IMG/VR virus record: IMGVR_UViG_2740892445_000002 | Length of the DNA: 48,538 nucleotides | Reading direction: 5' to 3' (one strand) | DNA from: a virus | Lineage: Duplodnaviria > Heunggongvirae > Uroviricota > Caudoviricetes | Shown here: positions 1 to 48,538 of the stretch, in pieces | Numbering within the stretch: the stretch's first letter is position 1 | How the letters are laid out: each line of letters opens with the position of its first letter | Notes under the pieces: generated by a model | Seen by the model: the letters and a program-made list of their open reading frames with translations, nothing else | Databases searched by the model: none | What the model was told of the DNA's origin: nothing | Position numbers and translations under genes: made by a program

Positions 1-675
1 TTATTCCTGTGCCCAGCCAACCTTATATGCCAGTATCTCATCCGCACTGGTCAGCTTTTCCAGCTCTTTCTTCATCATGCGCTGGCGAACGTGGATTTCC
101 ATCCCTTTCTGAAACATCGCCTTTTCTGCCGCAGCACTGAGCGCGATCAAAGCCTCCGCTGTCATCGGCACGTCATTATTTTCTGCATCTGTCCAGAAAA
201 ATCCCTCCGGCAGTATTCCCGCTTTTGCTGCTGCCACCGACGGCTCAAGACGAACCTGAGTCACCTTGCCGTAGTCCCACTTCCGTCCATTGTACTCAAA
301 CACATACTCCGCATTTTCCATGGCACTTCGCCAGGCATTTATTTCTGCCCCCTTCTGTTCACGTGCTCTGTCAGCCGTCAGCAGGTCGGTGATTTTTTCC
401 CCGTCAAATCCCCAGCGTCCGCTCAGGTCAATTTTCAGGCTTTCCGGTGCGTCCGGCACTTCAGCCACACTCTGGTTCACCGGCCACAACAACTTAATGT
501 CCTTACCATATCCCGTAATCACACCACGGCTGTCATACACCACCTTCAGCGTGTCTTCCGCAAACCTGGAATGGCATTCATACCAGTCCTGACCATCCTC
601 AGATTTCAGGTATATCGCACCCGCCACATCCGGCTCTGCCGGTGTGTAATACGAAAAATTTCTGACATGCATCAT
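1..675 (-). CDS. tfa: tail fibre assembly protein (Tfa-like chaperone)
   Basis: 224 aa ORF starting MMHVRNFSYYTPAEP..., N-terminal region resembles the TfaE/Tfa family; sits immediately downstream of the side tail fibre gene. Confidence 0.75.
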   Translation of the reverse strand: MMHVRNFSYYTPAEPDVAGAIYLKSEDGQDWYECHSRFAEDTLKVVYDSRGVITGYGKDIKLLWPVNQSVAEVPDAPESLKIDLSGRWGFDGEKITDLLTADRAREQKGAEINAWRSAMENAEYVFEYNGRKWDYGKVTQVRLEPSVAAAKAGILPEGFFWTDAENNDVPMTAEALIALSAAAEKAMFQKGMEIHVRQRMMKKELEKLTSADEILAYKVGWAQE

Positions 676-896
676 TTTCCCGTGCCCTCTTCCGATACCG
701 GCACCCAGACCGGCATTTTTTCCGTACCGACTCCCCGCTTCATGCCCGCCGGTGCAGCATCCGCTGCAAAAACTTTATACACGGCATAGTCCACCTCTAT
801 ACCATCCACAGGCCAGTTTCCGGTAGTCTCGTAAACGGCACGCAGGGAGGCCGGATAAAACATATTCGCGGACGGTGAAAAAATATAACGCTCCAT
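672..896 (-). CDS. small hypothetical protein between tail fibre and tfa
   Basis: 74 aa ORF, start overlaps stop of next gene (ATGA coupling); no recognisable family. Confidence 0.4.
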   Translation of the reverse strand: MERYIFSPSANMFYPASLRAVYETTGNWPVDGIEVDYAVYKVFAADAAPAGMKRGVGTEKMPVWVPVSEEGTGK

Positions 897-905
897 AATC
901 CCTCC

Positions 906-2312
906 TCAGTATCCGGTCGCTTCCCAGAAAAACTTACCGGAGGTTCCTCTGACAGTCCTCAGTGTCACCGACTGCAATGACGGTGAGGACAGAGTGTATC
1001 CAGGAATTTTCCCGGGCTCCCCCACCGGAGAAACCTGAACATTCAGCACTGCTGAAGGAAAAACCACCGGAAAACGGATGGAGTGCAGTGATAACGCCTG
1101 ACCATCGGATTCACTTATCACAAGCGTACCCCATTGTCGCATCCGTCCGGTAGCCTCATCACGTTCCCAGCCATTGACAGCCAGACTCGCCGTCGTGGGT
1201 TTATTCCTGGTACCGTAATCCACCCGCCAGTGGTATTTCCGGGTATCGCCATAAACCGTACAGGTACAGACCGTGCCATTAATAAACCCCGTTGCACCGT
1301 ATTCACCAATGGTGACCCGTACAATGGCGGCGTCATATGTTCCCATCACTTCAATGGTACAGCCGCCCAGATTGAGTTTCCCCGGTCCGACATCAGTGAT
1401 GGCCTTATTCATCGCCGCTGGCAGTGATGCCTTCATTATCCAGCAGGTATGGTCAAATGCCCCCTGCTCTTTCAGCCAGGCAACAAACTCTTCTGTCGTC
1501 CACTCACCTGCTCCGGTTGAAATGTCACGCCCGTATGCTCTGGGCACACCAAGCTCACGGATGAAAGCTTCCCTGTCTGTAATATCTTCAAGGCTGCCTG
1601 ATTTTCCCTGAGGCCCGGCAGGCCCCTGTGGTCCCGGATCTCCCTTTGGCCCTGGAGGGCCACCCGGATCTCCTTTCTCTCCCTTTTCACCCCGTTCGCC
1701 TCTGGGCCCTGTGTCCCCCCTGTCACCTTTTGGTCCCACAGGACCGGCTTTACCCTCAGGTCCTGTGGCTCCGGTATCCCCTTTGGGGCCCGGAACACCC
1801 TGTGCCCCTGTTGCACCACGCTCACCCTGTGGCCCGGTTGCACCTGTCTCACCTTTCGGTCCCTGTACCCCCTGCGGTCCCGGGTCACCTTTATCACCCT
1901 TCGGCCCCCTGGCATTCTCTGCCCGTTTTTTGGCCTCCTCTGCACTGGCTGCGGAGGCTTCAGCACGCTTCAGTATTTCCGCAGCCACCGCTTCCAGCTC
2001 AGCGAGGGCTTTCGGATAATATGGCGCATCCTCAAAGTCCATCAGGAATTTATTCAGTGTTCCCGGTGCAGAGTCCGCCTTCACCAGAATGTCACCGACG
2101 TATGACGGCATACGCCCTTCTGTGTTCAGGGTCACACGGTACAGCCCCGGTTCAACATCCATACTGTAGCTGCCTGTCTCCCCCGGCTGCCCGTATGCCA
2201 CCGTGGTGACAATCACCGTTTCTGTGGTGCGTCGCGCTTTCAGTTCTATTGTGCATCCCGGTACCGGCTTCCCCGCGCCGTCCTTCAGCACACCCGATAT
2301 TCTGACTGCCAT
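906..2312 (-). CDS. stf: side tail fibre protein with collagen-like Gly-X-Y repeats
   Basis: N-terminus [17 protein letters not shown]... matches lambda Stf N-terminus; central run of about 35 G-X-Y triplets ([13 protein letters not shown]...). Confidence 0.85.
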
Positions 2313-2325
2313 AGATTTTCCCCAT

Positions 2326-2359
2326 AAAAAAACCGCAGTGCCGGTTTCCCGGTCTGCGG
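2326..2359 (-). terminator. intrinsic terminator-like hairpin plus U-run just upstream of stf start
   Basis: Minus-strand read CCGCAGACCGGGAAACCGGCACUGCGG followed by UUUUUUU, about 10 nt before the stf ATG. Confidence 0.55.
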
Positions 2360-2688
2360 TAAAAATCGTGGTTTACAGGATTAAAAAGGTGCTATCCGGA
2401 ACCGGAATTCACACAGTGAACTGTGGGTGATCCAGATAATGAGCACTACCGTGATACAAATCACGGTGGTTTTTAACGGTTTTTGCGACACAGAACTTGC
2501 TCCTTATTACGGAGAGGCGCTAACCTGCCACTTGCTTAAGGTAGACGGTTCAGGGCCTCGGGTTAACATTGAAGTTGACTCGGGGCCTTTTCACATCAGG
2601 CCTTCAGGTGTTCCCTCCGGCCATCAGCCAAAGGCACCCGCGCATACTGTACGGTTTTATATCCTTCCGGCAATTCCGGTCATCATGT

Positions 2689-5600
2689 TCACGAAATACT
2701 GATACCCGCCGTGGATTTTTTCATGACCACAACCAGTAAATCACTGATGTATGTTGTCGGCGTCCAGTGGTTCACCCCGTTCGACCACACATTAAACGTC
2801 AGGGTCACATGACCCCGTCCTGCCGGCATATCAATGACGGACGAAAACACCCGGGTGACATCCGTTGCCGGCTCATGAAAAATTACCCTTCCGTTCATCT
2901 GCACCTGTAACTGACACGTGGAATACCATGTTGAAGTGTGATCTTTGCTGGACTGGTGCTCATGTCTCGCCCCCCGGAACAGTACCGGTGGAATGATGAT
3001 CTGCCTGTCGAAGCCCTGGTCATCATAAACGGTGACCGTTATAGTGCCACTGGCATAACTGTTATTCCGTGGGAAAGCTTTCCCCACTGTTTTGACCAGG
3101 TCACCTTCAATCTGGTTTGCAGACAGTTTTCCCAGAATCCGGCAGTTCTGGTTAATGGTCACATTATTGAGCGTGCCAGAGTTCGCATTAATATTTCCGC
3201 TGATATCCGCATTACGGGCCGTCAGCCTGCCTTCCGGCGTCAGGGAGAACACAGGGGGATTGCCGGACGAGGTGATGCTCACCGCAAACAACCGCTTCAG
3301 GAATACGTCGTTCATGAACAACTGATTCCCCTGCGCCACAAACAGCGGCGTGGTGTTGCCGTTCTCCGGGTTAATCATCGCGATACGGTCAGCCTGCAGC
3401 AGAATATTGCTCAGGGTCTGGCCATCAACATCCTCAATCCCCGCACCAATACCAGCAACATACGGAATACCGTTTTTCGTTTTCTGCACCTTCAGCATGT
3501 ACAGTGCGCTCAGGCTGTCATCCGTCTCCTTCTGCACACGCTGTATCTGCTGTATGGTGACACTCTGGTCTTCCAGGATTTTATTGACCGTCTGTGTGAT
3601 TTCATTGCGGGTTTCTGTGATGGTGGTCTTCATCTCCGCCATCTCATCATCAAGCTGACTGTTATCAATCAGCTCCCACATCCCCTGTGCCAGATGTGTC
3701 TTCCCGATTTCTCCTTTGAAAAAGTCCAGATAACCTTCCGCATCATTGCTCGCCCGTCCGGTTGCTTCAACAAAAACGGATTTACCCACCAGGTTGACGC
3801 TGCGCACATAAAACCAGAAATCTGTCCCTGGCTTAATGTGCGAGCCGGAGACGCTCCACTGGCTGCCGGTCCCCAGATAACGGGCGGACGTTTCCACCTG
3901 TGCCGTGTTCGTGATGCGTTTTTCTGAGAACCAGAATTCAAACTGTACCGTCGGATCATACAACGCAAGACGCGGCACTGCTGTTATCTGGAAATAGCCG
4001 GGGGTCAGTTCAATGGTGGCAGGTGCTGCCGGTGCGTTAATCCGGAACGTGGTGGTGGCAGGCTCCCCCAGCTGGCCATAGCTGTTTATCGCCCTGACCG
4101 TCAGGGTGTATTCCCCCAGCGGCAGGCCACTGAAACGGTGCTCCGTGTCGGCGGTGATGGCGCTGGTCACCAGACGGCTGTTTTCACCGGTTCCGCTGGT
4201 CAGGCGCAGACTGAAGCGCACGCCCTTCACCACCCTCGGCGTGTCCCATTTCGCCGCCGCCAGATACTGACCGTCAGACGCGCTTACCTCCACCGTGAGA
4301 TGCTGTACTGCCGGAGGTGTGACACTGTTCAGCGAACCGGACAACGGCTCAAAGGTGGCACCATTATCCACGATGGCCTCCTTCTCCGGCACATGCTGCA
4401 CCGCCGTGATGGCGAAGGTACCGTCCGCATTTTCGCGGATCGCCACACACCGAAACAGACGGCGGCGCAGTCCCGGCAATGCCAGCCCCCAGATACTGTG
4501 TTCCACCACCCCGTCAGGCAGTGTACTGATCTGTATCCTGTCAGGTGATGGCTGCCCGGTAACATCCACACTCACCGGTTTACCGCTGCCGTTTATCAGA
4601 TTCACCGTGGATGTGCCCTTTTCCGGGAGGGTGACTTCACGGTCAAGCGTCAGGGTCCGGCTGGCGTTGTCGACGGACAGGATCCGCCCGCCGATCACGG
4701 TACCGGCATACGCATTATCACTGATTTCAATGATATCGCCCGGCGTGTGACGCAGTCCCTCCGCCCCCACACTGAAATCCACTGTCTGTGTTTCCAGCAG
4801 TTCGGTCTTTATCACCCACAGGCCTGCCCGGTGAGCCTGACCACGGCTGGTACAGCCGAACGCATCCATCTTCAGAAGATTGCGTCCGTAGCGCAGTATG
4901 GCATCCGGATCCTCCACCAGTTCAGTCGATGTCTGCCAGCCATTCTGCGGATCGGTGTAATTCACCTCAACTGCCGTGTGTCTGTCCTTGAGGGCACTGA
5001 AGCTGTAATGAAAACTTACCCCATCCTCCCCCGTCACCACATTACCGGCGGTATAAGTCCAGACAACATCCGATGGTCTGTCCTGAACAAACGTCAGCGT
5101 CTGTCCGTTCCATACCGGCATACAGCGCATTGCAGAGCAGAAATCCCCCAGCACGTCCCACGCCTTACGCTGTTGTGACAGGTACGCATTAAAGGTCATA
5201 CGGGGTTCTGTACCACCAAAGCCATCCGGAACCGGCTGGTCACAGTACTGTCCGAGGGCATAGAGCGCCCACTTGTCCACATCCGCGGCCCCGAGGCGCT
5301 TTCCCATACCATAACGTGGATGCGTCAGCATATCCCACAGACACCAGGCCGGGTTGTTGCTGTATGCCGGTTTCAGAGTCCCGTCCCAGATACCGCTGTA
5401 TGTACGTTTTTCCGGGTCATAGTTTGACGGCACCTGGATGATGCGCCCGCGGATATGGTAGTTCACCGCCATCTGCTGCCCACCGAACTGCTCCGCATCC
5501 ACCTGCAGCCCCACTATGGCTGTGTTCGGGTAGCTCTGTTTCACATCGATGATTTCGGTGTATGACGACCAGAGCGTTCTGTTCTGCAGCTGGTCCGTGG

Positions 5601-6165
5601 TACTGTCCGCCGTCTCCCTGACTATCCGGATATTAAAGGGACGCTCAGGGAGGTTACCGATTATCACCGACGTCAGGTACTGCGAGGTGGTCTTACCGTT
5701 AATGGTGATATCCTTCTCTGTCACCCAGTGCCCGCTACGCTCAAGCTGAATCAGCAACCGGACAGAAGAGGGATTACGGTCACCCTTTGAGGTCGTCTCC
5801 ACCAGTGACTGAACCCCGAAGGTGACCCGCAGACGGTCAATGTTCGCTGACGTGATGGTGCGCGTCACTGGCTTCGCCTTCGTCACCTCCACGCCCAGTG
5901 CGGTTTCCGCACCAGAAGACTCAAAGCCTTCCGGCGGCGTCTGCTCCTGCTCCCCTGCACGCCAGACGGCTGTCACGCCATGTATCACGGGATTACCGTC
6001 CATATCCGTCAGCGGGGTTTTGTTCACCAGAATACTCTGCAGTCCCTTCACCGGACCTTCAACCGGCCCTTCACCAATGGCATCAATCACGCTCATCATC
6101 TGCGTGGACTTCAGGTTATCCTTCGCCTCACGCGGTGTGTGCCCCTTGCCGCCCCCCTTACCCAT
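2689..6165 (-). CDS. J: host specificity protein J (central tail fibre)
   Basis: 1158 aa; N-terminus [22 protein letters not shown]... and extended colinear similarity to lambda gpJ as I recall it. Confidence 0.95.
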
Positions 6166-6206
6166 TGCGTCACCCTTTAGTGTCTGATATCAGTATCTGT
6201 TTATGT

Positions 6207-6238
6207 ACAAAAACAACAGGCACCCCAGAGGGTGCCTG
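6207..6238 (-). terminator. intrinsic terminator-like hairpin in I-J intergenic insert
   Basis: Minus-strand CAGGCACCC-UCUG-GGGUGCCUG followed by UUGUUUUUGU. Confidence 0.5.
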
Positions 6239-6369
6239 TCTGCTGAGTGAATAAAATTCCTGAATTTCTTCACACTTCCGGCAATTACCTGTAGCCACCA
6301 TAATTACGCTGCGTTACTGTTTTCCTGCCTGAAAAATAACTCCATAACGTTAATCTTCATCGTTTATTT

Positions 6370-6403
6370 CCCGCAGCTCCGCTAACTCTGCGGGATTTTT
6401 TTA
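6370..6403 (+). terminator. plus-strand terminator-like hairpin in I-J intergenic insert
   Basis: CCCGCAG-ctccgctaact-CTGCGGG followed by ATTTTTTT on plus strand. Confidence 0.4.
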
Positions 6404-6406
6404 TTT

Positions 6407-7045
6407 TCATCCCCGCCCGATAACCACCACCTTACCGTCTCCGCCTTCATCACGGGTGCTGATGTCCTGGGATATCCGTCGCGACCCCACAAGCATCTCA
6501 CCATAAGGCACCGGCATCGGGTTACCCTGGGCAATCATGTTGTCCAGTGAGGAGAAATACGTGTTCCGTTTACCATTATCTGTTGTCGTGGCAGACGGTG
6601 TTTTCGCCCTGGGGGTGAGCATCTGCGTGATACCCCCCACCATCATGGCCACCCCAAGATTACCGATGACAGCACCAATACCGGTCCAGCTGAATACATA
6701 TCCCACAACAGCCAGAACAGCACCGGCCACCACCTGAAGAACACCGCCGTTTTTTGCCCCCTCCGTCCGGGGCACCAGATGGATAACATTCCCGTCATTC
6801 AACGGCTCACATACTCTGGAATGAAGCTCCTGTTCAGATACATCCCTGCCCGCAATGCGTAACTGATACCATCCCTCATACAGTTTCTGCCGGAATCCCG
6901 GCACCTGCAGCGACAGGGCACGGATGGCCTCCGCAGCCGTGTTCACATACAGGCTGATGCGGCGACCAAATCGTTGTAAATCCCCGTGAAGGCAGATACG
7001 GACCAGTGGCGGTGACGCCAGACAGAATGCGTTCGTCGTTGCCAT
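6407..7045 (-). CDS. I: tail assembly protein I
   Basis: 212 aa, ...ICLHGDLQRFGRRI... and C-terminal GK(R)NTYFSSLDNMIAQGN motif as in lambda gpI. Confidence 0.9.
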   Translation of the reverse strand: MATTNAFCLASPPLVRICLHGDLQRFGRRISLYVNTAAEAIRALSLQVPGFRQKLYEGWYQLRIAGRDVSEQELHSRVCEPLNDGNVIHLVPRTEGAKNGGVLQVVAGAVLAVVGYVFSWTGIGAVIGNLGVAMMVGGITQMLTPRAKTPSATTTDNGKRNTYFSSLDNMIAQGNPMPVPYGEMLVGSRRISQDISTRDEGGDGKVVVIGRG

Positions 7046-7695
7046 TTTTCAGAATACCTCTCCCGTTTACTCAGTTGTTCAGGTATATGGTGAAGCAGTT
7101 CACCATTGCCACAGTAAATGGCAGCATGATTGGGTACCGATGAACCAAAACAGCACAGCAGAATGTCTCCCGCCTGTGCACCGGACAGGGATACCCGGTA
7201 AAAGCCGTTTTCCGCCAGATTGTCCAGGTACAGGTTCTGACCGTTGCGCCACCAGTCATCCTCACGCGCAAAATCCGGCAGCGTTATCCCCGCCAGATGG
7301 TATGCATCCCGGAACAGGGTGTAACAGTCCGTCACACCGTGTTCAAAACGCCGTCCGGTGAGGTGCGGAACGCAGCGGAAATGATGAATTTCGCCCCGGC
7401 AGACCAGCCACCAGGGAATTGCACTTTTTACCTGCAGCCGTCGGTCCGCCTCGCTCAGCCAGGGCAGACCGCCGGGATGACTGTGGACCAGCGCCACAAT
7501 CTCCCCCTGCATATCCGCCCGCAACCAGTCTTCCGGCGCAATACGAAAATACGCCTCCGGCTCTGCAGAAATATTCACGCACGGCTGATACTGCTCCCCC
7601 TCCGGCGTTCTCACCACGAAGCCGCACGACTCCGCTGGCGCACACCGCCGTGCATGCGCCAGAATGGCTGATTCAGTCTGTTCCATGATAATCAC
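6943..7695 (-). CDS. K: tail assembly protein K (MPN/JAB plus NlpC/P60-like)
   Basis: N-terminus ...QTESAILAHARRCAPAESCGF..., HSHPGG motif; overlaps I start by about 100 nt. Confidence 0.85.
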   Translation of the reverse strand: MIIMEQTESAILAHARRCAPAESCGFVVRTPEGEQYQPCVNISAEPEAYFRIAPEDWLRADMQGEIVALVHSHPGGLPWLSEADRRLQVKSAIPWWLVCRGEIHHFRCVPHLTGRRFEHGVTDCYTLFRDAYHLAGITLPDFAREDDWWRNGQNLYLDNLAENGFYRVSLSGAQAGDILLCCFGSSVPNHAAIYCGNGELLHHIPEQLSKRERYSEKWQRRTHSVWRHRHWSVSAFTGIYNDLVAASACM

Positions 7696-8390
7696 TGTGA
7701 AAGTTTATTAATGGAAAGGAAAAAACCGCCGTTTGCCACATTCCCGCGCATTTCACAACCGCGCAGGCACTTGCTGCATTTGTCTTTCCTGATATCCGTG
7801 GTGGGTTTGTCGAACTCGTCAGCCACTGCCGGGCCGTTATACCCACATTCCTCTCCACGGTAATCCCACGGACAGGTATTGGCCAGCATGATACGACCGG
7901 GAAACAGCGCCCCGTCCGTCTCTGCCGGTGTCGCCAGGATAAAGGTCGCCTTTTCGCAGGTCAGCGCTGACAACTGCTCCACCACCCAGCGATCTGTCAA
8001 CTCCTGCTCAGGGTCTGCCTCCGGGTTTCCCGCAACAAAATTCACGGCATCGAGAAAACGGGCGTACACCCGGCGGCGAACCACCGTGCCCCCGACCAGA
8101 CTCTGCAAATCCTCCGCCATGCCGGTGACCAGTCCGAACAGATTCGAGACAATCAGCGACGGTCGCGCACTGCTGCCCTTGCCGTTCATCTCAAAGCCGC
8201 TGCCCTCTATCGGGTATGCCTGATACTGACGCCCCTGCCAGGTGACAGGCTCGCCCTTTTCATTGATTTCACCGCAGAAAAAATAGCGTTCGCCTCCCTG
8301 CGCCTTCAGGTCGATTTCCCACAGCACCACGCGGGCGGACTGCGCTGATTTTACTGCCTCGTTCAGACTCTCCTCATGAATATCCTGCAT
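7692..8390 (-). CDS. L: minor tail protein L
   Basis: Start placed at internal Met (MQDIHEESLNEA...) matching lambda gpL N-terminus; the longer ORF (to 8459) would read through a terminator hairpin. Confidence 0.9.
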   Translation of the reverse strand: MQDIHEESLNEAVKSAQSARVVLWEIDLKAQGGERYFFCGEINEKGEPVTWQGRQYQAYPIEGSGFEMNGKGSSARPSLIVSNLFGLVTGMAEDLQSLVGGTVVRRRVYARFLDAVNFVAGNPEADPEQELTDRWVVEQLSALTCEKATFILATPAETDGALFPGRIMLANTCPWDYRGEECGYNGPAVADEFDKPTTDIRKDKCSKCLRGCEMRGNVANGGFFLSINKLSQ

Positions 8391-8404
8391 ATGTATCCGC
8401 CCAT

Positions 8405-8428
8405 AAAAAAGGGGCGCAGACGCGCCCC
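8405..8428 (-). terminator. intrinsic terminator downstream of porin moron
   Basis: Minus-strand GGGGCGCG-UCU-GCGCCCC followed by UUUUUU. Confidence 0.7.
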
Positions 8429-8595
8429 GAACAATACGTTCAGTTTTAAATAAAACCAATAAAGGTAATAACAGAAAATTAAATCAGCATATGCATGGCA
8501 ATTGCTGATGCAGTGACCAATGAAAACTATGTTTTCATTGATACAGACCGCCTGTAAGGGCAGACGGTCTGTATTTATTAACTTATCAGCAATAA

Positions 8596-9759
8596 TCAGA
8601 ACTGATAAGTCATCCCAACAGCAACGATATTATCTGTCGCAATACCGGCTTTCTGGGTAAATTCGCTTTCATCAATCAGGTTAATTTTATAATCAACATA
8701 AGTGGACATATTTTTGTTAAAGTAATAAGTCGCACCGACATCAATATATTTAACCAGATCCTGGTCGCCATGGTTCACACCACCAACCATAACATCCTGT
8801 CCGCGGGACTGCAGATAAGCCAGAGATGGACGCAGGCCAAAATCGAACTGATACTGAGCAACCATTTCAAGGTTTTGTGCTTTATCCGCAACCCCGGTAT
8901 CACCAAAAGTGGTCATATTCTGGGTTTCGGAATAAATTGCAGCCAGATACAGATTGTTTGCATCATATTTAAGGCCAGTCCCCCACATCTCAGCATACTT
9001 ACCTTTTGCAACGCTGCCGGAATCAACGGACACTTCTTTTTCCGTCACATCCCCCGTTAAAGGATCTTTGACTTCAATAGTTTTGCTACCATTCAGGCCA
9101 TTAACCTGCTTACCTGTACGATCTGACTTAGTATACGCTGCCACAAAACCAAAACCATCAAACTCATAGCTGGCAGAGAAACCATATCCATCACCATTAG
9201 ACTTCTGGAGGTCATCTCGCTCATTTTTTCCCTGATACTGGGCTGCAAAGTTAAGACCATCCACCAGTCCGAAGAAATCTGTATTGCGGTAAGTCAGCAC
9301 TCCGGAAGTACGAGCAGTCATGAAGTTATCAGTCTGCGTCCAGCCATCGCCACCAAATTCTGGCAGAACGTCTGTATACGAACCGACATCATAAGCGATA
9401 CCATAATTACGCCCGTAATCAATGCTACCTAAATCAGCGAATTTCAAACCGGCAAATGCCAGACGGGTTTTATTGCCTGCCGTCCCTTCAGACTCGGCCT
9501 TATTACCTGAAAACTGATATTCCCAGTGACCAAAACCTGTCAGTTGATCATTGATCTGAGTCTCACCTTTAAAACCAAGACGTGCATAGGTCTTATCGCC
9601 ATCATCACCTTTATCGTCTGAGAAGTAATGGAGAGCAGTTACACGACCATAAAGATCCAGCTTATTACCATCTTTATTATAAACTTCTGCTGCCTGAGCC
9701 CCCGCAGCAAACATCACTGCCACTGCAACAGCAGAAAGTGCCACTGTCATTTTTTTCAT
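8596..9759 (-). CDS. OmpC/OmpF/PhoE-family general porin (phage moron)
   Basis: 387 aa; signal peptide then [17 protein letters not shown]..., C-terminal YVDYKINL...VGMTYQF porin signature; inserted between tail genes M and L with AT-rich upstream region. Confidence 0.9.
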
Positions 9760-9992
9760 TTATTTAGTCCTTTTTAATCTTTTAACCGAACTGTTCACAA
9801 CAGAAACTGTCATAAACATTATTTAAAATATTTAAAATAGCTGCCCATTCAATATTCAAAATGTAAGAGAATGTAAAAAAAAGATCCAGGCAACACTTTA
9901 TAATAAGAAATGAGACAAATAAATATATAAAATAGCAATTTATTATTTTAATTATTTTCACTACTTTTATTTATTTTATTATTTTATCCACT

Positions 9993-10322
9993 TCAGCTTA
10001 CTACCTGTTTAAACTCAGCACTAAATTCCACACGCAGCATATTTATCCTGGAGGTCCATTTAGCACACGTCACCTTTATCTGCCTGTACGTATAAGGCGG
10101 CGTCCACAGAAACGCCTTCCAACCCCCGTGCTCTGCCAGAAAATCTTCCAGCCGTCTGGCATCATCACGGGACACAGACAGCGAAACGTTGTAGATTTTC
10201 AGATCCGCATTCAGCCCGGCAGGCGCACGCTGGGAATACCCGTCCCCAAAACGCACTTCCATAACCGACGGCTCAGAGGTCACTTCCATTCCCGGCTTCA
10301 CTTTCCAGCGAAATGTTTTCAA
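9993..10322 (-). CDS. M: minor tail protein M
   Basis: 109 aa, MKTFRWKVKPGM... as in lambda gpM. Confidence 0.9.
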   Translation of the reverse strand: MKTFRWKVKPGMEVTSEPSVMEVRFGDGYSQRAPAGLNADLKIYNVSLSVSRDDARRLEDFLAEHGGWKAFLWTPPYTYRQIKVTCAKWTSRINMLRVEFSAEFKQVVS

Positions 10323-12901
10323 CGCCCACCTCCGGAGAACATACCGCCATCACGCATCTGTGCCTGGATCTCATCACGGGCTCCCTTACGGGCCATGTCA
10401 TAAACCAGCACCAGTGCCTGCGGACCGATACTGCCATTCGTGGCATCATTCTGAATCACCACATTGTTGTTCTGATTAAAACTGATACCATCTGCCCGCC
10501 GCATCTGAGCCTGACTTCCGGAACCACCCACATAACCGCCATCCGCATACCCCCGCATCAGGCGGTACAGGTTGCCGACACCAATCCGGCTGGTTGCCTC
10601 CTTCGTGAACACAAACTCACCACGGTGAACAATCCCCGCAGGCTCATATTTTCCGCCAGTGCCGGTGAATCCACCGGTCGCAAAATGAAAGTTTGCTGCC
10701 GCAGCCTGAATGGCTGTCCCCGTGGAAGCTGACGCGCCAGCACCACCAATGGCTCCCCCGATGGCGCTGCCGATACTCCCGACAATCCCCACCATGGCCT
10801 GTTTAATCAGGATTTCCGTCATCATGGACAGCACCGAACGGGTGAAACTGCGCCAGTTCTGTTCACTGCCGGTCAGCATTGCCGCCATATTCTGTGCAAT
10901 ACCATCAAAGGTCTGCGTTGCAGCACTTTTAACCTGCGAAAAACTGTCCGTCGCACTTTCAACCCACTCACCCCAGCCAGACTTAAACCCGGCCAGCCAG
11001 TCACTGCGCAGCATATCTTCATCCGCCCATGTCTGCTTCAGTGCCCCGGTGACCTGTGCCAGCGCCTGCGGATTATCGCGGTACACGTCACGAAGACGCT
11101 GCTCTTCAGACTCACGCTGCGCCTGACGATCAGTGAGACCGCGGGCTTTTGCGCTGATGGCCGCCTGCTTCGCGCTCTGCTGCTCTTCAAACCGCGCTGC
11201 CTGCTGTGCCAGCTCATTCAGCCGTTTCTGGTATTCAACCTTGTCGCCCAGGTCAGCCAGCTGGCGTTTGTACTCCAGCGTCTCTTTCTCATGGGCCAGC
11301 AGGGATTTTTCCTGCTCAGATAACTGCCGTTTCGTGGCGGCCTCTTTCAGGACCGCATACTGATTTTCCGCTTTCCATAAATCCCGGCGCTGCTGGCTGA
11401 TTTTCTCATTCGTACCACTGTGTTTTTCCAGCGTCCGGAGCTCGGTATCAAGCGCCAGCAGGGCAGCATGCGCCTGGTCTTCCTGACGCTCACCGGCTGA
11501 CACTTTTACACCTGACGACTTCGGCTTTTTCAGCGTCGCTTCATAATCCTTTTTCGCAGCCGCCATCAGCGTGTTGTAATCTGCCTGCAGGATTTTCCCG
11601 TCTTTCAGTGCCTTCTTCAGTTCCTTCTGGCGGGCGGTATATTTATCCAGCGGCGTCTGCAGGCGTTCATATGCCTTCTGCACCTCTTCGGTGTACTTCA
11701 GCCGTGAGGCCTCTGATTCAGCCCGATCCCGTGCCGCCATTTCGCTGGCTTTTTCCAGGTCTGCCTGCAGTGTCGCCGCTGAAAGACCGAGGCGGGCGTT
11801 TTCGCGGTCGTCCCATGCGCCGCGCAGATTAGAAAGATACGCTGACGTTTTTCCGCGCCGGTTACTGCGACTCTGATACCATTGCCATTTTTTATCCGCC
11901 TCATCGAATGCCTGCTGTGCCTTATTCAGCATTTCTGCAGATGACTCAGGACGCCCGATATCCAGCACTGCATCCCACATGGATTTAAACGCACTGCCGA
12001 CTTTATCCGCCCAGGTCTCCAGCGTTCCCATATTCGCTTTCAGGCGGCGGGTCTGCTCATCAAACCCTTTTGTGGCGGCCTCGTTTGCGGCCTGCAATGC
12101 CCCGGCCTCATCACCGGAACGCTGCAGTTGCGCAACATACGCAATCTGCTCTGCCGTCACGTTACGGAACTGGCGCGCCATCGCCATCAGCCCCGACGTC
12201 GGGTCGGTGGTCAGTTTTCCGAAAGCCTCTGCAATCTTGTCCACTTCCACACCGGATGCAGAAGCAAAACGCGCCACACTCTGATTAATGGCATCAAACT
12301 GTTCACCACCACGCACACCGGCATTCACCAGTGCTGCCAGTGACTCACTCGCCTGATTAAACGTCAGCCCTGCTGCCTGTCCTGCTCTGGAGAGAGTCAG
12401 CATGCGATCTGCGGTCAGCCCGGACTGATTACCGGAAAGAACCAGGGTTTTATTAAACGCTGAAAGCGTGGAGTCCCCCTGGTACCAGGCATACGCCAGC
12501 GCCCCGGTTGCTGCAACGAGTGATGTGATCCCGACAGCAGGCAGCGTGACGGCACCAGCAAGGCTCCGGAACATGGGGATCAGCCCACCGAAGGAGTCCT
12601 TCACCTGTCCGCCCTGCTGCAGCAGGATCAACCACGGACTCTGACCACCGGCAAGCTGCGTGGCGATATCCGTGAACTGTGCGGGCAGGGTACGCATGGC
12701 TGCTTTATACTGCCCGACGGAAATCCCGGCTTTTTGTGCGGCCAGCGCCTGACGGTTCAGACTCTGCTCAACGGCACCGGCGGTTTTTCTGGCGTCGGTA
12801 TCCAGTCCTGAAAAATGACGCCTTACCCGGCTCATCTGCTCATCGAAACGGGCCGCATCCAGACTCAGGTCAATAACAAGATCACCAACCGGCTGGGACA
12901 T
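10319..12901 (-). CDS. H: tail tape measure protein H
   Basis: 860 aa, long coiled-coil middle, Gly-rich C-terminal part; position and size match lambda gpH. Confidence 0.95.
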   Translation of the reverse strand: MSQPVGDLVIDLSLDAARFDEQMSRVRRHFSGLDTDARKTAGAVEQSLNRQALAAQKAGISVGQYKAAMRTLPAQFTDIATQLAGGQSPWLILLQQGGQVKDSFGGLIPMFRSLAGAVTLPAVGITSLVAATGALAYAWYQGDSTLSAFNKTLVLSGNQSGLTADRMLTLSRAGQAAGLTFNQASESLAALVNAGVRGGEQFDAINQSVARFASASGVEVDKIAEAFGKLTTDPTSGLMAMARQFRNVTAEQIAYVAQLQRSGDEAGALQAANEAATKGFDEQTRRLKANMGTLETWADKVGSAFKSMWDAVLDIGRPESSAEMLNKAQQAFDEADKKWQWYQSRSNRRGKTSAYLSNLRGAWDDRENARLGLSAATLQADLEKASEMAARDRAESEASRLKYTEEVQKAYERLQTPLDKYTARQKELKKALKDGKILQADYNTLMAAAKKDYEATLKKPKSSGVKVSAGERQEDQAHAALLALDTELRTLEKHSGTNEKISQQRRDLWKAENQYAVLKEAATKRQLSEQEKSLLAHEKETLEYKRQLADLGDKVEYQKRLNELAQQAARFEEQQSAKQAAISAKARGLTDRQAQRESEEQRLRDVYRDNPQALAQVTGALKQTWADEDMLRSDWLAGFKSGWGEWVESATDSFSQVKSAATQTFDGIAQNMAAMLTGSEQNWRSFTRSVLSMMTEILIKQAMVGIVGSIGSAIGGAIGGAGASASTGTAIQAAAANFHFATGGFTGTGGKYEPAGIVHRGEFVFTKEATSRIGVGNLYRLMRGYADGGYVGGSGSQAQMRRADGISFNQNNNVVIQNDATNGSIGPQALVLVYDMARKGARDEIQAQMRDGGMFSGGGR

Positions 12902-13295
12902 ATCTCACACCTCCTGAAATCCCCGCTGAAGCCATCATTAATGCAACATCATCCTCGCTGACATCCACCACATCTGCAGAAGGTGAAATATCGCCCCCTC
13001 CCTCCCCACCGAACCGGACGCCTCCGGCAAGTCCTGCCGCTTTCTGCATCAGCATGTCTTCCTCATCCGGCATCTCCGTCTGCTCTTCCTCTCGCCGGGG
13101 AGCCAGCAGACTGAAATCCGAGGGATGCATATCCGGATCGCAAAAAAACAGGCTGAGTACGGCGTACATCAGCCCGGAAAAATGCATATCCAGTTGGGTA
13201 TCCTGAAAATAATGCGTGCGGTAAAAATGTCGCCAGTCGGCATATTCGGTGGATGTCATCCCGGCAAGCATGGCGCGCCAGTCAGGCCTCCCCAT
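12882..13295 (-). CDS. T: T frame of the G-T tail assembly chaperone (expressed by -1 frameshift from G)
   Basis: ORF lies in -1 frame relative to G by track coordinates and is open across the end of G. Confidence 0.8.
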   Translation of the reverse strand: MGRPDWRAMLAGMTSTEYADWRHFYRTHYFQDTQLDMHFSGLMYAVLSLFFCDPDMHPSDFSLLAPRREEEQTEMPDEEDMLMQKAAGLAGGVRFGGEGGGDISPSADVVDVSEDDVALMMASAGISGGVRYVPAGW

Positions 13296-13321
13296 CTCAC
13301 GCGCCAGTCTGAGGGCAAAAT

Positions 13322-13753
13322 TCAGCTCGCCGTCGAAAACTTTCCCGCAGAAAAATCATCATCAGTAAGCACGTTATTTTTCGCCACTTCGGTGATATCA
13401 GTATCCGTATGAACAGGCTCGCTCATCCCGGACAGATGCAACACCACATCTTCCGCCCGGGCAATGGCATCGGCAGGCCAGGTGGTGAGCACTTCCTGCT
13501 CGATCTGCATCACGGCCTCATTCATGGACGGCATCTGCGTTTTCTGTGGATGGTTATGCCACAGGGACATCGCCACCAGAAACGCGCCGGTTCTGACGAG
13601 ATCTTCCACGCTCACCTGCAGGTTACCGCTGGCTTCAGCCTGTTCTGCACGCCGTTTCAGCAGGGCAAGATGCTCAATACGCTGCAGCGCAGACAGCTCA
13701 GAAAGCGTGACGGACACACCGTTATATTCAAATTGTTCTGTTTTCAGAAACAT
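13322..13753 (-). CDS. G: tail assembly chaperone G
   Basis: 143 aa, MFLKTEQFEYNGVSVTLSELSALQRIEHLA... like lambda gpG; ends just after a GGGAAAG slippery heptamer. Confidence 0.9.
   Translation of the reverse strand: MFLKTEQFEYNGVSVTLSELSALQRIEHLALLKRRAEQAEASGNLQVSVEDLVRTGAFLVAMSLWHNHPQKTQMPSMNEAVMQIEQEVLTTWPADAIARAEDVVLHLSGMSEPVHTDTDITEVAKNNVLTDDDFSAGKFSTAS
13339..13346 (-). promoter_or_regulatory. programmed -1 ribosomal frameshift slippery site G GGA AAG (G to G-T fusion)
   Basis: Heptamer GGGAAAG in G frame about 6 codons before G stop; coordinates approximate to 1-2 nt. Confidence 0.7.
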
Positions 13754-13772
13754 GCTTTATCACTCCCTCAGC

Positions 13773-14522
13773 TTAACCCGCTGCGCCATCCGTGACGGTA
13801 ATTTCCGCCACTGCCGCAAACTCACCATTGCCGGTGACAACAGGGATCTGCGCTTTACCCGCCGCAACACCTTTCACCGTGATTGTGTTACCCTTCACGG
13901 TAATGGTGGCGAAATTCTGATTTGCCGACGTGGCACGGAAGGTTTTATCCGTCACCCCTTCCGGCTGAACGGCCACGGTCAGGGTGATACTCTGACCTTT
14001 TGCCACATTGCCCGTTGGTGGCGTCACAGTAATCCCCGTGACCGGTGTGATGTCACCCCGATCCTCCGCCAGCGAAGGACGACCGATATTGGTGATCTTC
14101 ACGGTACGGGTGATCACCTCTTTGGCGGTCACCGCTTTACCAATGGCACTCACCCAGCCACGGAACACATCCACCGTGCCATTCGGGAAGCGGATTTTGT
14201 AAGCCCGGGTCTCGCTGCTGTCAAACCAGGCTATCAAATCACGCTGTCCTTGCTCACCCGGTTTCCAGGCCAGCGTAAAACTGGTGTCACCCGCGGATTT
14301 CTGTCCCTGCCCGGTGGATACCCAGTCGGCATCCTCATCATCCAGATAGTTATCGTCGTAGGATTCCGCCGTCATCTCGCCGGGGGTCAGATCCTTTATT
14401 TTTGCCAGACGCGTCCACTCATCATCTGACAACGGGTTTGCATAAGCATCACCCTTGCCGGTGTAAACCCAGAGCGTGGTGCCGGAACCTTTTACCGGCG
14501 CCAGGGGATTTGGTGTTGCCAT
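13773..14522 (-). CDS. V: major tail protein V (with C-terminal Ig-like domain)
   Basis: 249 aa, ...[12 protein letters not shown]... and [14 protein letters not shown] motifs as in lambda gpV. Confidence 0.95.
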
Positions 14523-14529
14523 ATCGTCC

Positions 14530-14925
14530 TCACATTTCGTAGGTAATGGAATAAGTCAGATCAGCAGAACTCCACAATGCCATATCGTCATCACGACGAT
14601 ACTCATAGCCCTGCGTAACCATCGTGGTAATCATGCCTGCCAGTGCAGGGATCGCCGCCATCGCCGGGTAAATCCGGCTTTCCATCCACTGATCAAGCTC
14701 TGAATCCGGTACCTGTGCCGGTAAAAACACCTCAATATGCAGTGTGGCCCGCCAGGTATCTGCATCCAGCTCTTCACCGGTATACTCTGCATCCGTCAGA
14801 TAAACCGCGACCGCCGGAAAATCCTCTTCGTCAAAAACAACGGGGCGACCATCAAACAGCGTCGCCCCGTGTTCATGCTGCTCGAGTGCATCCAGCACTG
14901 CGGCACGAATATCAGTATGTTTCAT
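14530..14925 (-). CDS. U: tail terminator protein U
   Basis: 131 aa, [15 protein letters not shown]... ending ...[13 protein letters not shown]. Confidence 0.9.
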
Positions 14926-15500
14926 CGTTTTATCGCAATCCTCAGTTGTTGTTTCAGCGCGTATGACAGTTCTTCTGGCAGGCGTTCACGCCGGATACGT
15001 TCAATATTCTGTTTAAATGCTGTGGTCAGCGGCACCGCCATCGGGATTTTTACCACATCAATGGGGTAACGGTTTTTCCCGGCCACACGCTGCATGACAT
15101 GCCACCGGCCATTTTTCAGTTGCTGAATAAACGCGCCGGGAATGCGACGGTTACCCACCACAAGCACACTGCCGCCACCTTTCAGGGATGAACGCTGCCC
15201 CTTTTTACGTCGCCTGCGTCGGGACAGGACAACCCGCGCATTACCCAGCCTGATTACGGGCAAATCCCCCCGGTTAACTTTGATTCTGACCTGAGGATTT
15301 TTAACCGTGGCCCTTTTCAGCCTGGCCCTTTCCTTTACCAGTTTCCGGCGTACCTTTGTCTCACGGGCAACCTGTGACGCCGACTGATTTATTGCCGTTG
15401 TGGCCACACTGTTAATGGCCATTGCTGAAGCAGCAGGAATGGCGTTTTTACGAAACCGGCTCAGATTGTCAATAGCCTGATCAAGCCCTTTTATCACCAT
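14922..15500 (-). CDS. Z: tail completion protein Z
   Basis: 192 aa, basic RRRRRKKGQRSSLKGGGS stretch typical of lambda gpZ. Confidence 0.9.
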   Translation of the reverse strand: MVIKGLDQAIDNLSRFRKNAIPAASAMAINSVATTAINQSASQVARETKVRRKLVKERARLKRATVKNPQVRIKVNRGDLPVIRLGNARVVLSRRRRRKKGQRSSLKGGGSVLVVGNRRIPGAFIQQLKNGRWHVMQRVAGKNRYPIDVVKIPMAVPLTTAFKQNIERIRRERLPEELSYALKQQLRIAIKR

Positions 15501-15514
15501 AATTCACCCTGCGT

Positions 15515-15868
15515 TTATCGTCGCCGGTTAACAGCCGGTGGTTCCCCACGGTTGAGCCAGAGATAACAACTGCCCCCGTCATCCGGAGATACACGATCCA
15601 CCCAGAACATCTCGCCGTTAATGGTCAGCGTGTCACCACGCCGCACAGCACGAACCGTATCCGTCCGCACAAATAATGACGGGCTGCTTCCTTCAATACG
15701 GACCCCGCCACCTGCAAACCCCAGCGACTCCGGATCGTCAAAAACCCCCTGAACTTCGCCGCCACGTTGTGCACCGGATGTGAACTGCGCACGGATCCCC
15801 ATCACTTCAACGATCGTACTGTCCACCCCGGCGAGGGCAGCATCAAAGGCATTCTGAAAATCACGCAT
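15515..15868 (-). CDS. FII: head-tail joining protein FII
   Basis: 117 aa, C-terminal ...FWVDRVSPDDGGSCYLWL..PPAVNRRR as in lambda gpFII. Confidence 0.9.
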   Translation of the reverse strand: MRDFQNAFDAALAGVDSTIVEVMGIRAQFTSGAQRGGEVQGVFDDPESLGFAGGGVRIEGSSPSLFVRTDTVRAVRRGDTLTINGEMFWVDRVSPDDGGSCYLWLNRGEPPAVNRRR

Positions 15869-16244
15869 ACTCAGCCGTTCCGTGCTGTATCATGGCCGTT
15901 GCCAGTGATGATGGCACCAGAACACACATACCCCGTAACGCCAGCTCAACGGGACGACCTGTCTCCGGGCAATACCCCATCACTTGCAGGCACTTCCGTA
16001 CCCGGACGGCTTTAACATCATCCGGAGCATCAGTGTTGTTCAACTGCTCACCATCGTCTGTGTAATTTTGATCAGACCCGCTCTCATCAGAGTGCATAAT
16101 GCCTTCCGGTGAAACAGCAAGCTCCTCTTCCCACTCAGACACACGTTGAGCAATATCCGCTGCACTCCCCGACATATCCACCTCGCGCCCCAGCAGGCCA
16201 GCCAGTTCACGAAGACGTTTCTGATTTTCTTCTTTTGTTGCCAT
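15861..16244 (-). CDS. FI: DNA packaging protein FI
   Basis: Position between E and FII, acidic linker region; start set at internal Met MATKEENQKRLREL.... Confidence 0.75.
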   Translation of the reverse strand: MATKEENQKRLRELAGLLGREVDMSGSAADIAQRVSEWEEELAVSPEGIMHSDESGSDQNYTDDGEQLNNTDAPDDVKAVRVRKCLQVMGYCPETGRPVELALRGMCVLVPSSLATAMIQHGTAEYA

Positions 16245-16295
16245 CTCAGCCCCCTGTGAAAAAAGACACGGGGGCATATCGCCCCCACTCACGGA

Positions 16296-17324
16296 TTATT
16301 TCACCTGTACCACCACAAACTCATCCGGATCCGGCAGCACCATCAGCGGAGCGGACTGCGTCATGGTGAATTCACGGGCCGGATCGCCAACGGTCAGCCA
16401 GTGTTTCGGATAACGGGAAGAGGCCACCACACCTTCGGACAACGCCTGCGCATCCTGAATGGCACCATAGCAACGGATGCCATCAGCAACCGTATTTCCC
16501 AGGACCAGCGTGCCCTCCGGCAGATAACGTTTTTCGGTACCGTCCTCTGCCACATAAGACGTTTTCGCCACCACAATGGCCAGATCACCGTAATACCCTT
16601 TGAAAGACACCACCGACCCCAAGTCTTTCACTGCCGTTTCGAGTTGTGAATTTGAGCCGCGACGGGTATCCAGTTTTTCGCGGAACAGCTTAAAGCCATT
16701 CAGCAGACGCCAGACCGTACCGTCCATAATGGCGATATTCACAAGGCCGCTGGCCTGATCGCAGTAGAGGTCAATATCATGCGTCGGATCAAACGTATCA
16801 CGGTCCTGCTCAGACCATTTTTTACCGTCAGCCTGCTCAATGTTATTTCCTTCAGAGCGCCCGAAATCCACCTCGACAGTATCAAACAGCTCCCCTTCCA
16901 TGGTGTATTTGCCATACAGCACGGCATTCACCGCCTGCATTTCTTCCACCTGGACAATGGCGTGCTCTTCCTGTTTGAGGTTATCGGTGATGATACGCAG
17001 ACGACGGTAGGTCGGGTCGTTCAGCTGCGCCGGATCTTCACCGGGAAGGCGCTCCACCGCCTGCTGGTAATTAAATTCGTGTTTCGGCTTGACGTAGCCC
17101 GGACGCAACACGCGGGTTTCACCACCACGATGACGCAGCACTTTTCCTTCAACAACCGGGGAGACATAGGCTGCCACCGGCGTTTTTCCGGTAATTTTGT
17201 CCAGCATCACCTCTTCGGTGTGGAAATTCACCGTACGGCGGAAAAACAGTTCCAGAAACAGCGCACGAAATTTAACTTTTTGTTCGGTATAACCGAGTAA
17301 CTGGCGGGTCGTAAACAATCCCAT
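16296..17324 (-). CDS. E: major capsid protein E
   Basis: 342 aa, ...PGYVKPKHE..., ...KLDTRRGSNS.LETAVKDLG..., C-terminal ...TGDPAREFTM.QSAPLM.L.DPDEFV as in lambda gpE. Confidence 0.95.
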   Translation of the reverse strand: MGLFTTRQLLGYTEQKVKFRALFLELFFRRTVNFHTEEVMLDKITGKTPVAAYVSPVVEGKVLRHRGGETRVLRPGYVKPKHEFNYQQAVERLPGEDPAQLNDPTYRRLRIITDNLKQEEHAIVQVEEMQAVNAVLYGKYTMEGELFDTVEVDFGRSEGNNIEQADGKKWSEQDRDTFDPTHDIDLYCDQASGLVNIAIMDGTVWRLLNGFKLFREKLDTRRGSNSQLETAVKDLGSVVSFKGYYGDLAIVVAKTSYVAEDGTEKRYLPEGTLVLGNTVADGIRCYGAIQDAQALSEGVVASSRYPKHWLTVGDPAREFTMTQSAPLMVLPDPDEFVVVQVK

Positions 17325-17381
17325 AAATCAGTTCCTTTCATTCAGAAATCAGTCAGGCCAACGCAGTGGCCTGATAACGTG

Positions 17382-17729
17382 TTACGGCAGCGCCGCGTGA
17401 CTCAGGGCTGTGCCGACAAAGGCATTGGCCTTTTTGTGTTCATCCACACTTTCAGGCCAGCGGATTGCCTCCGTCGCAAAGGTCCCCGACTTGTAATACG
17501 TCAGCGCCGTCTCTGTGCCTTCAAGCGGCAGTACCAGTATGCCAACCGCACTACCGGCTTTCTGTCCGTCCCAGACCACCAGTTTCCCGCTGGCTTCATC
17601 CAGCATCAGGGGTGTCAGTGCCGGTGTTGCCTGAGAAATCCCGCTGCTGCCTGTGACGGTATGAGCCGGATCATTACCGGCAAAAATACGTACTTCCGCA
17701 CGTTGTTCAGTGATGGTTTTCGTCACCAT
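17382..17729 (-). CDS. D: head decoration protein D
   Basis: 115 aa, ...DPAHT..., ...TPLMLD..., ...YKSGTF... motifs. Confidence 0.9.
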   Translation of the reverse strand: MVTKTITEQRAEVRIFAGNDPAHTVTGSSGISQATPALTPLMLDEASGKLVVWDGQKAGSAVGILVLPLEGTETALTYYKSGTFATEAIRWPESVDEHKKANAFVGTALSHAALP

Positions 17730-17765
17730 ATTGTAAAAACCTCATATTGATGGTCAGCACTGACT

Positions 17766-19271
17766 TCATGGCATGGCCATGAGCATTTTCACGTCCGCAT
17801 CACCGTCTGCCGACGTCTGTGACACGCCCCCCTGTACCGCTGCCGGTGAATGGTTCGCCATGAAATGTTCAAACAGGGCGGTTGTTGATGCAGAAACCGG
17901 CTCTGCCTTACCTGATCCCGCAGCCAGCACAGCCCGGGCGCTCTCCACAGTCATTCCCGGGCAGGCCGCCAGTTTTTCAGCCTGCACCTCAGCCCCTTTT
18001 GCCTCATCCAGAGCCATGATCTGATCACGGAGTGAGAGGCCGGCATCCGCCTGCGGTGAAGCAGCCAGGATCGGGCGGGCTTTTTCCACCGTCATCTCCG
18101 GCATCGCCGCCAGCGTTGCCGCCAGTTGTTCACGACCTTTCGCCTCTTCACACGCCATAATGCGATCGGCTTCACTCTGCTCGGATGCCACCGGCTGCTG
18201 TGGTGCTGCCGCGGCCAGAATCGCCCGGGCCTGTTCAACGCTCATGCCCTGTTGTCCTGCCAGCACCGTGGCAAGCTGTTCACGTCCTTTCGCTTCCTGA
18301 CTCGTCAGGATCCCCATCACTCGCTGGTTCTCCTGCGCGGCAGCTTCCGTTGCGGTTAATTGCGGCATAGTGCCTCCTGTATCATGTGTGTTCAGCGCCG
18401 CAGCCATCACACTGATGGCATCCGACGCATTGATTAATTCATCCGCCAGCCCGGCCTCAATACCGGACTGACCTTCAAAAACGGCAGCCTCTGTCCCCGT
18501 GACCGCATCCACAGACAGCCCGGTATACATCGCCACTTTTTCGGCAAACATACGGTGTGCCGCATCAATGCGCTGCTGCATGTCCTGACGCACCTCTGCC
18601 GGTAAGGCTTCAAACTGATTGCCATCCACCTTGTGCGCCCCGGCATAAATCAGCGTGATATCCACTCCGGCCTGCGCCAGATGACCGGCATAGCTGACAT
18701 GGCTCATCATCACGCCAATAGAGCCGATACGGGATGTCTGGGTAACCAGCCGTCGGGAACAGGCCGACGCCAGCAGCATGGCCGCAGAACAGGCCGTGTC
18801 ATTACACAGTGCCCAGACCGGCTTCTGCTGCCGGAGGCGGTAAATCATGTCAGCGCAGTCAAACGCGCCGGCGGCCTGCCCGCCCGGACTGTCAATGTCC
18901 AGCAGTACGCCCCGCACCTGGCTATCCGCCATTGCCTGCTGAAGACAGGCGACAATACCGTCATAGCCTGTCATTCCGGAAAATGGCCGCATACCACCCA
19001 GCCGGTGCACCAGCGTGCCGGTCACCGGCAGTACAGCAATACCGTTCACCACCCTGTAAACACGGGCCGGTCGTTTACCTCCGGCCATGTACTCGTCCGT
19101 TTCAGCCAGCATTCCGGGAGCATCAAACTGTACCTGCTGTTGTGGTACCGAAAGACTTGCTGCCCCCATCTCGCGCCCGAGCGCGCAAAAGAAAACCCGC
19201 GCATAGGCGGGCTCCAGAAGCAGCGGTTCATTGAATGCTGCGGCAATAATGTGTGAAAGATTACGTCTCAC
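17766..19271 (-). CDS. C: prohead protease/scaffold C (S49 ClpP-like peptidase with nested scaffold region)
   Basis: 501 aa; peptidase S49-like N-terminal half, C-terminal repeated EAKGREQLA / EAKGAEVQAEKLA scaffold-type repeats. Confidence 0.9.
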   Translation of the reverse strand: MRRNLSHIIAAAFNEPLLLEPAYARVFFCALGREMGAASLSVPQQQVQFDAPGMLAETDEYMAGGKRPARVYRVVNGIAVLPVTGTLVHRLGGMRPFSGMTGYDGIVACLQQAMADSQVRGVLLDIDSPGGQAAGAFDCADMIYRLRQQKPVWALCNDTACSAAMLLASACSRRLVTQTSRIGSIGVMMSHVSYAGHLAQAGVDITLIYAGAHKVDGNQFEALPAEVRQDMQQRIDAAHRMFAEKVAMYTGLSVDAVTGTEAAVFEGQSGIEAGLADELINASDAISVMAAALNTHDTGGTMPQLTATEAAAQENQRVMGILTSQEAKGREQLATVLAGQQGMSVEQARAILAAAAPQQPVASEQSEADRIMACEEAKGREQLAATLAAMPEMTVEKARPILAASPQADAGLSLRDQIMALDEAKGAEVQAEKLAACPGMTVESARAVLAAGSGKAEPVSASTTALFEHFMANHSPAAVQGGVSQTSADGDADVKMLMAMP

Positions 19272-20853
19272 GTGGTGTTGTCTCCTCTTCCGGCCTGCGA
19301 CTCTCCGCTATCTGCTGCTGATACGCCTGCGCTATCCACACCGGACGTGAGAGTCCGGCTTTTTGCCGCTCTGCAGATTCCCTGACCTGCTGGCGGAAAA
19401 TGTCCTGATAATCCTCGCCCATTAGCGCCAGCTCTTTCTCATACGTGCTCAGTCCGGCCTCAATGCGCATCACTGATTCCTGGACTTCCTTGAGCCCGTC
19501 AATGGCCATTCTTCCTGCACCAATCCACTCTGCCCGTGACCAGGCTGATCGCGCCTGATAAAAATCAAAACGTGCCCGTGGCGGATGAATAATCCCCCGA
19601 AGAAGTGCCTCTTCCAGCCAGCAGGAAAACATCTGCGTGGCCAGCCGGGCCGCAATAAATTTTCGCCGCCCCATAAAATAGCGCCACGACTCATTGGCGG
19701 AGGCGCGGGCACTTGAGTAACTGACCTTCGAGTAATCACGGGACAACTGTTCGTAGGAAACCCCAAGACCGGCGGCGATATACCGCAGCAGCGCCTGTTC
19801 AAGCGCAGAAAATCCATTGTCTGAATCCTGCGCTGTCTGTAGTTTCAGATCATCCCCGGGGAAAAGGTGCGGAATTTTGACACCGCCCAGCGTCACGCTA
19901 TTCGTGTCATACCAGGTGGAGAACTTCTCCAGAATATTCATAAGCGGATTATCCTTCTGCCCCTGCGGCGCACCAGCGATATATTCAAAGGCCTTTTCGG
20001 TATCAAGGTCACTTTCAATCGTCGCTGCATACATGGCTTTGACAATGGCCGACTGAAGCTGTGTTGCCTGCAGGGAATCGAGCATCTTCAGCCGTTCCAT
20101 GACGCTGTAAAACTGATTGGCCCCACGGGTCTGCCCGTCCTCCACCGGCTCGAAAATATGCAGCATGGCCGGACGCCCGGTGGGAAGTTCACGCGGGATC
20201 CGTTCCCATCGTCCACTACCAGAGAACGGAAAATCATCCTCACAGATATGGTACGCGACGGCACGGCCATATCGATCGACCTCCACACCGGCCCGCAGAA
20301 AACGGTTCCCCATACCGTGTCCAGGCGTGTCCACCCGTTTCGGACTCACGGCTTTAAAACGCGTACGGAATAACTGCGTGGTTTCCGTATCCCAGACCGG
20401 CTGCACAAAGATTTCGCCGTTAAACGCATGAACGCCCACACCTTCACGGATAAATTCCGTGAACGTGCGTTTTCCTTCCACGTCGATCTCGCCAAACATC
20501 CCTTCGGCGTATTCCGACCAGGCCGCCTCCACCTCATCGACAAAGCTTTTTGCTGCGGTCTCCCGCATCCCCAGCCAGCGCCAGTTCGGACGGTAGCTGA
20601 TCAGAAACATATGCCCGACAATGTGATCCTTATGCAGAGCCACCGCATTAGCCGCTATTCCGTTATTGCGCACCAGATCATCTGCCCGGGCATTCCCCAG
20701 ACGCAACGCGGGCAGCAGGGCCGCATCGGCACTCTGCGCCGGTGGCAACCACTCAGCCATTTGCCCGCCAAATCCTGCACCGCCCCCGTTGTAGCTGAGA
20801 CTCTCACGAAGCGGAACGCCGTTCACATCAATCAGGACAGGCGTTCGTTTCAT
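19261..20853 (-). CDS. B: portal protein B
   Basis: About 530 aa, ...LGNARADDLVRNNG..., ...FEPVEDGQTRGAN.FYSVME..., ...LRYIAAGLGVSYEQLSR... as in lambda gpB. Confidence 0.9.
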   Translation of the reverse strand: MKRTPVLIDVNGVPLRESLSYNGGGAGFGGQMAEWLPPAQSADAALLPALRLGNARADDLVRNNGIAANAVALHKDHIVGHMFLISYRPNWRWLGMRETAAKSFVDEVEAAWSEYAEGMFGEIDVEGKRTFTEFIREGVGVHAFNGEIFVQPVWDTETTQLFRTRFKAVSPKRVDTPGHGMGNRFLRAGVEVDRYGRAVAYHICEDDFPFSGSGRWERIPRELPTGRPAMLHIFEPVEDGQTRGANQFYSVMERLKMLDSLQATQLQSAIVKAMYAATIESDLDTEKAFEYIAGAPQGQKDNPLMNILEKFSTWYDTNSVTLGGVKIPHLFPGDDLKLQTAQDSDNGFSALEQALLRYIAAGLGVSYEQLSRDYSKVSYSSARASANESWRYFMGRRKFIAARLATQMFSCWLEEALLRGIIHPPRARFDFYQARSAWSRAEWIGAGRMAIDGLKEVQESVMRIEAGLSTYEKELALMGEDYQDIFRQQVRESAERQKAGLSRPVWIAQAYQQQIAESRRPEEETTPRET

Positions 20854-21056
20854 AACCTCACTCCCAGCGGACGACGGCGACACCGGGTTGTCCCCAGTAC
20901 CGACTCCGCATCATTAATCGCCCGGTTAAGCTCATCCAGAGAAGCCGCCGTATATTCAATTCTGCGACCATCTTTCTGGACAGACACCACCCGTTTACCG
21001 GTTAATAAATCAAGGCGCGCCTGACGCAGCGCCTGCAGTTCAGCGACTGTAACCAT
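20850..21056 (-). CDS. W: head-tail joining protein W
   Basis: 68 aa, ...LLTGKRV..VQKDGRR.E.TA.S... like lambda gpW. Confidence 0.85.
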   Translation of the reverse strand: MVTVAELQALRQARLDLLTGKRVVSVQKDGRRIEYTAASLDELNRAINDAESVLGTTRCRRRPLGVRL

Positions 21057-22968
21057 TCACTCCTCCGGACAGCTTCGCTGCCAGTTCTTTAAGGGTTGGC
21101 CGGGTCGTCTCTTCTTCCCGGGATTTTGCCAGTACAGCCAGATCAAGCTGCCAGCGTTGCACGGACACACGTAATGCCGCGTAGGCATACACCAGGCAGT
21201 CCAGCGCTTCGTTACGCCGCTTTTTGTTATCCCACAGCAGACGCATCTTTCCTTTTTCCCACTTCTCCACAAGCTCCTCCGCGACCAGTTGCTGCGCCTC
21301 TGTCTGCGAAAAAATCTCCGGATCATCAGGAAAACGGATGGCATATGACGTGGCTTCATCCGCAGGCATGGGATCGGCTTTCATACGGGCATAGAGAATT
21401 TCTTTTGCGGTGTCCGTCCCCACTTCACACAGATACACGCCCCGCTGATTGCGGGTTTTTGGCATGGTGATCACCGGCTTGCCATAGACAGATGCGCCTT
21501 TTACCGGCAGCACCCGGAAAACACCGTGTTTTTTTGACCTCTGATAAACGATTTCGCCATCGATCCCCCCGGTGTCCCAGCAGACACGGGAAATGGTTAT
21601 TTCGGTACCGTCTGCATGGCGGTATTTTTTGTTGATCGCCGCATCCACACGTAACAGCGTCTCTTCCTCATCAGGACGCCCCATAATGATGATTTTATCC
21701 ACCAGAAAGGCTTCCTCTCCCGGAGCCCATCCCCAGACATACATCTCAAAACGGTTTCGCTGCGAGTCAATACCCGCCGTCAGATAAACCACCCGGGCAG
21801 GCACCGCCGCCGTGTAATGAACAACCTTATCCATCAGTACCTGGTGATCGAGTTTTTCGCCCACGGCCTCTTCCCAGGTCTCGCCCAGCGTGGTGTTCAC
21901 AAAGGTTTTCAGGCCGTTGGGATCTTTCAGTGCATCCAGCCAGTCATAGACAATCTGTACCCAGGTGGTGAACGGACTGTACGCCGTCCAGATATGGAAC
22001 GTGATGGAGCGCGGCGGCGGAATTTCATTACCCGCAGCGCTGAAAAACGTCAGACCGTCACGGGTCCACATGCCCGTGTTTTCACAGATCCACCGCCCGT
22101 TGCTCTGGTCAAGTTCAGACTGACGGATCACGCAACCATTATGTTCACAGAGGTAGAAAACACTTTCGGGTCTGTCCTTCTCCCATTTAAGGCCAAAAGG
22201 CGTGGACTCATCGCCAAATTTCAGATACTGCTCCTCCCCACAGTGCGGGCAGGGCACATAAAAACGCATGAAATGTGCCGACTCGTTAGCGGCTTTTTCG
22301 ATCTGGCAGGTGCCTTTGATTTTAGGCGTCGAGCCGCGAATGGATTTTGGCCATACAGAGCCCTCAATACGTTTATCCCCCAGCAGGGTTGGCGAACCCT
22401 CTTTTTCGACATCCGGCTCGAACGAGGAAAGCTCGTCATAACAGACCACATCCACGGATTTTTCACGGTAGTTTTTGGCGGCAGCACCACCCAGGCACCA
22501 GAAGCCCACACCCGATGAAAAGCGTTTCAGCGTGAGAGTATTATCACGATGTTTACGACCCAGCCATGGGGAAAGGTCTTTCAGGCATGGCACGTCCCGA
22601 ATCGTCGCCTCCACATGAGACTTCATAAAATCTTCAGCGGCAGAATCCGTAGGCTGAAAAAGCAGACTGTTTCGGGATTTATGCTCAATAAAATACCCGA
22701 TCACCCCCAGCAACATCTTTGTATAGCCAACACGGGCAGATTTAATCAGATTAACAGTGCGGCTCTGATCATTCCCCATACTGTTCATGATGGCGATCTG
22801 GAATGGCAGCGTTTTCCATTCGCCGTCACCGTATGAGGATTCTTTAGGCAGATAATAATTTTGATCAGCCCATTCAACTGCCGTCATCGGTACAACCCTG
22901 ACCAGAGGCTGCAGCGCAACCGAAACGGCAGCCATCATATTATTCAGTTGTTGCTCTGATATATTCAT
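21040..22968 (-). CDS. A: terminase large subunit A
   Basis: Start set at MNISEQQ...; ...TAVEWADQNYYLPKES..., ...KSARVGYTKMLLGV..., ...KRRNEALDCLVYA... as in lambda gpA. Confidence 0.95.
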   Translation of the reverse strand: MNISEQQLNNMMAAVSVALQPLVRVVPMTAVEWADQNYYLPKESSYGDGEWKTLPFQIAIMNSMGNDQSRTVNLIKSARVGYTKMLLGVIGYFIEHKSRNSLLFQPTDSAAEDFMKSHVEATIRDVPCLKDLSPWLGRKHRDNTLTLKRFSSGVGFWCLGGAAAKNYREKSVDVVCYDELSSFEPDVEKEGSPTLLGDKRIEGSVWPKSIRGSTPKIKGTCQIEKAANESAHFMRFYVPCPHCGEEQYLKFGDESTPFGLKWEKDRPESVFYLCEHNGCVIRQSELDQSNGRWICENTGMWTRDGLTFFSAAGNEIPPPRSITFHIWTAYSPFTTWVQIVYDWLDALKDPNGLKTFVNTTLGETWEEAVGEKLDHQVLMDKVVHYTAAVPARVVYLTAGIDSQRNRFEMYVWGWAPGEEAFLVDKIIIMGRPDEEETLLRVDAAINKKYRHADGTEITISRVCWDTGGIDGEIVYQRSKKHGVFRVLPVKGASVYGKPVITMPKTRNQRGVYLCEVGTDTAKEILYARMKADPMPADEATSYAIRFPDDPEIFSQTEAQQLVAEELVEKWEKGKMRLLWDNKKRRNEALDCLVYAYAALRVSVQRWQLDLAVLAKSREEETTRPTLKELAAKLSGGVNGYSR

Positions 22969-23449
22969 CAAGTAAATCCGGTAATTTATCCCCTGCCCGC
23001 GCACACTGATTTGCGCCCTTTGCAATAAGGGTTTTCAGATGTTCAATATGACGTGGCGTTAAATCCGGGAACTGTCGCTGCATGGATAAAGGGATGGAAT
23101 CAAGCGTACTGGATAACGCCATTGCCAGCTTACTGAGGGCAAAAATACAGAATCCGGTGTCGATCAGTTTTCCTTTTGACACCTCATTTTTTAGCTGTTG
23201 TGTAACGGCCTGTTCTGCTGTCAGTTCCCATCTGGCAATAAGCAATTTCTCTTCATAATCTTCTTCCGGCTCACCATCAGACACATCGTTTTTACTTCTC
23301 CTCAGATACGATATGTAAAAATCACGCCAGGCATCCAGATCCAGTTGCCCTCGCTTATTCGAGACCGGAGCACCCGGTAATTTCTGCAATCTGCGAAGCT
23401 GGCGATCGGTCAGACTTAAATGCCTGGCAACTTCAGTCTGCGTAGCCAC
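22940..23449 (-). CDS. Nu1: terminase small subunit (Nu1-like)
   Basis: 169 aa directly upstream of A and downstream of cos; C-terminal half Nu1-like, N-terminal HTH divergent. Confidence 0.8.
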   Translation of the reverse strand: MATQTEVARHLSLTDRQLRRLQKLPGAPVSNKRGQLDLDAWRDFYISYLRRSKNDVSDGEPEEDYEEKLLIARWELTAEQAVTQQLKNEVSKGKLIDTGFCIFALSKLAMALSSTLDSIPLSMQRQFPDLTPRHIEHLKTLIAKGANQCARAGDKLPDLLDEYIRATTE

Positions 23450-23489
23450 TCCTCACCTCGCAAAAACTCTCACCTCACAATCACGACAA

Positions 23490-23680
23490 AACCGGTCATG
23501 TCCGGTTCACATGCTCATTTTTTGCGCATGTCCGGTTCACAGAAGACCTGTTTTTATATTTTTCATATAGTTAACTTGCAGAGAAACCGGACATGGATCC
23601 CGGAAAATTTTCATAAATAGTGAAAACGCGCGAGGTCGCCGCCCCGTAGCCTGCCGGATCGCCGGAAAGGACCCACAAAA
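23490..23680 (-). other. lambda-type cos site (cosQ-cosN-cosB)
   Basis: Minus strand reads ...GGGTCCTTTCCGGCGATCCGGCAGGCTACGGGGCGGCGACCTCGCGCGTTTTCACTATTTATGAAAATTTTCCGGG, nearly the lambda cos junction as I recall it, including the 12-nt GGGCGGCGACCT end (about 23633-23644); three ATGTCCGGTT repeats (two direct, one inverted) in the cosB position. Confidence 0.75.
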
Positions 23681-23843
23681 TGATAATAATTATCATCTAC
23701 ATGTCACAACGTGCATCTACGCCATCAAACCACGTCAAATAATCAATTATGACGCAGGTATCGTATTAATTGATCTGCATCAACTTAACGTAAAAACAAC
23801 TTCAGACAATACAAATCAACGACACTGAATACGGGGCAACCTC

Positions 23844-24038
23844 ATGTCAACTAAGAATAGAACCCGCAGAACAACAACCCGCAACATCCGCTTTCCTAAC
23901 CAAATGATTGAACAAATCAACATCGCTCTTGATCAAAAAGGGTCCGGGAATTTCTCAGCCTGGGTCATTGAAGCCTGCCGTCGGAGACTAACGTCAGAAA
24001 AGAGAGCATATACATCAATCCAAAGTGATGATGAATGA
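23844..24038 (+). CDS. small ribbon-helix-helix-like protein (YlcI/DUF3950-like)
   Basis: 64 aa, MSTKNRTRRTTTRNIRFPNQMIEQINIALDQKGSGNFSAWVIEACRRRL...; resembles small prophage proteins of the DLP12 ylcI type. Confidence 0.5.
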   Translation: MSTKNRTRRTTTRNIRFPNQMIEQINIALDQKGSGNFSAWVIEACRRRLTSEKRAYTSIQSDDE

Positions 24039-24170
24039 ACATCCCGGTTTCTTCCACCATCGCACCGGAAAAGCGACTATGAGGGTAACCCTGCGTCTGT
24101 CAGCACAGTAAAACCCGGTATGCATCGCTTTTGATTATCTCCGCACACTCGTGCAGAGGAGTATCCCGTA

Positions 24171-24356
24171 ATGGCTGCGGTCTCTGTTAATGCGGGAACA
24201 CGGCGACAATACAGCGCCAGTTATGGGTATGAAAATCCTCACCAGCGCAAAGCTATATCAACCTGTAGTGATGCAAAATTACCCGTAGCAAAAGGTATCT
24301 CCGCACATATGCAAGAACACAGCCTTAAAAACTCAGATGAAATAATGATTTGTTAA
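24171..24356 (+). CDS. hypothetical small protein
   Basis: 61 aa ORF with GAGGAG Shine-Dalgarno 9 nt upstream; no family recognised. Confidence 0.3.
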   Translation: MAAVSVNAGTRRQYSASYGYENPHQRKAISTCSDAKLPVAKGISAHMQEHSLKNSDEIMIC

Positions 24357-24403
24357 GATTTATATTATATGTTCGACATGGTACAACACTTAAGGGATGA
24401 AAT

Positions 24404-24946
24404 ATGAACAGATACTCTAAACTTCAAATTCAATTACATTGGCTGACTCTCGTATTAATAGCTATAGCCTGTGCTGCAATGGAACTTCGAGGTTTGTTTC
24501 CTAAAGGGTCTTCCTCCTATTTGCTTATGAGAGAAACACATTACAATGCTGGTATATTTATTCTTCTACTGATGATAATAAGAGTAATTATCAATAATAA
24601 ATATATAACACCAGCTATTACGCCGCCCCCACCTGCATGGCAAATGATATCAGCCAAATTCATGCAAACCCTGTTATACATATCTTTTTTGGTGTTACCA
24701 GTATCAGGACTTGCAATCATGGTTTTTGGAGGTAAAGCATGGAGCCTTCTGGGGATTGATATTCCCACTTTCGCTAACACCGACGGAGAAGTAAAATCCG
24801 TAGCCAAAACTATTCATGAATCACTTGCAAATATTGGTTATTTATTAATCACACTCCATGCTGGCGCTGCATTAATTCATCATTATATTCAGAAGGACAA
24901 TACACTTGTCAGAATGCTCCCTGAGCACCAGCATGATAAAAAGTGA
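24404..24946 (+). CDS. cytochrome b561 family protein (moron in bor position)
   Basis: 180 aa, four predicted transmembrane helices, conserved His positions typical of the CybB/b561 family. Confidence 0.8.
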   Translation: MNRYSKLQIQLHWLTLVLIAIACAAMELRGLFPKGSSSYLLMRETHYNAGIFILLLMIIRVIINNKYITPAITPPPPAWQMISAKFMQTLLYISFLVLPVSGLAIMVFGGKAWSLLGIDIPTFANTDGEVKSVAKTIHESLANIGYLLITLHAGAALIHHYIQKDNTLVRMLPEHQHDKK

Positions 24947-24966
24947 GGAAGAGAAGAATCATCACT

Positions 24967-24992
24967 CTGACAGGTATTTTATAATACCTGTC
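24967..24992. terminator. palindromic hairpin between convergent cytochrome b561 and Rz genes
   Basis: TGACAGGTA-ttttataa-TACCTGTCA perfect 9-bp inverted repeat. Confidence 0.5.
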
Positions 24993-25020
24993 ACACTCTG
25001 TACCTCAGTTTCAGTGACTA

Positions 25021-25527
25021 TTAATACGTCTCTGTCAGATAACTTGAATCTCTGACTGAATTATAAATGCGTTCACATGTCAATCCAGCGCGGTAATTTT
25101 CGTCAGCGCGTTTAGCATAATATCCAGCTTCTTCTGCAAGGCTTCCGAGCATGTCGGCGAGCATTGCGACGTTGCTTTCGATTGTTTTGCTTCTGACGGT
25201 AGCGGCAATATTTGCGGTATGCTCTGCCGCTTCCAGTCTGACGGTAAGCTTTGTTGCTTTTTCCCGCAACTGACTAACAGTGGCAGATAAACCAGCAGCA
25301 GTAGCATTGGCTTTGACAGCTTTCTCTTGTGCATCTTTGACAGCCTCATCACGGGCAACAATACGCCCCTGTTCAATCATCCTGACAGCAATCTGCGTAT
25401 TAACAATCTGCGACGACTCTTCACTGTCCCGCTCAGCCCATTTCGTTTGCCATTCTCTTTCACACCAGACATTTCCAGCAATAAATGAGCCAATTGACAG
25501 CAATACAATGGCCACAAGCTTAATCAA
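25021..25527 (-). CDS. Rz: i-spanin (Rz-like)
   Basis: 168 aa, N-terminal TM helix then coiled coil; start overlaps endolysin stop (ATGA). Confidence 0.8.
   Translation of the reverse strand: MIKLVAIVLLSIGSFIAGNVWCEREWQTKWAERDSEESSQIVNTQIAVRMIEQGRIVARDEAVKDAQEKAVKANATAAGLSATVSQLREKATKLTVRLEAAEHTANIAATVRSKTIESNVAMLADMLGSLAEEAGYYAKRADENYRAGLTCERIYNSVRDSSYLTETY
25080..25307 (-). CDS. Rz1: o-spanin lipoprotein (Rz1-like) embedded in Rz in +1 frame
   Basis: Internal Met then MLLLLVYLPLLVSCGKK lipobox; fully nested within Rz. Confidence 0.6.
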   Translation of the reverse strand: MLLLLVYLPLLVSCGKKQQSLPSDWKRQSIPQILPLPSEAKQSKATSQCSPTCSEALQKKLDIMLNALTKITALD

Positions 25528-26057
25528 TTATCTATCCCCCAGCACGTCAGCATGCTTTCCTGGTCACGCCGTGATACCTGACCAGAGCAGTTGTTTGAGC
25601 GAATACGGCAGTCTTTGCCACCATCCTTAATCCACCAGCGAATCGCCTCGCAGGCACCTTTACGATCACCGGCATTAAGCCGCTTATAAAACGTCGACGG
25701 GAAACACTTACCTGGGCCAATGTTGTACGGACAGAACGACGCGATACCTGCTTTCTGCGGTTCAGTCAGCGGTACCTGGATATTTTCCTCCACCCACGCC
25801 AGCGCCTTATTGCGCTCGATGGCGTTCACCTGCTCGCATTTTGTCTTCGTCAGTTTCATGCCAGGAACGACAGGCTTACCGTCCACCATTGTGGCACCAC
25901 GGCAGATGGTCCAGATACCCGTACCATCACGGTATGCTGTTATGTGGTTGCCTTCCTTTTCATCCAGAAACTGGTCGAGAATTTCAGGCGCAGAAGCCCC
26001 TGCGGCAATCAGCGCCAGAACGGCAGCCGACAGGCCGTATCTGATTTTTGTGTTCAT
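25524..26057 (-). CDS. R: SAR-type endolysin (GH24 lysozyme R)
   Basis: 177 aa; N-terminal Gly/Ala-rich signal-anchor segment, catalytic E...D...T region (EKEGNHITAYRDGTGIWT). Confidence 0.9.
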   Translation of the reverse strand: MNTKIRYGLSAAVLALIAAGASAPEILDQFLDEKEGNHITAYRDGTGIWTICRGATMVDGKPVVPGMKLTKTKCEQVNAIERNKALAWVEENIQVPLTEPQKAGIASFCPYNIGPGKCFPSTFYKRLNAGDRKGACEAIRWWIKDGGKDCRIRSNNCSGQVSRRDQESMLTCWGIDN

Positions 26058-26174
26058 GGGGATTTATCGTTTTTTAATCTCTTGATATGTTAAGTATATA
26101 ATCCAACACTCATGGCAGGTCTCATAAACATATCCCTTGAGACACAACAGATAACAACAAATGAGGCCTTATAA

Positions 26175-26489
26175 ATGAACAGTAAAGAAAGTTTGCGCAG
26201 AAGATTTTTACAACTAATGACAGAAAACGTTAAATCAGAGTTACTTCTTCAGATGGCGGACAATAACGAAGTAACGAGCAGCATTCTTGCAGACCCTTAC
26301 GGTAAACTCTCACATAAAACGCTTGATATTATTACCACAACATTAACACCACTGATGCTTCAACGGCTGAAACATAATATCAACGCATGGGTTAATGAAG
26401 AATTAAGTCCTCCCTGCTTATGGGATTCTCGTTACGCATGTCAGCAAAAAATGCGAATTTTCAACTTACTATCACCAAAGCTCAGGTAG
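26175..26489 (+). CDS. hypothetical protein, YdfR-like (DUF1327-type), opposite strand between holin and endolysin
   Basis: 104 aa, AT-rich gene with GAGG Shine-Dalgarno 8 nt upstream; position matches ydfR of Qin. Confidence 0.55.
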   Translation: MNSKESLRRRFLQLMTENVKSELLLQMADNNEVTSSILADPYGKLSHKTLDIITTTLTPLMLQRLKHNINAWVNEELSPPCLWDSRYACQQKMRIFNLLSPKLR

Positions 26490-26744
26490 CCATAAAATCC
26501 TGCCCTTCATGGCATACAGGATATCAATGGAATCACAATGACCGCCTCTTGCACAGCTGTGTCCCTGACACCCCGACAACTCAAATTTTCAGTATCTTCT
26601 GCTATCTAAAGAGAAAGCATACAAAGTCAAGGACCTTTCATCACATCCTGTTATTGATTGCCTGTTACCTTTGCATACCTCAGGGAACGTTTTTTCAGTT
26701 AGAAATATTCATTTTACAACCAGTTCGTATTTTTTATTCATCGA

Positions 26745-26960
26745 CTACTCTCCCCGCGCCGCCTTACGACGGTCCTCTTTAATCTTGAAGTACAGGTTCG
26801 TCAGGTACGTTAACAGACCAAACAGCAGACTCCCCAGCACGCCTATTGCCGCCCACTGAGACGGGGATACCCTGTCCAGCAACTGCAGGAACCAGTATCC
26901 CGTCCCCACCGCAGACGTGGTGTATGACACACCTGTTGTGATTTTTTCCATCTGGTACAT
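26745..26960 (-). CDS. S: class II holin (phage 21 S-like pinholin) with dual-start motif
   Basis: 71 aa, ...[45 protein letters not shown] as in S21; Met1 and Met4 dual starts. Confidence 0.9.
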
Positions 26961-27037
26961 ATCCCCGCCTCCCGTTCACCGGAAGCGCACGATAATAAAA
27001 GACCACCGCAATATGCTGGTGGCCTGTGCGTCATGTA

Positions 27038-27343
27038 TCACAGCATGGTTGCTGGCTCCGGCTGCAGAACATCATTTGGTTGTTCCTCACCACCGGTTTG
27101 TGCCTCAGGTCGTTCGCTGCTGTTTTCCACCGGAGAATCTGCTGTATTCTCACCATCCCCTGCCTGTGGCGCAGATGCCCCCTCAGCAGGTCCGATAAGC
27201 TCATCCAGAATCGCTTCCACATCCGCATCAATCTGAGCCTCAAACGTTTTACGGATAGACGCTTTCAGCGTCCCGCGGACTTCTTCAGTGCGCAGCGCTG
27301 ACTTCACTGCATCAGCAGTGACCAGTTTTTTCATTTCTGTCAT
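27038..27343 (-). CDS. hypothetical acidic protein upstream of holin
   Basis: About 101 aa from internal Met (MTEMKKLVTADAV...), acidic C-terminus. Confidence 0.45.
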   Translation of the reverse strand: MTEMKKLVTADAVKSALRTEEVRGTLKASIRKTFEAQIDADVEAILDELIGPAEGASAPQAGDGENTADSPVENSSERPEAQTGGEEQPNDVLQPEPATML

Positions 27344-27368
27344 GGTTTTTTCTCGCTGTAAGATGTGA

Positions 27369-27545
27369 TTACGGGAGGGACGTGGACTTTGGCTCTGCTG
27401 ACTGACCGGCACTGATTTTTTCAGCCGCCATGGCATCAATCTTTTTACAGATGTAGTTTCGGATGATTTTATAACCGCCACTAACCAGATACAGTGCACA
27501 CACAGCCGTACAGAAATACAGCTGTATTTGCTGAATAAATGACAT
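27369..27545 (-). CDS. possible small membrane protein (58 aa)
   Basis: Hand-found ORF MSFIQQIQLYFCTAVCALYLVSGGYKII... below the track length cutoff; weak RBS. Confidence 0.25.
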   Translation of the reverse strand: MSFIQQIQLYFCTAVCALYLVSGGYKIIRNYICKKIDAMAAEKISAGQSAEPKSTSLP

Positions 27546-27707
27546 ATACCCTTACCTTTAATATTGACTGGAGAAACAGTTTTAAGGTAAAAAATTACTG
27601 AGTTAATGGTTATCTCTTATTGCAAGCATTGTATCCCTTTATGGGTTGTGAATATCACCCGCCAGTCAACAAATGGCTCTTTGACCGGCGGGATTTTTTT
27701 ATCCTGC

Positions 27708-29642
27708 TTACGCGTTATTCACTTCCACCACAATGCTGTCAATCAGCACCGGGTATGTTGCACCATTAGTGATATCGGTCACACGCAACTTGTCTGCCGT
27801 AAAAATTCCGACAGTGGACTGCGACAGCATGAACGGCGTCCCGTCCTTACCATCAATGACCGGCGTCACCTCAATACTGTTGTTACCGGCGAAACGGAAG
27901 CCCAACGTATGCCATTCGTTATTAAATGCACCGAATGACCCCAGTTTCATGTTTTGCGCCGTATCGCCCTTGTGGTACATCACGTTAAGGTCTGTCGCAT
28001 CGCTCTGAACGTAAAAAGATGCCAGCAGGTTATGACCAGCATTACCTTCCAGGGTAACCCCTTGTGGCAGGGCAGAAACCGGCCAGTACAGCGCCAGTGC
28101 GTACTGATTAGCCGTAAGCGCGCCATCAAGTTTAAAACGACAACTGACAAGGCCGCCTTTGCCCAGCAGGTCGGCACCATTACCGGCATCATGTTCCAGG
28201 TACCAGGAGGATTTTCCCGTCGCTTTGGTAAGCTTCATCGCCTTACCTCCACTGGCTCCGGCATCATCCACAACAGCGGCACTACCTCCGCCAGCCCCCC
28301 AGCCCTGTGGAGTCAGTTGTCCTTCCGAATCGCTGGCCCTGTATGCAAACAGTGTTGTCATCCCGGTAGTTTCACCCGGTGATGTTGATGGAGTGTCAGG
28401 TGATGGCTTCTCATCCGGTGGTGTCACGGCCTGCCCGCCCAGCAGTTCAGCCGTGCGCCCTGCATGGAGCAGAATAGAGGAGGCCAGACGGTCAGAAATG
28501 ATGCCCCTGCGTGCCCATGAACTGAAATGGCTGTCACGCTGTGTCGAGACAAAACTGCCCTGGGTACGGGATGCCGCACCGTAATACCCGACAGCCACAA
28601 TATCCGGATCTTCCGTCGGAGCATTCGTTGGCGTGTTCTGTCCATTCTCATCCGTCAGGAACGGTACAAAGAAAATATTCTGAGTTTCCTTGCCTTTGTA
28701 GCCACCGTATACCGCCTCATATTTATCGGTGCCAGCGTTTTTCCAGTAATATGTCGTATCACCACAAATCCACGGCACCGTGCCAGCATTTCCACTCACA
28801 CACTGCACAGCAAGCGGAGACAGGTCAGTTCTGAACTGCTGAACCATGGTCGTGAATAAACCATTATGCTGCTGACTTCCCGATGCAAGGTCTGCTTCTC
28901 CCTGCATCCAGACCACTGCCAGAAGTTTGTTTTTCGGGTTCTTCGCCAGCGCCGCTCTGGTACGGCTTACCAGGTCCTGATACAGAGGTTTACCGACTCC
29001 CCAGCGTGAAGAATCAGCGGAAGCACCGCTGGCCTCACTGAATGAACCGTCCGGCCCGGTGGTGAATGCTGACCCGCCACGGCAACAGGGCACCAGAAGT
29101 ATCCCGGCATTCTGCGGGATATAAGGCAGCAGTTTTTTGGCAATATGCAGCCCCTGACTCACACAACCATACTGCCCCTTGTTCAGGTCAGCTTTTGGGT
29201 GGTTTATCCCGCTCATGTCCTGCACATCATGCAGGCAGTGGTCTGCCGGAATGATGTCATTGTATTTACACGGCGTACCACCTGGCGTGACCGTGCTGCG
29301 GCGTGCCAGTTGCTTAATCCGTGGATCCGGGCGGTCAAATGAATCCGGTAACGGAAGCCCTTCACCATAGGCCATGCCATTTGACTGCCCCGCCAGAACA
29401 ACAACAAAGTAATATTCTGGCTCACTGACTGTGCTCATTACCGTACCGCTGTCACCCGACGGCTTCACCACAACAGGCGTGGTGACATCACCCTCCGCTG
29501 CAATCGCCTGCATCAGGGTATAAGGCGTAATAGCAACCGGACTGCCAAACGGCTGCCAGCCTTCCTTCAGTTTTTGTGACAGTCGCTCCGCAAGCTCTGA
29601 CGGTGAAGCCGCCCTGACCACACCATAATGCTTAAATGTCAT
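27708..29642 (-). CDS. nanS-p: prophage sialate O-acetylesterase (NanS-p-like, SGNH hydrolase)
   Basis: Start set at Met35 behind GGGAGGAG Shine-Dalgarno; protein resembles the NanS-p esterases found downstream of stx in Stx phages. Confidence 0.8.
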   Translation of the reverse strand: MTFKHYGVVRAASPSELAERLSQKLKEGWQPFGSPVAITPYTLMQAIAAEGDVTTPVVVKPSGDSGTVMSTVSEPEYYFVVVLAGQSNGMAYGEGLPLPDSFDRPDPRIKQLARRSTVTPGGTPCKYNDIIPADHCLHDVQDMSGINHPKADLNKGQYGCVSQGLHIAKKLLPYIPQNAGILLVPCCRGGSAFTTGPDGSFSEASGASADSSRWGVGKPLYQDLVSRTRAALAKNPKNKLLAVVWMQGEADLASGSQQHNGLFTTMVQQFRTDLSPLAVQCVSGNAGTVPWICGDTTYYWKNAGTDKYEAVYGGYKGKETQNIFFVPFLTDENGQNTPTNAPTEDPDIVAVGYYGAASRTQGSFVSTQRDSHFSSWARRGIISDRLASSILLHAGRTAELLGGQAVTPPDEKPSPDTPSTSPGETTGMTTLFAYRASDSEGQLTPQGWGAGGGSAAVVDDAGASGGKAMKLTKATGKSSWYLEHDAGNGADLLGKGGLVSCRFKLDGALTANQYALALYWPVSALPQGVTLEGNAGHNLLASFYVQSDATDLNVMYHKGDTAQNMKLGSFGAFNNEWHTLGFRFAGNNSIEVTPVIDGKDGTPFMLSQSTVGIFTADKLRVTDITNGATYPVLIDSIVVEVNNA

Positions 29643-29814
29643 TGCTCCTCCCGGACGGGATAATGTGTTAACTAAGATGAGAGAGCAGGTGACAGCCCCG
29701 GCCGCATGAAAGTTCTGAGAGGGAAGTGCTGCCTGCTGCTCCATTGCACAGATTAATTACTGTCTGGTAGTATTCAGTGGCTGATTAGAATACTTCACAT
29801 TTTGTTATTTTGTG

Positions 29815-29846
29815 CAGCCCGTTACCATTCGTAGCGGGCTTTTTTT
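29815..29846 (+). terminator. plus-strand hairpin plus T-run upstream of nanS-p
   Basis: AGCCCG-ttaccattcgta-CGGGCT followed by TTTTTTT. Confidence 0.4.
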
Positions 29847-29851
29847 GTCCA

Positions 29852-29876
29852 TAAAAAAGCCCCTCCGGAGAGGGGC
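29852..29876 (-). terminator. intrinsic terminator after repeat unit 1
   Basis: Minus-strand GCCCCUC-UCCG-GAGGGGC followed by UUUUUUAU. Confidence 0.6.
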
Positions 29877-29898
29877 ATACTAGCTATATATCCATTTA

Positions 29899-30026
29899 TC
29901 ATTGGCTGCGTGGTGCCGGGTGCCTCCCGGTGAGCTCAGTCTGGTGTCACTGAGCCCGCACATTCTCGATCCAAGTTATCGTCGGAGATAATACCTGATA
30001 CACCAGACGCCCCTCCGCACAGGGGG
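29899..30026 (-). repeat. tRNA-like cloverleaf repeat unit 1 (candidate structured ncRNA)
   Basis: Conserved blocks GGTGCCGGGTGCCTCCCGGTG and CCCCTCCGCACAGGGGGATTCACCA; terminal stem CGTGGTG/CACCACG; variable interior. Confidence 0.5.
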
Positions 30027-30263
30027 ATTCACCACGCGCAGAGAAGGATACTGAACACTATTTTCTCCAGGCAATATGCAATAACATGAAGTGTGAGATG
30101 ACTTACAATTATAAAAAACAGCCTACAGAATACTCCTAAATAAAGCCATATCAAAATGAGTAACACAAAAAGGAACCAGGCAAAAATTTACGAGCAGGTA
30201 TTATCCAGCAACAGTTCAGACGCCATAACTTATTGCCGATAGCTACCATCAATAATTTCTTTC

Positions 30264-30289
30264 ATAAAAAAGCCCCTCTGAAGAGGGGC
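30264..30289 (-). terminator. intrinsic terminator after repeat unit 2
   Basis: Minus-strand GCCCCUC-UUCA-GAGGGGC followed by UUUUUUAU. Confidence 0.6.
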
Positions 30290-30316
30290 TGACATACGCA
30301 TTTGCTTTCATCATCA

Positions 30317-30439
30317 ATATGGCGCCGGGTGCCTCCCGGTGCTCCATAACTGATTAATATGGAACGCGGTTTCATTCAGTTGCATTCATGAATAACACTC
30401 TAATCAGTCCGCCCCGCCGCTTAGGGGGATTCGCCATAT
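30317..30439 (-). repeat. tRNA-like cloverleaf repeat unit 2 (candidate structured ncRNA)
   Basis: Same blocks with compensatory changes (GGCGCC... / ...GATTCGCCA); terminal stem ATATGGCG/CGCCATAT; interior closed by ACTGATTA/TAATCAGT. Confidence 0.5.
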
Positions 30440-30574
30440 AAATTGAAAGTACTGAACACATCTGTCACAAACAATATGCAATTGTATGAATTGTGAGATT
30501 ATTATCAATAACACAAAATTACAGCTCTAGTACATAAACAGCAGATTAAACAAGAACAACAAAAGTATTGAATT

Positions 30575-30697
30575 GCACGGTGCCGGGTGCCTCCCGGTGA
30601 ATTCTGCAATGACCAGACAGAATCCGCAACTTGCTACTAACGCTAATGCGACCAAGCCTCAGTCATTATGCCCCTCCGCACAGGGGGATTCACCATG
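30575..30697 (-). repeat. tRNA-like cloverleaf repeat unit 3 (candidate structured ncRNA)
   Basis: Same conserved blocks; terminal stem GCACGGTG/CACCATGC (one mismatch); interior closed by AATGAC/GTCATT. Confidence 0.5.
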
Positions 30698-30827
30698 CGC
30701 TAAAAAAATACAAAACGTCACGTCACTCTGACAATACGAAGCACCATAAAATGTGAGTTATTTATCAATTCTTAATTCTGGTTACAGGAATATTCCGAAT
30801 CAAATCTTTAAAAAAAGAAATTCAAAT

Positions 30828-30930
30828 GCATGGTGCCGGGTGCCTCCCGGTGAACAGACCGTCCGTGATACCAGTAGGCAACACAGGAAATTAATGGTAT
30901 CACCCCACCGCACAGGGGGATTCACCATGC
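30828..30930 (-). repeat. tRNA-like cloverleaf repeat unit 4 (candidate structured ncRNA)
   Basis: Same conserved blocks; terminal stem GCATGGTG/CACCATGC; interior closed by GTGATACCA/TGGTATCAC. Confidence 0.5.
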
Positions 30931-31320
30931 AGGCGTTTTCTTAGCAAACTAACTGCGCGCCCGGCAACTCCCAACCACATAAAACGTGGAGTTTGTAGCA
31001 TTTATGCACATAACTCACAGGGGTTATCTTAAAAAAAGCTGACCATGCTTCCCCGGCAACGCAATAACTTTATTCCCTGAAGTGGCATCCCCCGTATTGT
31101 CGGCAGGCTCAAAAAGGAGCCAGTCATCTGAGGATGACTGGAAAAAGGAAAGATAAAAAATTATTCATCATACAACCTTCGTTGCAGGGGAGAATCCTGC
31201 GGTGCAGCAACATACAAAAACATAAGCCAACTAACAATATGCAGGCATAGCATTTTCGGATTTTGTTATATGGCACGGTAACTGAATGCTTACCTGATAT
31301 ACAGTCCGGTATAAAGTTGC

Positions 31321-31342
31321 AAAAAACCGCCAGTTAAGGCGG
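31321..31342 (-). terminator. intrinsic terminator downstream of tRNA genes
   Basis: Minus-strand CCGCC-UUAACU-GGCGG followed by UUUUUU. Confidence 0.55.
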
Positions 31343-31582
31343 CATTCAAACAGACAACAGGATTTTTTCGTAATTTTAACAACTTCGGGGTGGCGCATCG
31401 TCAGCCCCTGTCAGGAAGTACCAGAACTCCCACCAACAATATCCCCCCATTCAGCGTTATCAAACACAGCACAGAAACTATCAATGTTTGCTGTTACAGT
31501 TAGGGAAAAAACGATAAATACGCCACAGGCTCTTTTTGCTGTGAAGTAAAAACTGATCTGAAAGACTGCTCATCATTTATTT

Positions 31583-31660
31583 TGCTGGACCGTCACCGGG
31601 GACTCGAACCCCGCATTTTCAACATAAAAAGGTTGATGCTCTTTCCTGATGAGCTAGTGA
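31583..31660 (-). tRNA. tRNA-like gene with 8-nt anticodon loop CUUUUUAU (Lys-UUU-like; possible variant or pseudogene)
   Basis: Acceptor stem CCGTCAC/GTGACGG, D arm GCTC-ATCAGGAAA-GAGC, T arm CGGGG-TTCGAGT-CCCCG, encoded CCA; anticodon loop one nt too long. Confidence 0.55.
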
Positions 31661-31662
31661 CG

Positions 31663-31737
31663 GCATGGTTGCCTTGCTGGATTTGAACCAGCGACCTGGC
31701 GATTATGAGTCTCTCGCTCTCACCACTGAGCTAAAGG
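31663..31737 (-). tRNA. tRNA-like gene with CAU anticodon (Met/Ile2-like), imperfect acceptor and anticodon stems; possible pseudogene
   Basis: D arm GCTC-AGTGGTGA-GAGC, anticodon loop CTCATAA, T arm GCTGG-TTCAAAT-CCAGC, CCA; only 4 of 7 acceptor pairs form by my reading. Confidence 0.45.
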
Positions 31738-31780
31738 GCCGGGAACAGAATAATAATGGTGCGTAATTAATTCTGCAATC

Positions 31781-32839
31781 TCATCCCTTCTGGCTGACTA
31801 AATCCTGAACTTCCCTGACCGTCTGCTCAAAACGCTCAGTCTCCAGCTCAACGCCAATCGCACGACGCCCCAGTGCCAGCGCCGCTTTGACTGTCGAACC
31901 CGACCCCATGAAGAAATCCGCAACCAGGTCACCCGGACGACTACTCGCTCTGATTATCTGCTGCAGCATTTCTGCCGGTTTTTCGCACGGATGTTTCCCG
32001 GGATAGAACTGCACCGGTTTATGCGTCCACACATCGGTATATGGCACCTGCGCCGTCACGCCAAAATACCGCCGCAGATGCTTATATTCACACTGCAGTT
32101 CCGCATACTGCCGGTTCAGTGAGGTATACGCGGCAACCAGCTGGTGGTGTGGCTTTTCCAGTTCACCGCACTGATGTTTCTCTTCTGCCACCCTGGCAAA
32201 CAGCGCCTGCAATTTCAGATAATCGCGTTCATTCGGTAACTGCCACTGACTGGTACTGAACCAGTGCGACACCATATTTTTCTTGCCCGTGGCCTCTGCA
32301 ATCTGTTTTGCCGTTATCCCCAGGGCTGCACGCGCATCACGAAAGTAAGAAATCAGCGGGGCCATCACATGCTGTTTCAGTTCCCTGCCCTTCGCACCAT
32401 AGCCATCATCTTTCGGAAGGTACGGCCCCTGATAATGTTCCGCAAACAGAATGCGCTCTGTGGCCGGGAAATACGCACGCAGGCTTTCCTTGTTGCACCC
32501 GTTCCAGCGTCCGGATGGCTTCGCCCAGATGATATGGTTCAGCACATTAAAGCGTTCACGCATCATGATTTCGATGTCGGATGCCAGGCGATGCCCACAG
32601 AACAGGTAAATGCTTCCCTCGGGCTTTAATACCCGCCAGAAGTGCGCCAGACACTGGTCCAGCCACTTCAGGTAATCATCATCGCCATTCCACTGGTTAT
32701 CCCAGCCATTGGGTTTTACTTTAAAGTACGGCGGGTCCGTGACTATCAGATCGACAGAGTTTTCAGGTAAGGTCTGGATAAATTCCAGGCAGTCAGCGTT
32801 GATTAACTCACAACTGGATATTTTTACAGTGTTAAGCAT
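31781..32839 (-). CDS. DNA N6-adenine methyltransferase (orphan, beta-class)
   Basis: 352 aa with DPPY motif (IVTDPPYFKV) followed later by FxGxG-like FFMGSGST; no adjacent restriction gene. Confidence 0.85.
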   Translation of the reverse strand: MLNTVKISSCELINADCLEFIQTLPENSVDLIVTDPPYFKVKPNGWDNQWNGDDDYLKWLDQCLAHFWRVLKPEGSIYLFCGHRLASDIEIMMRERFNVLNHIIWAKPSGRWNGCNKESLRAYFPATERILFAEHYQGPYLPKDDGYGAKGRELKQHVMAPLISYFRDARAALGITAKQIAEATGKKNMVSHWFSTSQWQLPNERDYLKLQALFARVAEEKHQCGELEKPHHQLVAAYTSLNRQYAELQCEYKHLRRYFGVTAQVPYTDVWTHKPVQFYPGKHPCEKPAEMLQQIIRASSRPGDLVADFFMGSGSTVKAALALGRRAIGVELETERFEQTVREVQDLVSQKG

Positions 32840-32988
32840 GGATCATTAAGCCTGTCTCTGATAGGCTCATTCTGCTTTTGCGCAAAGCAGTGGGCCTGAG
32901 GTTTGCTTGTGATCCCGATGCATGAGCAGATGGCTGGTGAGTGCCTCTAACACCACCAGCCGCCCATTTACCACAAATAAAAAAGCCT

Positions 32989-33186
32989 TCAGGACTGAAG
33001 GCGTCTGTAACAACCGAACTGATAGTCTGCCAGACCCGCCATAACAAGCTGGGTCAGTATTAACTGGCAGCGCTCGCGTGAAAGGTAAGTATTCTGCGCA
33101 ATCTCCCCGACTGTCGCCGGTTCGGTGACACTTAATTCATTAAACACCACTCTGGCGGTTTCGGTCATATCCTGCTGTTTTAGCAT
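32989..33186 (-). CDS. small protein (about 65 aa), first ORF after tR'
   Basis: Internal Met MLKQQDMTETARVV... preceded by AAAGGGAAAAAG; longer ORF would begin inside the terminator region. Confidence 0.45.
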   Translation of the reverse strand: MLKQQDMTETARVVFNELSVTEPATVGEIAQNTYLSRERCQLILTQLVMAGLADYQFGCYRRLQS

Positions 33187-33308
33187 GTCTTTTTCCCTTT
33201 TCCGGTTAACGTGACACACCAATAACTCTTGTCGAAAAAGCCAGCAAGCTGAAAGACCGGTATTCACCACCACCAGCGCGTTTAACGTACTGGACCGATT
33301 TCAGTCAT

Positions 33309-33330
33309 AAAAAACCCGCCAGGCGGCGGG
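33309..33330 (-). terminator. tR'-like intrinsic terminator downstream of late promoter
   Basis: Minus-strand CCCGCC-GCCU-GGCGGG followed by UUUUUUAU. Confidence 0.65.
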
Positions 33331-33379
33331 GTGTAAAAACTCTTCTAACGTCAGGCATAAAACGCCCATTGTTAGAGCA

Positions 33380-33407
33380 AAATTACCACAGATTCCGGAA
33401 AAATCAA
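33380..33407 (-). promoter_or_regulatory. late promoter pR'-like (TTGATT-16-TAATTT) immediately downstream of Q
   Basis: Sigma70-like hexamers with 16-nt spacer between Q stop and tR'-like terminator; coordinates approximate. Confidence 0.55.
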
Positions 33408-33412
33408 CAACC

Positions 33413-34234
33413 CTATCGCGTTACCCTCTTCAACTGCCACTCTGCCCATGCCTCTGCAATATCAAACCGGACCACCAGCGTGTCATAGAATTGCTTAACT
33501 GTTTTTTCCCATGAAGCGCGTGTTATCTGATTTGTCACCTCACATATGGCATCAAATGCCTCCGTTGAAGGTAATCTTTCATAGCCACGCCCACCACAAC
33601 GCTGACAGTTTCTGAAAACCGGCATACCTCGTTTTTCAGACTCTTCACGATGAATGGCAACACCGCGCCCACGGCAATCTTTACAGGCAGTGGAGACCTC
33701 CCCCTTTCCACCACACTCCGGACAGGCAACTTTTACCACCTCCCTGACTTTTTTCCATTCCTCCCAGTAAGACGGATACACGCCTTTTGTACACTTTGCC
33801 CATACTGGCGGCTTACCATCCGGATACTGAATCTTGTTTGTAAAAATCTCGCTTTCAATAAATTTTTTTCCGTGACAGCATGGGCACTGTTTTTTGCTCG
33901 CCGCGCTCCGGGCATAATCCTCAAACGCATACGAAGCCATAATGCGCATCACTACCGGTTTTATTTCTGCCGGAAGTTTTCTTAACGCTGCCACGCGATC
34001 ACACCGACTGAGAGCGTATTCTGCCAGCAGTTCTGTTGCCCGCTCCCTGTCATTCATACTGATGCCCATTTTCCCAAGGAACGCAGAAAACCCCATCTCA
34101 GCCCGATTCTGTGTCATGCCCTGCGCTGCCATCACATCAGTGATACTCAGCGCATCTTTTGACGTTGAGGCCGATGCATCCGTCAGACCCGGTGATTTTG
34201 GGGAATAGTATTTTGGTAAATCTTCCAGTTTCAT
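33413..34234 (-). CDS. Q: late-gene antitermination protein Q (zinc-finger Q family of lambdoid prophages)
   Basis: 273 aa, four CxxC motifs (CPCCHGKK, CPECGGKG, CKDCRGRG, CQRCGGRG); located directly upstream of pR'/tR'. Confidence 0.8.
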   Translation of the reverse strand: MKLEDLPKYYSPKSPGLTDASASTSKDALSITDVMAAQGMTQNRAEMGFSAFLGKMGISMNDRERATELLAEYALSRCDRVAALRKLPAEIKPVVMRIMASYAFEDYARSAASKKQCPCCHGKKFIESEIFTNKIQYPDGKPPVWAKCTKGVYPSYWEEWKKVREVVKVACPECGGKGEVSTACKDCRGRGVAIHREESEKRGMPVFRNCQRCGGRGYERLPSTEAFDAICEVTNQITRASWEKTVKQFYDTLVVRFDIAEAWAEWQLKRVTR

Positions 34235-34605
34235 TCTTTTGCCTGCCCGCCATGCGTTATTTCGTAAATTTTCACACCAAGCCGTCCGCCTGGAACAGGC
34301 AGACCGCGCACAATATTAATTTCATCAAACTGCTCGTCGTCGATAAGTAGTCCTGCATGCGTCAGCGCATCCAGTAGCGCTTTCAGAATGTTGTCCAGGT
34401 CACGACTGCGCTTATCCGGTGGCTCTGCAATAATTTTTATTGTCAGCCTTCCGGGCAGGCTTAATTTCAACCGCTGCTGGCGAACAATAAGCGCTACTGC
34501 CCGGCGATAGCGCTTTCCCTCCTCAGATATAAAATATGTGCTGCCACGGCGTCGCCAGTAAGTGTTCACCGTCGGCGGGTAAGGTAAAACCAAATCTATG
34601 AGCAT
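34231..34605 (-). CDS. rusA: Holliday junction resolvase RusA
   Basis: 124 aa, ...PPTVNTYWRRRG..., ...RDLDN.LKALLDALT.AG...DD.QF... RusA motifs. Confidence 0.9.
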   Translation of the reverse strand: MLIDLVLPYPPTVNTYWRRRGSTYFISEEGKRYRRAVALIVRQQRLKLSLPGRLTIKIIAEPPDKRSRDLDNILKALLDALTHAGLLIDDEQFDEINIVRGLPVPGGRLGVKIYEITHGGQAKE

Positions 34606-34617
34606 CAGTCACCTCTT

Positions 34618-35667
34618 TTACCCGAGCACGCCAGTCGCAAAGGCGTGATCAAGAAAACGAAAAATTAACTCAACCTGGGACCCGTACTTTTTCTCAAACT
34701 CCAGCGGGTCAGCATGAAGTTCGTTGTGGTGCTCCCGGCACAACGGTAGCGTGAAAATATCGTGGGATTTTGTCCCCATTCCGCCCTGACCATGACCAAT
34801 CAGGTGATGCGGATCGTCGGCTGGCTTACCACAACACACGCACGGCTGTGTCTTTACCCAGCGCGTGTATTTCTCATTTACCCAACGGCGACGTTTAGGC
34901 CGCTTCATGAACGATTCAGGAGACTCCGGATCAACGGCTATACTGACCACCGCTTTTTTCTGTGGTGGATTTTGTTGCTGGTGGACGTGAAGTGGCAGCG
35001 CAATATTTTTTGTGCGCTGCTTCAGTATGCTGGTGGCGGTCTGCGCTCCCGGAATGATGTCACTCTCACGATATACGGAGCGGATTTTTTCCACCGGTAA
35101 TCCCAGCGAACGACGCAATACAGACTCAGGAAGCGCATCAGCCACCTGATTGCAGACCGCCCACCAGGATAATTCAGCCAGCGATAATTCACGTTCCTGT
35201 GCGCCATTCATTGCATGCCGAATGACGTCAATCATCCAGGCAACCAGATTCTGTTGAGCAAGTTGCTCCAGTGAATCAGATGTCTGCTCCCGCAGGTGGT
35301 TGTCGCAGTGCCAGCACAACACCATCGCGCCGGTACCGTAACGGTGAATGACGGTTTCGCTGTGATGATAATCGCCGTGTGGCCACTGGCAGGATTTCAC
35401 GTGACGTAATAACCAGTCAGACAGTACACCAGCGCCACCCGCAGCACGGATCACCCGCTCATCGCTGAAAAATGGCAGTAATGATTTATCTTCCGCCAGC
35501 GGCTGGCGAACGGCAGGTACACCCCCAGACGGCAGAGCACGCATGCTTTTCGGTTCCGGCTCCACCAGCACCCTGCCGCAATGAAAAACAGGCAGTGATT
35601 CGCGTCCGGGCTTAAGGACCACCAGGCCAAGTTCCGGCACCAGAACAGGTCGAAGTAATACCCGCAC
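34618..35667 (-). CDS. DUF968-type prophage protein with C-terminal HNH-like zinc motif (YdfU-like)
   Basis: 349 aa; C-terminal ...CVCCGKPADDPHHLIGHG...CREHHNELH... Confidence 0.65.
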   Translation of the reverse strand: MRVLLRPVLVPELGLVVLKPGRESLPVFHCGRVLVEPEPKSMRALPSGGVPAVRQPLAEDKSLLPFFSDERVIRAAGGAGVLSDWLLRHVKSCQWPHGDYHHSETVIHRYGTGAMVLCWHCDNHLREQTSDSLEQLAQQNLVAWMIDVIRHAMNGAQERELSLAELSWWAVCNQVADALPESVLRRSLGLPVEKIRSVYRESDIIPGAQTATSILKQRTKNIALPLHVHQQQNPPQKKAVVSIAVDPESPESFMKRPKRRRWVNEKYTRWVKTQPCVCCGKPADDPHHLIGHGQGGMGTKSHDIFTLPLCREHHNELHADPLEFEKKYGSQVELIFRFLDHAFATGVLG

Positions 35668-35668
35668 G

Positions 35669-35959
35669 TTACCTCCAGATACGTTGCTGGAATGTGCGGG
35701 ACGGACGCGGTGGATGTTCGGAATAAGGGAGCCTGACAGAGATTATCCAGTGACGATAATCGAGGCTGATGGCTTTCTTAACCTCGTATCCGCGCCTGCG
35801 GTAACACTGAATCAGCCATTCGGCCTGTTCTTCAGTGCATGGGGGATGCTGGTACCAGTCGGTTTTAAATACGTGCGAATGCCGCCCCCGCTTAATGGCC
35901 GGGACGGCTTCAGAATTGTGGGATTTTATACGTTGCGCCATCGGGTTCTCCGGTGACAC
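35669..35959 (-). CDS. hypothetical protein
   Basis: 96 aa ORF, start overlaps upstream gene stop; no family recognised. Confidence 0.4.
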   Translation of the reverse strand: MSPENPMAQRIKSHNSEAVPAIKRGRHSHVFKTDWYQHPPCTEEQAEWLIQCYRRRGYEVKKAISLDYRHWIISVRLPYSEHPPRPSRTFQQRIWR

Positions 35960-36107
35960 AGCAGGTGCCAGTTGTTCAGGCTGGCGTGCGAATTGTAAAC
36001 CAGAATGTCAAGAAAAAACAAAACCCGCAGAAGCGGGTTAAGTGCGGGTGCGTTGAGGATGCCTGACACATCAGAGGTGGCGAGGGATTTCTCCCTCGCC
36101 GGGTCTC

Positions 36108-36263
36108 TTACTTCTCAGATTCGTAAGCTGTGAAGACAGCGACCTCCGTCTGGCCGGTTCGGATTCGTACCTCGCAGAGGTCTTTCCTCGTTACCAGTAC
36201 CGTTACAACGACGGTAATACAGATGACGATCAGGGCGATTAGCATCGCCTTTTGCTGCTTCAT
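36108..36263 (-). CDS. hokD: Hok-family type I toxin (HokD/RelF-like)
   Basis: 51 aa MKQQKAMLIALIVICITVVVTVLVTRKDLCEVRIRTGQTEVAVFTAYESEK, near-identical to my recollection of HokD. Confidence 0.9.
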   Translation of the reverse strand: MKQQKAMLIALIVICITVVVTVLVTRKDLCEVRIRTGQTEVAVFTAYESEK

Positions 36264-36440
36264 AGCCTGCTGCTCCTTGCCTTTCGGCGCGTAAGAGGCT
36301 AATCTAAGTGTGCAAGTCATAGATATGGCCTCAGATTAATGTTAAGCGTCCTGCAAGACGCATAATGTTAACTGGGGCTTTTCTCTGTCTGCCTTACGTC
36401 GGCATGCCCGAGGCAGACAGCCTCAAGCACCCGCAGCAAT
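36264..36440. promoter_or_regulatory. hok mRNA leader / mok start / antisense Sok region
   Basis: Minus-strand leader GGGUGCUUGAGGCUGUCUGCCUC... resembles hok mRNA 5' end; in-frame upstream start MTCTLRL... Confidence 0.45.
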
Positions 36441-36513
36441 TCTACTTAACTCTCGCTTTACCGCAAACCGTTTTACCCGATATGGGAATGCCCATATCGC
36501 AATGAATTCAGTT

Positions 36514-36612
36514 TCACATCCGATCCATCAAAAACACAACCAGGCAGTAAACGCCCACAACAGAAATAACGGCCAGCGCGCCTTCCATTGCCAGTGAAAT
36601 ATCATCCGACAT
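36514..36612 (-). CDS. small hydrophobic peptide (32 aa)
   Basis: MSDDISLAMEGALAVISVVGVYCLVVFLMDRM behind AAGGAGGG Shine-Dalgarno; below track cutoff, found by hand. Confidence 0.35.
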   Translation of the reverse strand: MSDDISLAMEGALAVISVVGVYCLVVFLMDRM

Positions 36613-36647
36613 ATTCCCTCCTTTGGTGTTAATCCCGGCGAACGTTT

Positions 36648-36731
36648 TTACCCCCACCGACAAATAACATATACTAAAAAAGCGATAGCCATAGCAACGC
36701 CTGTAATTGCAAATGCTTCAGGCCAGTTCAT
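36648..36731 (-). CDS. small hydrophobic peptide (27 aa)
   Basis: MNWPEAFAITGVAMAIAFLVYVICRWG; ATG overlaps stop of upstream 189-aa gene (ATGA). Confidence 0.3.
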   Translation of the reverse strand: MNWPEAFAITGVAMAIAFLVYVICRWG

Positions 36732-37297
36732 TGGCGCACTTTCTGCGGCGGTTCAGGTAGAAGCATCCGATTGATTACATCGCATTCAGGGATGCTGATA
36801 TCATCACCAAGCCATCCTTGACCTTCAGACCAGCATTGCACGTAATACCCGTATTCTGTGTTCACTACGCACCACTGCCCGTCATCCGGCATTCGCTCAC
36901 TACAGCTTATCCAACCATCCGGAGTTACCGGATGGTTGGTTGACGTTTCCGAGATTTCCCGAAAATTATTGGTTGACGAACCCTTATGTTCCCGAAAGTT
37001 TCCAGCCTGAAGCATGGCGGCGCGGTGACACCAGATAATCCAGCCAAGCGCCATATCCCATGCCATGTATTCTCTATCGCCATTTTTTGCTCTGCGGCGA
37101 TCTACAGATTCTCCGAAACGCTTCTCCATAAATAATTCATAGGCTGCTCGTTCATCCGATACTGCTGCCAGTGATGCCAGTGCAATCCGTGCCAGCTCTT
37201 CCGCTTCTTCTGCTGGAAGCACAACGTTGCTACCAGGTCCGTATGTTTCGCGCCACTGCTTGATTGTCAGTAGTCGCTCTTTGGTAATAGTGATCAT
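36728..37297 (-). CDS. DUF551-like prophage protein
   Basis: 189 aa; C-terminal Trp/Cys-rich WISCSERMPDDGQWCVVNTEYGYYVQCW... Confidence 0.55.
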   Translation of the reverse strand: MITITKERLLTIKQWRETYGPGSNVVLPAEEAEELARIALASLAAVSDERAAYELFMEKRFGESVDRRRAKNGDREYMAWDMALGWIIWCHRAAMLQAGNFREHKGSSTNNFREISETSTNHPVTPDGWISCSERMPDDGQWCVVNTEYGYYVQCWSEGQGWLGDDISIPECDVINRMLLPEPPQKVRQ

Positions 37298-37809
37298 GCC
37301 GCGTTTCCTTCTTTCTTATTAACAATTACACCGTCATATATTTCATTAAGGTGCCCTCTCAACTCCATGCGCCTTAATGCAGATAACATGTAATCGCATT
37401 CAACCTGCTTATTTCCGGTAAATGGCTTATCGTCAGGATTACCCCAACAGCAATTACCCTTGGGCCACCCATATACTTTCCGTACTCTTCCATTAACAAC
37501 GTGAAGTAATCCCCAGCCAGGTGGTAAATCCTCAATTGAAATAATTCCCGGCTCACTAATAAAGAATCGCCAGTCCCCCATGCCAAGAGAGGGATTTTTA
37601 CGGAAACGCTTTTTTCTATCTGCCAACAAGTCAGCACGAGAACACTTCGCCTCTATCAGGCATGATGCTGAATTTCTGAATCCCATAGCATCTGGTTGTT
37701 CTCCAGTACTGGTTACAGCAACAAAGCGGTCATGAAAGCAAACCTTGAACCCGTTGCGCTTAAGGAACCTGTAGGCAATCTGACAGAGTTCGCGGTGTGT
37801 TAACGCCAT
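37294..37809 (-). CDS. hypothetical protein with PD-(D/E)xK nuclease-like motif
   Basis: 171 aa; ...EQPDAMGF...CLIEAKCS... (PD then E-x-K 12 residues later). Confidence 0.45.
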   Translation of the reverse strand: MALTHRELCQIAYRFLKRNGFKVCFHDRFVAVTSTGEQPDAMGFRNSASCLIEAKCSRADLLADRKKRFRKNPSLGMGDWRFFISEPGIISIEDLPPGWGLLHVVNGRVRKVYGWPKGNCCWGNPDDKPFTGNKQVECDYMLSALRRMELRGHLNEIYDGVIVNKKEGNAA

Positions 37810-37810
37810 C

Positions 37811-38170
37811 TCATTCTCCTTTGATGCGAATGTTTACAACCTGACAAGCCTCTTTGAGTACCCAGTCAACAGCATCTTTCCATGCACCTGTTTCGACTGG
37901 TGGATTCTCACGCTTTACCTGTTCATAAAAGCGCACGGCTTTAACTAGTCCTTCTGATGTCACCGGGGCTGGCGGGGCCGTGAATAACGCCTGAATTTCA
38001 TAGTTCGGTCTGTCGTTACAATCTTCTTTTGTCTGGACATATTTCCAGTCACCAGCCCACTGCTTCCCCTGAAAGTCTGTAACGCCTTTTTTCACGTAGC
38101 GATATCGCCATGCCACTGGTTTTGCCTGCCCTGCCTTTTCATGCCCTTCCTGATAATTAATCTCGCTCAT
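37811..38170 (-). CDS. hypothetical protein
   Basis: 119 aa, start overlaps stop of upstream small ORF. Confidence 0.45.
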   Translation of the reverse strand: MSEINYQEGHEKAGQAKPVAWRYRYVKKGVTDFQGKQWAGDWKYVQTKEDCNDRPNYEIQALFTAPPAPVTSEGLVKAVRFYEQVKRENPPVETGAWKDAVDWVLKEACQVVNIRIKGE

Positions 38171-38343
38171 TCATCGCCCCACTCATCACAATATGCTTCG
38201 ACCGGAGTTTTCCCTGCTTCATAATCATCACGCCATGCTTCAGCATCAGCGGCACTTCCACCGCGTAACTCTGCATAATCCATTAACAGTTCATGCCATT
38301 CTTCAAAACTGGCGTTATATTTAGTTGAACCAAAATCAGCCAT
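38171..38343 (-). CDS. small hypothetical protein (57 aa)
   Basis: Hand-found ORF MADFGSTKYNASFEEWHELLMDYAEL..., coupled to both neighbours. Confidence 0.35.
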
Positions 38344-38518
38344 TTTGTCCTTCCTCTTCGTCTTTTATTTCGTGGTATGAGTAATTGCAGTAGTTAAAGA
38401 AAATTTCTTTTGCTTCGTCATGAATTTCATCAGGTGTTGCGTCATCATCTACTTCGAATACATCCTCAAAATCTCCACCAGCTATTCCCGTTTCAATAAT
38501 TATTTTGAATTTTCGCAT
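38336..38518 (-). CDS. small acidic hypothetical protein
   Basis: 60 aa, highly acidic. Confidence 0.4.
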   Translation of the reverse strand: MRKFKIIIETGIAGGDFEDVFEVDDDATPDEIHDEAKEIFFNYCNYSYHEIKDEEEGQNG

Positions 38519-38611
38519 TTCACTACCGCCATTTCGAACGGCCTCCTGATGTTCTGAGGGTGCAGAAATCCCTCCGGTTAAGGATTAAATTTTTAACAGT
38601 GCTAAATTTAA

Positions 38612-38968
38612 TTATTCAGTTCTTGATTTTGCCGCCCTGCGTATCCGCGCTTTCGCGTTACGCTCAATCTGAATTAGCTTTTCTATATTTCTCCGCCTTT
38701 CCCGTTCCTCCTGGCGCAAGAGCCTTACATCATCTGCCAGTCTGGTTTCTCTTTTCGCCACAGAGAGCATCCAGTCAAATGGCTCCACAACTGCACCGCA
38801 GATTTTACAGCGGACCTGACGCTCTTTTTCGTCAACCCGGACAGAGGCGTGATGACAATATGGTCTTTCCGATGGCTCATAAAGAAAATTAACCTGATTA
38901 CGTGGGTCATCCTCTTTTACCGGAAATAAAACAATATTACTTAACTCATCTTCTGGTTTTATTTCCAT
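38612..38968 (-). CDS. hypothetical zinc-ribbon protein
   Basis: Start at internal Met behind AAAGGAGAGG; C..HH...C..C motif (CHHASVRVDEKERQVRCKICG). Confidence 0.5.
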   Translation of the reverse strand: MEIKPEDELSNIVLFPVKEDDPRNQVNFLYEPSERPYCHHASVRVDEKERQVRCKICGAVVEPFDWMLSVAKRETRLADDVRLLRQEERERRRNIEKLIQIERNAKARIRRAAKSRTE

Positions 38969-39025
38969 GCTCCTCTCCTTTGATGCGAATGCCAGCGGCA
39001 ATTGAAGCCTGATAGCTAATTTCAC

Positions 39026-39451
39026 TCACAGCACCACCTCCTGAAAATTCCCCTGATAAAACGCCAGCACGCGCTGCATAACTTCGCTCTTCCGGCACTC
39101 GCTACAGATTATGTTCTGACGCCTGTCATAACGACGTATTTCTCCGTCTGGTAACGACCAGATAAGGTCCGGATCAACCACAGGTGTTTTTTTCTTCAGC
39201 TTTGCCCTTGAGAGTTTTTTGCGGGCGTTTTGCCAGTCCTTACGAGCCTGTTCAGACGGGAATAACCCGTAACCAGAGTTGTATACATCACCACTGGCAA
39301 CCAGCTCTCTGGCGAGAACGCTCATCAGATATCTTGTCGCACCTGTCTTGGCTTCCAGTTGCCGTAACGTCTCGCGCCCACTCCGGCGTACTAGCTCAAC
39401 AACCTGCCCTTTAATTTTTTCTCGCTCTTCTTGTGTAAAAACTTTTGCCAC
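39026..39451 (-). CDS. hypothetical protein with C-terminal CxxC
   Basis: 141 aa ORF in early operon. Confidence 0.45.
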   Translation of the reverse strand: MAKVFTQEEREKIKGQVVELVRRSGRETLRQLEAKTGATRYLMSVLARELVASGDVYNSGYGLFPSEQARKDWQNARKKLSRAKLKKKTPVVDPDLIWSLPDGEIRRYDRRQNIICSECRKSEVMQRVLAFYQGNFQEVVL

Positions 39452-39491
39452 AAGCCCTCCTGAAAATTACCTCATGACCTGAAATAAACAC

Positions 39492-40577
39492 TTACCCCCT
39501 GAAGCCTGGCGGAATTTCGGTATCCGGTTCAGAAACATGATTCACACAACGCTGGTTGTTCGTGCCGCTTACCGGGAGCAACCAGGGGTTTTCAAAATTC
39601 CGATCCGGTCCAAAAAACGTCGTCGCTCGCTGAACAAATTCCGTTCCCGTTTTCCCGGTAGTCGCCAGGTATCTTGCGTAACGCCTCACGCCATCCAGCA
39701 TGGCCTCTGGTGGCACCCCCTCGCGTAATCTGGCCTTCCAGGCACTGAAAGCGGATTTCTTCGGGTTTGCCCCGGCACGCAACGGGTATTCCCGCCAGAC
39801 CTGTTCGAACACATCCGGATAATCCACTCGTCCCACAGGCTGCCCGGTGTTTTCCGGGACTACCTGATCGGCTTCCCGCTGAATGGCGGAATCGGCTTCA
39901 GGCTGCTGCAGTTGGTGTGATTGTTCCGGCCTTGCGGTCATCGCCTGCTGCACAGCGCCCGAATCGGCTTCCGGTGTCGTGCCTGCTGGCTGACCAAGAT
40001 TGACGTTCTGAACATCCCCTGCCTGGTTCGTGGCGATTTTTTCGCCATGAAGCATAGTATTTTTATCCTGCTCCTGTTCTTTCTCCTGTTCCTGTTCTTG
40101 GCTTAGAAGCCCCTTTAAAGCCTCTTCGAAGCCCCTTGCTGAATTCCGGCGATTATTCCGCCTCACATCCAGATGGAAATCCGTTTTATATCTGTCGTAA
40201 AAGGCTGACAGAAAGGCGTTTTCAGGTAATGATGCATACTCATTCCTGACACCTGCACAACGGTTATCTCCAGGCTTCAACGTTTCCCCAACCTGCCAGG
40301 CTGCCATTTCATGGACCCAGACCATCTCGGCATCATGGTCATAGCTACAAAAACCAGCTTCAACAGCCCTTTTAAGCCCCTTCGAAGCCCCTTCCGGACC
40401 AAGCCCGGTTTCATGAGCAAGGTACAAAACTGGCAGGTAATACAAACCCAACATATTTGCGTGAGGGGATGTCATCAGGTAAAAAGCAACAACTTGCGCT
40501 TCTGCACCCGCCTTTCTAAGTTCTCTCCCCGTTTCTCCCAGCCAGAATCGCGGGGAAACTTTTGCATAATCACGCAT
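39492..40577 (-). CDS. putative replication protein (YdaU/DUF1376-like)
   Basis: Start set at MRDYAKVSPRFW... behind GACGAGGTG; N-terminal region resembles Rac YdaU-type proteins. Confidence 0.55.
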   Translation of the reverse strand: MRDYAKVSPRFWLGETGRELRKAGAEAQVVAFYLMTSPHANMLGLYYLPVLYLAHETGLGPEGASKGLKRAVEAGFCSYDHDAEMVWVHEMAAWQVGETLKPGDNRCAGVRNEYASLPENAFLSAFYDRYKTDFHLDVRRNNRRNSARGFEEALKGLLSQEQEQEKEQEQDKNTMLHGEKIATNQAGDVQNVNLGQPAGTTPEADSGAVQQAMTARPEQSHQLQQPEADSAIQREADQVVPENTGQPVGRVDYPDVFEQVWREYPLRAGANPKKSAFSAWKARLREGVPPEAMLDGVRRYARYLATTGKTGTEFVQRATTFFGPDRNFENPWLLPVSGTNNQRCVNHVSEPDTEIPPGFRG

Positions 40578-40603
40578 GTTCACCTCGTCTGGAGCCAAAC
40601 CTT

Positions 40604-40647
40604 CCTCTGGTTATAATCTGTGATTCACTAATCAACAGAACCAGAGG
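40604..40647. promoter_or_regulatory. 9-bp perfect inverted repeat flanking a TATAAT hexamer upstream of the plus-strand gene
   Basis: CCTCTGGTT-26 nt-AACCAGAGG with TATAAT at about 40612-40617 and GAGGAGG Shine-Dalgarno at about 40643. Confidence 0.45.
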
Positions 40648-40656
40648 AGGTTCGAA

Positions 40657-41052
40657 ATGGATTTTGCAACTATCACAAGTAGCGTTGTGTTGAGTGCGTG
40701 TGTTGCTGGCGTGGTTTCGCTGGTTAATGGTGCCTGGCAACGCAAATCGGAACGAACCATTGAAGCGCAACGCCGGGCTGCTGAAGCCAGAGCAAAAATA
40801 AGAGAAATGGCTCTCACCCTCGCATTGAAAGAATGGGAGCTCCACCAAACCATATCGAAGGCAAAGGGGTATGGTGTCAGCGGCCCAGAAGTTTACGTCT
40901 TTCGATACTTTCGTATGCTCAACCTGATGGAGGAAGACAAATTCACGATTGAAAATCTCAGACTGATCCAGTACGACTCCATGTGTGCTGTTGCAGCAAT
41001 TCAGGCAGAGATCGAGCGATATCGGGAGAAAAACGGCCTCCCGATGCCATAA
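40657..41052 (+). CDS. membrane-anchored hypothetical protein (opposite strand to early operon)
   Basis: 131 aa, N-terminal TM helix (FATITSSVVLSACVAGVVSLV) then helical domain; strong Shine-Dalgarno. Confidence 0.55.
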   Translation: MDFATITSSVVLSACVAGVVSLVNGAWQRKSERTIEAQRRAAEARAKIREMALTLALKEWELHQTISKAKGYGVSGPEVYVFRYFRMLNLMEEDKFTIENLRLIQYDSMCAVAAIQAEIERYREKNGLPMP

Positions 41053-41056
41053 ACAA

Positions 41057-41278
41057 TCAGCGTTTTTCATCTTTCCAAATCCTCATATCAGGCTTGCGCC
41101 CAATGAACCGACGAAGACAATTTAAAGTCCATCGGGTGAAGTAATCCCTGAAACCAAAGAGATACCAGGTGAACAGATTCACGATAAAATGTCCGGCCAG
41201 AGCCCCACCAATACCACAGGCAAGAACAGTAAAAAAATCAGGTAGATTCACAGCCCCCTCCGTCATTGTTAACGCCAT
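41057..41278 (-). CDS. small membrane protein
   Basis: 73 aa with hydrophobic segments (FFTVLACGIGGALAGHFIVNLFTWYLFGF). Confidence 0.4.
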   Translation of the reverse strand: MALTMTEGAVNLPDFFTVLACGIGGALAGHFIVNLFTWYLFGFRDYFTRWTLNCLRRFIGRKPDMRIWKDEKR

Positions 41279-41286
41279 CCGTGCTT

Positions 41287-41712
41287 TTAGTGCATCACCA
41301 CGGCATTTCCTGCAGGGCCACCACGGTTCATCTGATTGAAACCGGCAATCGCCACTGCGACAAAATCATCAGCGTCTCTCACCAGTCGTTCCCGCGTCTC
41401 CACCAGCTCCCGAAAATAGGCTGAACTGTGGCTGCGCATTCGGGCCACCAGCAAAGGTGGCATTGCCTTTTCGATCGCTGGTAACAACGCCTGAATTTTT
41501 TCAACAGCATCAGGGGTGTCTTTCTCTACCCAGCGGAAAATTTTCTGGGTATTACGAGCTAGGGCTTCCGGATGGCTGTCGCCGTACAGTTCCGGAAATG
41601 TCATTCCCAGTTCAAAATACGCTTTGGTAATCTTCGCAGTTGGTACTTTCTCGCCATCCGGATGCGCCCAGGCATTCATCGCCATGCGGATGTGCTCATG
41701 GCTGATTTTCAT
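41287..41712 (-). CDS. YdaT-like protein (CII-position regulator of Rac-type switch)
   Basis: 141 aa starting MKISHEHI..., immediately downstream of the Cro-like gene. Confidence 0.55.
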   Translation of the reverse strand: MKISHEHIRMAMNAWAHPDGEKVPTAKITKAYFELGMTFPELYGDSHPEALARNTQKIFRWVEKDTPDAVEKIQALLPAIEKAMPPLLVARMRSHSSAYFRELVETRERLVRDADDFVAVAIAGFNQMNRGGPAGNAVVMH

Positions 41713-42019
41713 GAATCATTTGCCTCTTGATATTTCGGGTATGCTCGTTTTCGTCATTTGGTTGCTTCATCAACATATTCAGCGAATAGCATGACGAGCG
41801 TCGTAAGTATGACCAGTCAACATCAGGACGAAGTTCTTCGCACAGAACACCACCTCTTGTTGCACGTTCAATTGCTGGACATCGCTCAGCAGGCAACTGA
41901 CGTACACCTTTGATCCATTGATTTACGCTTGGAGGTGATACACCTAAAAGCCTAGCCATTGCAGATTGCCCACCGACAACAGCACACGCTCGTTTGAATG
42001 AATAGTTCTCTTTTTTCAT
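41696..42019 (-). CDS. Cro-like HTH regulator (YdaS/DicC-like)
   Basis: 107 aa, HTH ...QSAMARLLGVSPPSVNQWIKG...; divergent from repressor gene across operator repeats. Confidence 0.7.
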   Translation of the reverse strand: MKKENYSFKRACAVVGGQSAMARLLGVSPPSVNQWIKGVRQLPAERCPAIERATRGGVLCEELRPDVDWSYLRRSSCYSLNMLMKQPNDENEHTRNIKRQMIHENQP

Positions 42020-42040
42020 CGAATGAACTCCAAAAAAACA

Positions 42041-42125
42041 CGAAACAATATTAGGCGACGCCTAATACAAATGTCAATAGGCGTCGCCTAATACAAATGA
42101 AGTAGGGATTGCCTAATGCAATGAG
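42041..42125. promoter_or_regulatory. operator region (OR-like) with repeated palindrome TTAGGCG-N-CGCCTAA
   Basis: Two full copies (about 42051-42065 and 42077-42091) each followed by TACAAATG, plus a degenerate third. Confidence 0.7.
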
Positions 42126-42144
42126 CATAGGAGAGTATTAAGCA

Positions 42145-42621
42145 ATGCTTAGTGGTAAAGACTTAGGCCGAGCGATAGAGCAGGCCATTAACAAAAAAAT
42201 TGCATCAGGATCCGTCAAATCAAAGGCGGAGGTAGCGCGTCACTTCAAAGTCCAACCACCATCAATCTATGATTGGATTAAGAAAGGTTCGATAAGTAAA
42301 GATAAACTTCCAGAGCTATGGCGTTTCTTTTCTGATGTGGTTGGCCCAGAGCATTGGGGGCTTAACGAATACCCCATACCAACCTCCCTCATTTCAGATA
42401 CAAAAAGTGAACTTTTAGACATAAACAGCCTTTATCAAGCCGCCTCTGATGAAAAAAGAGCCATTGTGGCTTTTCTCTTATCAGAAAATGCCACGGAACC
42501 TAGTTGGGTTGATCATGACGTTCGCGCCTACATTTCCACAATGGAGATGAAGGTAGGTAAGTATTTGAAAGATCAAGAATCAGAACGGAAAAGCCAGAAC
42601 ATCACCAAAACGGGAACTTAA
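42145..42621 (+). CDS. CI-like prophage repressor (RacR/DicA-like HTH, no peptidase domain evident)
   Basis: 158 aa with N-terminal HTH-like region; divergent arrangement with Cro-like gene. Confidence 0.7.
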   Translation: MLSGKDLGRAIEQAINKKIASGSVKSKAEVARHFKVQPPSIYDWIKKGSISKDKLPELWRFFSDVVGPEHWGLNEYPIPTSLISDTKSELLDINSLYQAASDEKRAIVAFLLSENATEPSWVDHDVRAYISTMEMKVGKYLKDQESERKSQNITKTGT

Positions 42622-42714
42622 ACTTATATGGTCTGATGGGAATTTCCTAGAGCCCGTTATCTAGCCCCCCATCACCTCTTCCACATATCATCGCCTATTA
42701 GGTTTGCGTCAAAA

Positions 42715-42760
42715 ACATTAGGCGCAGCCTATTGACAATTAATTAGGCATTACCTATAGT
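42715..42760 (+). promoter_or_regulatory. pL-like promoter TTGACA-17-TATAGT overlapped by operator half-sites
   Basis: Near-consensus sigma70 hexamers; TTAGGCG-like half-sites at about 42717-42734. Confidence 0.6.
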
Positions 42761-42940
42761 TCTCCCATACCAACCCACCCCGCCCACAGAACACCGGGCA
42801 ATACTTCGAGTTACCCGGCAGTGATTAGGGGTTAAGTAGCCAGCCCGAGGCGTATGAACATGACGGCGGGAACACTTTGTATAACAGCGCAGCAGGTTTT
42901 TAGTTCCGCTACCCCGGCGTTAAGGGGAAATGAGGTCAAC

Positions 42941-43093
42941 ATGGATACGCTCAATCTTAGCAACAACGAATCTCTGGTATGCGGTGTGTTCCCTAACCAG
43001 GACGGCACCTTCACCGCGATGACGTATACCAAAAGTAAAACGTTTAAAACCGCAGCTGGCGCGCATCGCTGGTTAGCAAGAAACACTGACTGA
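42941..43093 (+). CDS. small protein, YdfA-like
   Basis: About 50 aa from internal Met (MDTLNLSNNESLVCGVFPNQDGTF...), first gene after pL-like promoter. Confidence 0.4.
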   Translation: MDTLNLSNNESLVCGVFPNQDGTFTAMTYTKSKTFKTAAGAHRWLARNTD

Positions 43094-43464
43094 TGAGGTT
43101 GACGATGGAATTTAAATATTTACCGCCTTCAATCCAGGAGATTGCAGCACACACACTTCGTCATCGTCTGAACGAACTTGAATTGGAATCGGTAACAAAA
43201 AAAGACACTGATAATATGGCTCGTAATGTGCGCGATGCGTTTACTGGGCTGTTTTCAGATACAGCTTTAAATATCCATGGCACAGAGGATACAGCAAAAC
43301 AATTTGCAGAAAAAGAAGTGGAAGATCTCAGTTCAAAGAGCCAGAAACAGCCAAACAACCATGAAATTAACGAACTGCTTCTGGCAACAGGCTTCATAAA
43401 TATTAACGAATATGAACGCCGTAAAAAAATGTTATCTGATCAATCCATCAAGATATCTTTTTAG
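43093..43464 (+). CDS. hypothetical protein
   Basis: 123 aa ORF in pL-like operon. Confidence 0.45.
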   Translation: MRLTMEFKYLPPSIQEIAAHTLRHRLNELELESVTKKDTDNMARNVRDAFTGLFSDTALNIHGTEDTAKQFAEKEVEDLSSKSQKQPNNHEINELLLATGFININEYERRKKMLSDQSIKISF

Positions 43465-43626
43465 CATCAGCGTTTCTACGTTATTAAAACCATCAGATTT
43501 TAACATAGCTTCGATTCGCTGATTTAAATTGCCAACTAACTGTTGATACTGAGTAGATGGAAGCATGTGTACCAGCTCCTTGAGAACACAATAACATGCA
43601 CCAAGTTTTAACTCCTGCTCTGACAT
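43432..43626 (-). CDS. small hypothetical protein (about 64 aa) antisense-oriented within the leftward operon
   Basis: Internal Met MSEQELKLGACYCVLKEL... behind GGAGGA Shine-Dalgarno. Confidence 0.4.
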   Translation of the reverse strand: MSEQELKLGACYCVLKELVHMLPSTQYQQLVGNLNQRIEAMLKSDGFNNVETLMLKRYLDGLIR

Positions 43627-43962
43627 TTTATCCTCCATTGAGGTTACTGGTTGAGAATGGAGACCTCTCGTGACAGCGTGTGGTCGTGCGCCGGACACGG
43701 ATAAGAATCCGACACTGACAGTTTACTGAAAGGATATATCCCTGAAAAGTCAGGGCATAACACGAAAGCGCACGGCGAGATTCCTTTGCATATAAGGCTT
43801 GTCGTTAAATTTCTTCAACCGCGCGTTTCCGGTTGTGGCAATCCGCGAAATAGCGCGGCGGTAAGTATGGCGGGGCTATTCCTTCCCCCGTTGAGGACAC
43901 CGGGTTGTCAGGTTGACCATACGCTTAAGTGACACCCCAGCCACAACAACCTCTGTTATCAC

Positions 43963-44002
43963 TTTTCTGGTGATTCGGCGGAAATGGATATCCGCTCTTT
44001 TT
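43963..44002 (+). ncRNA. dicF: DicF-like small RNA
   Basis: UUUCUGGUGA 5' seed then GGCGGA-AAUGGAUA-UCCGC hairpin and U-run; downstream TTTTTAAAGTGAATTTTGTGATG..GGTGAATGCGGC matches the dicF-dicB spacer as I recall it. Confidence 0.65.
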
Positions 44003-44179
44003 AAAGTGAATTTTGTGATGCGGTGAATGCGGCCATGCGCACGCAGAACAGTTAAAACAAGCGGTCTTTTACTCGCGTAACAGACATCAACTAACAATCC
44101 GGCGTTAATTGTTAACTGGTTAACGTCACCTGGAGGCACCAGGCACGGCATCACAAAATTCATTGTTGAGGACGCGATA

Positions 44180-44368
44180 ATGGAAACGTTATTACCAAAC
44201 GTTAATACGTCTGAAGGTTGTTTTGATATTGGTGTTCTGCTCAGTAATAAAGCGTTTACTGAGGATGCCATTAATATGCGGAAATATGAGCCTTATCTGC
44301 TCAATGATAATTCCATTCTTTCCCGAATTGCCCTTATTAAACTTGGTATTTTCGGAGAACGTCAATGA
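44180..44368 (+). CDS. dicB: cell division inhibitor DicB
   Basis: 62 aa, METLLPNVNTSEGCFDIGVLLSNKAFTEDAIN... like Qin DicB. Confidence 0.85.
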   Translation: METLLPNVNTSEGCFDIGVLLSNKAFTEDAINMRKYEPYLLNDNSILSRIALIKLGIFGERQ

Positions 44369-44553
44369 CTTCAGCATTTGCACTGGTGATGACGGTTTTT
44401 CTTATAACGGGTGAATCACAGAATGTGATTACCGGAATTTATGCCAGTAAAGAATCCTGCCTCCAGGCAAGAGACGAGCAAAAAATTTCTGGTGAATGCC
44501 TCCCGGTAAAAAAAGTATCGCTGTACCTGAATAACGAAACACCGGCTGGATAA
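44365..44553 (+). CDS. YdfD-like small membrane protein
   Basis: 62 aa, N-terminal hydrophobic segment; ATGA-coupled to dicB as ydfD is in Qin. Confidence 0.55.
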   Translation: MTSAFALVMTVFLITGESQNVITGIYASKESCLQARDEQKISGECLPVKKVSLYLNNETPAG

Positions 44554-44648
44554 CCCTCCAGCCATATTAACGCCATACCAACGGATTAAAAATGCCAGCA
44601 ATGGCAGGGATTCGTTCACCCTGAAATCTGTAATGAGGTTAAAACACA

Positions 44649-47120
44649 ATGAGTAAAATCTTTATTTGCGCGGCTATTCCTGATGAACAGGCCATAAAAG
44701 AAGATAGCGCTGTTGCGGTGGCCACTGCCATTGAAGCCGGTGATGAGCGTCGCGCACGCGCAAAATTTCACTGGCAATTTCTGGAGCAATTCCCGGCAGC
44801 TCAGGACTGCGCTTATAAATTTATTGTCTGTGAGGATAAACCCGGCATACCCCGCCCTGCCCTCGATTCCTGGGATACCGAATATATGCAGGAAAACCGC
44901 TGGGATGAGGCGTCTGCTTCCTTTGTCCCGGTCGAGACTGAATCCGATCCGATGAACGTCACCTTTGACAAGCTGGCCCCTGAAGTACAGAACGCCGTCA
45001 TGGTTAAGTTCGACACATGTGAAAACATCACTGTTGATATGGTGATTAGCGCACAGGAATTGTTGCAGGAAGACATGGCAACATTCGACGGCCATATCGT
45101 TGAAGCGTTGATGAAAATGCCAGAAGTTAACGCCATGTATCCGGAGCTTAAGCTGCATGCCATCGGGTGGGTTAAGCATAAATGCAAGCCTGCTGCTAAA
45201 TGGCCCGAAATTCAGGCAGAGATGCGCATCTGGAAAAAACGTCGCGAAGGTGAACGCAAGGAAACCGGGAAATACACATCTGTCGTTGATATCGCCCGTT
45301 CCAGAGTAAACCAACAGAACACTGAAAACTCTGCTGAAAAAACCGGGGCTGTCACTGTTGCCGTTCGCCGAGAATACAAACAGACATGGAAAACACTCGA
45401 CAATGAGCTGGCCTGCGCCCTCTGGCCCGGTGATGTGAATGCGGGAAATATTGACGGTACCATCCATCGCTGGGCGACAAATGAGGTTATCGACAAGGAT
45501 CGCGAAGACTGGAAGCGTATCTCAGCATCAATGCGCAAACAGCCCGAAGCACTTGGCTATGACCGTCAGACTATTTTTGGCCTTGTCCGTGAACGTCCGA
45601 TCGACATTCACAAAGATCCCGTTGCACTGAACAAATATATCAGCGAATACCTGACAACAAAGGGCGTGTTTGAGCATGAAGAAACAGACCAGAGCTCTGC
45701 TGATGCTCTCCAGCCGTCAGCAGCACAAACTGCTCCAGTGGAGACGGCAGAATCCGATACTCAAAAAAATGAAATCCTGGTGGAAGCTGAACCATCTGTA
45801 GAGCGTGAAGGACCATTTTATTTCGTCTTTACCGATAAGGGCGAGGAAAAATACGGCAGGGCAAACAAACTTTCTGGTCTGGACAAGGCGCTGGCTGCCG
45901 GCGCTACCGAAATCTCAAAAGAGGAATATTTTGCCCGAAAAAATGGCACATATACGGGCTTACCGCAAAATGTAGATACCGCTGAAGATTCCGTACAACC
46001 AGAGCCGGTAAAAGTTACCGCTGACGAAGTAAACAAAATTATGCAGGCAGCCAATATCAGCCAGCCTGACGCCGATAAATTGCTTGCTGCATCACGTGGT
46101 GAATTTGTTGAAGGGATTAGCGACCCTAATGATCCGAAATGGGTGAAAGGGATCCAGAGTCGCAACGCTGAGGACCAGAATCAGCCCGGCGTGAAACAAA
46201 ATGAGCCAGAAGCGGAACAAAACAGCCCGGATACGCAACAAAACGGGTCAGAAGAGCAACAACCAGAACCAGCAGTGCAACAGGAAGTGGAGAAAGTTTG
46301 CACCGCATGCGGTCAGACCGGTGGCGGCAACTGTCCTGACTGTGGTGCGGTGATGGGCGACGCAACCTACCAGGAAACATTCGATGGAGAGAGCCTGGTT
46401 GAAGTTCAGGAAAATGCTCCGGAGGAAATGGAAGGCACTGAAGATCCGCACAAGGAGAACACTGACAGCGATCAGTATCACGCCAGCGATAATAAAACTG
46501 GCGAGACAGCAAATCCCTTAATTAAGGTGAACGGTCATCGTGAAATCACATCCACCAGCAGGTTGTGGCACCATCTGATGATTGACCTTGAAACAATGGG
46601 AAAAAATCCTGATGCGCCAATAAACGCTATAGCCGGTAAGTTTTTTGATCCGGCAACCGGAGAGATGGGGCCAGAATTCAGCAAAACTATCGATCTGGAA
46701 ACCGCAGGCGGGGTCATCGAACGGGACACCATTAAGTGGTGGCTGAAACAGTCACGCGAAGCACAATCCGCCATTCTGACCGATGAAATCCCGTTGGATG
46801 ATGCACTGCTGCAATTCCGGGAATTTATCGACGAAAACTCCGGTGAATTTTTTGTTCAGGTCTGGGGTAACGGTGCAACTTTCGACAACGTGATTTTACG
46901 CCGTTCATATGAACGGCAGGGGATCCCCTGCCCGTGGCGTTACACCAATGATCGCGATGTAAGAACGATGGTTGCTCTGGGACTGGTGATGGATTTCGAC
47001 GCAAGAACGACTATTCCATTCGAAGGTGAACACCATAACGCCCTGCACGATACGCGTTACCAGGCAAAATACGTTTCAGCCATCTGGCAAAAACTGATCC
47101 CGAGTCAGGCTGATTTTTAA
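44649..47120 (+). CDS. large protein with C-terminal DEDDh 3'-5' exonuclease domain
   Basis: 823 aa; C-terminal motifs IDLETMG (Exo I), GNGATFDNVIL (Exo II), HNALHDTRYQAKY (Exo III); central CxxC...CxxC. Confidence 0.75.
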   Translation: MSKIFICAAIPDEQAIKEDSAVAVATAIEAGDERRARAKFHWQFLEQFPAAQDCAYKFIVCEDKPGIPRPALDSWDTEYMQENRWDEASASFVPVETESDPMNVTFDKLAPEVQNAVMVKFDTCENITVDMVISAQELLQEDMATFDGHIVEALMKMPEVNAMYPELKLHAIGWVKHKCKPAAKWPEIQAEMRIWKKRREGERKETGKYTSVVDIARSRVNQQNTENSAEKTGAVTVAVRREYKQTWKTLDNELACALWPGDVNAGNIDGTIHRWATNEVIDKDREDWKRISASMRKQPEALGYDRQTIFGLVRERPIDIHKDPVALNKYISEYLTTKGVFEHEETDQSSADALQPSAAQTAPVETAESDTQKNEILVEAEPSVEREGPFYFVFTDKGEEKYGRANKLSGLDKALAAGATEISKEEYFARKNGTYTGLPQNVDTAEDSVQPEPVKVTADEVNKIMQAANISQPDADKLLAASRGEFVEGISDPNDPKWVKGIQSRNAEDQNQPGVKQNEPEAEQNSPDTQQNGSEEQQPEPAVQQEVEKVCTACGQTGGGNCPDCGAVMGDATYQETFDGESLVEVQENAPEEMEGTEDPHKENTDSDQYHASDNKTGETANPLIKVNGHREITSTSRLWHHLMIDLETMGKNPDAPINAIAGKFFDPATGEMGPEFSKTIDLETAGGVIERDTIKWWLKQSREAQSAILTDEIPLDDALLQFREFIDENSGEFFVQVWGNGATFDNVILRRSYERQGIPCPWRYTNDRDVRTMVALGLVMDFDARTTIPFEGEHHNALHDTRYQAKYVSAIWQKLIPSQADF

Positions 47121-47172
47121 TGTTCAACCGTCGCCAGTTGTAGTTGCTATTCTGCAACTGGCGCATTCCGGA

Positions 47173-47451
47173 GTGATGGCCATGAGCGAACAGTACCTGA
47201 TAACGCTCGACGAGTGGAAACCTAAACGGTTCAGTCTCCCAATAACAAACACTACCCTGGTGAAATACGGAAAAATGGGATACATCGTTCCAAGGCCACA
47301 AAAAATCCGTGGGCGTTGGCTGATAGATCGCCGAGCAGTATTTGTGGGTCCTGGTGAAACAGGAATTGCGCCGGAAATTCATACTGACGATGATGACGCA
47401 CTGAAGGAGATTTTAACTCATGTCACCGAGGCCACGAAAAAACAGCACTGA
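47173..47451 (+). CDS. xis: excisionase-like protein
   Basis: 92 aa basic protein immediately upstream of and overlapping integrase. Confidence 0.55.
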   Translation: MMAMSEQYLITLDEWKPKRFSLPITNTTLVKYGKMGYIVPRPQKIRGRWLIDRRAVFVGPGETGIAPEIHTDDDDALKEILTHVTEATKKQH

Positions 47452-48538
47452 CATAGCATGTCTTTACGAAAAGTTTGATCGCAGAACTGGCAAGGTTTAC
47501 TACCAGTATAAAAATCCAGTGACTGGAAAATTTCACGGACTCGGAACAGACAAAGGCAAGGCAGAAAAAATCGCTTCCACGGCTAATCAACGAATAGCTG
47601 CAGCAGAAGCGGAATATTTCATGCGCAAAATTGATGAAAGTCCATCAGCAACAAAACGTCGGGGTATCAGATTAAAAGCATGGGTTGATCGATATCTGAA
47701 AATACAGGACTCACGACTGAAAAATGGAGATATTGCAGCTACAACCCACAAAGAAAAGGCGCGAATGGCTGCATACCTGGTTTCCCGCCTGGGAAATCAC
47801 CCATTGATAGACCTGGAAGTAAGAGACTTTGCATTAATACTGGATGAATGGCTGGATAAAGACATGGTCAGCACAGCGAGAGTAAATCGCGGATTATGGG
47901 TTGATATTTATAAAGAAGCACAACATGCAGGGGAAGTTCCTCCTGGATGGAATCCTCCGGAGGCTACCCGTAAACCGATCCCTAAAGTAACCAGAGCCAG
48001 GCTCGCCCTAGAAGACTGGCAAAAAATTTACAACGCAACGCCGGAAAAACACTTTATCCGTAACGCAATGCTTCTTGCGATTGTCACTGGTCAGCGCCGT
48101 GATGACATTTGCCACATGCGTTTTTCAGATGTGTGGAACGAACACTTGCATATCACCCAGGGAAAAACCGGAATGCGTCTGGCGTTACCGCTTACACTAC
48201 GCTGTGATGCCATTGGGATAACGTTAAAAGACGTTATTGATGGATGCCGAGACAGAATATTAAGTCCATATCTAATCCATAGTCGGCACCAGAAACAACC
48301 AAAGCCGATGAGTAAAGACAACCTGAGCGACTACTTTGCCAAAGCGCGGGATCTGGCTGGAATAATTCCACCAGCAGGAAAAACACCGCCCACATTTCAT
48401 GAACAACGCTCTCTATCTGAACGGCTGTACCGTGCACAGGGTATCGATACAAAAACCTTACTAGGACATAAAGTCCAGGCAACCACCGATCGCTATAACG
48501 ATACCCGAGGTCAGGAATGGGTTAAGTTGGTTATTTGA
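47420..48538 (+). CDS. int: tyrosine site-specific integrase
   Basis: 372 aa; C-terminal ...HEQRSLSERLY...LLGHK....TDRY... with catalytic-type R, H-x-x-R and Y positions. Confidence 0.9.
   Translation: MSPRPRKNSTDIACLYEKFDRRTGKVYYQYKNPVTGKFHGLGTDKGKAEKIASTANQRIAAAEAEYFMRKIDESPSATKRRGIRLKAWVDRYLKIQDSRLKNGDIAATTHKEKARMAAYLVSRLGNHPLIDLEVRDFALILDEWLDKDMVSTARVNRGLWVDIYKEAQHAGEVPPGWNPPEATRKPIPKVTRARLALEDWQKIYNATPEKHFIRNAMLLAIVTGQRRDDICHMRFSDVWNEHLHITQGKTGMRLALPLTLRCDAIGITLKDVIDGCRDRILSPYLIHSRHQKQPKPMSKDNLSDYFAKARDLAGIIPPAGKTPPTFHEQRSLSERLYRAQGIDTKTLLGHKVQATTDRYNDTRGQEWVKLVI

What the first reader, a model, noticed from the sequence alone, without database searches (positions are those of the whole stretch)
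23490..23680. Lambda-type cos with ATGTCCGGTT repeats in the cosB position
The cosQ-cosN junction closely matches my recollection of lambda, but the terminase-binding side carries three copies of ATGTCCGGTT (two direct, one inverted) between cosN and Nu1, consistent with a diverged Nu1 N-terminal DNA-binding domain and altered packaging specificity.
Basis: partly seen in the sequence, partly recalled or inferred. Interest (0 to 1): 0.35.

Follow-up and report, generated by a model that had tools for sequence, protein, structure and literature searches.

The report
Lambda-type cos with TCCGGTT terminase-binding repeats
This is the DNA-packaging start site of a lambda-like prophage: the cutting site is identical to lambda's, but the neighbouring docking sites for the small terminase subunit carry a different repeated motif (CATGTCCGGTT), matched by a different DNA-binding domain in that protein. 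This site/protein pairing is common in E. coli, and I found no description of the repeats in the papers I could search.

Summary
All features lie on the minus strand.

- **Cutting site.** cosQ, the 12-nt cohesive end GGGCGGCGACCT (23644..23633) and the I2 block match lambda. Homology stops at lambda bp ~46.
- **Repeats.** Three exact CATGTCCGGTT copies follow, at the positions of lambda/phage 21 R3 (bp 50-60) and R2 (inverted, bp 104-118), plus a third inverted copy (bp 134-148). An I1-like IHF site lies between R3 and R2.
- **Small terminase (TerS).** The adjacent Nu1-type gene (23449..22940) keeps lambda's C-terminal part. Its first ~60 residues (MATQTEVARHLSLTDRQLRRLQK...) fall outside Pfam's Nu1 profile and are predicted to form a winged helix-turn-helix.
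- **Comparative evidence.** In 35 loci encoding this domain, from E. coli to Pseudomonas and Azospirillum, a TCCGGTT core sits at a fixed distance from cosQ/cosN. Eleven enterobacterial loci keep an inverted second copy exactly 54 bp away. Four loci whose recognition helix has lost the D-R..R pattern also lack the motif.
- **Covariation.** Residue 20 tracks the base before the core: Arg with G, any other residue with T.
- **Distribution.** About 21% of complete E. coli genomes carry this cos type, including O157 Sakai Sp4/Sp14.

It is a new specificity class of a known kind. No binding or DNA-end data exist.

The parts
23668..23674 (-). cosQ core GGGTCCT, starting 30 nt before the first base of the cohesive end
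   Evidence: Alignment with the lambda end junction. The same GGGTCC anchor is found in relatives and is labelled cosQ in Fig S8 of PMC2669165.
23631..23646 (-). cosN: the 12-nt cohesive-end sequence GGGCGGCGACCT (23644..23633) plus the flanking CG dinucleotides
   Evidence: Identical to lambda bp 1-12 and its flanks. The nick positions are inferred by homology and have not been mapped.
23599..23632 (-). Block conserved with lambda (bp 13-46, includes the I2 IHF site TATGAAAATTTTCCG). Homology to lambda ends here.
   Evidence: Alignment. The megablast boundary of lambda-like hits falls at query position 301, which is window ~23600. The I2 label comes from M81255.1 and PMC2669165.
23580..23595 (-). 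R3-equivalent site CATGTCCGGTTTCTCT (bp 50-65; TCCGGTT core at bp 54-60)
   Evidence: Exact motif copy. All 11 motif columns are invariant in 49 unique cosB variants. The core sits at bp 53-61 in all 11 enterobacterial relatives and 84-85 bp after cosQ in distant relatives.
23561..23573 (-). I1-like IHF core TAACTATATGAAA (bp 72-84), with 2 mismatches to YAANNNNTTGATW, followed by an A/T-rich tract
   Evidence: Read directly from the sequence. Relatives L113, L115, L122 and L123 have a perfect consensus at bp 71-73. Phage 21's I1 is annotated at bp 72-86. IHF binding itself is inferred.
23527..23541 (+). R2-equivalent site (gene-sense TGTGAACCGGACATG, bp 104-118), inverted relative to R3
   Evidence: Exact copy. 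An inverted core at bp 107-115, exactly 54 bp from the R3 core, is present in 11 of 11 relatives. Only 2 of 11 columns vary among close relatives.
23497..23511 (+). R1-equivalent site (gene-sense TGTGAACCGGACATG, bp 134-148), in the same orientation as R2
   Evidence: Exact copy. It is present in PhiR12_1, Klebsiella L113 (bp 151-157) and Enterobacter L117 (bp 137-143), and absent in 7 other relatives. It is degenerate (AAGCCGGA) in part of the close relatives.
23489..23500 (-). Fourth, one-mismatch copy (CATGACCGGTTT, bp 145-156) in R3 orientation, overlapping R1. It is probably dispensable.
   Evidence: It is lost in several close relatives and in L113.
22940..23449 (-). terS (Nu1-type small terminase, 169 aa, GTG start). 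Residues 1-~57 form the predicted winged-HTH DNA-binding domain with recognition helix 15-22. Residues 70-150 match Pfam Phage_Nu1.
   Evidence: The identical region of E. coli M18 is annotated as terminase small subunit.
21040..22968 (-). terL (gpA-type large terminase with ATPase and endonuclease domains), overlapping terS by 29 nt
   Evidence: Pfam GpA_ATPase and GpA_nuclease. The start is taken from the RefSeq annotation of the identical M18 region. The longest ORF begins at 23025.

Best explanation
The region is the cos site of a lambda-like prophage. The three CATGTCCGGTT copies are its cosB 'R' sequences, the docking sites for the small terminase subunit TerS.

Proposed mechanism, by analogy with lambda and phage 21:
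- A dimer of the TerS N-terminal winged helix-turn-helix domains binds the R3 copy (bp 50-60) and the inverted R2 copy 54 bp away.
- An IHF-induced bend at the I1-like site between them brings the two copies together.
- The third copy (R1) is an accessory site.
- The C-terminal half of TerS, which is lambda-like, holds the gpA-type large subunit. That subunit is thereby placed to nick the lambda-identical cosN and start packaging.

The TerS DNA-binding domain belongs to a different sequence family (MATQxEVAxHLxL[ST][DE]RQLRxLQK) from those of lambda, 21, phi80 and N15, and it recognises a TCCGGTT core. This phage should therefore have a packaging specificity distinct from those phages while producing the same cohesive ends as lambda.

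Shown here: the sequence anatomy, the positional correspondence, the co-occurrence and covariation of domain and site, and the conservation gradient R3 > R2 > R1. Inferred: actual TerS binding, IHF binding, the nick positions and the specificity phenotype.
For: Anatomy:
- cosQ, cosN and I2 match lambda, and similarity breaks at lambda bp ~46.
- The motif copies fall at bp 50-60, 104-118 (inverted) and 134-148. Annotated phage 21 sites are R3 50-65, I1 72-86 and R2 107-122. Lambda R3 is 50-65, with TerS contacts at bp 55-63 (PMC9026076).

Protein:
- Pfam Nu1 covers only residues 70-150.
- The N-terminus aligns helix for helix with the lambda Nu1 helix-turn-helix.
- AlphaFold gives helix 4-10, helix 15-22, a wing and helix 38-57, at pLDDT ~81.
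- The best PDB matches are MerR/excisionase-type winged HTH domains, including lambda gpNu1 1j9i and 6hn7_B.

Co-occurrence:
- In 24 of 29 distant loci encoding this domain (Enterobacter, Aeromonas, Pseudomonas, Azospirillum, Roseomonas, a betaproteobacterium), a TCCGGTT core lies just upstream of terS. In most it is part of a tandem TTCCGsTTCCGGTT. In most of those that have a recognisable cosQ, one core copy lies 84-85 bp after it.
- The four loci whose recognition helix lacks the D-R..R pattern lack the motif.

Phylogenetic footprint:
- In 11 enterobacterial lambda-like loci (TerS 59-100% identical), flanks and spacers have diverged. The core stays at bp 53-61, and an inverted copy lies exactly 54 bp away in 11 of 11.
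- Among 49 unique close variants, R3 has 0 of 11 variable columns, R2 has 2 of 11 and R1 has 3 of 11. The spacers have 8 of 19 and 9 of 15.

Covariation:
- TerS residue 20 lies in the recognition helix and aligns with lambda N21. Arg goes with atG-TCCGGTT (6 of 6 loci, every copy). Asp/Asn/other goes with T-TCCGGTT (5 of 5 enterobacterial plus 24 of 24 distant).

Function in nature:
- PhiR12_1 to PhiR12_5, plaque-forming phages on K-12 and E. coli C, carry this cos and terS at 93-95% identity.
- O157 Sakai Sp4 and Sp14 carry the same Nu1 and cos, and Sp4 DNA was found packaged (PMC2669165).
- The 321-bp cos/cosB/terS-5' segment is present at >=80% coverage in 1148 of 5426 complete E. coli genomes.
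Against: - There is no direct evidence of TerS binding, IHF binding or the position of the DNA ends for this element or any relative.
- The fold matches are of the right class but none is statistically significant (all E > 0.1). The PDB sequence search found nothing.
- The third copy is oriented like R2, not like R3 as in lambda and 21. It is missing in most relatives, so the 'R1' label is loose.
- The Arg20/G covariation probably reflects a single evolutionary event, so it is weak statistically.
- High conservation among the close relatives partly reflects low divergence.
- The window's I1-like site has two mismatches to the IHF consensus.
- The 7-mer TCCGGTT is also over-represented elsewhere in the window (17 copies against 5.9 expected), and lambda has it at bp 41-47. 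The 7-mer alone is therefore not diagnostic.
- Whether this particular prophage copy is still inducible was not assessed.
Confidence: 0.8

Rival explanations
1. The repeats bind some other protein, such as a host factor or a phage-encoded regulator of the late/head operon. TerS would then recognise something else.
For: No binding data exist. The repeats lie in the untranslated leader of terS. A weak promoter-like match lies upstream at 23707-23680, and a weak hairpin plus T-run overlaps R3.
Against: The promoter-like and terminator-like matches are within chance expectation, and the hairpin is not conserved in L115. The motif tracks the TerS DNA-binding-domain family across hosts from E. coli to Azospirillum, not the host taxon. 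It keeps a fixed distance from cosQ/cosN rather than from the start codon, whose distance varies from about 13 to 89 nt. It also changes together with a recognition-helix residue. No Rfam family matches at cos.
Confidence: 0.06
2. The sites are a drifted version of the phage 21 R boxes (21 core CATGTCGG against CATGTCCGG here). The phage would then share, or partly share, phage 21's packaging specificity instead of having a new one.
For: The annotated 21 R boxes read AATCGTGTCGGTACTT, AAGGTCCGACATGAAA and TTTCATGTCGGGCCTT. They lie at almost the same coordinates and differ from the motif here by one extra C. Asymmetric cross-packaging is known between N15 and lambda (PMC4669245).
Against: 21 TerS aligns with this TerS only from residue 64 onward, at 38% identity. 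The recognition helices differ. The conserved core in all relatives is TCCGGTT, and the CATG part is absent in the D/N20 group and in the distant relatives. That makes the resemblance to 21 look secondary. A 1-bp insertion inside a helix-turn-helix site normally abolishes recognition (established knowledge; this is an inference).
Confidence: 0.07
3. The element is a decayed prophage remnant. The cos/cosB anatomy would be correct by descent, but this copy would no longer function, so the repeats have no present role.
For: Many E. coli lambdoid prophages are defective (PMC2669165). Inducibility of this copy was not examined.
Against: terS and terL are intact ORFs with full Pfam domains. All three motif copies are exact. 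The downstream head genes are annotated as intact in the identical M18 region. Near-identical cos regions belong to plaque-forming PhiR12 phages. This rival concerns only this copy, not the nature of the site.
Confidence: 0.07

Closest known systems
Phage lambda cos (cosQ-cosN-I2-R3-I1-R2-R1) with Nu1/gpA terminase
   Same: cosQ, the identical 12-nt cohesive end and the I2 block. R3 at bp 50-65, an IHF-type site between R3 and an inverted R2, and a third R copy. terS start near bp 190-196. A lambda-like TerS C-terminal half (~45% identity) and a gpA-type TerL.
   Different: The R-sequence core is TCCGGTT instead of CGTTTCC. The R3-R2 core spacing is 54 bp instead of 61 bp. R1 is oriented like R2, not like R3. 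The first ~60 residues of TerS lie outside Pfam's Nu1 profile, and the wing is about 5 residues shorter.
Phage 21 cosB and gp1 (the classical alternative packaging specificity)
   Same: The same coordinates for R3, I1 and R2 (50-65, 72-86, 107-122). The R box contains CATGTCGG, one base different from CATGTCCGG here.
   Different: The TerS DNA-binding domain is unrelated at the sequence level (alignment only from residue 64). The core conserved in relatives is TCCGGTT, not CATG. R1 has a different orientation and position.
Phage N15 (single-R3 cosB) and the Monarch prophage group (same R3, lambda-like three-R cosB)
   Same: The same dichotomy is seen inside this family. Distant members (phiARM81ld, LPPA33, 705R4, Enterobacter mori and others) have one compound site at the R3 position and terS starts about 20 nt later, as in N15. 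The enterobacterial lambda-like members have R3-I1-R2(-R1), as in Monarch (PMC4669245).
   Different: N15's R3 is GAGGTTGTTGTT and its TerS helix is different. No TCCGGTT occurs in the first 210 bp of N15.
E. coli O157 Sakai prophages Sp4 and Sp14 (Asadulghani et al. 2009, PMC2669165, Fig S8)
   Same: The same Nu1 protein type (MATQTEVARHLSLTDRQLRRLQKLPGAPISNKRGQ...) and the same cos up to ...CCGGGATCCATGT. Packaging of Sp4 DNA was shown experimentally.
   Different: That paper marks only cosQ, cosN and an IHF site, and its alignment stops at the first bases of the R3 copy. The repeats, their arrangement and the domain/site pairing are not described there.
PICI cos sites with Rpp-TerS heterodimers (Fillol-Salom 2019; Murialdo and Feiss 2022)
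   Same: Lambda-like cosQ/cosN combined with a non-lambda sequence at the R3 position that is read by a winged-HTH protein. 6hn7_B is among the best structural matches (TMq 0.67).
   Different: No Rpp-like gene is involved, and I1/R2/R1-type sites are present.

Membership tests
Lambda-like cos site | cosN: 12-nt 5' cohesive-end sequence with conserved flanking CG and partial two-fold symmetry | tested here: met
   GGGCGGCGACCT with CG flanks, identical to lambda. Actual nicking was not tested.
Lambda-like cos site | cosQ about 30 bp upstream of the cohesive end | tested here: met
   GGGTCCTTTCC begins 30 nt before bp 1, as in lambda and 21.
Lambda-like cos site | R3: a TerS-binding repeat at bp ~50-65, at a critical fixed distance from cosN | tested here: met
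   The motif copy covers bp 50-60. The core is at bp 53-61 in 11 of 11 relatives and 84-85 bp after cosQ in distant relatives. Binding itself was not tested.
Lambda-like cos site | IHF site I1 between R3 and R2 | tested here: inconclusive
   The window has TAACTATATGAAA at bp 72-84, with 2 mismatches to the consensus. Four relatives have a perfect consensus at bp 71-73. No binding data exist.
Lambda-like cos site | R2 in opposite orientation to R3, about 55-60 bp away | tested here: met
   An inverted exact copy lies at bp 104-118. The spacing of 54 bp is conserved in 11 of 11 loci.
Lambda-like cos site | R1 in the same orientation as R3 (order R3-I1-R2-R1, with R2 opposite to R3 and R1; PMC9026076) | tested here: not met
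   The third exact copy has R2's orientation. Only a one-mismatch, poorly conserved overlapping copy has R3's orientation. A third copy is absent in 7 of 11 relatives.
Lambda-like cos site | Virion DNA ends generated at cosN by terminase | not testable with these tools
   Only indirect support: Sp4 DNA is packaged (PMC2669165) and the PhiR12 phages are viable.
Nu1/gp1-type small terminase (Pfam PF07471) | Match to the Phage_Nu1 profile over its whole length | tested here: not met
   The score of 66 bits exceeds the cut-off of 30, but only residues 70-150 match profile positions 83-163 of 164. The DNA-binding part of the profile is not matched.
Nu1/gp1-type small terminase (Pfam PF07471) | N-terminal MerR-like winged helix-turn-helix DNA-binding domain | tested here: inconclusive
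   The predicted topology is correct (pLDDT ~81). The top PDB matches are all of this fold class, including 1j9i and 6hn7_B, but every E-value exceeds 0.1. The sequence search of the PDB was empty.
Nu1/gp1-type small terminase (Pfam PF07471) | Gene immediately upstream of, and overlapping, a gpA-type terL | tested here: met
   terL has the GpA_ATPase and GpA_nuclease domains and overlaps terS by 29 nt.
N15-type simple cosB | A single R3 site with no I1, R2 or R1, and terS starting near bp 90 | tested here: not met
   The window has three copies and terS starts at bp 196. Distant members of the same TerS family do show the simple arrangement.

The most novel reading that the evidence does not exclude
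The TCCGGTT sites and the 'MATQ' TerS domain may define a previously uncharacterised, very widespread packaging-specificity family of cos phages. It spans Alpha-, Beta- and Gammaproteobacteria and occurs in about one fifth of complete E. coli genomes, including EHEC prophages. The family would exist in both N15-like (single site) and lambda-like (R3-I1-R2[-R1]) architectures. A single recognition-helix residue (Arg20 against Asp/Asn20), paired with the base before the core (G against T), would split it into two mutually exclusive sub-specificities. That would be a natural counterpart of the lambda/21 Glu24-bp56 specificity switch.
Probability: 0.45. Interest if true: 0.5.

Novelty: new member of a known kind. 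Interest (0 to 1): 0.35.

Why it matters
Packaging specificity decides which DNA molecules a terminase will encapsidate. It therefore governs which co-resident prophages, defective prophages, islands or cosmids can be mobilised by which helper.

This cos/TerS type is the one carried by O157 Sakai Sp4 and Sp14 and by about 21% of complete E. coli genomes. Even so, only its cosQ/cosN part has been drawn in the literature I could search.

Defining its R sites gives three things:
- a concrete rule (TCCGGTT at bp 54-60 plus an inverted copy 54 bp away) for predicting cross-packaging among EHEC prophages;
- a clean natural residue/base pair (Arg20 with G53) for testing how winged-HTH small terminases read DNA;
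- a further orthogonal cos/terminase pair for lambda-based packaging tools.

It does not change the accepted mechanism.

Tried and rejected
- **Homologue search with the N-terminal 67 residues alone** returned only fragments and truncated E. coli entries. The full-length query was needed.
- **PDB sequence search with TerS** gave no meaningful hit.
- **Full-text search for the motif strings** returned only unrelated papers on p53 sites and primers.
- **Search for a paper on the PhiR12 phages** found nothing.
- **Promoter and terminator scan around cos** gave two weak matches of each kind, within shuffle expectation. The hairpin over R3 is not conserved in relatives, so it was rejected as a functional terminator.
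- **Rfam scan** found no RNA family at cos, so a structured-RNA reading was rejected.
- **The fourth overlapping copy** was considered as the true 'R1' in R3 orientation. It was rejected because it is lost in several close relatives and in Klebsiella.
- **The PICI/Rpp-type cos** was considered and rejected, because a full terS-terL-portal-protease-decoration gene set follows.
- **Fold search with the full-length model** was dominated by the long helices. It was repeated with the 60-residue domain, and the result was still non-significant.

Full report
**1. Observation**

The 10-mer ATGTCCGGTT occurs exactly three times in the 48,538-bp window: at 23498 (+), 23528 (+) and 23585 (-). There is no other exact copy. 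The shared unit is really the 11-mer CATGTCCGGTT. From base composition, 0.02 copies are expected in the whole window and 5e-5 in a 110-bp stretch.

The two direct copies are 15-mers, CATGTCCGGTTCACA, spaced 30 bp apart. A fourth copy with one mismatch overlaps the copy at 23497 and forms the near-palindrome AACCGGTCATGTCCGGTT.

**2. Context**

All relevant features read on the minus strand:
- A 169-aa ORF (23449..22940, GTG start) matches Pfam Phage_Nu1.
- The next ORF has the GpA_ATPase and GpA_nuclease domains.
- The identical region of the E. coli M18 chromosome is annotated, in order: lysis genes, cytochrome b, YlcI/YnfO, terminase small subunit, terminase large subunit, head-tail joining protein, portal, S49 protease, decoration protein. 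This is a lambda-like late operon in a prophage.

**3. The cos site**

Megablast shows that lambda-like phages match window 23900..23600 at 94-97% identity and then stop. A three-way alignment with the lambda end junction and phage PhiR12_1 shows:
- cosQ (GGGTCCTTTCC...);
- the identical cohesive-end sequence GGGCGGCGACCT with its CG flanks (window 23644..23633);
- the I2 block (TATGAAAATTTTCCGG).

Similarity to lambda is lost completely after lambda bp ~46.

Numbering from the first base of the cohesive end (bp n = 23645 minus the window position), the layout is:

| Feature | Position (bp) | Orientation |
|---|---|---|
| Motif copy 1 (R3-like) | 50-60 | as R3 |
| I1-like IHF core TAACTATATGAAA | 72-84 | n/a |
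| Motif copy 2 (R2-like) | 104-118 | inverted |
| Motif copy 3 (R1-like) | 134-148 | inverted |
| terS start codon | 196 | n/a |

For comparison:
- Lambda R3 is bp 50-65, with NMR contacts at bp 55-63 (PMC9026076).
- The phage 21 record annotates R3 at 50-65, I1 at 72-86, R2 at 107-122, R1 at 150-165 and the gene 1 start at 189.

The first two copies and the IHF-like site therefore sit where R3, I1 and R2 sit in the two best-studied phages. The third copy differs. It has R2's orientation, whereas in lambda-like phages R2 is opposite to both R3 and R1.

**4. The protein**

- Pfam's Nu1 profile matches only residues 70-150.
- tblastn shows that lambda, phi80, 21 and Gifsy-1 TerS align only from residue 64/73 onward, at 34-46% identity. 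Full-length relatives are PhiR12_1 to PhiR12_5 (95%), Pseudomonas phage LPPA33 (41%), Aeromonas phage phiARM81ld (35%) and E. coli phage 705R4 (33%).
- Aligned with lambda Nu1, the N-terminus has the same element order: helix, turn, recognition helix, a wing about 5 residues shorter, then a third helix. Window residues 16-23 (RQLRRLQK) lie opposite the lambda recognition helix at residues 17-24 (PMC9026076).
- AlphaFold models of the full protein and of residues 1-60 give helix 4-10, helix 15-22, a loop/wing and helix 38-57, at pLDDT ~80.
- Foldseek returns only MerR/excisionase-type winged HTH domains at the top: RdfS, RacA, viral TerS domains 7lw0/7lwr, MerR regulators, lambda gpNu1 1j9i and 6hn7_B. 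All have E > 0.1. The fold class is plausible but not proven.
- Two database homologues (P0083, P0092) have the same C-terminal part joined to a different N-terminal domain. The DNA-binding domain is therefore exchanged as a module.

**5. Comparative test, distant relatives**

I searched one genome per GTDB species with an alignment of the N-terminal domain and obtained 26 loci. With the three distant phages, this makes 29 loci.

- In 24 of them the sequence just upstream of terS contains a TCCGGTT core. In most it is part of a tandem TTCCG(G/C)TTCCGGTT.
- In most of those that have a recognisable cosQ-like GGGTCC, one core copy starts 84-85 bp after it. The window's value is 83 bp.
- These loci come from Enterobacter, Escherichia whittamii, Microbulbifer, Aeromonas, Pseudomonas, Azospirillum, Roseomonas and a betaproteobacterium. 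Their terS starts only about 13-30 nt after the site (89 nt in Roseomonas), which is an N15-like simple cosB.
- The four loci whose recognition helix has lost the D-R..R pattern (L026-L029) have no TCCGGTT. L026 shows GGGTTGCGGGTTGCG repeats instead.

As controls, the first 210 bp of 21, phi80 and N15 have no TCCGGTT, and lambda has one at bp 41-47 only.

**6. Comparative test, intermediate relatives**

Contigs encoding TerS proteins 59-96% identical came from Klebsiella, Salmonella, Citrobacter, Enterobacter kobei, E. coli and metagenomes. Their cosN sequences differ (for example GGGCGGCAGCGT and GGGCGCTAACCC), and their spacers are unalignable.

- All 11 loci, counting the window and PhiR12_1, have TCCGGTT at bp 53-61 and an inverted copy exactly 54 bp downstream.
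- A third inverted copy is present in four of them.
- Four have a perfect IHF consensus YAANNNNTTGATW at bp 71-73.

**7. Conservation among close relatives**

Among 49 unique cosB sequences from 79 close relatives, the variable columns are:

| Segment | Variable columns |
|---|---|
| R3 | 0 of 11 |
| R2 | 2 of 11 |
| R1 | 3 of 11 |
| Spacer bp 85-103 | 8 of 19 |
| Spacer bp 119-133 | 9 of 15 |

This gradient mirrors the genetic hierarchy in lambda, where R3 is critical and R2 and R1 are accessory.

**8. Covariation**

- TerS residue 20 is Arg in the window, PhiR12_1, L117, L119, L120 and L121. In all six, every copy reads atG-TCCGGTT.
- Residue 20 is Asp or Asn in L113, L115, L122, L123 and L124, whose copies read a(t/c)T-TCCGGTT.
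- All 24 distant loci with the motif have a non-Arg residue and a T.

The concordance is 35 of 35. It probably reflects one evolutionary change, so I treat it as a lead for a contact between Arg20 and G53, not as proof.

**9. Function in nature and prior knowledge**

- PhiR12_1 to PhiR12_5 are deposited as complete phage genomes propagated on K-12 and E. coli C. They carry this cos and terS.
- The 321-bp cos/cosB/terS-5' segment is found at >=80% coverage in 1148 of 5426 complete E. coli genomes.
- Fig S8 of Asadulghani et al. 2009 aligns the cos and Nu1 of O157 Sakai prophages Sp4 and Sp14 with lambda. The Nu1 is this type. However, only cosQ, cosN and an IHF site are marked, and the alignment ends at ...GGATCCATGT, the first bases of the R3 copy. 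The paper reports that Sp4 DNA is packaged, presumably by Sp14 terminase.
- The Feiss laboratory papers held in the library list lambda, phi80, 21, Gifsy-1, N15 and Monarch cosB types and do not list this one.
- No paper in the library contains the motif in a phage context. The library lacks most subscription-journal papers, so prior description elsewhere cannot be excluded.

**10. Conclusion**

The best explanation (confidence 0.8) is that the repeats are the cosB R sequences of a lambda-like cos, read by a distinct family of TerS winged-HTH domains. The mechanism would be that of lambda and 21:
- R3 anchoring at a fixed distance from cosN;
- IHF-assisted pairing of R3 with the inverted R2;
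- an accessory R1;
- TerL recruitment through the conserved TerS C-terminus.

The rivals are each below 0.1. They are binding by another protein, a drifted phage 21 specificity (21's R box CATGTCGG differs by one base), and a dead prophage copy.

As a kind of system this is known. As a specificity class it appears to be undescribed, although the cos and Nu1 have been displayed before. I rate it a new member of a known kind, with interest 0.35.

Noticed in passing
window 29847-30960 (-): Four tandem copies of the Rfam sRNA family STnc100 (77-133 bits) lie in the prophage's late-regulatory region.
   Followed up: no
window 31586-31741 (-): Two adjacent tRNA genes. ARAGORN calls one tRNA-Met (CAT) and gives the other an odd four-base anticodon (tttt). 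Rfam confirms that both are tRNAs.
   Followed up: no
window 36258-36432 (-): A full-length match to the sok antitoxin RNA (115 bits), which implies a hok/sok-type toxin-antitoxin locus inside the prophage.
   Followed up: no
window 24404-24946 (+) and 23844-24038 (+): A cytochrome b-like membrane protein gene and a YlcI/YnfO (DUF3950) gene sit between the lysis cassette and cos, on the strand opposite to the late operon. They look like moron-style cargo.
   Followed up: partly
L126 (phage 21, M81255.1) bp 50-165 from the cohesive end, compared with window 23497-23595: Phage 21's annotated R boxes share CATGTCGG with the window's CATGTCCGG, a difference of one extra C, and lie at nearly the same coordinates. 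Yet the two TerS DNA-binding domains are unrelated in sequence.
   Followed up: partly
L002 (lambda) bp 41-47: Lambda itself contains TCCGGTT at the I2/R3 junction, 13 bp closer to cosN than the core here. This may be chance or a relic of an older site.
   Followed up: no
whole window: The 7-mer TCCGGTT/AACCGGA occurs 17 times against 5.9 expected from base composition, and 14 of those lie outside cos. Dinucleotide or codon bias was not controlled.
   Followed up: no
window 23452-23480 (-): Two Shine-Dalgarno-like 12-mers (TTGCGAGGTGAG and TTGTGAGGTGAG, 17 bp apart) lie directly upstream of the terS GTG start.
   Followed up: no
L026 (Pararoseomonas baculiformis), about 60-160 nt upstream of terS: A TerS of the same family whose recognition helix has changed (TQQAVSAL). 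It is preceded by GGGTTGCGGGTTGCG repeats instead of TCCGGTT, which may be another specificity within the family.
   Followed up: partly
P0083 and P0092 (database TerS proteins): These have the same C-terminal two thirds as the window's TerS but a different N-terminal domain (MAHLLNKGDMASSIGIS...). This is evidence that the DNA-binding domain is swapped as a module between terminases.
   Followed up: partly

Follow-up and report, generated by a model that had tools for sequence, protein, structure and literature searches.

In a lambda-like E. coli prophage, a cytochrome b561 gene lies where lambda has the serum-resistance gene bor. The prophage was analyzed as one stretch of 48,538 nucleotides, which we call the window. 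The features of the slot between cos and the convergent spanin gene are as follows (window coordinates).

23633-23644, minus strand: cosN (GGGCGGCGACCT), bounding the slot on the left; a single exact match, with 0.01 expected by chance.
23844-24038, plus strand: DUF3950 (YlcI/YnfO) gene, 64 aa; PF13132, NF041551, phrog_949.
24171-24356, plus strand: 61-aa ORF, rejected as a gene; no family match, in-frame stops, spans the mosaic junction.
24218-24994, plus strand: acquired unit ("moron") of low G+C content in the place of bor; comprises the promoter region, the cytochrome b561 gene, and the hairpin 3′ of it.
24341-24357, plus strand: PmrA/BasR-type direct repeat AATAAT-gattt-GTTAAG, a putative activator site; conserved across genera.
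24368-24373, plus strand: putative -10-like hexamer TATGTT, which follows the direct repeat after 10 nt.
24392-24396, plus strand: Shine-Dalgarno sequence AAGGG before the cytochrome gene.
24404-24946, plus strand: predicted di-heme cytochrome b561 gene of the YodB/STM1253 clade, 180 aa; PF01292, CybB-like fold.
24968-24993, no strand assigned: hairpin 3′ of the cytochrome stop codon; arms 24968-24978 and 24983-24993, 11 bp, 4-nt loop.
25021-25527, minus strand: DUF2514 Rz-like i-spanin gene, bounding the slot on the right; PF10721 (E 2e-44), phrog_312 "Rz-like spanin" (E 7e-50).
About 25080-25334: candidate o-spanin ORF embedded in the DUF2514 gene; lipobox LLVSC in the ORF translation.

Linear phage records terminate at window positions 23641-23646, and at the other end of the slot the spanin gene is convergent to the cytochrome gene, which lies on the strand opposite to the phage late genes. 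The three plus-strand ORFs of the preliminary description (64, 61, and 180 aa) were recovered at the coordinates listed above, and the RefSeq annotation of E. coli M3 and CI5 has the same three. They had been described as an accessory cassette standing where lambda carries bor. The position is borne out by phages 434 and Turner, which have the order cos, DUF3950, bor, and convergent Rz, and whose homology to the window ends at 24217. From 23600 to 24217 the window is approximately 95% identical to these two phages and to many others, and homology of the Rz gene to phages 2H10, mEp460, and Tritos starts at about 25035-25060. The acquired unit is thereby delimited by homology breakpoints at 24217/24218 and at about 24995-25060. 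In an independent, 82% identical copy of the cytochrome gene (L025), homology covers 24371-24990 and ends right past the hairpin. The G+C content of the unit is 0.33 to 0.39 (0.378 in the cytochrome coding sequence), compared with 0.45 to 0.5, around 0.47, in the flanks. With its presence or absence between homologous phages, its sharp breakpoints, and a base composition unlike that of the flanks, the unit is a moron. Its 180-aa gene is thus of known kinds, a phage moron and a YodB-type cytochrome, and not a new kind of system.

The 61-aa ORF had no match among the families of Pfam, NCBIfam, PHROGs, or PADLOC. It straddles the 24217/24218 breakpoint and overlaps the promoter box and region of the cytochrome gene, and in prophages L019 and L020, which are 99% identical, it is interrupted by two in-frame stop codons. 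Compared with the L022-L024 type, it has five nonsynonymous and two synonymous changes. It is not a gene, and the cassette of three genes therefore shrinks to two. The 64-aa protein is indeed YlcI-like, with scores above the curated cutoffs of both PF13132 (71.4 bits, E 5e-20; cutoff 25) and NCBIfam NF041551 (36.6 bits; cutoff 30) and a match to phrog_949 (E 2e-35). However, its gene is found next to cos in more than 100 phage records as part of the conserved lambdoid backbone, and it therefore lies outside the accessory cassette in which it had been placed. A PDB sequence search for RHH-type relatives of this protein returned no match. Its single-sequence AlphaFold model (pLDDT 61), too poor for a fold search, has an extended segment and helices at 19-32 and 37-56 and is compatible with an RHH fold.

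The cassette had been described as ending at a perfect palindromic hairpin shared with the Rz gene. The palindrome is real, although it lies beyond 24946, where the cassette had been said to end. In an inverted-repeat scan its arms were 100% complementary, with 4 G-C pairs among the 11 bp, and the fold z-scores were -3.2 on the plus strand and -2.5 on the minus strand. Its role as a terminator shared with Rz did not hold up as well. The terminator scan left the hairpin uncalled, and no U-tract follows it on either strand, so that the shared-terminator reading is unproven. The homologous hairpin of L025 has G-C in place of an A-T pair, a compensatory change, and U-G in place of a U-A pair. Since it moves with this copy in another context, the hairpin is, as judged by homology, part of the cytochrome unit. 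A search for known RNA families over 23400-25300 gave nothing credible, the best match being a plant miRNA model (E 0.98).

The assignment of the 180-aa product to the four-helix cytochrome b561 family was confirmed. The protein scores 88.5 bits against PF01292 (cutoff 30.1) over profile positions 1 to 178 of 179 and matches the sequence of the CybB structure 5OC0 with an E value of 8.6e-42. Its AlphaFold model (pLDDT 93.8) has transmembrane helices at 6-29, 37-66, 78-109, and 128-162 and was superposed by Foldseek on 5OC0 with a TM score of 0.90, an rmsd of 1.6 Å, and an E value of 2e-13. CybB, a superoxide:quinone oxidoreductase, is the only characterized relative, and its residue roles are given here as in PMC11869295. 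The two proteins share the fold, the four heme histidines, the H158-D164 quinone pair, and the patch residues R30 and K134. The heme ligands, for which an alignment with CybB had been proposed, are retained: H13, H45, H137, and H151 of CybB correspond to H12, H46, H138, and H152. These histidines show no variation across 60 homologues or across the 14 full-length Escherichia variants, and the same holds for the Q-site residues H159 and D165.

However, the protein is only 43% identical to CybB, and its score against the CybB equivalog model NF008566 (163.7 bits) falls under the 170-bit cutoff. It is 61% identical to YodB, 55% to the Salmonella protein, 29% to YceJ, and 64 to 68% to Citrobacter orthologues, and a neighbor-joining tree placed it with the YodB/Citrobacter/Salmonella group. 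On these comparisons, it belongs to the YodB/STM1253 clade and is not CybB itself. The named members of this closest clade, YodB (b1974) and Salmonella STM1253/STY1868 ("cytochrome b561 homologue 1"), match the prophage protein in length and in the invariant residues, and their genes have the same upstream direct-repeat box and -10 element as the prophage copy. They differ in location, since the prophage gene occupies the bor slot, whereas the chromosomal genes lie in the order zinT-yodB-serU in E. coli and beside a sap-like ABC transporter in Salmonella. The PHROGs match is to phrog_31729, a family without annotation. Altogether, the cytochrome gene looks intact and its product is predicted to be functional.

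Upstream of the gene, the direct repeat is the best-conserved block among phage-borne copies, Citrobacter chromosomal copies, E. coli yodB, Hafnia, and Pragia. An alignment of 10 upstream sequences has an invariant TAA..G..TT.TTAAG followed by an invariant TAnnnT; the clade pattern xATAAG-N5-xTTAAG, with TAnnnT 10 nt further on, is present before the prophage gene, and the Salmonella copy has TTTAAG-gttct-GTTAAG at the equivalent place. A PmrA box has been published as CTTAAG-N5-xTTAAT (PMC3973317). Against YTTAAK-N5-YTTAAK, the window repeat has three mismatches, which is not significant alone, and a scan of the window with the generic PmrA consensus gave 39 matches at two or fewer mismatches versus 27.8 expected. 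Because the motif score is at chance level, the case for regulation rests on cross-genus conservation and on published regulation. STM1252/53 are among the known PmrA-regulated genes, with a 372-fold induction by PreA (PMC2653508), and the regulation of STM1253 is described likewise in PMC3344905. In E. coli, yodB covaries with eptA, arn, pmrR, ugd, and basR (PMC13405929), suggesting BasR control of yodB. A generic sigma-70 promoter scan around the cytochrome gene stayed at chance level, and there is no -35 element at the proper spacing from TATGTT, a lack that would fit an activator-dependent promoter. The prophage gene thus seems to have retained a host-type promoter, which makes a role of benefit to the host plausible.

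From sequence, structural model, and analogy, we propose, with a probability of roughly 55%, that the locus carries an intact YodB-clade cytochrome moron that is switched by BasSR/PmrAB in the lysogen and oxidizes superoxide in the manner of CybB. The acquired unit would have brought its own upstream region and 3′ hairpin. Since the gene would be transcribed antisense to the late operon, the cytochrome would be made in the lysogen and not in lytic growth. The chromosomal yodB/STM1253 genes are reported to respond to PmrA/BasR and PreA/QseB, and the repeat that the prophage gene shares with them has been kept in the prophage; for these two reasons we infer that the gene is expressed in the lysogen and that a host two-component system controls it. 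The most likely arrangement would be that the prophage copy is turned on by BasSR/PmrAB, the envelope-stress system of the host that responds to Fe3+ and mild acid. The cytochrome would carry electrons across the membrane between a heme facing the periplasm and a quinone site on the cytoplasmic side and, by analogy with the mechanism of the family prototype CybB (PMC11869295; bioRxiv 10.1101/2021.12.23.473985), would oxidize periplasmic superoxide and reduce quinone. The lysogen would thereby gain a fourth paralogue beside cybB, yodB, and yceJ. BasR binding, lysogen expression, the substrate, and a fitness effect are all points that we only infer for the prophage cytochrome. Lysogenic conversion, which the preliminary description had called likely, is plausible given the antisense orientation to the late operon, the host-type promoter, and purifying selection on the gene.

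The residues by which the protein departs from CybB allow another redox job for the same moron, in which quinol electrons would be passed outward to a periplasmic acceptor (Fe3+ or another oxidant) or to a periplasmic partner; we regard this as possible but rather improbable. In the quinone site, Q88 replaces CybB H87, a His in at least 90% of the family, and N64 replaces R63. Both are fixed throughout the Escherichia phage lineage, whereas the rest of the YodB/STM1253 clade has K/R and H at these positions. As R63 and H87 are an interacting pair, their replacement suggests a remodeled quinone site. H87 is the proposed proton donor of CybB, and the H87A mutant keeps approximately 50 to 80% of the activity (PMC11869295). 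The superoxide-collecting patch of CybB (R30, R35, R38, R108, and K134) is also only partly kept, with two of its five residues lost (R38 to S, R108 to G). CybB runs the reverse reaction efficiently, the forward one being thought unlikely in aerobic cultures (bioRxiv 10.1101/2021.12.23.473985), and genes of the YodB clade covary with Fe3+-induced BasR targets (PMC13405929). However, R30 and K134 of the patch are identical in the prophage protein (R29, K135), R35 is conservatively replaced by K34, and K111 and K131 lie nearby, so that the periplasmic loops are still net positive, as expected for an anion-attracting surface. Moreover, no partner gene accompanies the acquired unit.

It is unlikely that the gene is a neutral passenger that came in through mosaic or illegitimate recombination together with the DUF2514 lysis module and that benefits neither host nor phage. 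Its rarity, with carriers numbering only 4 among 5,426 complete E. coli genomes, would agree with such a status, as would Q88 and N64 at otherwise conserved positions and the lack of a known phenotype in mutants of its relatives: the STM1253 mutant was undiminished in mouse virulence (PMC3344905), and a cybB knockout had no growth phenotype (bioRxiv 10.1101/2021.12.23.473985). The dN/dS values can be read both ways, being relatively high (0.29 to 0.43) against the closest relatives but 0.04 to 0.18 against relatives of 60 to 70% identity and 0.05 to 0.2 among the Citrobacter prophage copies. Compared with L019, the gene has three synonymous and no nonsynonymous changes. From these sequence comparisons, we conclude that it is under purifying selection. 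Further against a passenger, the catalytic histidines are retained in every variant, the upstream box is conserved across phage-borne copies, and the gene is intact in the decayed prophages L022-L024, which have a split Rz and no longer contain terminase or ylcI genes.

The distribution of the gene also argues against a neutral passenger, as the same gene recurs in the same slot of unrelated prophage backbones in two genera. Copies of approximately 70% identity in IMG/VR contigs L043-L045 lie between HNH/Terminase_4/TerL and holin-lysozyme-spanin genes, and those of the Citrobacter P0008 cluster (495 members; L051-L055) occupy the same terminase-to-lysis slot. The gene was absent from 50,697 GenBank phage genomes, to which megablast homology was restricted to 23600-24217; a tblastn search of the same genomes found just a yodB fragment in the host flank of SerU-LTIIb and distant yceJ-like genes of Acinetobacter. 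In SerU-LTIIb and contig L046, the yodB-like genes lie near prophage ends or lysis genes. E. coli lysogens with the gene include M1, M3, M18, and CI5, and three of the carriers were isolated from mice. Each of the four E. coli carriers has a second match of approximately 67% identity, and the corresponding matches in noncarrier genomes are annotated yodB.

Two routes of acquisition were considered and set aside. One was capture of the host yodB from a prophage at the neighboring serU tRNA. The closer relatives of the window protein are the Citrobacter and prophage copies, with E. coli YodB more distant, and the lysozyme-Rz-cytochrome module is homologous en bloc to Citrobacter prophages; direct capture from E. 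coli yodB was therefore dropped. The other was transport by an IS200/IS605 element, since L025 abuts the 3′ end of a TnpB gene. However, the window copy has no flanking IS remnant, and the TnpB next to L025 is therefore most likely an unrelated insertion.

A membrane protein serving the phage itself, by superinfection exclusion or by tuning membrane energization and thereby holin timing, is very improbable. The gene always adjoins spanin/lysis genes, and its product is a predicted integral inner-membrane protein. However, the gene has a host-type promoter region of its own and is oriented against the late operon, selection acts on heme and quinone-site residues and not on mere hydrophobic helices, the PADLOC defense profiles matched none of the three ORFs, and chromosomal orthologues lie at nonphage loci.

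Least credible of all is that the protein serves a dehydrogenase or hydrogenase complex as its respiratory cytochrome b subunit, as would follow if the Pfam name "Ni_hydr_CYTB" and the "respiratory cytochrome" of the preliminary description were taken literally. Although PF01292 includes the cytochrome b subunits of hydrogenase-1 and formate dehydrogenase and Foldseek gave weak matches to the former, these matches (TM 0.46, E 0.16) fall far behind that to CybB, no catalytic partner genes (dehydrogenase or hydrogenase) lie near the cytochrome gene in any context examined, and the protein is inside the stand-alone CybB/YodB lineage.

If the proposed BasSR/PmrAB-switched cytochrome is compared with known prophage cargo, its counterpart in position is bor of lambda and 434, which occupies the same slot, from the DUF3950 gene near cos to the convergent spanin gene, in the same antisense orientation, and which is likewise present or absent between otherwise similar phages. 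The likeness ends with the slot. Bor is an unrelated outer-membrane lipoprotein (PF06291, Lambda Bor family, to which none of the three ORFs matched), whereas the prophage cytochrome is a predicted inner-membrane heme protein.

In function, the nearest counterparts may be the periplasmic Cu,Zn superoxide dismutases (sodC) carried by Gifsy-2, Fels-1, and E. coli O157 prophages. Provided that the analogy with CybB is correct, both kinds of cargo would remove envelope superoxide, although they differ in fold, cofactor, and slot, and in that one dismutates superoxide while the other would couple its oxidation to quinone reduction. A broader and still tentative suggestion, which we consider well short of probable, is that enterobacterial temperate phages repeatedly carry a YodB-type di-heme cytochrome wired to the PmrAB/BasSR (or QseBC) regulon. 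Such a phage would provide its lysogen with an inducible extra route for electrons across the membrane, by which superoxide could be cleared from the periplasm or oxidative damage linked to Fe3+ could be dealt with, in the gut or inside phagocytes. This lysogenic conversion would be of a redox type and unlike that by phage sodC, and N64/Q88 might alter quinone preference or directionality.

If the gene is expressed and its product active, a membrane redox enzyme would join the lysogenic-conversion functions. It would also provide a handle on the YodB/STM1253 clade, with a set of strains with and without the extra copy, and a natural quinone-site variant (N64/Q88) to set against CybB. The proposed regulation, if true, would make it phage cargo that retains the site of a host two-component regulator and is on only under host-defined stress. 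If the gene is not expressed, it would be one more passenger in a well-known variable slot. Other cargo between cos and Rz includes the csp/gns genes found there in phages 2H10 and Tritos, cspI/gnsB/ynfN in Qin-type phages, and ybcV/ybcW in DLP12.

The window holds a lambdoid prophage that is integrated next to potC, has its late genes on the minus strand, and is essentially identical to one carried by M3, a mouse strain of E. coli. Left of cosN, the minus strand encodes the small and large terminase subunits; right of cosN, three plus-strand ORFs were found exactly where the preliminary description had placed them. Past the DUF2514 spanin gene come a lysozyme gene and then a class II holin gene. 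The features of the region are as follows.

23633-23644, lambda cosN, found by sequence match
23844-24038, plus strand, DUF3950/YlcI ORF of 64 aa
24171-24356, plus strand, ORF of 61 aa
24341-24357, PmrA-type box AATAAT-gattt-GTTAAG
24368-24373, TATGTT, the TAnnnT element
24392-24396, Shine-Dalgarno sequence AAGGG
24404-24946, plus strand, cytochrome b561 ORF of 180 aa
24968-24993, inverted repeat, hairpin with a perfect 11-bp stem and a 4-nt loop
25021-25527, convergent, DUF2514 "Rz-like spanin" gene

A megablast search of 50,697 phage records showed approximately 95% identity to the lambdoid phages 434, Turner, mEp332, and many "Lambda_ev" isolates, limited to 23600-24217. In phages 434 and Turner, the DUF3950 gene lies in this conserved stretch, with bor and the convergent Rz coming next in that order, consistent with the earlier claim that the genes stand where lambda carries bor. 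The DUF3950/YlcI gene is therefore ordinary backbone, and not the accessory-cassette member it had been taken for. In the DUF2514-spanin phages 2H10 and Tritos, the slot is filled by cold-shock, gnsB, ynfN, or ybcV genes; the stretch between DUF3950 and the spanin gene serves as a classical slot for variable cargo. The segment with the 180-aa gene has a G+C content of 0.33 to 0.39 versus 0.45 to 0.5, and its gene is oriented antisense to the late operon, as in bor. The left breakpoint of the acquired unit lies at 24217/24218, and on the right, other DUF2514 spanin genes become homologous again from about 25035-25060. Another contig (L025) has an independent copy, 82% identical, whose similarity to the window covers only 24371-24990 and ends just past the hairpin.

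The 61-aa ORF had been counted as the third gene of the cassette. It has no family match in four libraries (Pfam, NCBIfam, PHROGs, and PADLOC), straddles the mosaic breakpoint and the cytochrome promoter region, contains two in-frame stops in the 99%-identical prophages L019 and L020, and differs from decayed versions of the prophage (L022 to L024) by five nonsynonymous and two synonymous changes. On these comparisons we conclude that it is not a gene, leaving two genes of the proposed three.

The 180-aa protein matches the full profile of PF01292 at 88.5 bits, and E. coli CybB (5OC0), its sole solved relative, at an E value of 8.6e-42. An AlphaFold model built with 60 homologues as input (pLDDT, 93.8) has four long helices and superposes on 5OC0 with a TM score of 0.90 and an rmsd of 1.6 Å, the next PDB matches scoring below 0.5. 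The CybB haem ligands H13, H45, H137, and H151 align with H12, H46, H138, and H152, all invariant among the 60 homologues, as are H159 and D165, the equivalents of the CybB quinone-site pair H158-D164 (residue roles from PMC11869295). Loss of the haem histidines had been named beforehand as refuting the assignment; since all four align and are invariant, the assignment survives this test. The claim of a putatively haem-competent cytochrome b561 in the bor position holds.

The term "respiratory cytochrome," however, does not fit. Aligned with all three E. coli K-12 paralogues, the protein shares 61% identity with YodB, 43% with CybB, and 29% with YceJ, and it scores 163.7 bits with the CybB equivalog model, slightly below the 170-bit cutoff. 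A neighbor-joining tree puts it within the YodB clade, which includes YodB itself (P0012, adjoining zinT), beside Citrobacter proteins (64 to 70%) and the Salmonella protein P0028 (55%). The latter is encoded near a sap-like ABC transporter, a TRL lipoprotein, and a BNR-repeat gene, a context agreeing with the published description, and we infer it to be STM1253/STY1868. The protein is thus of the YodB type, neither a respiratory subunit nor CybB itself, and a role as a respiratory-complex subunit is poorly supported.

Several functional positions differ from those of CybB. In the superoxide-collecting patch, two of five residues are lost (R38 to S and R108 to G), while R30 and K134 are retained and R35 is replaced by K. 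R63 and H87, which are in mutual contact in CybB (PMC11869295), correspond to N64 and Q88. The H87 position is His in at least 90% of the 60 homologues. In the Escherichia phage lineage N64/Q88 is fixed: all 14 full-length variants have it, whereas P0002, the 82% relative, retains K and H at the two sites. Because the CybB H87A mutant retains approximately 50 to 80% of its activity (PMC11869295), this change argues for a remodelled quinone site more than a dead one.

Among 5,426 complete E. coli genomes, the exact DNA occurs in four, three of mouse origin (M1, M3, and M18) and one of human origin (CI5), and each has on the same record a second, approximately 67%-identical place. We take this to be the chromosomal yodB, so the prophage cytochrome is an extra paralogue in its carriers. 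The 90% cluster comprises 18 sequence variants from E. coli, E. ruysiae, and other Escherichia, and the order DUF3950-cytochrome-DUF2514 is constant in every long contig examined. A different phage backbone carries genes of approximately 70% identity in the equivalent slot, flanked by HNH/Terminase_4/TerL packaging genes on one side and a holin-lysozyme-spanin cassette on the other, in three IMG/VR contigs (L043 to L045) and in a Citrobacter freundii/portucalensis cluster (P0008, 495 members; L051 to L055). In the three contigs the window's lysozyme, DUF2514 spanin, and cytochrome all have homologues (about 80%, 64 to 69%, and about 70%, respectively), so the block of lysis genes plus cytochrome has the look of an old mosaic module, not a recent E. 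coli capture. We found the gene in no cultured phage among GenBank phage records and no description of a prophage-borne cytochrome b561 in the literature searched; PHROGs holds a matching family without annotation.

Phage genes were also seen near chromosomal relatives. The Citrobacter chromosomal gene, at an STM1253-type position adjoining a sap-like ABC transporter, has Bor-family lipoprotein and DinI genes within 3 kb (L009 to L012, 3017-3316; L012, 6741-6983), hinting at old phage traffic. At the end of an IMG/VR contig (L046, 1-1328), about 300 bp separate a Hafnia-type YodB homologue from a DUF2514 spanin gene, and in E. coli 41 the end of the SerU-LTIIb prophage lies about 570 bp from yodB (L048, 9169-10126); from these cases, chromosomal yodB genes often border serU-integrating prophages.

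The 150 nt upstream of the gene were aligned for the window, a decayed copy from E. coli, two prophages from IMG/VR, C. portucalensis, two chromosomal loci of Citrobacter, yodB of E. coli, Hafnia, and Pragia, ten copies in all. A single strongly conserved block stood out, TAAgGatTTgTTAAGcT, with an invariant TAnnnT exactly 10 nt past it. The block reads TTTAAG-gttct-GTTAAG in the Salmonella copy and TATAAG-gaatt-TTTAAG in E. coli yodB. A PmrA box consists of the hexamers CTTAAG and xTTAAT, head to tail with 5-bp spacing (PMC3973317), and the conserved block appears to have this architecture, at the position expected for a -35 element. STM1252/53 are among the known PmrA-regulated genes, with 372-fold PreA induction by qRT-PCR (PMC2653508); PmrA/PmrB induction has been described for STM1253 (PMC3344905), and in iron-adapted E. 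coli B lines yodB co-changes with eptA, arnA-C, pmrR, ugd, and basR (PMC13405929). Given the conserved box and this published regulation, the prophage copy would still be wired to the host BasSR/PmrAB, possibly also QseBC. This proposal rests on conservation and literature, not motif score: the window box has three mismatches to YTTAAK-N5-YTTAAK, matches with two or fewer are near chance in the window (39 found versus 27.8 expected), and a generic promoter scan of the upstream region was uninformative, at chance level. In L025, a metagenomic contig, the ATG of the 82%-identical gene follows by 33 bp a TnpB 3' end of IS200/IS605 with its terminal GC hairpin (1-377), an insertion that takes out the PmrA-like box.

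The hairpin, described as a perfect palindrome shared with Rz, is real, lying 21 nt past the cytochrome stop codon and 27 nt past that of Rz. It is most likely part of the cytochrome transcript, serving as a 3' end or as a stability element. In the L025 homologue, one A-T pair has become G-C through a compensatory change on both sides, and one U-A pair has become U-G, which keeps pairing only in plus-strand RNA. At this position the Citrobacter prophage copies carry a different hairpin. No U-tract adjoins the window's hairpin on either strand, and a terminator scan made no call.

In CybB, a positive patch at the periplasmic haem collects superoxide, and two b haems lead to a cytoplasmic-side quinone site that takes protons from H158, D164, and H87, in a reaction that is also reversible (PMC11869295; bioRxiv 10.1101/2021.12.23.473985). 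By analogy, the prophage protein would most likely carry electrons across the membrane, linking the periplasmic face with the quinone pool, and its production in the lysogen would be under envelope-stress control. A first rival, bearing on the direction of flow, is a quinol-driven reductase of a periplasmic acceptor. A second is a neutral passenger, and mutants of relatives have no clear phenotype (PMC3344905; bioRxiv 10.1101/2021.12.23.473985). Nei-Gojobori dN/dS is 0.04 to 0.18 against 60 to 70%-identical relatives, 0.05 to 0.2 among the Citrobacter prophage copies, and 0.29 to 0.43 against the two closest relatives, and the gene differs from L019 and L020 by three synonymous and no nonsynonymous changes. 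In L022 to L024 it is intact at 98% identity despite decay that has broken the spanin gene into 47- and 134-aa pieces and removed ylcI and the terminase genes; the L022 remnant adjoins the trp operon. A membrane protein serving the phage is poorly supported. The unit is not a new system type and belongs to two known kinds, phage moron and YodB-family cytochrome b561; the present analysis adds its recurrence in the same slot of unrelated Citrobacter prophages, a seemingly retained promoter architecture of the host PmrA/BasR type, and a quinone-site variant, N64/Q88, that is fixed.

The prophage has another cargo gene, an ompC-like porin gene (8596-9759, minus strand; RefSeq "porin OmpC") that lies in the tail module and is flanked by the genes for minor tail protein L and for the adjacent "phage tail protein" (9993-10322). 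A possible second small cargo unit is an unannotated AT-rich ORF (26217-26489, plus strand; G+C about 0.38) that lies between the lysozyme and holin genes and runs antisense to the lysis cassette. Hok/Gef-type toxin genes lie at 2381-2491 (minus strand), between the J and tail-fibre genes, and at 36117-36272 (hokD, minus strand), in the early/late junction region. Downstream of antiterminator Q and a DNA methyltransferase gene, the approximately 1.8 kb of 29745-31585, between two phage tRNA genes and a SASA/DUF6645 esterase gene, has no ORF of 63 aa or more; Stx phages carry stxAB at this position, which here appears empty or noncoding. The tRNA pair (31586-31741, minus strand) is tRNA-Lys and tRNA-Ile in RefSeq, while ARAGORN calls a "tRNA-???" with a four-base anticodon (tttt) and then tRNA-Met (cat); the first may have an unusual anticodon loop.

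Follow-up and report, generated by a model that had tools for sequence, protein, structure and literature searches.

In phage lambda, bor is an opposite-strand gene that lies beside Rz and is expressed in the lysogen, and the definition of a moron is that of Hendrix and Juhala. In the Stx2-converting phage 86, two genes separate the holin gene S from the endolysin gene R, in the order S, orf5, orf6, R; Orf5 is a protein of 268 amino acids, encoded on the late strand, in which an N-terminal DUF1327 domain is combined with a conserved C-terminal domain. In the Qin prophage, the corresponding slot is occupied by ydfR, and the DUF1327 domain of K-12 YdfR binds the catalytic (N-terminal) half of RNase E and copurifies with RNA (PMC13232886). 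Here we compare with these systems an open reading frame (ORF) of 104 amino acids that lies between the holin and endolysin genes of a lambdoid prophage of Escherichia coli, the window being the whole stretch of 48,538 nucleotides analyzed. The literature searched on DUF1327/ydfR, on essQ/rrrQ, and on holin, endolysin, and moron topics held nothing on this ORF.

The lysis cassette and its opposite-strand gene

The late genes of the prophage lie on the minus strand, in the order SASA/DUF6645 esterase, DUF1378, DUF826, holin, spacer, endolysin, Rz-like DUF2514, and terminase genes, and a 1-kb probe over the locus was 100% identical to strain M18, from mouse, and 99.9% identical to strains M1, M3, and CI5. 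The holin (26745-26960, minus strand, 71 amino acids) is a P21-type class II holin, or pinholin (PF04971 "P21 holin S," E value of 7e-33; phrog_20 and phrog_9876, holin), and carries the dual-start motif MYQM. The endolysin (25524-26057, minus strand, 177 amino acids) is a SAR endolysin of the lysozyme type (PF00959, E value of 7e-25; phrog_7), annotated as rrrQ lysozyme in M18, and its translation displays an Ala/Gly-rich, SAR-like N-terminal segment and an E-x8-D-x5-T triad. The lysis cassette ends with an Rz-like i-spanin of the DUF2514 family (25021-25527, minus strand; PF10721, E value of 2e-44). The sequence-only reading of this DNA had placed the pinholin and the SAR endolysin 687 bp apart, and the gene coordinates, together with the PF04971 and PF00959 matches, bear this out, the spacer being exactly 26058-26744. 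Its GC content is 0.381, compared to 0.534 for the endolysin gene and 0.546 for the holin gene. In AU5Stx1 and AU6Stx1, S lies next to R (matches H44 and H45, with a 318-bp span for 314 matched bases). Two features by which morons are recognized are thus found here, namely, insertion between genes that abut in relatives and a deviant base composition (GC of 0.38 versus 0.53 to 0.55).

Other features were noted outside the spacer. Within the DUF2514 Rz-like gene, but in another frame, an ORF at 25080-25376 (minus strand) encodes a lipobox-like LLVSC and a proline-rich tail and may be an o-spanin gene, the counterpart of rzoQ in Qin. Just past the Rz-like gene, a cytochrome b family gene (24404-24946, plus strand; GC of 0.33 to 0.43), which is preceded by a YlcI/YnfO gene, has the orientation opposite to that of the late genes and resembles a further accessory insert of AT-rich DNA. 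The STnc100 sRNA occurs as four copies in tandem (29847-30960, minus strand; Rfam RF02076, 77 to 133 bits) between the esterase gene and two phage tRNA genes (31586-31741, minus strand). To the first of these ARAGORN assigned a four-base anticodon, "tttt," and to the second CAT; the names given by PGAP in M18 are tRNA-Lys and tRNA-Ile. A sok antitoxin RNA (36258-36432, minus strand; RF01794, 115 bits) would imply a hok/sok-type module within the prophage.

The AT-rich plus-strand ORF of 104 amino acids that the sequence-only reading had described is present in the spacer, at 26175-26489 (GC of 0.384). It belongs to PHROG family 1853 (function unknown), the profile of which it matched with an E value of 4.1e-45, residues 1 to 102 aligning with profile positions 57 to 158 of 159. 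The ribosome-binding site attributed to it also stands: a Shine-Dalgarno-like GAGG (26163-26166, plus strand) precedes the ATG by 8 nt, and every aligned homologue has a purine-rich box in the same place. An ORF of at least 104 codons arose in 46 of 2,000 mononucleotide shuffles of the spacer; conservation and dN/dS ratios are stronger evidence for a gene than is ORF length. By the Nei-Gojobori method, dN/dS was 0.13 to 0.32 in all unsaturated comparisons (20 pairs, including pairs of alleles that both lack the partner gene described below), each pairwise value summing over time possibly spent in the paired state. The ORF differs from the allele of EDL933 at 9 of 315 sites (2.9%), six of the nine differences falling at third codon positions, whereas the noncoding flanks differ at 30 of 333 sites, 12 of 117 in the 5' region (10.3%) and 18 of 216 in the 3' remnant (8.3%), thus indicating that the ORF is the most constrained and slowest-evolving segment of the insert. 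Among homologues, its length and N terminus are kept down to 22% identity, and it was intact in all 48 window-type copies found on viral contigs. Taken together, these allele comparisons show that the plus-strand ORF truly encodes a protein and is under purifying selection.

The position of the start codon deserves comment. PGAP starts the gene at an internal ATG, at 26217, giving a model of 90 amino acids (a cluster of 220 members on about 1,000 contigs). The first 14 residues of the longer frame are conserved across the family, while Met15 is not, being replaced in P0022, P0025, and P0033, and this supports the start at 26175. The 90-residue model is therefore probably too short, and we prefer the 104-residue one. 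A second plus-strand frame, of 120 amino acids (26420-26782), overlaps the gene and is open in both the window and the EDL933 alleles; it was rejected as coding, since 19 nucleotide differences cause 15 amino acid changes in it and it has no family match.

With regard to expression signals, a candidate promoter precedes the gene (26074-26102, plus strand), made up of a perfect -10 box, TATAAT (26097-26102), a 17-nt spacer, and a poor -35 box, TTAATC (26074-26079, 3 of 6 matches). A consensus scan made no promoter call, because the -35 box has fewer than 4 of 6 matches. The -10 block is kept in most of the aligned E. coli-type alleles (the window, EDL933, L004, L019, and L020); it is degenerate (TACAAT) in L016 and absent from phage 86, and the -35 box is poor and variable. 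The putative 5' leader contains an inverted repeat read from the sequence, GTCTCA-N13-TGAGAC (26119-26143, plus strand), the sequence of which is kept in L016, L019, and L020 and largely in EDL933, without covariation; we regard it as a putative operator or 5' stem-loop. A fold of the region 26100-26180 that sequesters the Shine-Dalgarno sequence had a z score of -2.7, but it finds no support, since the substitutions in EDL933 break it without compensation. More distant alleles have instead a GC hairpin and a T run upstream of the ORF. Downstream, the hairpin that had been reported past the ORF stop (AUCCUG...CAGGAU, about 26497-26522, plus strand) does exist, but it folds no better than shuffled sequences (z score of -0.20). 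With this z score, no U tract, and no call in the terminator scan, it was rejected as a terminator, and neither the scan nor folding against shuffles revealed a credible terminator after the 104-amino-acid gene.

Relation to ydfR and the ancestral gene pair

The sequence-only reading had matched the ORF to ydfR, the DUF1327 gene located between essQ and rrrQ in Qin. The slot between holin and endolysin is indeed common to both, and the two products are of nearly equal length (104 versus 103 amino acids), but neither the family nor the strand agrees. In Pfam, the ORF gave no DUF1327 signal at any threshold, and direct comparison with YdfR gave an hhalign probability of 0.13% and a BLASTP E value of 2.4, while the positive controls for PF07041 were readily detected (K-12 YdfR, 1e-53; phage 86 Orf5, 4e-45; PhiR12 protein, 2e-34). 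In Qin, PhiR12, and phage 86, the ydfR-type genes lie on the strand of the holin and endolysin genes, which in Qin is that of essQ and rrrQ, and the ORF has the orientation opposite to that of all ydfR-type genes seen. In addition, the spacer does contain a real relic of ydfR, but at another place (26709-26741). Homology to ydfR-type proteins, on which the proposed match depended, is thus absent; the identity with ydfR is already refuted at the sequence level, and we conclude that the 104-amino-acid ORF is, judged by profile and pairwise comparison, unrelated to YdfR/DUF1327.

Relatives of the ORF nevertheless have a YdfR-family gene for a neighbor. Alleles closer to that of the window than the phage 86 one (63 to 77% identity) are accompanied by partners of 189 to 222 amino acids, which do not contain DUF1327 and keep the C-terminal domain (C-domain), and the 3' ends of partner and small ORF abut or overlap by at most 21 nt. 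The C-domain is marked by the motifs GRCMGxLQxAAEIE and NPPFK, and PHROG 1085 corresponds to the full partner, in which DUF1327 and the C-domain are accompanied by a coiled coil. The small-ORF relatives of lowest identity (22 to 47%) were found in Salmonella-type loci, where the pair follows Q and HicAB or ParE modules and precedes a different holin gene (holin_2_3 or holin_3_1); here too the two genes are convergent, and they are adjacent or overlap by 18 to 33 nt. In the Salmonella-type prophages L184 to L186, L189, L190, and L008, the pair directly follows HicAB or ParE/HTH modules and lies between Q and holin_2_3, a location that differs from that in E. coli. The partner family has named members in Escherichia, Shigella, and Salmonella. 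At the 46 C-domain loci that have the small ORF, the genes are convergent and the two alignments lie -14 to +66 nt apart. These data show that the ancestral context is a tail-to-tail pair, composed of a late-strand YdfR-family gene with the C-domain and the small gene. As the two genes are still convergent and adjacent at different positions and beside different holins, in E. coli as well as in Salmonella, the pair moves as a unit.

In the window, only traces of the partner are left. Three nucleotides past the holin stop, an ATG at 26741 opens a minus-strand stub of 10 codons, MNKKYELVVK* (26709-26741), which compares with MNKQYELVVK in PhiR12, MKKKYELVVK in phage 86, and MTQDYELVVK in K-12. 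The surrounding 39 nt (26706-26744) are 94.9% identical to a gene annotated as "YdfR family protein" (H89) and 89.5% identical to phage 86 orf5 and its relatives. To judge from these identities, the stub is what is left of a YdfR-family (DUF1327) gene at its 5' end. The approximately 215 bp that separate it from the small ORF (26490-26705) are a noncoding remnant, with stops in all three minus-strand frames. The 8.3% divergence of this remnant from EDL933 is near the pS of the ORF, 0.091, and thus about the neutral (synonymous) rate. A part of it, 26537-26668 on the minus strand, weakly resembles the partner C-domain (tblastn, 14 of 44 identities with three stops, E value of 0.001 in a tiny search space), the resemblance being centered on the GRCM...AAEIE motif. 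DNA homology to alleles that have the pair ends just past the stop of the small ORF, at about 26496, and the DNA at 26497-26705 had no match outside this cassette type. The simplest reading of this layout is that the partner gene would have been internally deleted and would then have decayed. Overall, these results show that the insert once consisted of two genes, of which the one for 104 amino acids survives in the window and the late-strand partner has been destroyed.

Distribution of the two genes and the predicted protein

PHROG 1853 comprised 17 clusters at 90% identity, with 20 representatives among 1.84 billion proteins, and was shown to be a small family confined to prophages of Enterobacteriaceae. 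All 78 flank-bearing loci among the 79 viral ones, as well as the loci from NCBI, Logan, and ENA, placed the gene in the neighborhood of lysis genes and opposite to the late strand. The same insert was present in 626 of 5,426 complete E. coli genomes (about 12%), including O157:H7 EDL933, O55:H7, O145, O111, and O103. The gene is thus widespread, in prophages of these serotypes and in the Stx2 phage 86; it is everywhere annotated as hypothetical, and its annotated start is often 14 residues too short.

The two genes are not always found together. The 79 loci on viral contigs divided into 48 orphans of the window type, 26 with the pair, and 5 other orphan configurations, and the small ORF occurred without its partner in at least three independent configurations. 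Conversely, 46 of the 83 C-domain loci had the small ORF and 37 did not; in the latter, the partner is intact and either abuts the endolysin gene or is followed by other inserts. Since each gene occurs alone, the two are separable and there is no asymmetry of the kind seen with toxins and antitoxins, an asymmetry that we rejected on account of the C-domain standing alone at these 37 loci. Decay of the surroundings was observed at some orphan loci: the ORF is kept in L020, a decayed remnant in which the endolysin gene is reduced to its 5' end, and in L019, adjoining IS110, lysozyme-like DNA lies beside the ORF with no gene called there. In EDL933 (L013, 1-650 and 4600-6655), the prophage is broken by IS66/ISEc8 and another transposase, near a PerC-family regulator gene, and the small ORF of this cassette copy is still intact despite the disruption.

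The slot itself receives other genes as well. Unrelated opposite-strand ORFs were found between S and R in L002 (2770-3030, plus strand; 86 amino acids, phrog_2572), L134 (3704-4054, minus strand), and L151 (2516-2866, minus strand), the ORF in the last two being of 116 amino acids. The first is the "DUF1823 containing protein" of PhiR12, the DUF1823 match of which was itself below threshold (E value of 0.023). Like the small ORF, these are short frames that converge on a YdfR-family gene in the S-R slot; unlike a relative, the PhiR12 protein has no detectable homology to the 104-amino-acid protein, and remote homology between the two was rejected at an hhalign probability of 0.2%. The holin-endolysin junction thus behaves as an exchange hotspot: at P21-type junctions, YdfR-family genes of varying domain content come with or without unrelated opposite-strand ORFs.

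The predicted product is a basic, soluble protein of 12.1 kDa (pI 9.3) with no transmembrane segment (maximum KD19 of 0.52), and its AlphaFold2 model is a five-helix bundle (pLDDT of 83, pTM of 0.72), for which no informative structural neighbors were found. The ORF had no match in Pfam, NCBIfam, PADLOC, or PDB; in Pfam, this held at an E value of up to 0.01 for the ORF and of up to 10 for the ORF together with ten relatives. Four partner variants also had no PADLOC match, the partner C-domain had none in PDB, and no relevant RNA family was found by Rfam in 25000-28000 at an E value of up to 1. The 104-amino-acid gene is, in sum, a catalogued yet uncharacterized prophage accessory gene, in a newly recognized two-gene context.

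Possible roles and comparison with known systems

A moron expressed from the prophage would fit the base composition, the orientation, and the fact that S and R adjoin each other in relatives. With somewhat more confidence than doubt, we favor the explanation that the ORF is a real gene left over from a decayed two-gene cassette, a self-transcribed moron, and possibly an antagonist of the YdfR family. In the lysogen, the gene would be transcribed from its own candidate promoter, with the -10 box at 26097-26102. Late transcription, which depends on Q, would have to cross the gene in antisense, given its orientation against the late operon, and after induction this head-on transcription may shut it down. 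The product, a basic five-helix protein of 12 kDa, would bind another protein, most plausibly the C-domain of the YdfR family.

The functional part of this explanation is more tentative. Gene neighborhood suggests that the small protein might be a binding antagonist or regulator of the late YdfR-family protein, useful alone against incoming relatives, and we favor this as the most likely mode of action, although we give it less than even odds. That the convergent pair is so deeply conserved suggests that the small gene is functionally coupled to the YdfR-family C-domain; against such coupling, the partner C-domain is intact without the small ORF at 37 of 83 loci. An orphan copy could still have targets, namely, the homologous proteins that incoming lambdoid phages encode, and this would account for the retention of the gene. 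Given that the DUF1327 domain of YdfR binds RNase E and RNA (PMC13232886), the module may bear on late RNA decay rather than on lysis itself. A bolder version, which we hold to be unlikely, is that the small ORF and the YdfR-family C-domain form an undescribed two-component module, in which a late factor linked to RNase E and RNA would be opposed by a helical 12-kDa antagonist, expressed head-on in the lysogen, and in which the orphans of about 12% of complete E. coli genomes, O157:H7 included, would interfere with incoming phages that depend on this factor.

The main rival carries about the same weight as the antagonist reading and is as tentative. It holds that the gene is an independent lysogenic-conversion gene, directed at a target in the host or at unrelated phages (for instance, in superinfection exclusion or through a physiological effect), and that its adjacency to the partner reflects no more than a single ancestral insertion and tight linkage. 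This would agree with both genes being found alone, with the moron-like composition of the small ORF, and with its intactness in the strongly decayed remnants L019 and L020 and in the IS-ridden EDL933 prophage. It accounts less well for a pair that is still adjacent and convergent at 30 to 40% protein identity across Salmonella and E. coli, at different positions and beside different holins in an otherwise mosaic region, and the lack of a PADLOC match also speaks against it.

We regard it as improbable that the partner C-domain was a toxin and that its loss left the small protein behind as an orphan antitoxin or immunity protein. The two genes do form a module, and many genomes retain the small one by itself; they are, however, convergent rather than arranged as an operon, the putative toxin is intact without the small gene at 37 of 83 loci, and, as part of the late operon, it would be expressed only in cells about to lyse. 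PADLOC and Pfam, moreover, gave no toxin or antitoxin domain. Still less probable is that the relevant product is the RNA, acting as an antisense RNA or by transcriptional interference on the holin gene or the late operon, the ORF being incidental. In its favor, the geometry is convergent, the stretch from the ORF stop to the 3' end of the holin gene contains no terminator, and a weak terminator-like site (26919-26933) lies in antisense at the start of the holin gene, but the constraint on the ORF is clearly at the protein level, 0.5 to 0.8 kb of partner gene lies between the ORF and the holin gene in most relatives, and in Salmonella the holin gene lies behind the ORF. Furthermore, Rfam gave no match at an E value of up to 1, and the hairpin at 26905-26960 folds no better than shuffles. 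The initial idea, that the ORF is itself a ydfR-type (DUF1327) gene, keeps a negligible probability.

Returning to the moron that may antagonize YdfR-family proteins, a gene that is not ydfR, selection on it after loss of its partner, and a neighboring family whose N-terminal domain was recently shown to bind RNase E together provide a testable lead for two uncharacterized families of prophage proteins. Should the gene prove to be just one more moron without a known role, the finding would be ordinary.

Of the known systems, phage 86 is the closest. Its Orf6 (BAF34038.1) is 52% identical to the 104-amino-acid protein over 86% of the length (tblastn), is likewise 104 residues long, and is encoded on the opposite strand between S and R, the difference being that the convergent partner, orf5, is intact there and destroyed in the window. 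With K-12 YdfR (PF07041, Qin) the locus has in common the holin-endolysin slot, a 10-codon relic of such a gene being present in the window, and DUF1327 forms the N terminus of the usual partner of the small ORF. YdfR has, however, no sequence relation to the 104-amino-acid protein and is encoded codirectionally with the lysis genes, and binding of RNase E and RNA is a feature of YdfR. Finally, the gene resembles morons of the lambda bor type in being an extra gene between normally adjacent ones, with a deviant composition, an orientation against the late genes, and a -10 box of its own. It differs from bor in that its product is predicted to be a soluble, cytoplasmic helical protein and not a lipoprotein, and from morons in that it usually has a convergent late-strand partner and in that its promoter and terminator are putative.

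What the first reader, a model, noticed from the sequence alone, without database searches (positions are those of the whole stretch)
29745..31560. Array of four covarying tRNA-like cloverleaf elements where Stx phages carry stxAB
About 1.8 kb with no credible ORF lies between the tRNA genes and nanS-p. It holds four copies (29899-30026, 30317-30439, 30575-30697, 30828-30930) of an element with an invariant 5' block GG(T/C)GCCGGGTGCCTCCCGGTG and 3' block CCCC(T/A)CCGCACAGGGGGATTCACCA. Each copy has a different 50-85 nt interior closed by its own inverted repeat, and a 7-8 bp terminal stem whose strands change in a compensatory way between copies (CGTGGTG/CACCACG, ATATGGCG/CGCCATAT, CATGGTG/CACCATG). 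On the minus strand, which carries the tRNAs and late operon, the order is terminal stem, short linker, 4-5 bp hairpin with a GG-containing loop, long variable arm, then hairpin CCGGG-AGGCA-CCCGG abutting the 3' strand of the terminal stem. That is a tRNA-like topology without a canonical anticodon or T loop. Copies 1 and 2 are each followed by an intrinsic terminator, and spacers share AT-rich motifs (ACTGAACAC, CAATATGCAAT, AACACAAAA). I do not recognise this as a described family; tRNA-mimic RNAs, processing punctuation or mRNA-mimic sponge RNAs are hypotheses only.
Basis: partly seen in the sequence, partly recalled or inferred. Interest (0 to 1): 0.85.

Follow-up and report, generated by a model that had tools for sequence, protein, structure and literature searches.

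The report
Four tandem STnc100 prophage small RNAs
The gene-free 1.8 kb holds four diverged copies of an already catalogued prophage small-RNA family (Rfam STnc100, which includes the Hfq-binding EcOnc27/sRNA103 found just after the Shiga-toxin genes); the RNA array is real and well folded, but it is not a new kind of element and no test run here shows it to be a tRNA mimic.

Summary
Four units lie on the minus strand. Each has an 8-bp closing stem (P1), a conserved first hairpin (H1), a different 48-75 nt interior, and a conserved last hairpin CCGGG-AGGCA-CCCGG (H-last) abutting P1.

The claim of an undescribed family fails. All four score 77-133 bits against Rfam RF02076 STnc100 (threshold 47). 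Published work shows family members are transcribed and Hfq-bound, and that they sit in this same slot between the Q antiterminator/tRNAs and the esterase and lysis genes. Copy 1 is 86% identical to the unit 75 nt after stx2B in an Stx2 phage.

ARAGORN and the Rfam tRNA model find nothing tRNA-like in the cores.

Across 239 homologues from Enterobacterales prophages, P1 covaries at 7 of 8 pairs. H1 fits a bulged register (99.4% paired) better than Rfam's (78.8%). Interiors are very diverse.

Arrays of three or more cores recur elsewhere. Some are dense, with one terminator. A few cores sit 4-6 nt upstream of real tRNA genes.

A fifth, sub-threshold core lies at 44014-44153 (+).

Most likely function: Hfq-dependent base-pairing sRNAs built on a conserved structured scaffold. 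What the scaffold does is unknown.

The parts
29847..30067 (-). STnc100 unit 1. Core P1-to-P1 is 29908-30037, the tail is 29877-29907, and the terminator is 29859-29876. It corresponds to the EcOnc27/sRNA103-type unit that follows stx2B.
   Evidence: Rfam RF02076 132.9 bits. Terminator. Core 86% identical to the Stx2-phage unit L242 4383-4511.
30260..30465 (-). STnc100 unit 2. Core is 30317-30439 and the terminator is 30271-30290. Its interior has no relative in the sample. Its tail resembles the Stx2-phage unit's tail.
   Evidence: Rfam 99.6 bits. Own model R1 124.8 bits. MFE z-score -3.25. Best interior identity to any other unit 0.57. Tail identity 0.68.
30481..30508 (-). Sigma-70-like promoter of unit 2 (TTGATA-16-TACAAT, 10 of 12). 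The homologous site of unit 1 (30081-30108) is weaker (TTGTAA-16-TGTTAT). The sites of units 3 and 4 are degenerate.
   Evidence: Alignment of the four units, columns 28-56.
30530..30727 (-). STnc100 unit 3. Core is 30574-30698. It has no terminator, so it probably reads through into unit 2.
   Evidence: Rfam 101.5 bits, with the terminator positions of the model deleted. R1 123.2 bits. Relatives with 83% identity, e.g. L006 and L115.
30705..30734 (-). Promoter-like site TTGTCA-18-TATTTT. It would start transcription at the first base of unit 3's closing stem, the position at which PasD1 is reported to start.
   Evidence: PasD1's estimated start is at P1 (PMC8550237 table S6; sequence). This is a consensus match only.
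30782..30960 (-). STnc100 unit 4. Core is 30828-30930, the shortest interior at 48 nt. It has no terminator and no convincing promoter of its own.
   Evidence: Rfam 77 bits. R1 105.9 bits. Whole-core identity 87% to L109 and L166 (E. coli E69), interior identity 0.76-0.80.
31586..31741 (-). Two real phage tRNA genes upstream of the array on the same strand. tRNA-Ile(CAU) is at 31667-31741. tRNA-Lys is at 31586-31663 and has an 8-nt anticodon loop.
   Evidence: ARAGORN. Rfam tRNA 47.6 and 47.3 bits. RefSeq annotation.
29789..29847 (+). Candidate short convergent sRNA on the opposite strand: a -10-like TAGAAT at 29786-29791, about 50 nt of RNA, and a terminator at 29816-29840 followed by T7. It occupies the position that AsxR/AgvB hold in EHEC sRNA dyads, but it is not a member of those families.
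   Evidence: Plus-strand terminator. Only a weak RybB-like match of 21 bits, and no AgvB/AsxR match at E<=10. Present in 27 of 5426 E. coli genomes.
44014..44153 (+). Fifth, diverged STnc100-like core in the early-left operon, between dicB/DUF1482 and the exonuclease gene. It has a 12-bp closing stem with one mismatch, a GCGGC-CAUGC-GC(A)CGC first hairpin, and a compensatory CCUGG-AGGCA-CCAGG last hairpin.
   Evidence: R1 24.8 bits, E 9e-4 with filters off. Rfam STnc100 22 bits, below the threshold of 47. Context. Found through a 27-30 nt interior match to L020 and L083.

Best explanation
The region is a tandem cluster of four diverged genes of the known prophage sRNA family STnc100 (Rfam RF02076; the same family as EcOnc27/sRNA103, and related to PasD1/PasD2). 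All four are transcribed in the direction of the late operon.

Each RNA has a conserved structured scaffold:
- an 8-bp closing stem P1;
- a first hairpin H1 with a one-base bulge and a U-N-N-G-C loop;
- one to three variable hairpins;
- an invariant hairpin CCGGG-AGGCA-CCCGG stacked on P1.

In units 1 and 2 the scaffold is followed by an A/U-rich single-stranded tail and an intrinsic terminator with a U run.

By homology, these are Hfq-dependent trans-acting sRNAs that pair with host and prophage mRNAs through single-stranded segments. In PasD1 that segment is the tail just before the terminator.

The four units differ in interior, leader and tail, so they would have different target sets. Units 1 and 2 look like self-contained genes. 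Units 3 and 4 lack terminators and probably form multi-core transcripts ending at unit 2's terminator. After prophage induction, Q-modified polymerase would transcribe the whole array as part of the late transcript.

Shown: family membership, structure, covariation, genomic position, the terminators, and purifying selection on the cores. Inferred from homologues: transcription, Hfq binding and base-pairing. Unknown: what the conserved scaffold does. Confidence that these are STnc100 family members is about 0.97; the 0.6 given is for the whole statement including the mechanism.
For: Membership:
- Rfam scores are 77-133 bits against a threshold of 47.
- Unit 1 is 86% identical to the unit 75 nt after stx2B.

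Structure:
- P1 is 97.5% paired, with compensatory changes at 7 of 8 pairs in 95 distinct sequences. The covariation score is 0.306 against 0.136 in shuffles and at most 0.111 in slid controls.
- G.U pairs would be A.C mismatches on the other strand, so the structure is in minus-strand RNA.
- The bulged H1 register is 99.4% paired, with three covarying pairs.

Selection: in an orthologous array the cores carry 4 substitutions in 482 nt, against 43 in 1461 nt in the rest of the non-coding region (Fisher p=0.006).

Gene features:
- Terminators with U runs follow units 1 and 2, and there is a 10-of-12 promoter before unit 2.
- 99 of 199 homologues have a terminator within 120 nt of the core.

Literature:
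- EDL933 has 11 STnc100 copies that are transcribed, one confirmed by northern blot (PMC5331693).
- EcOnc27/sRNA103 is Hfq-crosslinked and lies in the same 'moron' slot as part of a convergent sRNA dyad (PMC4104026, PMC7873438, PMC12711010).
- PasD1/2 are Hfq-stabilised, have RIL-seq targets, and carry a UGUGAG seed (PMC8550237).
- I located that seed in the tail between a degenerate STnc100 core and the terminator.
- PasD is related to STnc100 (bioRxiv 10.64898/2026.05.13.724894).
Against: - No expression, Hfq-binding or target data exist for these four units or this prophage.
- Units 3 and 4 lack terminators, which Hfq-class sRNAs normally need.
- Strict sigma-70 sites upstream of homologues are no more frequent than in shuffled sequence (19 against 21 of 199). 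Many units may therefore arise by processing rather than as independent genes.
- The most conserved parts, the H1 and H-last loops, are not explained by a seed-pairing model.
- PasD1 works as an Hfq sRNA even though H-last is deleted. The scaffold may therefore serve another, unknown function.
- In dense arrays elsewhere, four cores share one terminator.
- The published targets of EcOnc27 (fimZ, espA) are indirect or in silico only (PMC7873438).
Confidence: 0.6

Rival explanations
1. The conserved core is an autonomous structured RNA module whose function depends on its fold rather than on seed pairing. It might bind or titrate a conserved host factor such as a ribonuclease, an RNA chaperone or the 30S subunit. 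It would be released by processing from multi-core or core-tRNA precursors. Any base-pairing activity would be a secondary property of the tails.
For: - The 18-nt H-last segment is identical in prophages from Escherichia to Pantoea, Erwinia and Rahnella, while the interiors fall into 83 clusters. The sample was selected by that 18-mer.
- H1 keeps its bulge and its UNNGC loop through stem covariation.
- Dense arrays exist with 7-24 nt AU-rich spacers, a different P1 in each core and a single terminator: L035, L034 and L175.
- Some cores lie 4-6 nt upstream of tRNA-Met or tRNA-Arg genes: L066-L068.
- A fifth core lies inside the early-left operon, with no terminator called nearby.
- Some EDL933 copies carry substantial ribosome footprints (PMC5331693).
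Against: - No partner has been identified.
- Direct tRNA adjacency is rare (4 of 239).
- PasD1 has lost H-last yet is abundant and Hfq-dependent.
- H-last invariance is partly an artefact of searching with that exact pattern.
Confidence: 0.2
2. The units are cis-acting elements of the late or 'moron' transcripts. They would act as 3' stabilisers or processing punctuation that protect or separate upstream RNAs (stx mRNA, tRNAs) and have no function in trans.
For: - The position is immediately 3' of stx2B in Stx phages and downstream of tRNAs on the same strand in 68 of 239 cases within 1.5 kb.
- There is little general promoter signal.
- The fold is GC-rich and closed by a stem.
Against: - Here there is no upstream CDS to stabilise, and four copies in a row are unnecessary for that role.
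- Unit 2 has a strong promoter of its own.
- Homologues accumulate as discrete Hfq-bound sRNAs with trans targets (PMC4104026, PMC8550237).
Confidence: 0.1
3. True tRNA mimicry. The cores would fold into an L-shape recognised by tRNA enzymes such as RNase P, the CCA-adding enzyme, synthetases or anticodon nucleases, and would act as decoys.
For: - H-last stacks directly on P1 (8+5 bp, compared with 7+5 in tRNA), and H1 occupies the D-arm position.
- The H1 loop (..UGC) and the H-last loop (..GCA) could form 2-3 base pairs. This comes from inspection.
- The cores are co-located with phage tRNA genes and are occasionally fused to them.
Against: - ARAGORN and the Rfam tRNA-clan models find nothing, even at E<=10.
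- The last loop has 5 nt and no T-loop U...A signature.
- There is no anticodon arm, no discriminator-CCA, and variable numbers of interior hairpins.
- The proposed loop-loop pair is not supported by covariation. H1 loop position 3 varies U/A/G/C while H-last stays fixed.
Confidence: 0.05
4. A DNA-level repeat, such as a miniature mobile element, a recombination site or a cruciform, rather than an RNA.
For: - The units have terminal inverted repeats and are multicopy, with up to 13 places per genome.
- Copy number changes by recombination between the conserved blocks: strain A39 has three copies.
Against: - The stem sequences covary instead of being conserved.
- G.U pairs are strand-specific.
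- Orientation always follows the local transcription direction, and many units carry terminators.
- Family members are detected as RNAs (PMC5331693).
Confidence: 0.03

Closest known systems
STnc100 (Rfam RF02076), which includes EcOnc27/sRNA103 downstream of stx2B and STnc100_1 to _11 of E. coli O157:H7 EDL933
   Same: - The conserved blocks, closing stem, terminal hairpin and terminator are the same.
- The slot is the same: between Q/tRNAs and the esterase-holin genes, on the late-operon strand.
- Unit 1 is 86% identical to the Stx2-phage unit.
   Different: - There are four units in tandem within 1.1 kb, in an stx-negative prophage of mostly mouse-associated E. coli. The full array occurs in 17 of 5426 complete genomes.
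- Two units lack terminators.
- The interiors are mutually unrelated.
- Covariation favours a bulged H1 rather than the Rfam consensus pairing.
PasD1/PasD2 of EPEC E2348/69 (EcOnc13 in EHEC)
   Same: - They are prophage late-region sRNAs related to STnc100.
- They share the closing stem, the H1 position and the penultimate hairpin, followed by a tail and terminator.
- Hfq dependence and RIL-seq targets have been shown for them.
   Different: - PasD1 has lost the CCGGG-AGGCA-CCCGG hairpin and has a UUGG-loop H1.
- It scores only 37.9 bits with my model.
- The window cores are 57-66% identical to it, so they are STnc100 proper and not PasD variants.
Convergent sRNA dyads at the PR' moron site (EcOnc27/AsxR, EcOnc06/AgvB; Tree et al. 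2014)
   Same: An STnc100-type sRNA on the late strand faces a short, terminator-ended element on the other strand (29789-29847). Both lie just upstream of the conserved esterase ORF.
   Different: - The opposite-strand element does not match the AsxR or AgvB models and is unverified.
- The late-strand partner is expanded to four copies.
Tandem sibling sRNAs (e.g. PrrF1/PrrF2, Qrr1-5)
   Same: Several related sRNA genes sit side by side, with the possibility of both individual and read-through transcripts.
   Different: Sibling sRNAs keep the seed and vary elsewhere. Here the scaffold is kept, and the candidate pairing regions (interior, leader, tail) all differ.
tRNA genes and tRNA-like structures
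   Same: - The fold is a multi-branch structure closed by a terminal stem, with the last hairpin stacked on it.
- The units are neighbours of phage tRNA genes.
   Different: They fail every tRNA detector. There is no T loop, no anticodon arm and no CCA end, and the number of arms varies.

Membership tests
Rfam RF02076 STnc100 | Covariance-model score at or above the curated gathering threshold (47 bits) | tested here: met
   132.9, 101.5, 99.6 and 77.0 bits, all full-length matches to model positions 1-206. The fifth core at 44014-44153 scores 22 bits, which is not met.
Rfam RF02076 STnc100 | An 8-bp closing stem enclosing a multiloop, with the CCGGG-AGGCA-CCCGG hairpin abutting its 3' strand | tested here: met
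   MFE folds of the three complete cores show it; the copy 1 query was cut at the 5' end and formed a shorter closing stem. Across 95 distinct homologues, 7 of 8 P1 pairs covary and H-last is 99.8% paired.
Rfam RF02076 STnc100 | First hairpin paired as in the Rfam consensus (CCCCU/AGGGG) | tested here: inconclusive
   The hairpin is present, but the Rfam register is only 78.8% paired. A register with a one-base bulge and a 5-nt UNNGC loop is 99.4% paired, with three covarying pairs.
Rfam RF02076 STnc100 | 3' intrinsic terminator (model positions about 172-206) | tested here: inconclusive
   Met for units 1 and 2. Units 3 and 4 have these positions deleted or unpaired.
Rfam RF02076 STnc100 | Expressed as a discrete, Hfq-associated small RNA | not testable with these tools
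   Shown only for homologues (PMC5331693, PMC4104026, PMC8550237).
tRNA / tRNA-like RNA | Recognised by tRNA gene finders or tRNA-clan covariance models | tested here: not met
   ARAGORN finds only the genes at 31586-31663 and 31667-31741. No tRNA-clan match in the cores at E<=1 over the region or at E<=10 on a single core.
tRNA / tRNA-like RNA | Seven-nt T loop, anticodon arm, and a discriminator plus CCA (or a processable 3' end) after the acceptor stem | tested here: not met
   The last loop is the 5-nt AGGCA. The interior holds 1-3 variable hairpins. P1 is followed by a 26-46 nt tail that does not begin with a discriminator-CCA end.
tRNA / tRNA-like RNA | Substrate of RNase P, the CCA-adding enzyme or a synthetase | not testable with these tools
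   Needs in vitro assays.
AsxR (RF02703) / AgvB (RF02702) anti-sRNAs, tested for the plus-strand element 29789-29847 | Match to the family covariance model | tested here: not met
   No match at E<=10 on 29700-29900. The best hit is a generic RybB-like match of 21 bits.
PasD sRNAs | Close sequence similarity to PasD1/PasD2, including the UGUGAG seed tail | tested here: not met
   Core identity to PasD1 is 57-66%, and the tails are unrelated.
Type III toxin-antitoxin RNA arrays (ToxI-like) | Near-identical short tandem repeats followed by a terminator and a toxin endoribonuclease gene | tested here: not met
   The units are 103-130 nt with unrelated interiors and 130-280 nt spacers. The downstream gene is an esterase.

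The most novel reading that the evidence does not exclude
The STnc100 core is a widespread, self-contained structured RNA module of Enterobacterales prophages. Its function lies in its conserved fold: the closing stem, the bulged UNNGC hairpin and the invariant AGGCA hairpin. That fold might make it a decoy or a handle for a conserved host factor. The module would be produced by processing from multi-core and core-tRNA precursors. On this reading the catalogued 'sRNA' is only one packaging of the module. The window's four-unit array plus the fifth early-operon copy would be a way to deliver several variants at once.
Probability: 0.2. Interest if true: 0.6.

Novelty: new member of a known kind. 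Interest (0 to 1): 0.3.

Why it matters
This is mainly a correction. The striking repeat array is explained by a catalogued family, so it should not be pursued as a new RNA class or as a tRNA mimic.

Some open questions remain.
- The family's conserved scaffold has no known function, and reviews state that the reason for sRNA clusters at this prophage slot is unclear (PMC7873438).
- Sequence variants in the stx2-linked member were among the best predictors of haemolytic uraemic syndrome in one machine-learning study (PMC12711010).
The first hairpin is bulged. Cores occur in dense single-terminator arrays and fused to tRNA genes. A diverged subtype escapes the Rfam model.
- RefSeq annotation shows nothing in this region, so these RNAs are invisible to users of standard annotation.

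Tried and rejected
1. tRNA-likeness. ARAGORN and the Rfam tRNA clan were negative at relaxed thresholds.

2. General physical linkage of cores to tRNA genes. Only 4 of 239 cores have a tRNA within 30 nt downstream, all in one related group. tRNAs 31-1500 nt upstream are common (67 of 239; 68 within 1500 nt counting one at 30 nt), which reflects the shared slot.

3. Independent sigma-70 promoters as a family feature. A strict scan found sites upstream of 19 of 199 units, against 21 in shuffled controls.

4. Interiors as antisense 'spacers' against other prophage or host sequence. blastn-short of 174 interiors against about 2 Mb of fetched loci hit only other STnc100 units, apart from a few 17-24 nt matches I did not check. 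That search did reveal the fifth window core.

5. The plus-strand element as AsxR or AgvB. No model match, and it is confined to 27 genomes.

6. Type-B cores as a fixed partner of the early exonuclease gene. Only L020 shares that context (my CDS coordinates in that script were one base off, which weakens the test).

7. A loop-loop (H1 to H-last) tertiary pair. Not supported by covariation.

8. The first fold of copy 1 was cut 5 nt short at the 5' end, so its z-score of -0.74 should be ignored.
Full report
**What is there**

Reading 29300-31900 and the repeat finder confirm four copies of a composite element. The plus-strand 5' block is (A/G)TGG(T/C)GCCGGGTGCCTCCCGGTG (family D4, 91-100% identity). 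The 3' block is CCCC(T/A/G)CCGC(AC/TT)AGGGGGATTC(A/G)CCA (family D1, 71-97%).

On the minus strand each unit reads as follows:
- an 8-bp closing stem (P1);
- an AAU linker;
- a small GC hairpin (H1);
- 48-75 nt of unit-specific sequence forming one to three hairpins;
- CA;
- CCGGG-AGGCA-CCCGG (H-last), directly abutting the 3' strand of P1.

The MFE folds of copies 2-4 give this architecture, with z-scores of -2.0 to -3.3. My copy 1 query was cut short.

P1-to-P1 core coordinates are 29908-30037, 30317-30439, 30574-30698 and 30828-30930.

Terminators follow copies 1 and 2 only, at 29876-29859 and 30290-30271 on the minus strand.

**It is a described family**

cmscan against Rfam 15 gives four full-length hits to RF02076 'STnc100' on the minus strand:

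| Unit | Coordinates | Bits |
|---|---|---|
| 1 | 29847-30067 | 132.9 |
| 2 | 30260-30465 | 99.6 |
| 3 | 30530-30727 | 101.5 |
| 4 | 30782-30960 | 77.0 |

The gathering score is 47.

The literature held here says the following:
- EDL933 has 11 STnc100 copies. They are transcribed, and one was confirmed by northern blot (PMC5331693).
- The Hfq-crosslinked sRNA EcOnc27 (sRNA103) lies immediately 3' of stx2B and overlaps the STnc100 prediction (PMC12711010).
- It is one half of a 'dyad' of convergent sRNAs found between PR' and the lysis genes in at least eight Sakai prophages (PMC4104026, PMC7873438).
- STnc100 RNA is found in vesicles of STEC (PMC12370729).
- PasD1/PasD2 of EPEC are Hfq-stabilised and have RIL-seq targets (PMC8550237).
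- PasD1/PasD2 are structural relatives of STnc100 (bioRxiv 10.64898/2026.05.13.724894).
- None of the papers that mention STnc100 in the searchable library describes tandem arrays or a tRNA-like fold.

**Context**

The window is a lambdoid prophage of E. coli, 99.9% identical to strains M18 and CI5.
- The full array is present in 17 of 5426 complete genomes, mostly mouse isolates.
- 3402 genomes match some part of the region.
- RefSeq annotates only tRNA-Lys and tRNA-Ile there.

The gene order on the minus strand is: antiterminator Q, a hypothetical gene, a DNA methyltransferase, tRNA-Ile, tRNA-Lys, the array, an esterase (DUF6645/SASA), DUF1378, DUF826, holin, lysozyme.

An Stx2 phage has: Q, ileZ-argN-argO, stx2A, stx2B, one STnc100 (158.5 bits, starting 75 nt after stx2B), esterase, DUF1378, DUF826, holin.

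Unit 1 is the counterpart of that Stx-phage unit, with 86% core identity and a homologous upstream region. The other three units, plus about 620 nt, occupy the stxAB position.

**Structure tested on homologues**

The genuine hosts are Enterobacterales: Escherichia, Salmonella, Citrobacter, Enterobacter, Klebsiella, Leclercia, Cedecea, Kluyvera, Pantoea, Erwinia, Mixta and Rahnella. Six high-GC non-enterobacterial matches were chance, because my model found nothing in them.

A covariance model of P1+H1+H-last built from the four window copies (R1) found 239 cores in 192 loci.

On the first set of 95 distinct sequences:
- P1 is 97.5% paired, with compensatory changes at 7 of 8 pairs.
- The covariation score is 0.306, against 0.136 +/- 0.007 in shuffles and at most 0.111 when partners are slid.
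- Frequent U.G and G.U pairs place the structure on the transcribed strand.

Two caveats apply. The alignment was fitted to the model, and the sample was selected through H-last, so the invariance of H-last is partly built in.

For H1, the Rfam pairing (CCCCU/AGGGG) is only 78.8% paired. A register of U.G, three pairs, a one-base bulge (A/U/C), two pairs and a U-N-N-G-C pentaloop is 99.4% paired with three covarying pairs. Examples are CCCCC...GG(A)GGG changing to CCAGC...GC(A)UGG and to GCGGC...GC(A)CGC.

A hairpin ending next to H-last is present in most units, with unit-specific sequence.

**The interiors**

The four window interiors are 41-54% identical to each other. That is the level of unrelated sequence, so the array is not a recent duplication.

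In the sample, 174 distinct interiors fall into 83 clusters at 70% identity.
- Unit 3 has relatives at 83% interior identity.
- Unit 4 has relatives at 76-80%, including E. coli E69.
- Unit 2 has none.
- Unit 2's tail resembles the Stx-phage unit's tail, while unit 1's interior does. This points to mosaic exchange at the conserved blocks.

Strain A39 carries three units, because of a deletion running from inside core 2 to inside core 3.

In an orthologous array that is 96.9% identical, the cores carry 4 substitutions in 482 nt, against 43 in 1461 nt for the rest of the non-coding region (p=0.006). The cores, interiors included, are therefore under constraint.

**Transcription units (inferred)**

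- Unit 2 has a strong sigma-70-like site (TTGATA-16-TACAAT, 30508-30481).
- The homologous site of unit 1 is weaker.
- The homologous sites of units 3 and 4 are degenerate.
- Unit 3 has another candidate (TTGTCA-18-TATTTT, 30734-30705) that would start the RNA at P1. PasD1 is reported to start at that position.

Units 3 and 4 lack terminators. The likely products are therefore unit 1 alone, unit 2 alone, and 3-2 or 4-3-2 read-through RNAs. After induction the whole array would lie within the Q-antiterminated late transcript.

Family-wide, strict promoter matches are no commoner than in shuffled sequence (19 against 21 of 199). Half the units have a terminator 10-40 nt after the core.

**Where the pairing region probably is**

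I located PasD1 in E2348/69. It consists of:
- a degenerate core, in which P1 is kept, H1 has a UUGG loop and H-last is deleted (R1 37.9 bits);
- a 45-nt single-stranded tail carrying the published UGUGAG seed;
- the terminator.

By analogy, the tails of units 1 and 2 (29877-29907 and 30291-30316) are the best seed candidates. The conserved core is then a 5' structured domain of unknown role.

**Is it tRNA-like?**

The defining tRNA features were tested and not met:
- no ARAGORN call;
- no tRNA-clan match at E<=10;
- a 5-nt last loop;
- no anticodon arm;
- no CCA end.

Two observations keep a weaker 'processed like a tRNA' idea alive.

First, dense arrays exist. In L035, four cores are separated by 8-24 nt AU-rich spacers, each has a different P1, there is one promoter-like site upstream and one terminator, and none lies between the cores. 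L034 and Pantoea rodasii L175 are similar.

Second, in the L066-L068 group, cores end 4-6 nt before tRNA-Met or tRNA-Arg genes. That adjacency is rare (4 of 239).

**Verdict**

It is not supported on the 'undescribed family' claim or on tRNA mimicry.

The best explanation is a cluster of four diverged STnc100-family, Hfq-type sRNA genes. Identity is about 0.97 certain; the mechanism is about 0.6. The main rival is a scaffold-dependent function of the core (about 0.2).

Novelty: new members of a known family, in an uncommon but not unique tandem arrangement.

Noticed in passing
window 44014-44153 (+): A fifth, diverged STnc100-like core lies in the early-left operon between dicB/DUF1482 and the exonuclease gene. 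It is missed by Rfam (22 bits against a threshold of 47). Its last hairpin has a compensatory change (CCUGG/CCAGG), and its first hairpin is the 'type-B' GCGGC...GC(A)CGC form. It overlaps the 3' end of the annotated DUF1482 CDS (43885-44076).
   Followed up: partly
window 29789-29847 (+): A candidate sRNA of about 50 nt converges on unit 1. It has a -10-like TAGAAT and the terminator AGCCCGTTACCATTCGTAGCGGGCT followed by T7. It sits where AsxR/AgvB sit in EHEC dyads but matches neither model, and it occurs in only 27 of 5426 genomes. Its 5' motif TTCACATTTTGTTAT recurs at 31255-31269.
   Followed up: partly
window 31586-31663 (-): The phage tRNA annotated as tRNA-Lys has an 8-nt anticodon loop (CUUUUUAU). 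ARAGORN reports a four-base anticodon UUUU. The same gene is present in strain A39 (L243). It could be a quadruplet-reading or frameshift-prone tRNA.
   Followed up: no
window 30960-31585: About 620 nt lie between tRNA-Lys and unit 4 with no Rfam hit. The stretch has two minus-strand terminator-like sites (31141-31120 and 31343-31326) and a copy of the unit-promoter motif (ACTAACAATATGCA, 31230-31243). It may hold one or two further small transcripts. It is the least conserved part of the region (4.4% divergence against L245).
   Followed up: no
L035 4142-4661 (-); L034 1954-2316 (+); L175 12403-12772 (+): These are dense arrays of three or four STnc100 cores separated by 7-24 nt AU-rich spacers. 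Each core has a different closing stem. There is a single terminator at the end and one promoter-like site upstream, which suggests a multi-core precursor.
   Followed up: partly
L067 2148-2274 and 2708-2830 (-); L066 1534-1660 and 2415-2538 (+); L068 4185-4320 (-): These STnc100 cores end 4-6 nt before genuine tRNA-Met or tRNA-Arg genes on the same strand. The tRNA replaces the usual tail and terminator.
   Followed up: partly
L243 (E. coli A39) 1604-2458, compared with window 30317-30698: This three-unit variant of the array was created by a deletion running from inside core 2 to inside core 3, that is, by recombination between the conserved blocks. Copy number is therefore unstable.
   Followed up: yes
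Rfam RF02076 consensus, first hairpin (alignment A6): The curated consensus pairing of the first hairpin fits homologues poorly (78.8% paired). A register with a one-base bulge and a UNNGC pentaloop fits 99.4% and covaries.
   Followed up: yes
window 36258-36432 (-): There is a sok antitoxin RNA hit (114.8 bits) next to an annotated hokD toxin gene, so the same prophage carries a type I toxin-antitoxin locus.
   Followed up: no
L170 1252-1350; L200 3719-3816: In Leclercia prophages, isrI (RF01392) sRNA hits lie interleaved with the STnc100 arrays.
   Followed up: no

Follow-up and report, generated by a model that had tools for sequence, protein, structure and literature searches.

The two tandem tRNA genes located in the late region of a lambdoid prophage (the window, i.e., the whole stretch of DNA analyzed here, 48,538 nts) are probably products of the mutational decay of a late-region tRNA cluster. 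The pair is homologous to, and syntenic with, the tRNA genes of Stx-converting phages, its lesions are exactly defined and rare, and the lesions of the upstream gene occur jointly with an extra T in the downstream one. The ancestor would be the late-region tRNA cluster of lambdoid/Stx-type phages, of which the two genes would be mutated descendants. The upstream gene would derive from ileZ, a tRNA-Ile reading via a lysidine-modified CAU anticodon, after three hits in its helices (the loss of a G from the GGG of the 3′ acceptor strand, C72 to A and C29 to A), and in a tRNA-Lys(UUU) branch a slippage of one base, from TTTT to TTTTT, would have enlarged the anticodon loop of the downstream gene from 7 to 8 nts. 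Were the pair still transcribed from the Q-dependent late promoter, the resulting Lys-like RNA would decode poorly at best, and it could occasionally slip by +1 at AAA-A.

Exactly two tRNAs were called by ARAGORN over the whole 48.5-kb window, one at 31667-31741(-) with the anticodon CAT and one at 31586-31663(-) with a four-base anticodon, ‘tttt’, and no amino-acid assignment. With Rfam RF00005, the CAU gene scores 47.6 bits and the Lys-like gene 47.3 bits, for a gathering score of 29, which is far beyond chance for both (E ~4e-7 for the whole window). The genes are arranged head-to-tail on the minus strand, both encode the CCA end and both carry the consensus motifs of the D arm (a GG in its loop) and of the T arm (GTTCRA in its loop). 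The Rfam alignment of the Lys-like gene is full-length, with one base inserted in the anticodon loop, and that of the CAU gene is local (model positions 4-67), leaving the top three acceptor pairs unaligned. PGAP labels the genes tRNA-Ile and tRNA-Lys in RefSeq E. coli genomes with 99-100% identity to the tRNA region, and in five genomes both are called without a pseudogene flag. The first-pass annotation, working from hand folds, had proposed two tandem tRNA-like genes with recognizable D and T arms and encoded CCA, the downstream one having an 8-nt anticodon loop and the CAU one only four of seven acceptor pairs and two mismatches in the anticodon stem. These folds were right, the corrections being the minus strand and a few bases in the coordinates: the ARAGORN calls and the Rfam scores bear out the pair and its arms, the minimum free energy (MFE) cloverleaf of the downstream gene contains the 8-nt loop, and pairs 4-7 alone can form in the regular acceptor stem of the CAU gene. 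Both anticodon-stem mismatches, A27.C43 and A29.G41, are likewise present, but A27.C43 is common to every intact ileZ, hence only A29.G41 is a new lesion. The features of the locus are listed in Table 1.

Table 1. Features of the tRNA locus and its surroundings in the window. The limits of the two tRNA genes were set by homology with intact copies.
Feature	Position	Strand	Evidence
Q-type late antiterminator gene	33413..34234	-	ORF, Pfam PF03589 E = 1e-51
Terminator-like hairpin downstream of the Q gene	33330-33315	-	
N6/N4 DNA methylase gene, directly preceding the tRNAs	31781..32839	-	ORF, Pfam PF01555 E = 2.6e-45, PGAP
ileZ-like tRNA gene, anticodon CAU (31705-31707), 75 nts with CCA	31666..31740	-	ARAGORN, Rfam, alignments, PGAP tRNA-Ile
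2-nt spacer (UG) from the CCA of the ileZ-like gene to base 1 of the Lys-like gene	31664..31665	-	Sequence
Lys-like tRNA gene, 78 nts, 7-bp acceptor, U73, encoded CCA, normal D and T arms	31586..31663	-	ARAGORN, Rfam, fold, PGAP tRNA-Lys
8-nt anticodon loop of the Lys-like gene, CUUUUUAU; five-T run at 31626-31630	31624..31631	-	Sequence, alignments, loop census
Terminator-like hairpin with T-run, ~240 nts downstream of the tRNA pair	31326..31343	-	
Tandem array of four STnc100-family sRNA genes, downstream (the ‘repeat array’ of the first-pass annotation)	29847..30960	-	Rfam RF02076, 77-133 bits

The window is a lambdoid prophage, the end of which coincides with the integrase stop codon; in E. 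coli M18, the equivalent prophage adjoins potC. On the minus strand, Q is followed by a terminator-like hairpin, a small ORF, the methylase gene and the two tRNAs, and then by a second terminator-like hairpin, the four STnc100 sRNA genes, an esterase-like gene, holin and lysozyme (the position of the last two is taken from the annotation of M18, which is identical over the 301-nt tRNA region). The Q gene is presumed to be the source of read-through transcription into the tRNAs. In megablast searches, the tRNA region is 82-84% identical over 215 nts to more than 280 phage records, almost all Stx-converting, in which the match is annotated as ileZ/tRNA-Ile and argN/tRNA-Arg. The earlier suggestion that the genes are decaying copies of the tRNA genes found at the stx locus is supported by this alignment (~83% identity to ileZ-argN over 215 nts), by the shared Q-methylase-tRNA-lysis layout and by the odd features being derived lesions relative to intact relatives.

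The ileZ-argN-argO cluster of Stx phages (e.g., Stx2a_WGPS8, AP012540) occupies the same place as the window pair, with Q and a DNA methylase before it and the toxin/sRNA/esterase/lysis region after it. Its ileZ is identical to that of the window apart from the three lesions, and the acceptor, D and T arms of its argN are common to the Lys-like gene. In contrast, the window carries neither stx nor the third gene, argO. Instead of three genes with the anticodon set CAU/UCG/UCU, it contains two, the second of which has a U-run Lys-type anticodon, UUU(+U), within an 8-nt loop where the second gene of the Stx phages has UCG. Unlike in the Stx phages, the acceptor and anticodon stems of the window ileZ are damaged. 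A sister Lys locus, found in 95-3322, ECOR29, 8178 and others, has the same methylase and STnc100 neighbourhood as the window and, in 95-3322, the same 2-nt spacer, but its Lys gene has a 7-nt loop and its ileZ is intact, with a compensated stem change. This change, from A31-U39 to G31-C39 in 95-3322, indicates that the structure of ileZ is under selection in the sister lineage.

The intact ileZ is one identical 76-nt sequence (GGCCCTTTAGCTCAGTGGTGAGAGCGAGCGACTCATAATCGCCAGGTCGCTGGTTCAAATCCAGCAAGGGCCACCA) in 100 out of 120 IMG/VR loci, the sample consisting of loci that carry the second-tRNA family. Three differences set the window gene apart from this consensus: C29 is replaced by A (31712), so that its pairing with G41 is lost; one G is missing from the GGG of the 3′ acceptor strand (31672-31673), leaving GG; and A stands in place of C72 (31670). 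With these three helix lesions, no normal acceptor stem can be closed in the ileZ-like RNA, where pairing is limited to positions 4-7 or, if C3 is bulged, to five pairs. The Rfam score falls from 72.5/71.8 bits for intact ileZ to 47.6 bits (a loss of ~25 bits), and the window RNA is without an acceptor helix in both the MFE and the centroid fold (z = -0.5, versus -3.2 for intact ileZ). The anticodon loop, CUCAUAA, has the canonical length of 7 nts, with U33 and a purine at position 37. IleRS uses the C29-G41 pair and the acceptor stem as identity elements, both of which are hit by the lesions, whereas the identity pairs of TilS, C4-G69 and C5-G68, are spared. The ileZ-like gene is most likely a pseudogene or badly impaired.

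The ileZ gene is multi-copy, present at 7,518 places in 3,056 of the 5,426 complete E. coli genomes. The window allele was found in six of the 5,426, exactly in four and with one further substitution in two. Single-lesion alleles appear here and there in unrelated prophages (the G deletion alone in N51, C29A alone in 7_14_47A), as mutational noise would be expected to produce when a gene has many copies. The prophage uses AUA, AGA and AGG codons above what we take to be the host average, hence some cost would be expected from the loss of ileZ.

The Lys-like RNA folds into a perfect cloverleaf (MFE -29.0 kcal/mol, z = -3.5), in which all seven acceptor pairs are formed and followed by U73-CCA. 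Its anticodon loop has 8 nts instead of the canonical 7. A 7-nt loop through an alternative fold was considered and rejected, because C32 and U38 are unable to pair and the MFE structure has the 8-nt loop. The closest relatives, 96% identical, were found in 14 RefSeq records including 95-3322, ECOR29 and 8178. This sister allele has the 7-nt loop CUUUUAU, is called tRNA-Lys(UUU) by both ARAGORN and PGAP and scores 53.2 bits with Rfam, compared to 47.3 bits for the window gene; its TTTT run is TTTTT in the window, i.e., one T was added. These relationships indicate that the downstream gene descends most directly from a tRNA-Lys(UUU) with a 7-nt loop (95-3322 type), which forms a branch within the argN scaffold, and not from argN or argO themselves.

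The argN scaffold is shared by a wider family, since loci with different anticodon loops have the same acceptor, D and T arms. A census of its loops in IMG/VR gave 69 loci with CCTTTAA (Lys UUU with C33), 35 with CTTCGAA (Arg UCG), 10 with CTTCTAA (Arg UCU), one with CTTTTAT and one with CTTTTTAT. The commonest Lys allele is therefore non-canonical (C33, A51.C63) yet widespread, which implies that odd features alone are no proof of decay in this family. In prophages, the anticodon of this scaffold has switched between Arg and Lys, and a tRNA-Thr(UGU) is often found alongside. A related prophage, SLK172, carries the tRNA cluster Ile-Lys(UUU)-Thr(UGU)-Gly.

The 8-nt-loop allele is rare. It was found in six of the 5,426 complete E. 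coli genomes (M18, M1, M3, CI5, PG20180057 and A39), which amounts to six of the ~20 records of the CUUUUAU-type sub-branch. One contig out of 2.9 million in IMG/VR has any 8-nt loop in the argN scaffold, and the same contig is the sole 8-nt-loop match among 241 million metagenome records. IMG/VR yielded no variant with a 6-nt loop. Among the GTDB species representatives, the family is limited to three Escherichia/Shigella records with 7-nt loops throughout, and no 8-nt-loop member was found. All six genomes with the extra T, as well as the metagenome contig, carry all three ileZ lesions. As far as the literature was searched, the 8-nt allele is previously undescribed, although prophage tRNAs and tRNA insertion mutants as such are known. 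A search on ileZ/argN/argO retrieved nothing relevant, and a search on phage tRNAs with 8-nt loops retrieved no paper on the argN-scaffold Lys family; a passage of the review by Atkins does mention non-standard loops for ‘tRNAs in a phage’ (PMC5009743).

The three ileZ lesions and the loop insertion in the Lys-like gene are derived losses of helices and of loop geometry, as in tRNA pseudogenes. Both indels, the extra T and the lost G, are homopolymer length changes, which are the commonest replication error. Further private changes are found among the carriers: U to A in the D loop of ileZ in CI5, A23 to G in ileZ in PG20180057, and, in A39, C64 to U in the Lys gene together with an extra C at the CCA, with loss of the PGAP call. 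Segregating sites amount to 5 out of 155 (3.2%) in the tRNA pair and to 47 out of 1,624 (2.9%) in the adjacent non-coding DNA; with six carriers only, this is weak evidence that the pair is no more constrained than its surroundings. The comparison was made on anchored 3.5-kb segments, as the neighbouring genes are mosaic across the 6-kb flanks. The methylase gene upstream of the tRNAs is itself mosaic, with up to 13% divergence among carriers. The damaged tRNA module has hence persisted through recombination. Several observations count against decay: the Lys-like cloverleaf is flawless save for the loop size, the gene was kept through 2-13% flanking divergence in carriers from mice, humans and an Australian rodent, and the same side is taken by the share of the 8-nt allele within its sub-branch, the PGAP calls without a pseudogene flag, the widespread non-canonical Lys allele and the codon usage that would make the loss of ileZ costly. 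We infer that selection no longer maintains the two genes as functional tRNAs.

Several other explanations have to be weighed against decay. As both indels lie within homopolymer runs, the extra T and the missing G could be sequencing or assembly errors; this has a practically nil probability, as the same alleles were recovered in one metagenome contig and in six complete genomes obtained independently, by different laboratories and from different hosts, and the carriers differ in linked substitutions, so that the agreement of independent assemblies rules it out. It is also unlikely that the ileZ-like gene still works, which on reading its sequence would require C3 to be bulged and G2-C71 to be paired above it, with a terminal G1.A72 mismatch giving an initiator-like acceptor end. 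Such a structure would have five Watson-Crick pairs plus the bulge, A73-CCA is kept, C4-G69, C5-G68 and the entire anticodon loop are intact, and PGAP calls a tRNA-Ile. Against it stand the ~25 bits lost relative to intact ileZ, the MFE and centroid folds devoid of an acceptor helix (z = -0.5), the additional break of C29-G41, which we take to be an IleRS identity pair, and the invariance of the consensus allele in 100 out of 120 loci. For the Lys-like gene, the first-pass annotation had raised the possibility of a frameshift suppressor. Such a tRNA would be charged with lysine and would shift by +1 at AAA-A, either in a programmed shift or to rescue an indel. The Lys-like tRNA body is indeed intact, and an intact body with an extra anticodon-loop base is the classic suppressor architecture. 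Single-base insertions produced functional quadruplet decoders in 7 out of 20 E. coli isoacceptor classes, and, according to the title of O'Connor 2002, cited in the same work, tRNA-Lys insertions promote quadruplet decoding (PMC9094753). The sufD tRNA-Gly (CCCC), the sufB2/sufA6 tRNA-Pro and the sufG tRNA-Gln are, like the Lys-like gene, otherwise normal tRNAs with one additional nucleotide in the anticodon loop, which duplicates a base of the anticodon (PMC9094753). However, these tRNAs were selected in the laboratory and have a known frameshifted target, whereas the window allele, known from sequence, has no target and lies beside a broken gene. Quadruplet decoding from single insertions is weak, and the Lys quadruplet tRNAs yielded too little product to be characterized (PMC9094753). 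A scan of the window for ORF pairs joinable by an in-frame +1 shift at AAA-A gave three mechanical matches, namely the xis/int overlap and two antisense or out-of-frame stretches in the terminase gene region; there was no split gene among them, and no bridged ORF pair corresponds to a real gene. No gene of the window therefore depends on a +1 shift at AAAA, and PGAP flagged no frameshifted gene in the M18 prophage. In addition, the 129 in-frame AAA-A sites in the prophage ORFs would be off-targets, so that the proteins of the phage itself would suffer if quadruplets were read efficiently. The 8-nt allele is always accompanied by a broken ileZ, and a working suppressor is very unlikely.

The more interesting rival is an anti-defence role, mainly for the family as a whole. 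For the window gene itself, it is rather unlikely that the Lys-like gene is a working anti-defence tRNA or decoy, left uncut by PARIS AriB and PrrC, with an enlarged loop that would further evade cleavage while retaining triplet reading. Phage tRNA-Lys variants rescue infection from PARIS (in T5) and from PrrC170 (PMC11464382, PMC12409363, PMC11555353), the latter being bypassed by a phage tRNA-Lys (PMC11555353). AriB cuts the host tRNA-Lys(UUU) at U36AAUC|A41, and cleavage is abolished by U39 to A and strongly reduced by A41 to C (PMC12409363). Where the host tRNA-Lys has U39, C40 and A41, G39, U40 and U41 are found in both the window gene and its 7-nt sister, which are predicted to resist a nuclease that requires U39 and is strongly impaired without A41. 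Together with the Lys(UUU) and Thr(UGU) genes of the related SLK172 cluster, which correspond to the two prime AriB targets, these positions make it plausible that the ancestral Lys gene was an anti-nuclease tRNA. Nuclease evasion through anticodon-loop changes has been proposed for phage tRNAs (PMC10264068), and triplet reading is possible with 8-nt loops, as in the yeast mitochondrial tRNA-Thr1, which naturally has such a loop (PMC3113583). Yet the yeast tRNA is conserved, essential and reads CUN triplets, whereas the window tRNA belongs to a rare prophage lineage with no sign of conservation. Similarly, the T5 tRNA-Lys(UUU), which neutralizes PARIS, and the PrrC170-bypassing tRNA-Lys are phage-borne and of the Lys(UUU) type, like the window gene, and share with it an anticodon stem unlike that of the host at U39 and A41 (PMC12409363). 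The T5-like phage is virulent, however, and its tRNA scaffold is unrelated, whereas the window gene lies in a temperate lambdoid prophage and has an argN-derived scaffold with U73 and an 8-nt loop; its link to defence is predicted, while the T5 tRNA-Lys does neutralize PARIS. The predicted resistance changes are already present in the 7-nt sister, hence the extra U adds no obvious benefit. The sister allele has the host-target anticodon UUU, whereas in the window allele five U in an 8-nt loop leave the anticodon register undefined. The great rarity of the 8-nt form, its linkage to a damaged ileZ and a drift apparently as fast as that of the flanking DNA also argue against a maintained anti-defence function.

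Read as decay products, the two genes provide a tidy example of prophage tRNA decay by homopolymer slippage, and of annotation pipelines labelling damaged genes tRNA-Ile and tRNA-Lys without flagging their defects. To our knowledge, natural quadruplet-type tRNAs are very rare in bacteria. There is a rather small chance that the 8-nt-loop gene is instead a maintained, functional UUUU tRNA-Lys, which might act as a Q-induced +1 frameshifter at AAA-A sites or, during lytic growth, as a tRNA evading or soaking up anticodon nucleases such as PrrC or PARIS AriB; the common C33 allele and the window gene would then both be part of a larger family, so far undescribed, of Lys/Thr tRNAs of lambdoid prophages with non-canonical anticodon loops. 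If it were charged and active, a phage-borne, lytic-only tRNA with an 8-nt loop would represent a novel device for recoding or anti-defence. The parts worth pursuing are these functional readings and the common non-canonical C33 Lys allele of the argN-scaffold family. The switching of the scaffold between Arg and Lys and the company of Thr(UGU) are possibly the more useful lead, as Lys(UUU) and Thr(UGU) are the main PARIS targets, and the prophage Lys/Thr tRNAs would offer a concrete link between the tRNAs of temperate phages and tRNA-cleaving defences.

The ORFs of the window (1-48538) make heavy use of rare codons (AUA 7.7, AGA 5.8 and AGG 5.3 per 1,000 codons). Yet, judging from its sequence, the prophage most likely lacks a working ileZ, and an Arg tRNA is absent from it. 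Alleles of ileZ with one lesion each are found in unrelated prophages of E. coli N51 and 7_14_47A, and both are annotated by PGAP as tRNA-Ile.

The slot held by stx in Stx phages is taken up in the window by an array of STnc100-family sRNA genes, a family linked to the PasD sRNAs in a 2026 preprint (10.64898/2026.05.13.724894). Stx2a_WGPS8 carries a single copy just 3′ of stx2B. In strain A39 the array is one repeat short of four. The position in the M18 prophage that corresponds to the window sok carries an annotated hokD toxin gene. At the M18 position corresponding to the 387-aa ORF, which is probably a lysogenic-conversion moron, PGAP annotates a porin OmpC gene. The integrase stop codon is the exact end of the window.

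Features of the window prophage and of related loci (L-numbered)
Feature	Location	Strand	Remarks
387-aa ORF	window 8596-9759	(-)	among tail genes, between tape-measure gene and minor tail gene L
Four tandem STnc100-family sRNA genes	window 29847-30960	(-)	RF02076, 77-133 bits
sok antitoxin RNA	window 36258-36432	(-)	RF01794, 114.8 bits
xis	window 47173-47451		
int	window 47420-48538		
STnc100, Stx2a_WGPS8	L001 4717-4928		158 bits
tRNA-Lys(UUU), CCUUUAA type, then tRNA-Thr(UGU) and tRNA-Gly(UCC)	L004 3050-3359		E. coli SLK172
82-nt element	L128 201-282		E. coli M8
ileZ, G deletion in acceptor strand only	L137 151-225		E. coli N51
ileZ, C29A only	L138 151-226		E. coli 7_14_47A

Across the sampled IMG/VR loci (L005-L124), a single tRNA scaffold, its acceptor, D and T arms unchanged, bears different anticodons in different prophages: UCG or UCU for Arg, or UUU for Lys. 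Rare loops with A33 (CAUCUAA) or U32 variants occur on this scaffold as well. This is anticodon switching inside one phage tRNA family. The M8-type element, present in 18 E. coli genomes, shares its acceptor stem and T arm with the window Lys-like gene and differs in the middle section. It is called tRNA-Val(AAC) by ARAGORN and has no PGAP annotation; perhaps it too belongs to this second-tRNA family, as a member that has been rearranged or has decayed.

The top allele of the family is a tRNA-Lys(UUU) with the loop CCUUUAA, found in 69 of the 120 sampled loci, 60 of these copies being identical. U33 is near-universal in tRNAs; position 33 of this allele is a C, and its T stem contains an A51.C63 mismatch. 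In E. coli SLK172, a tRNA-Lys of this type is followed by tRNA-Thr(UGU). The two tRNAs that PARIS AriB chiefly targets are Lys(UUU) and Thr(UGU) (PMC12409363), so genes of the SLK172 type may constitute an anti-defence tRNA set of temperate phages.
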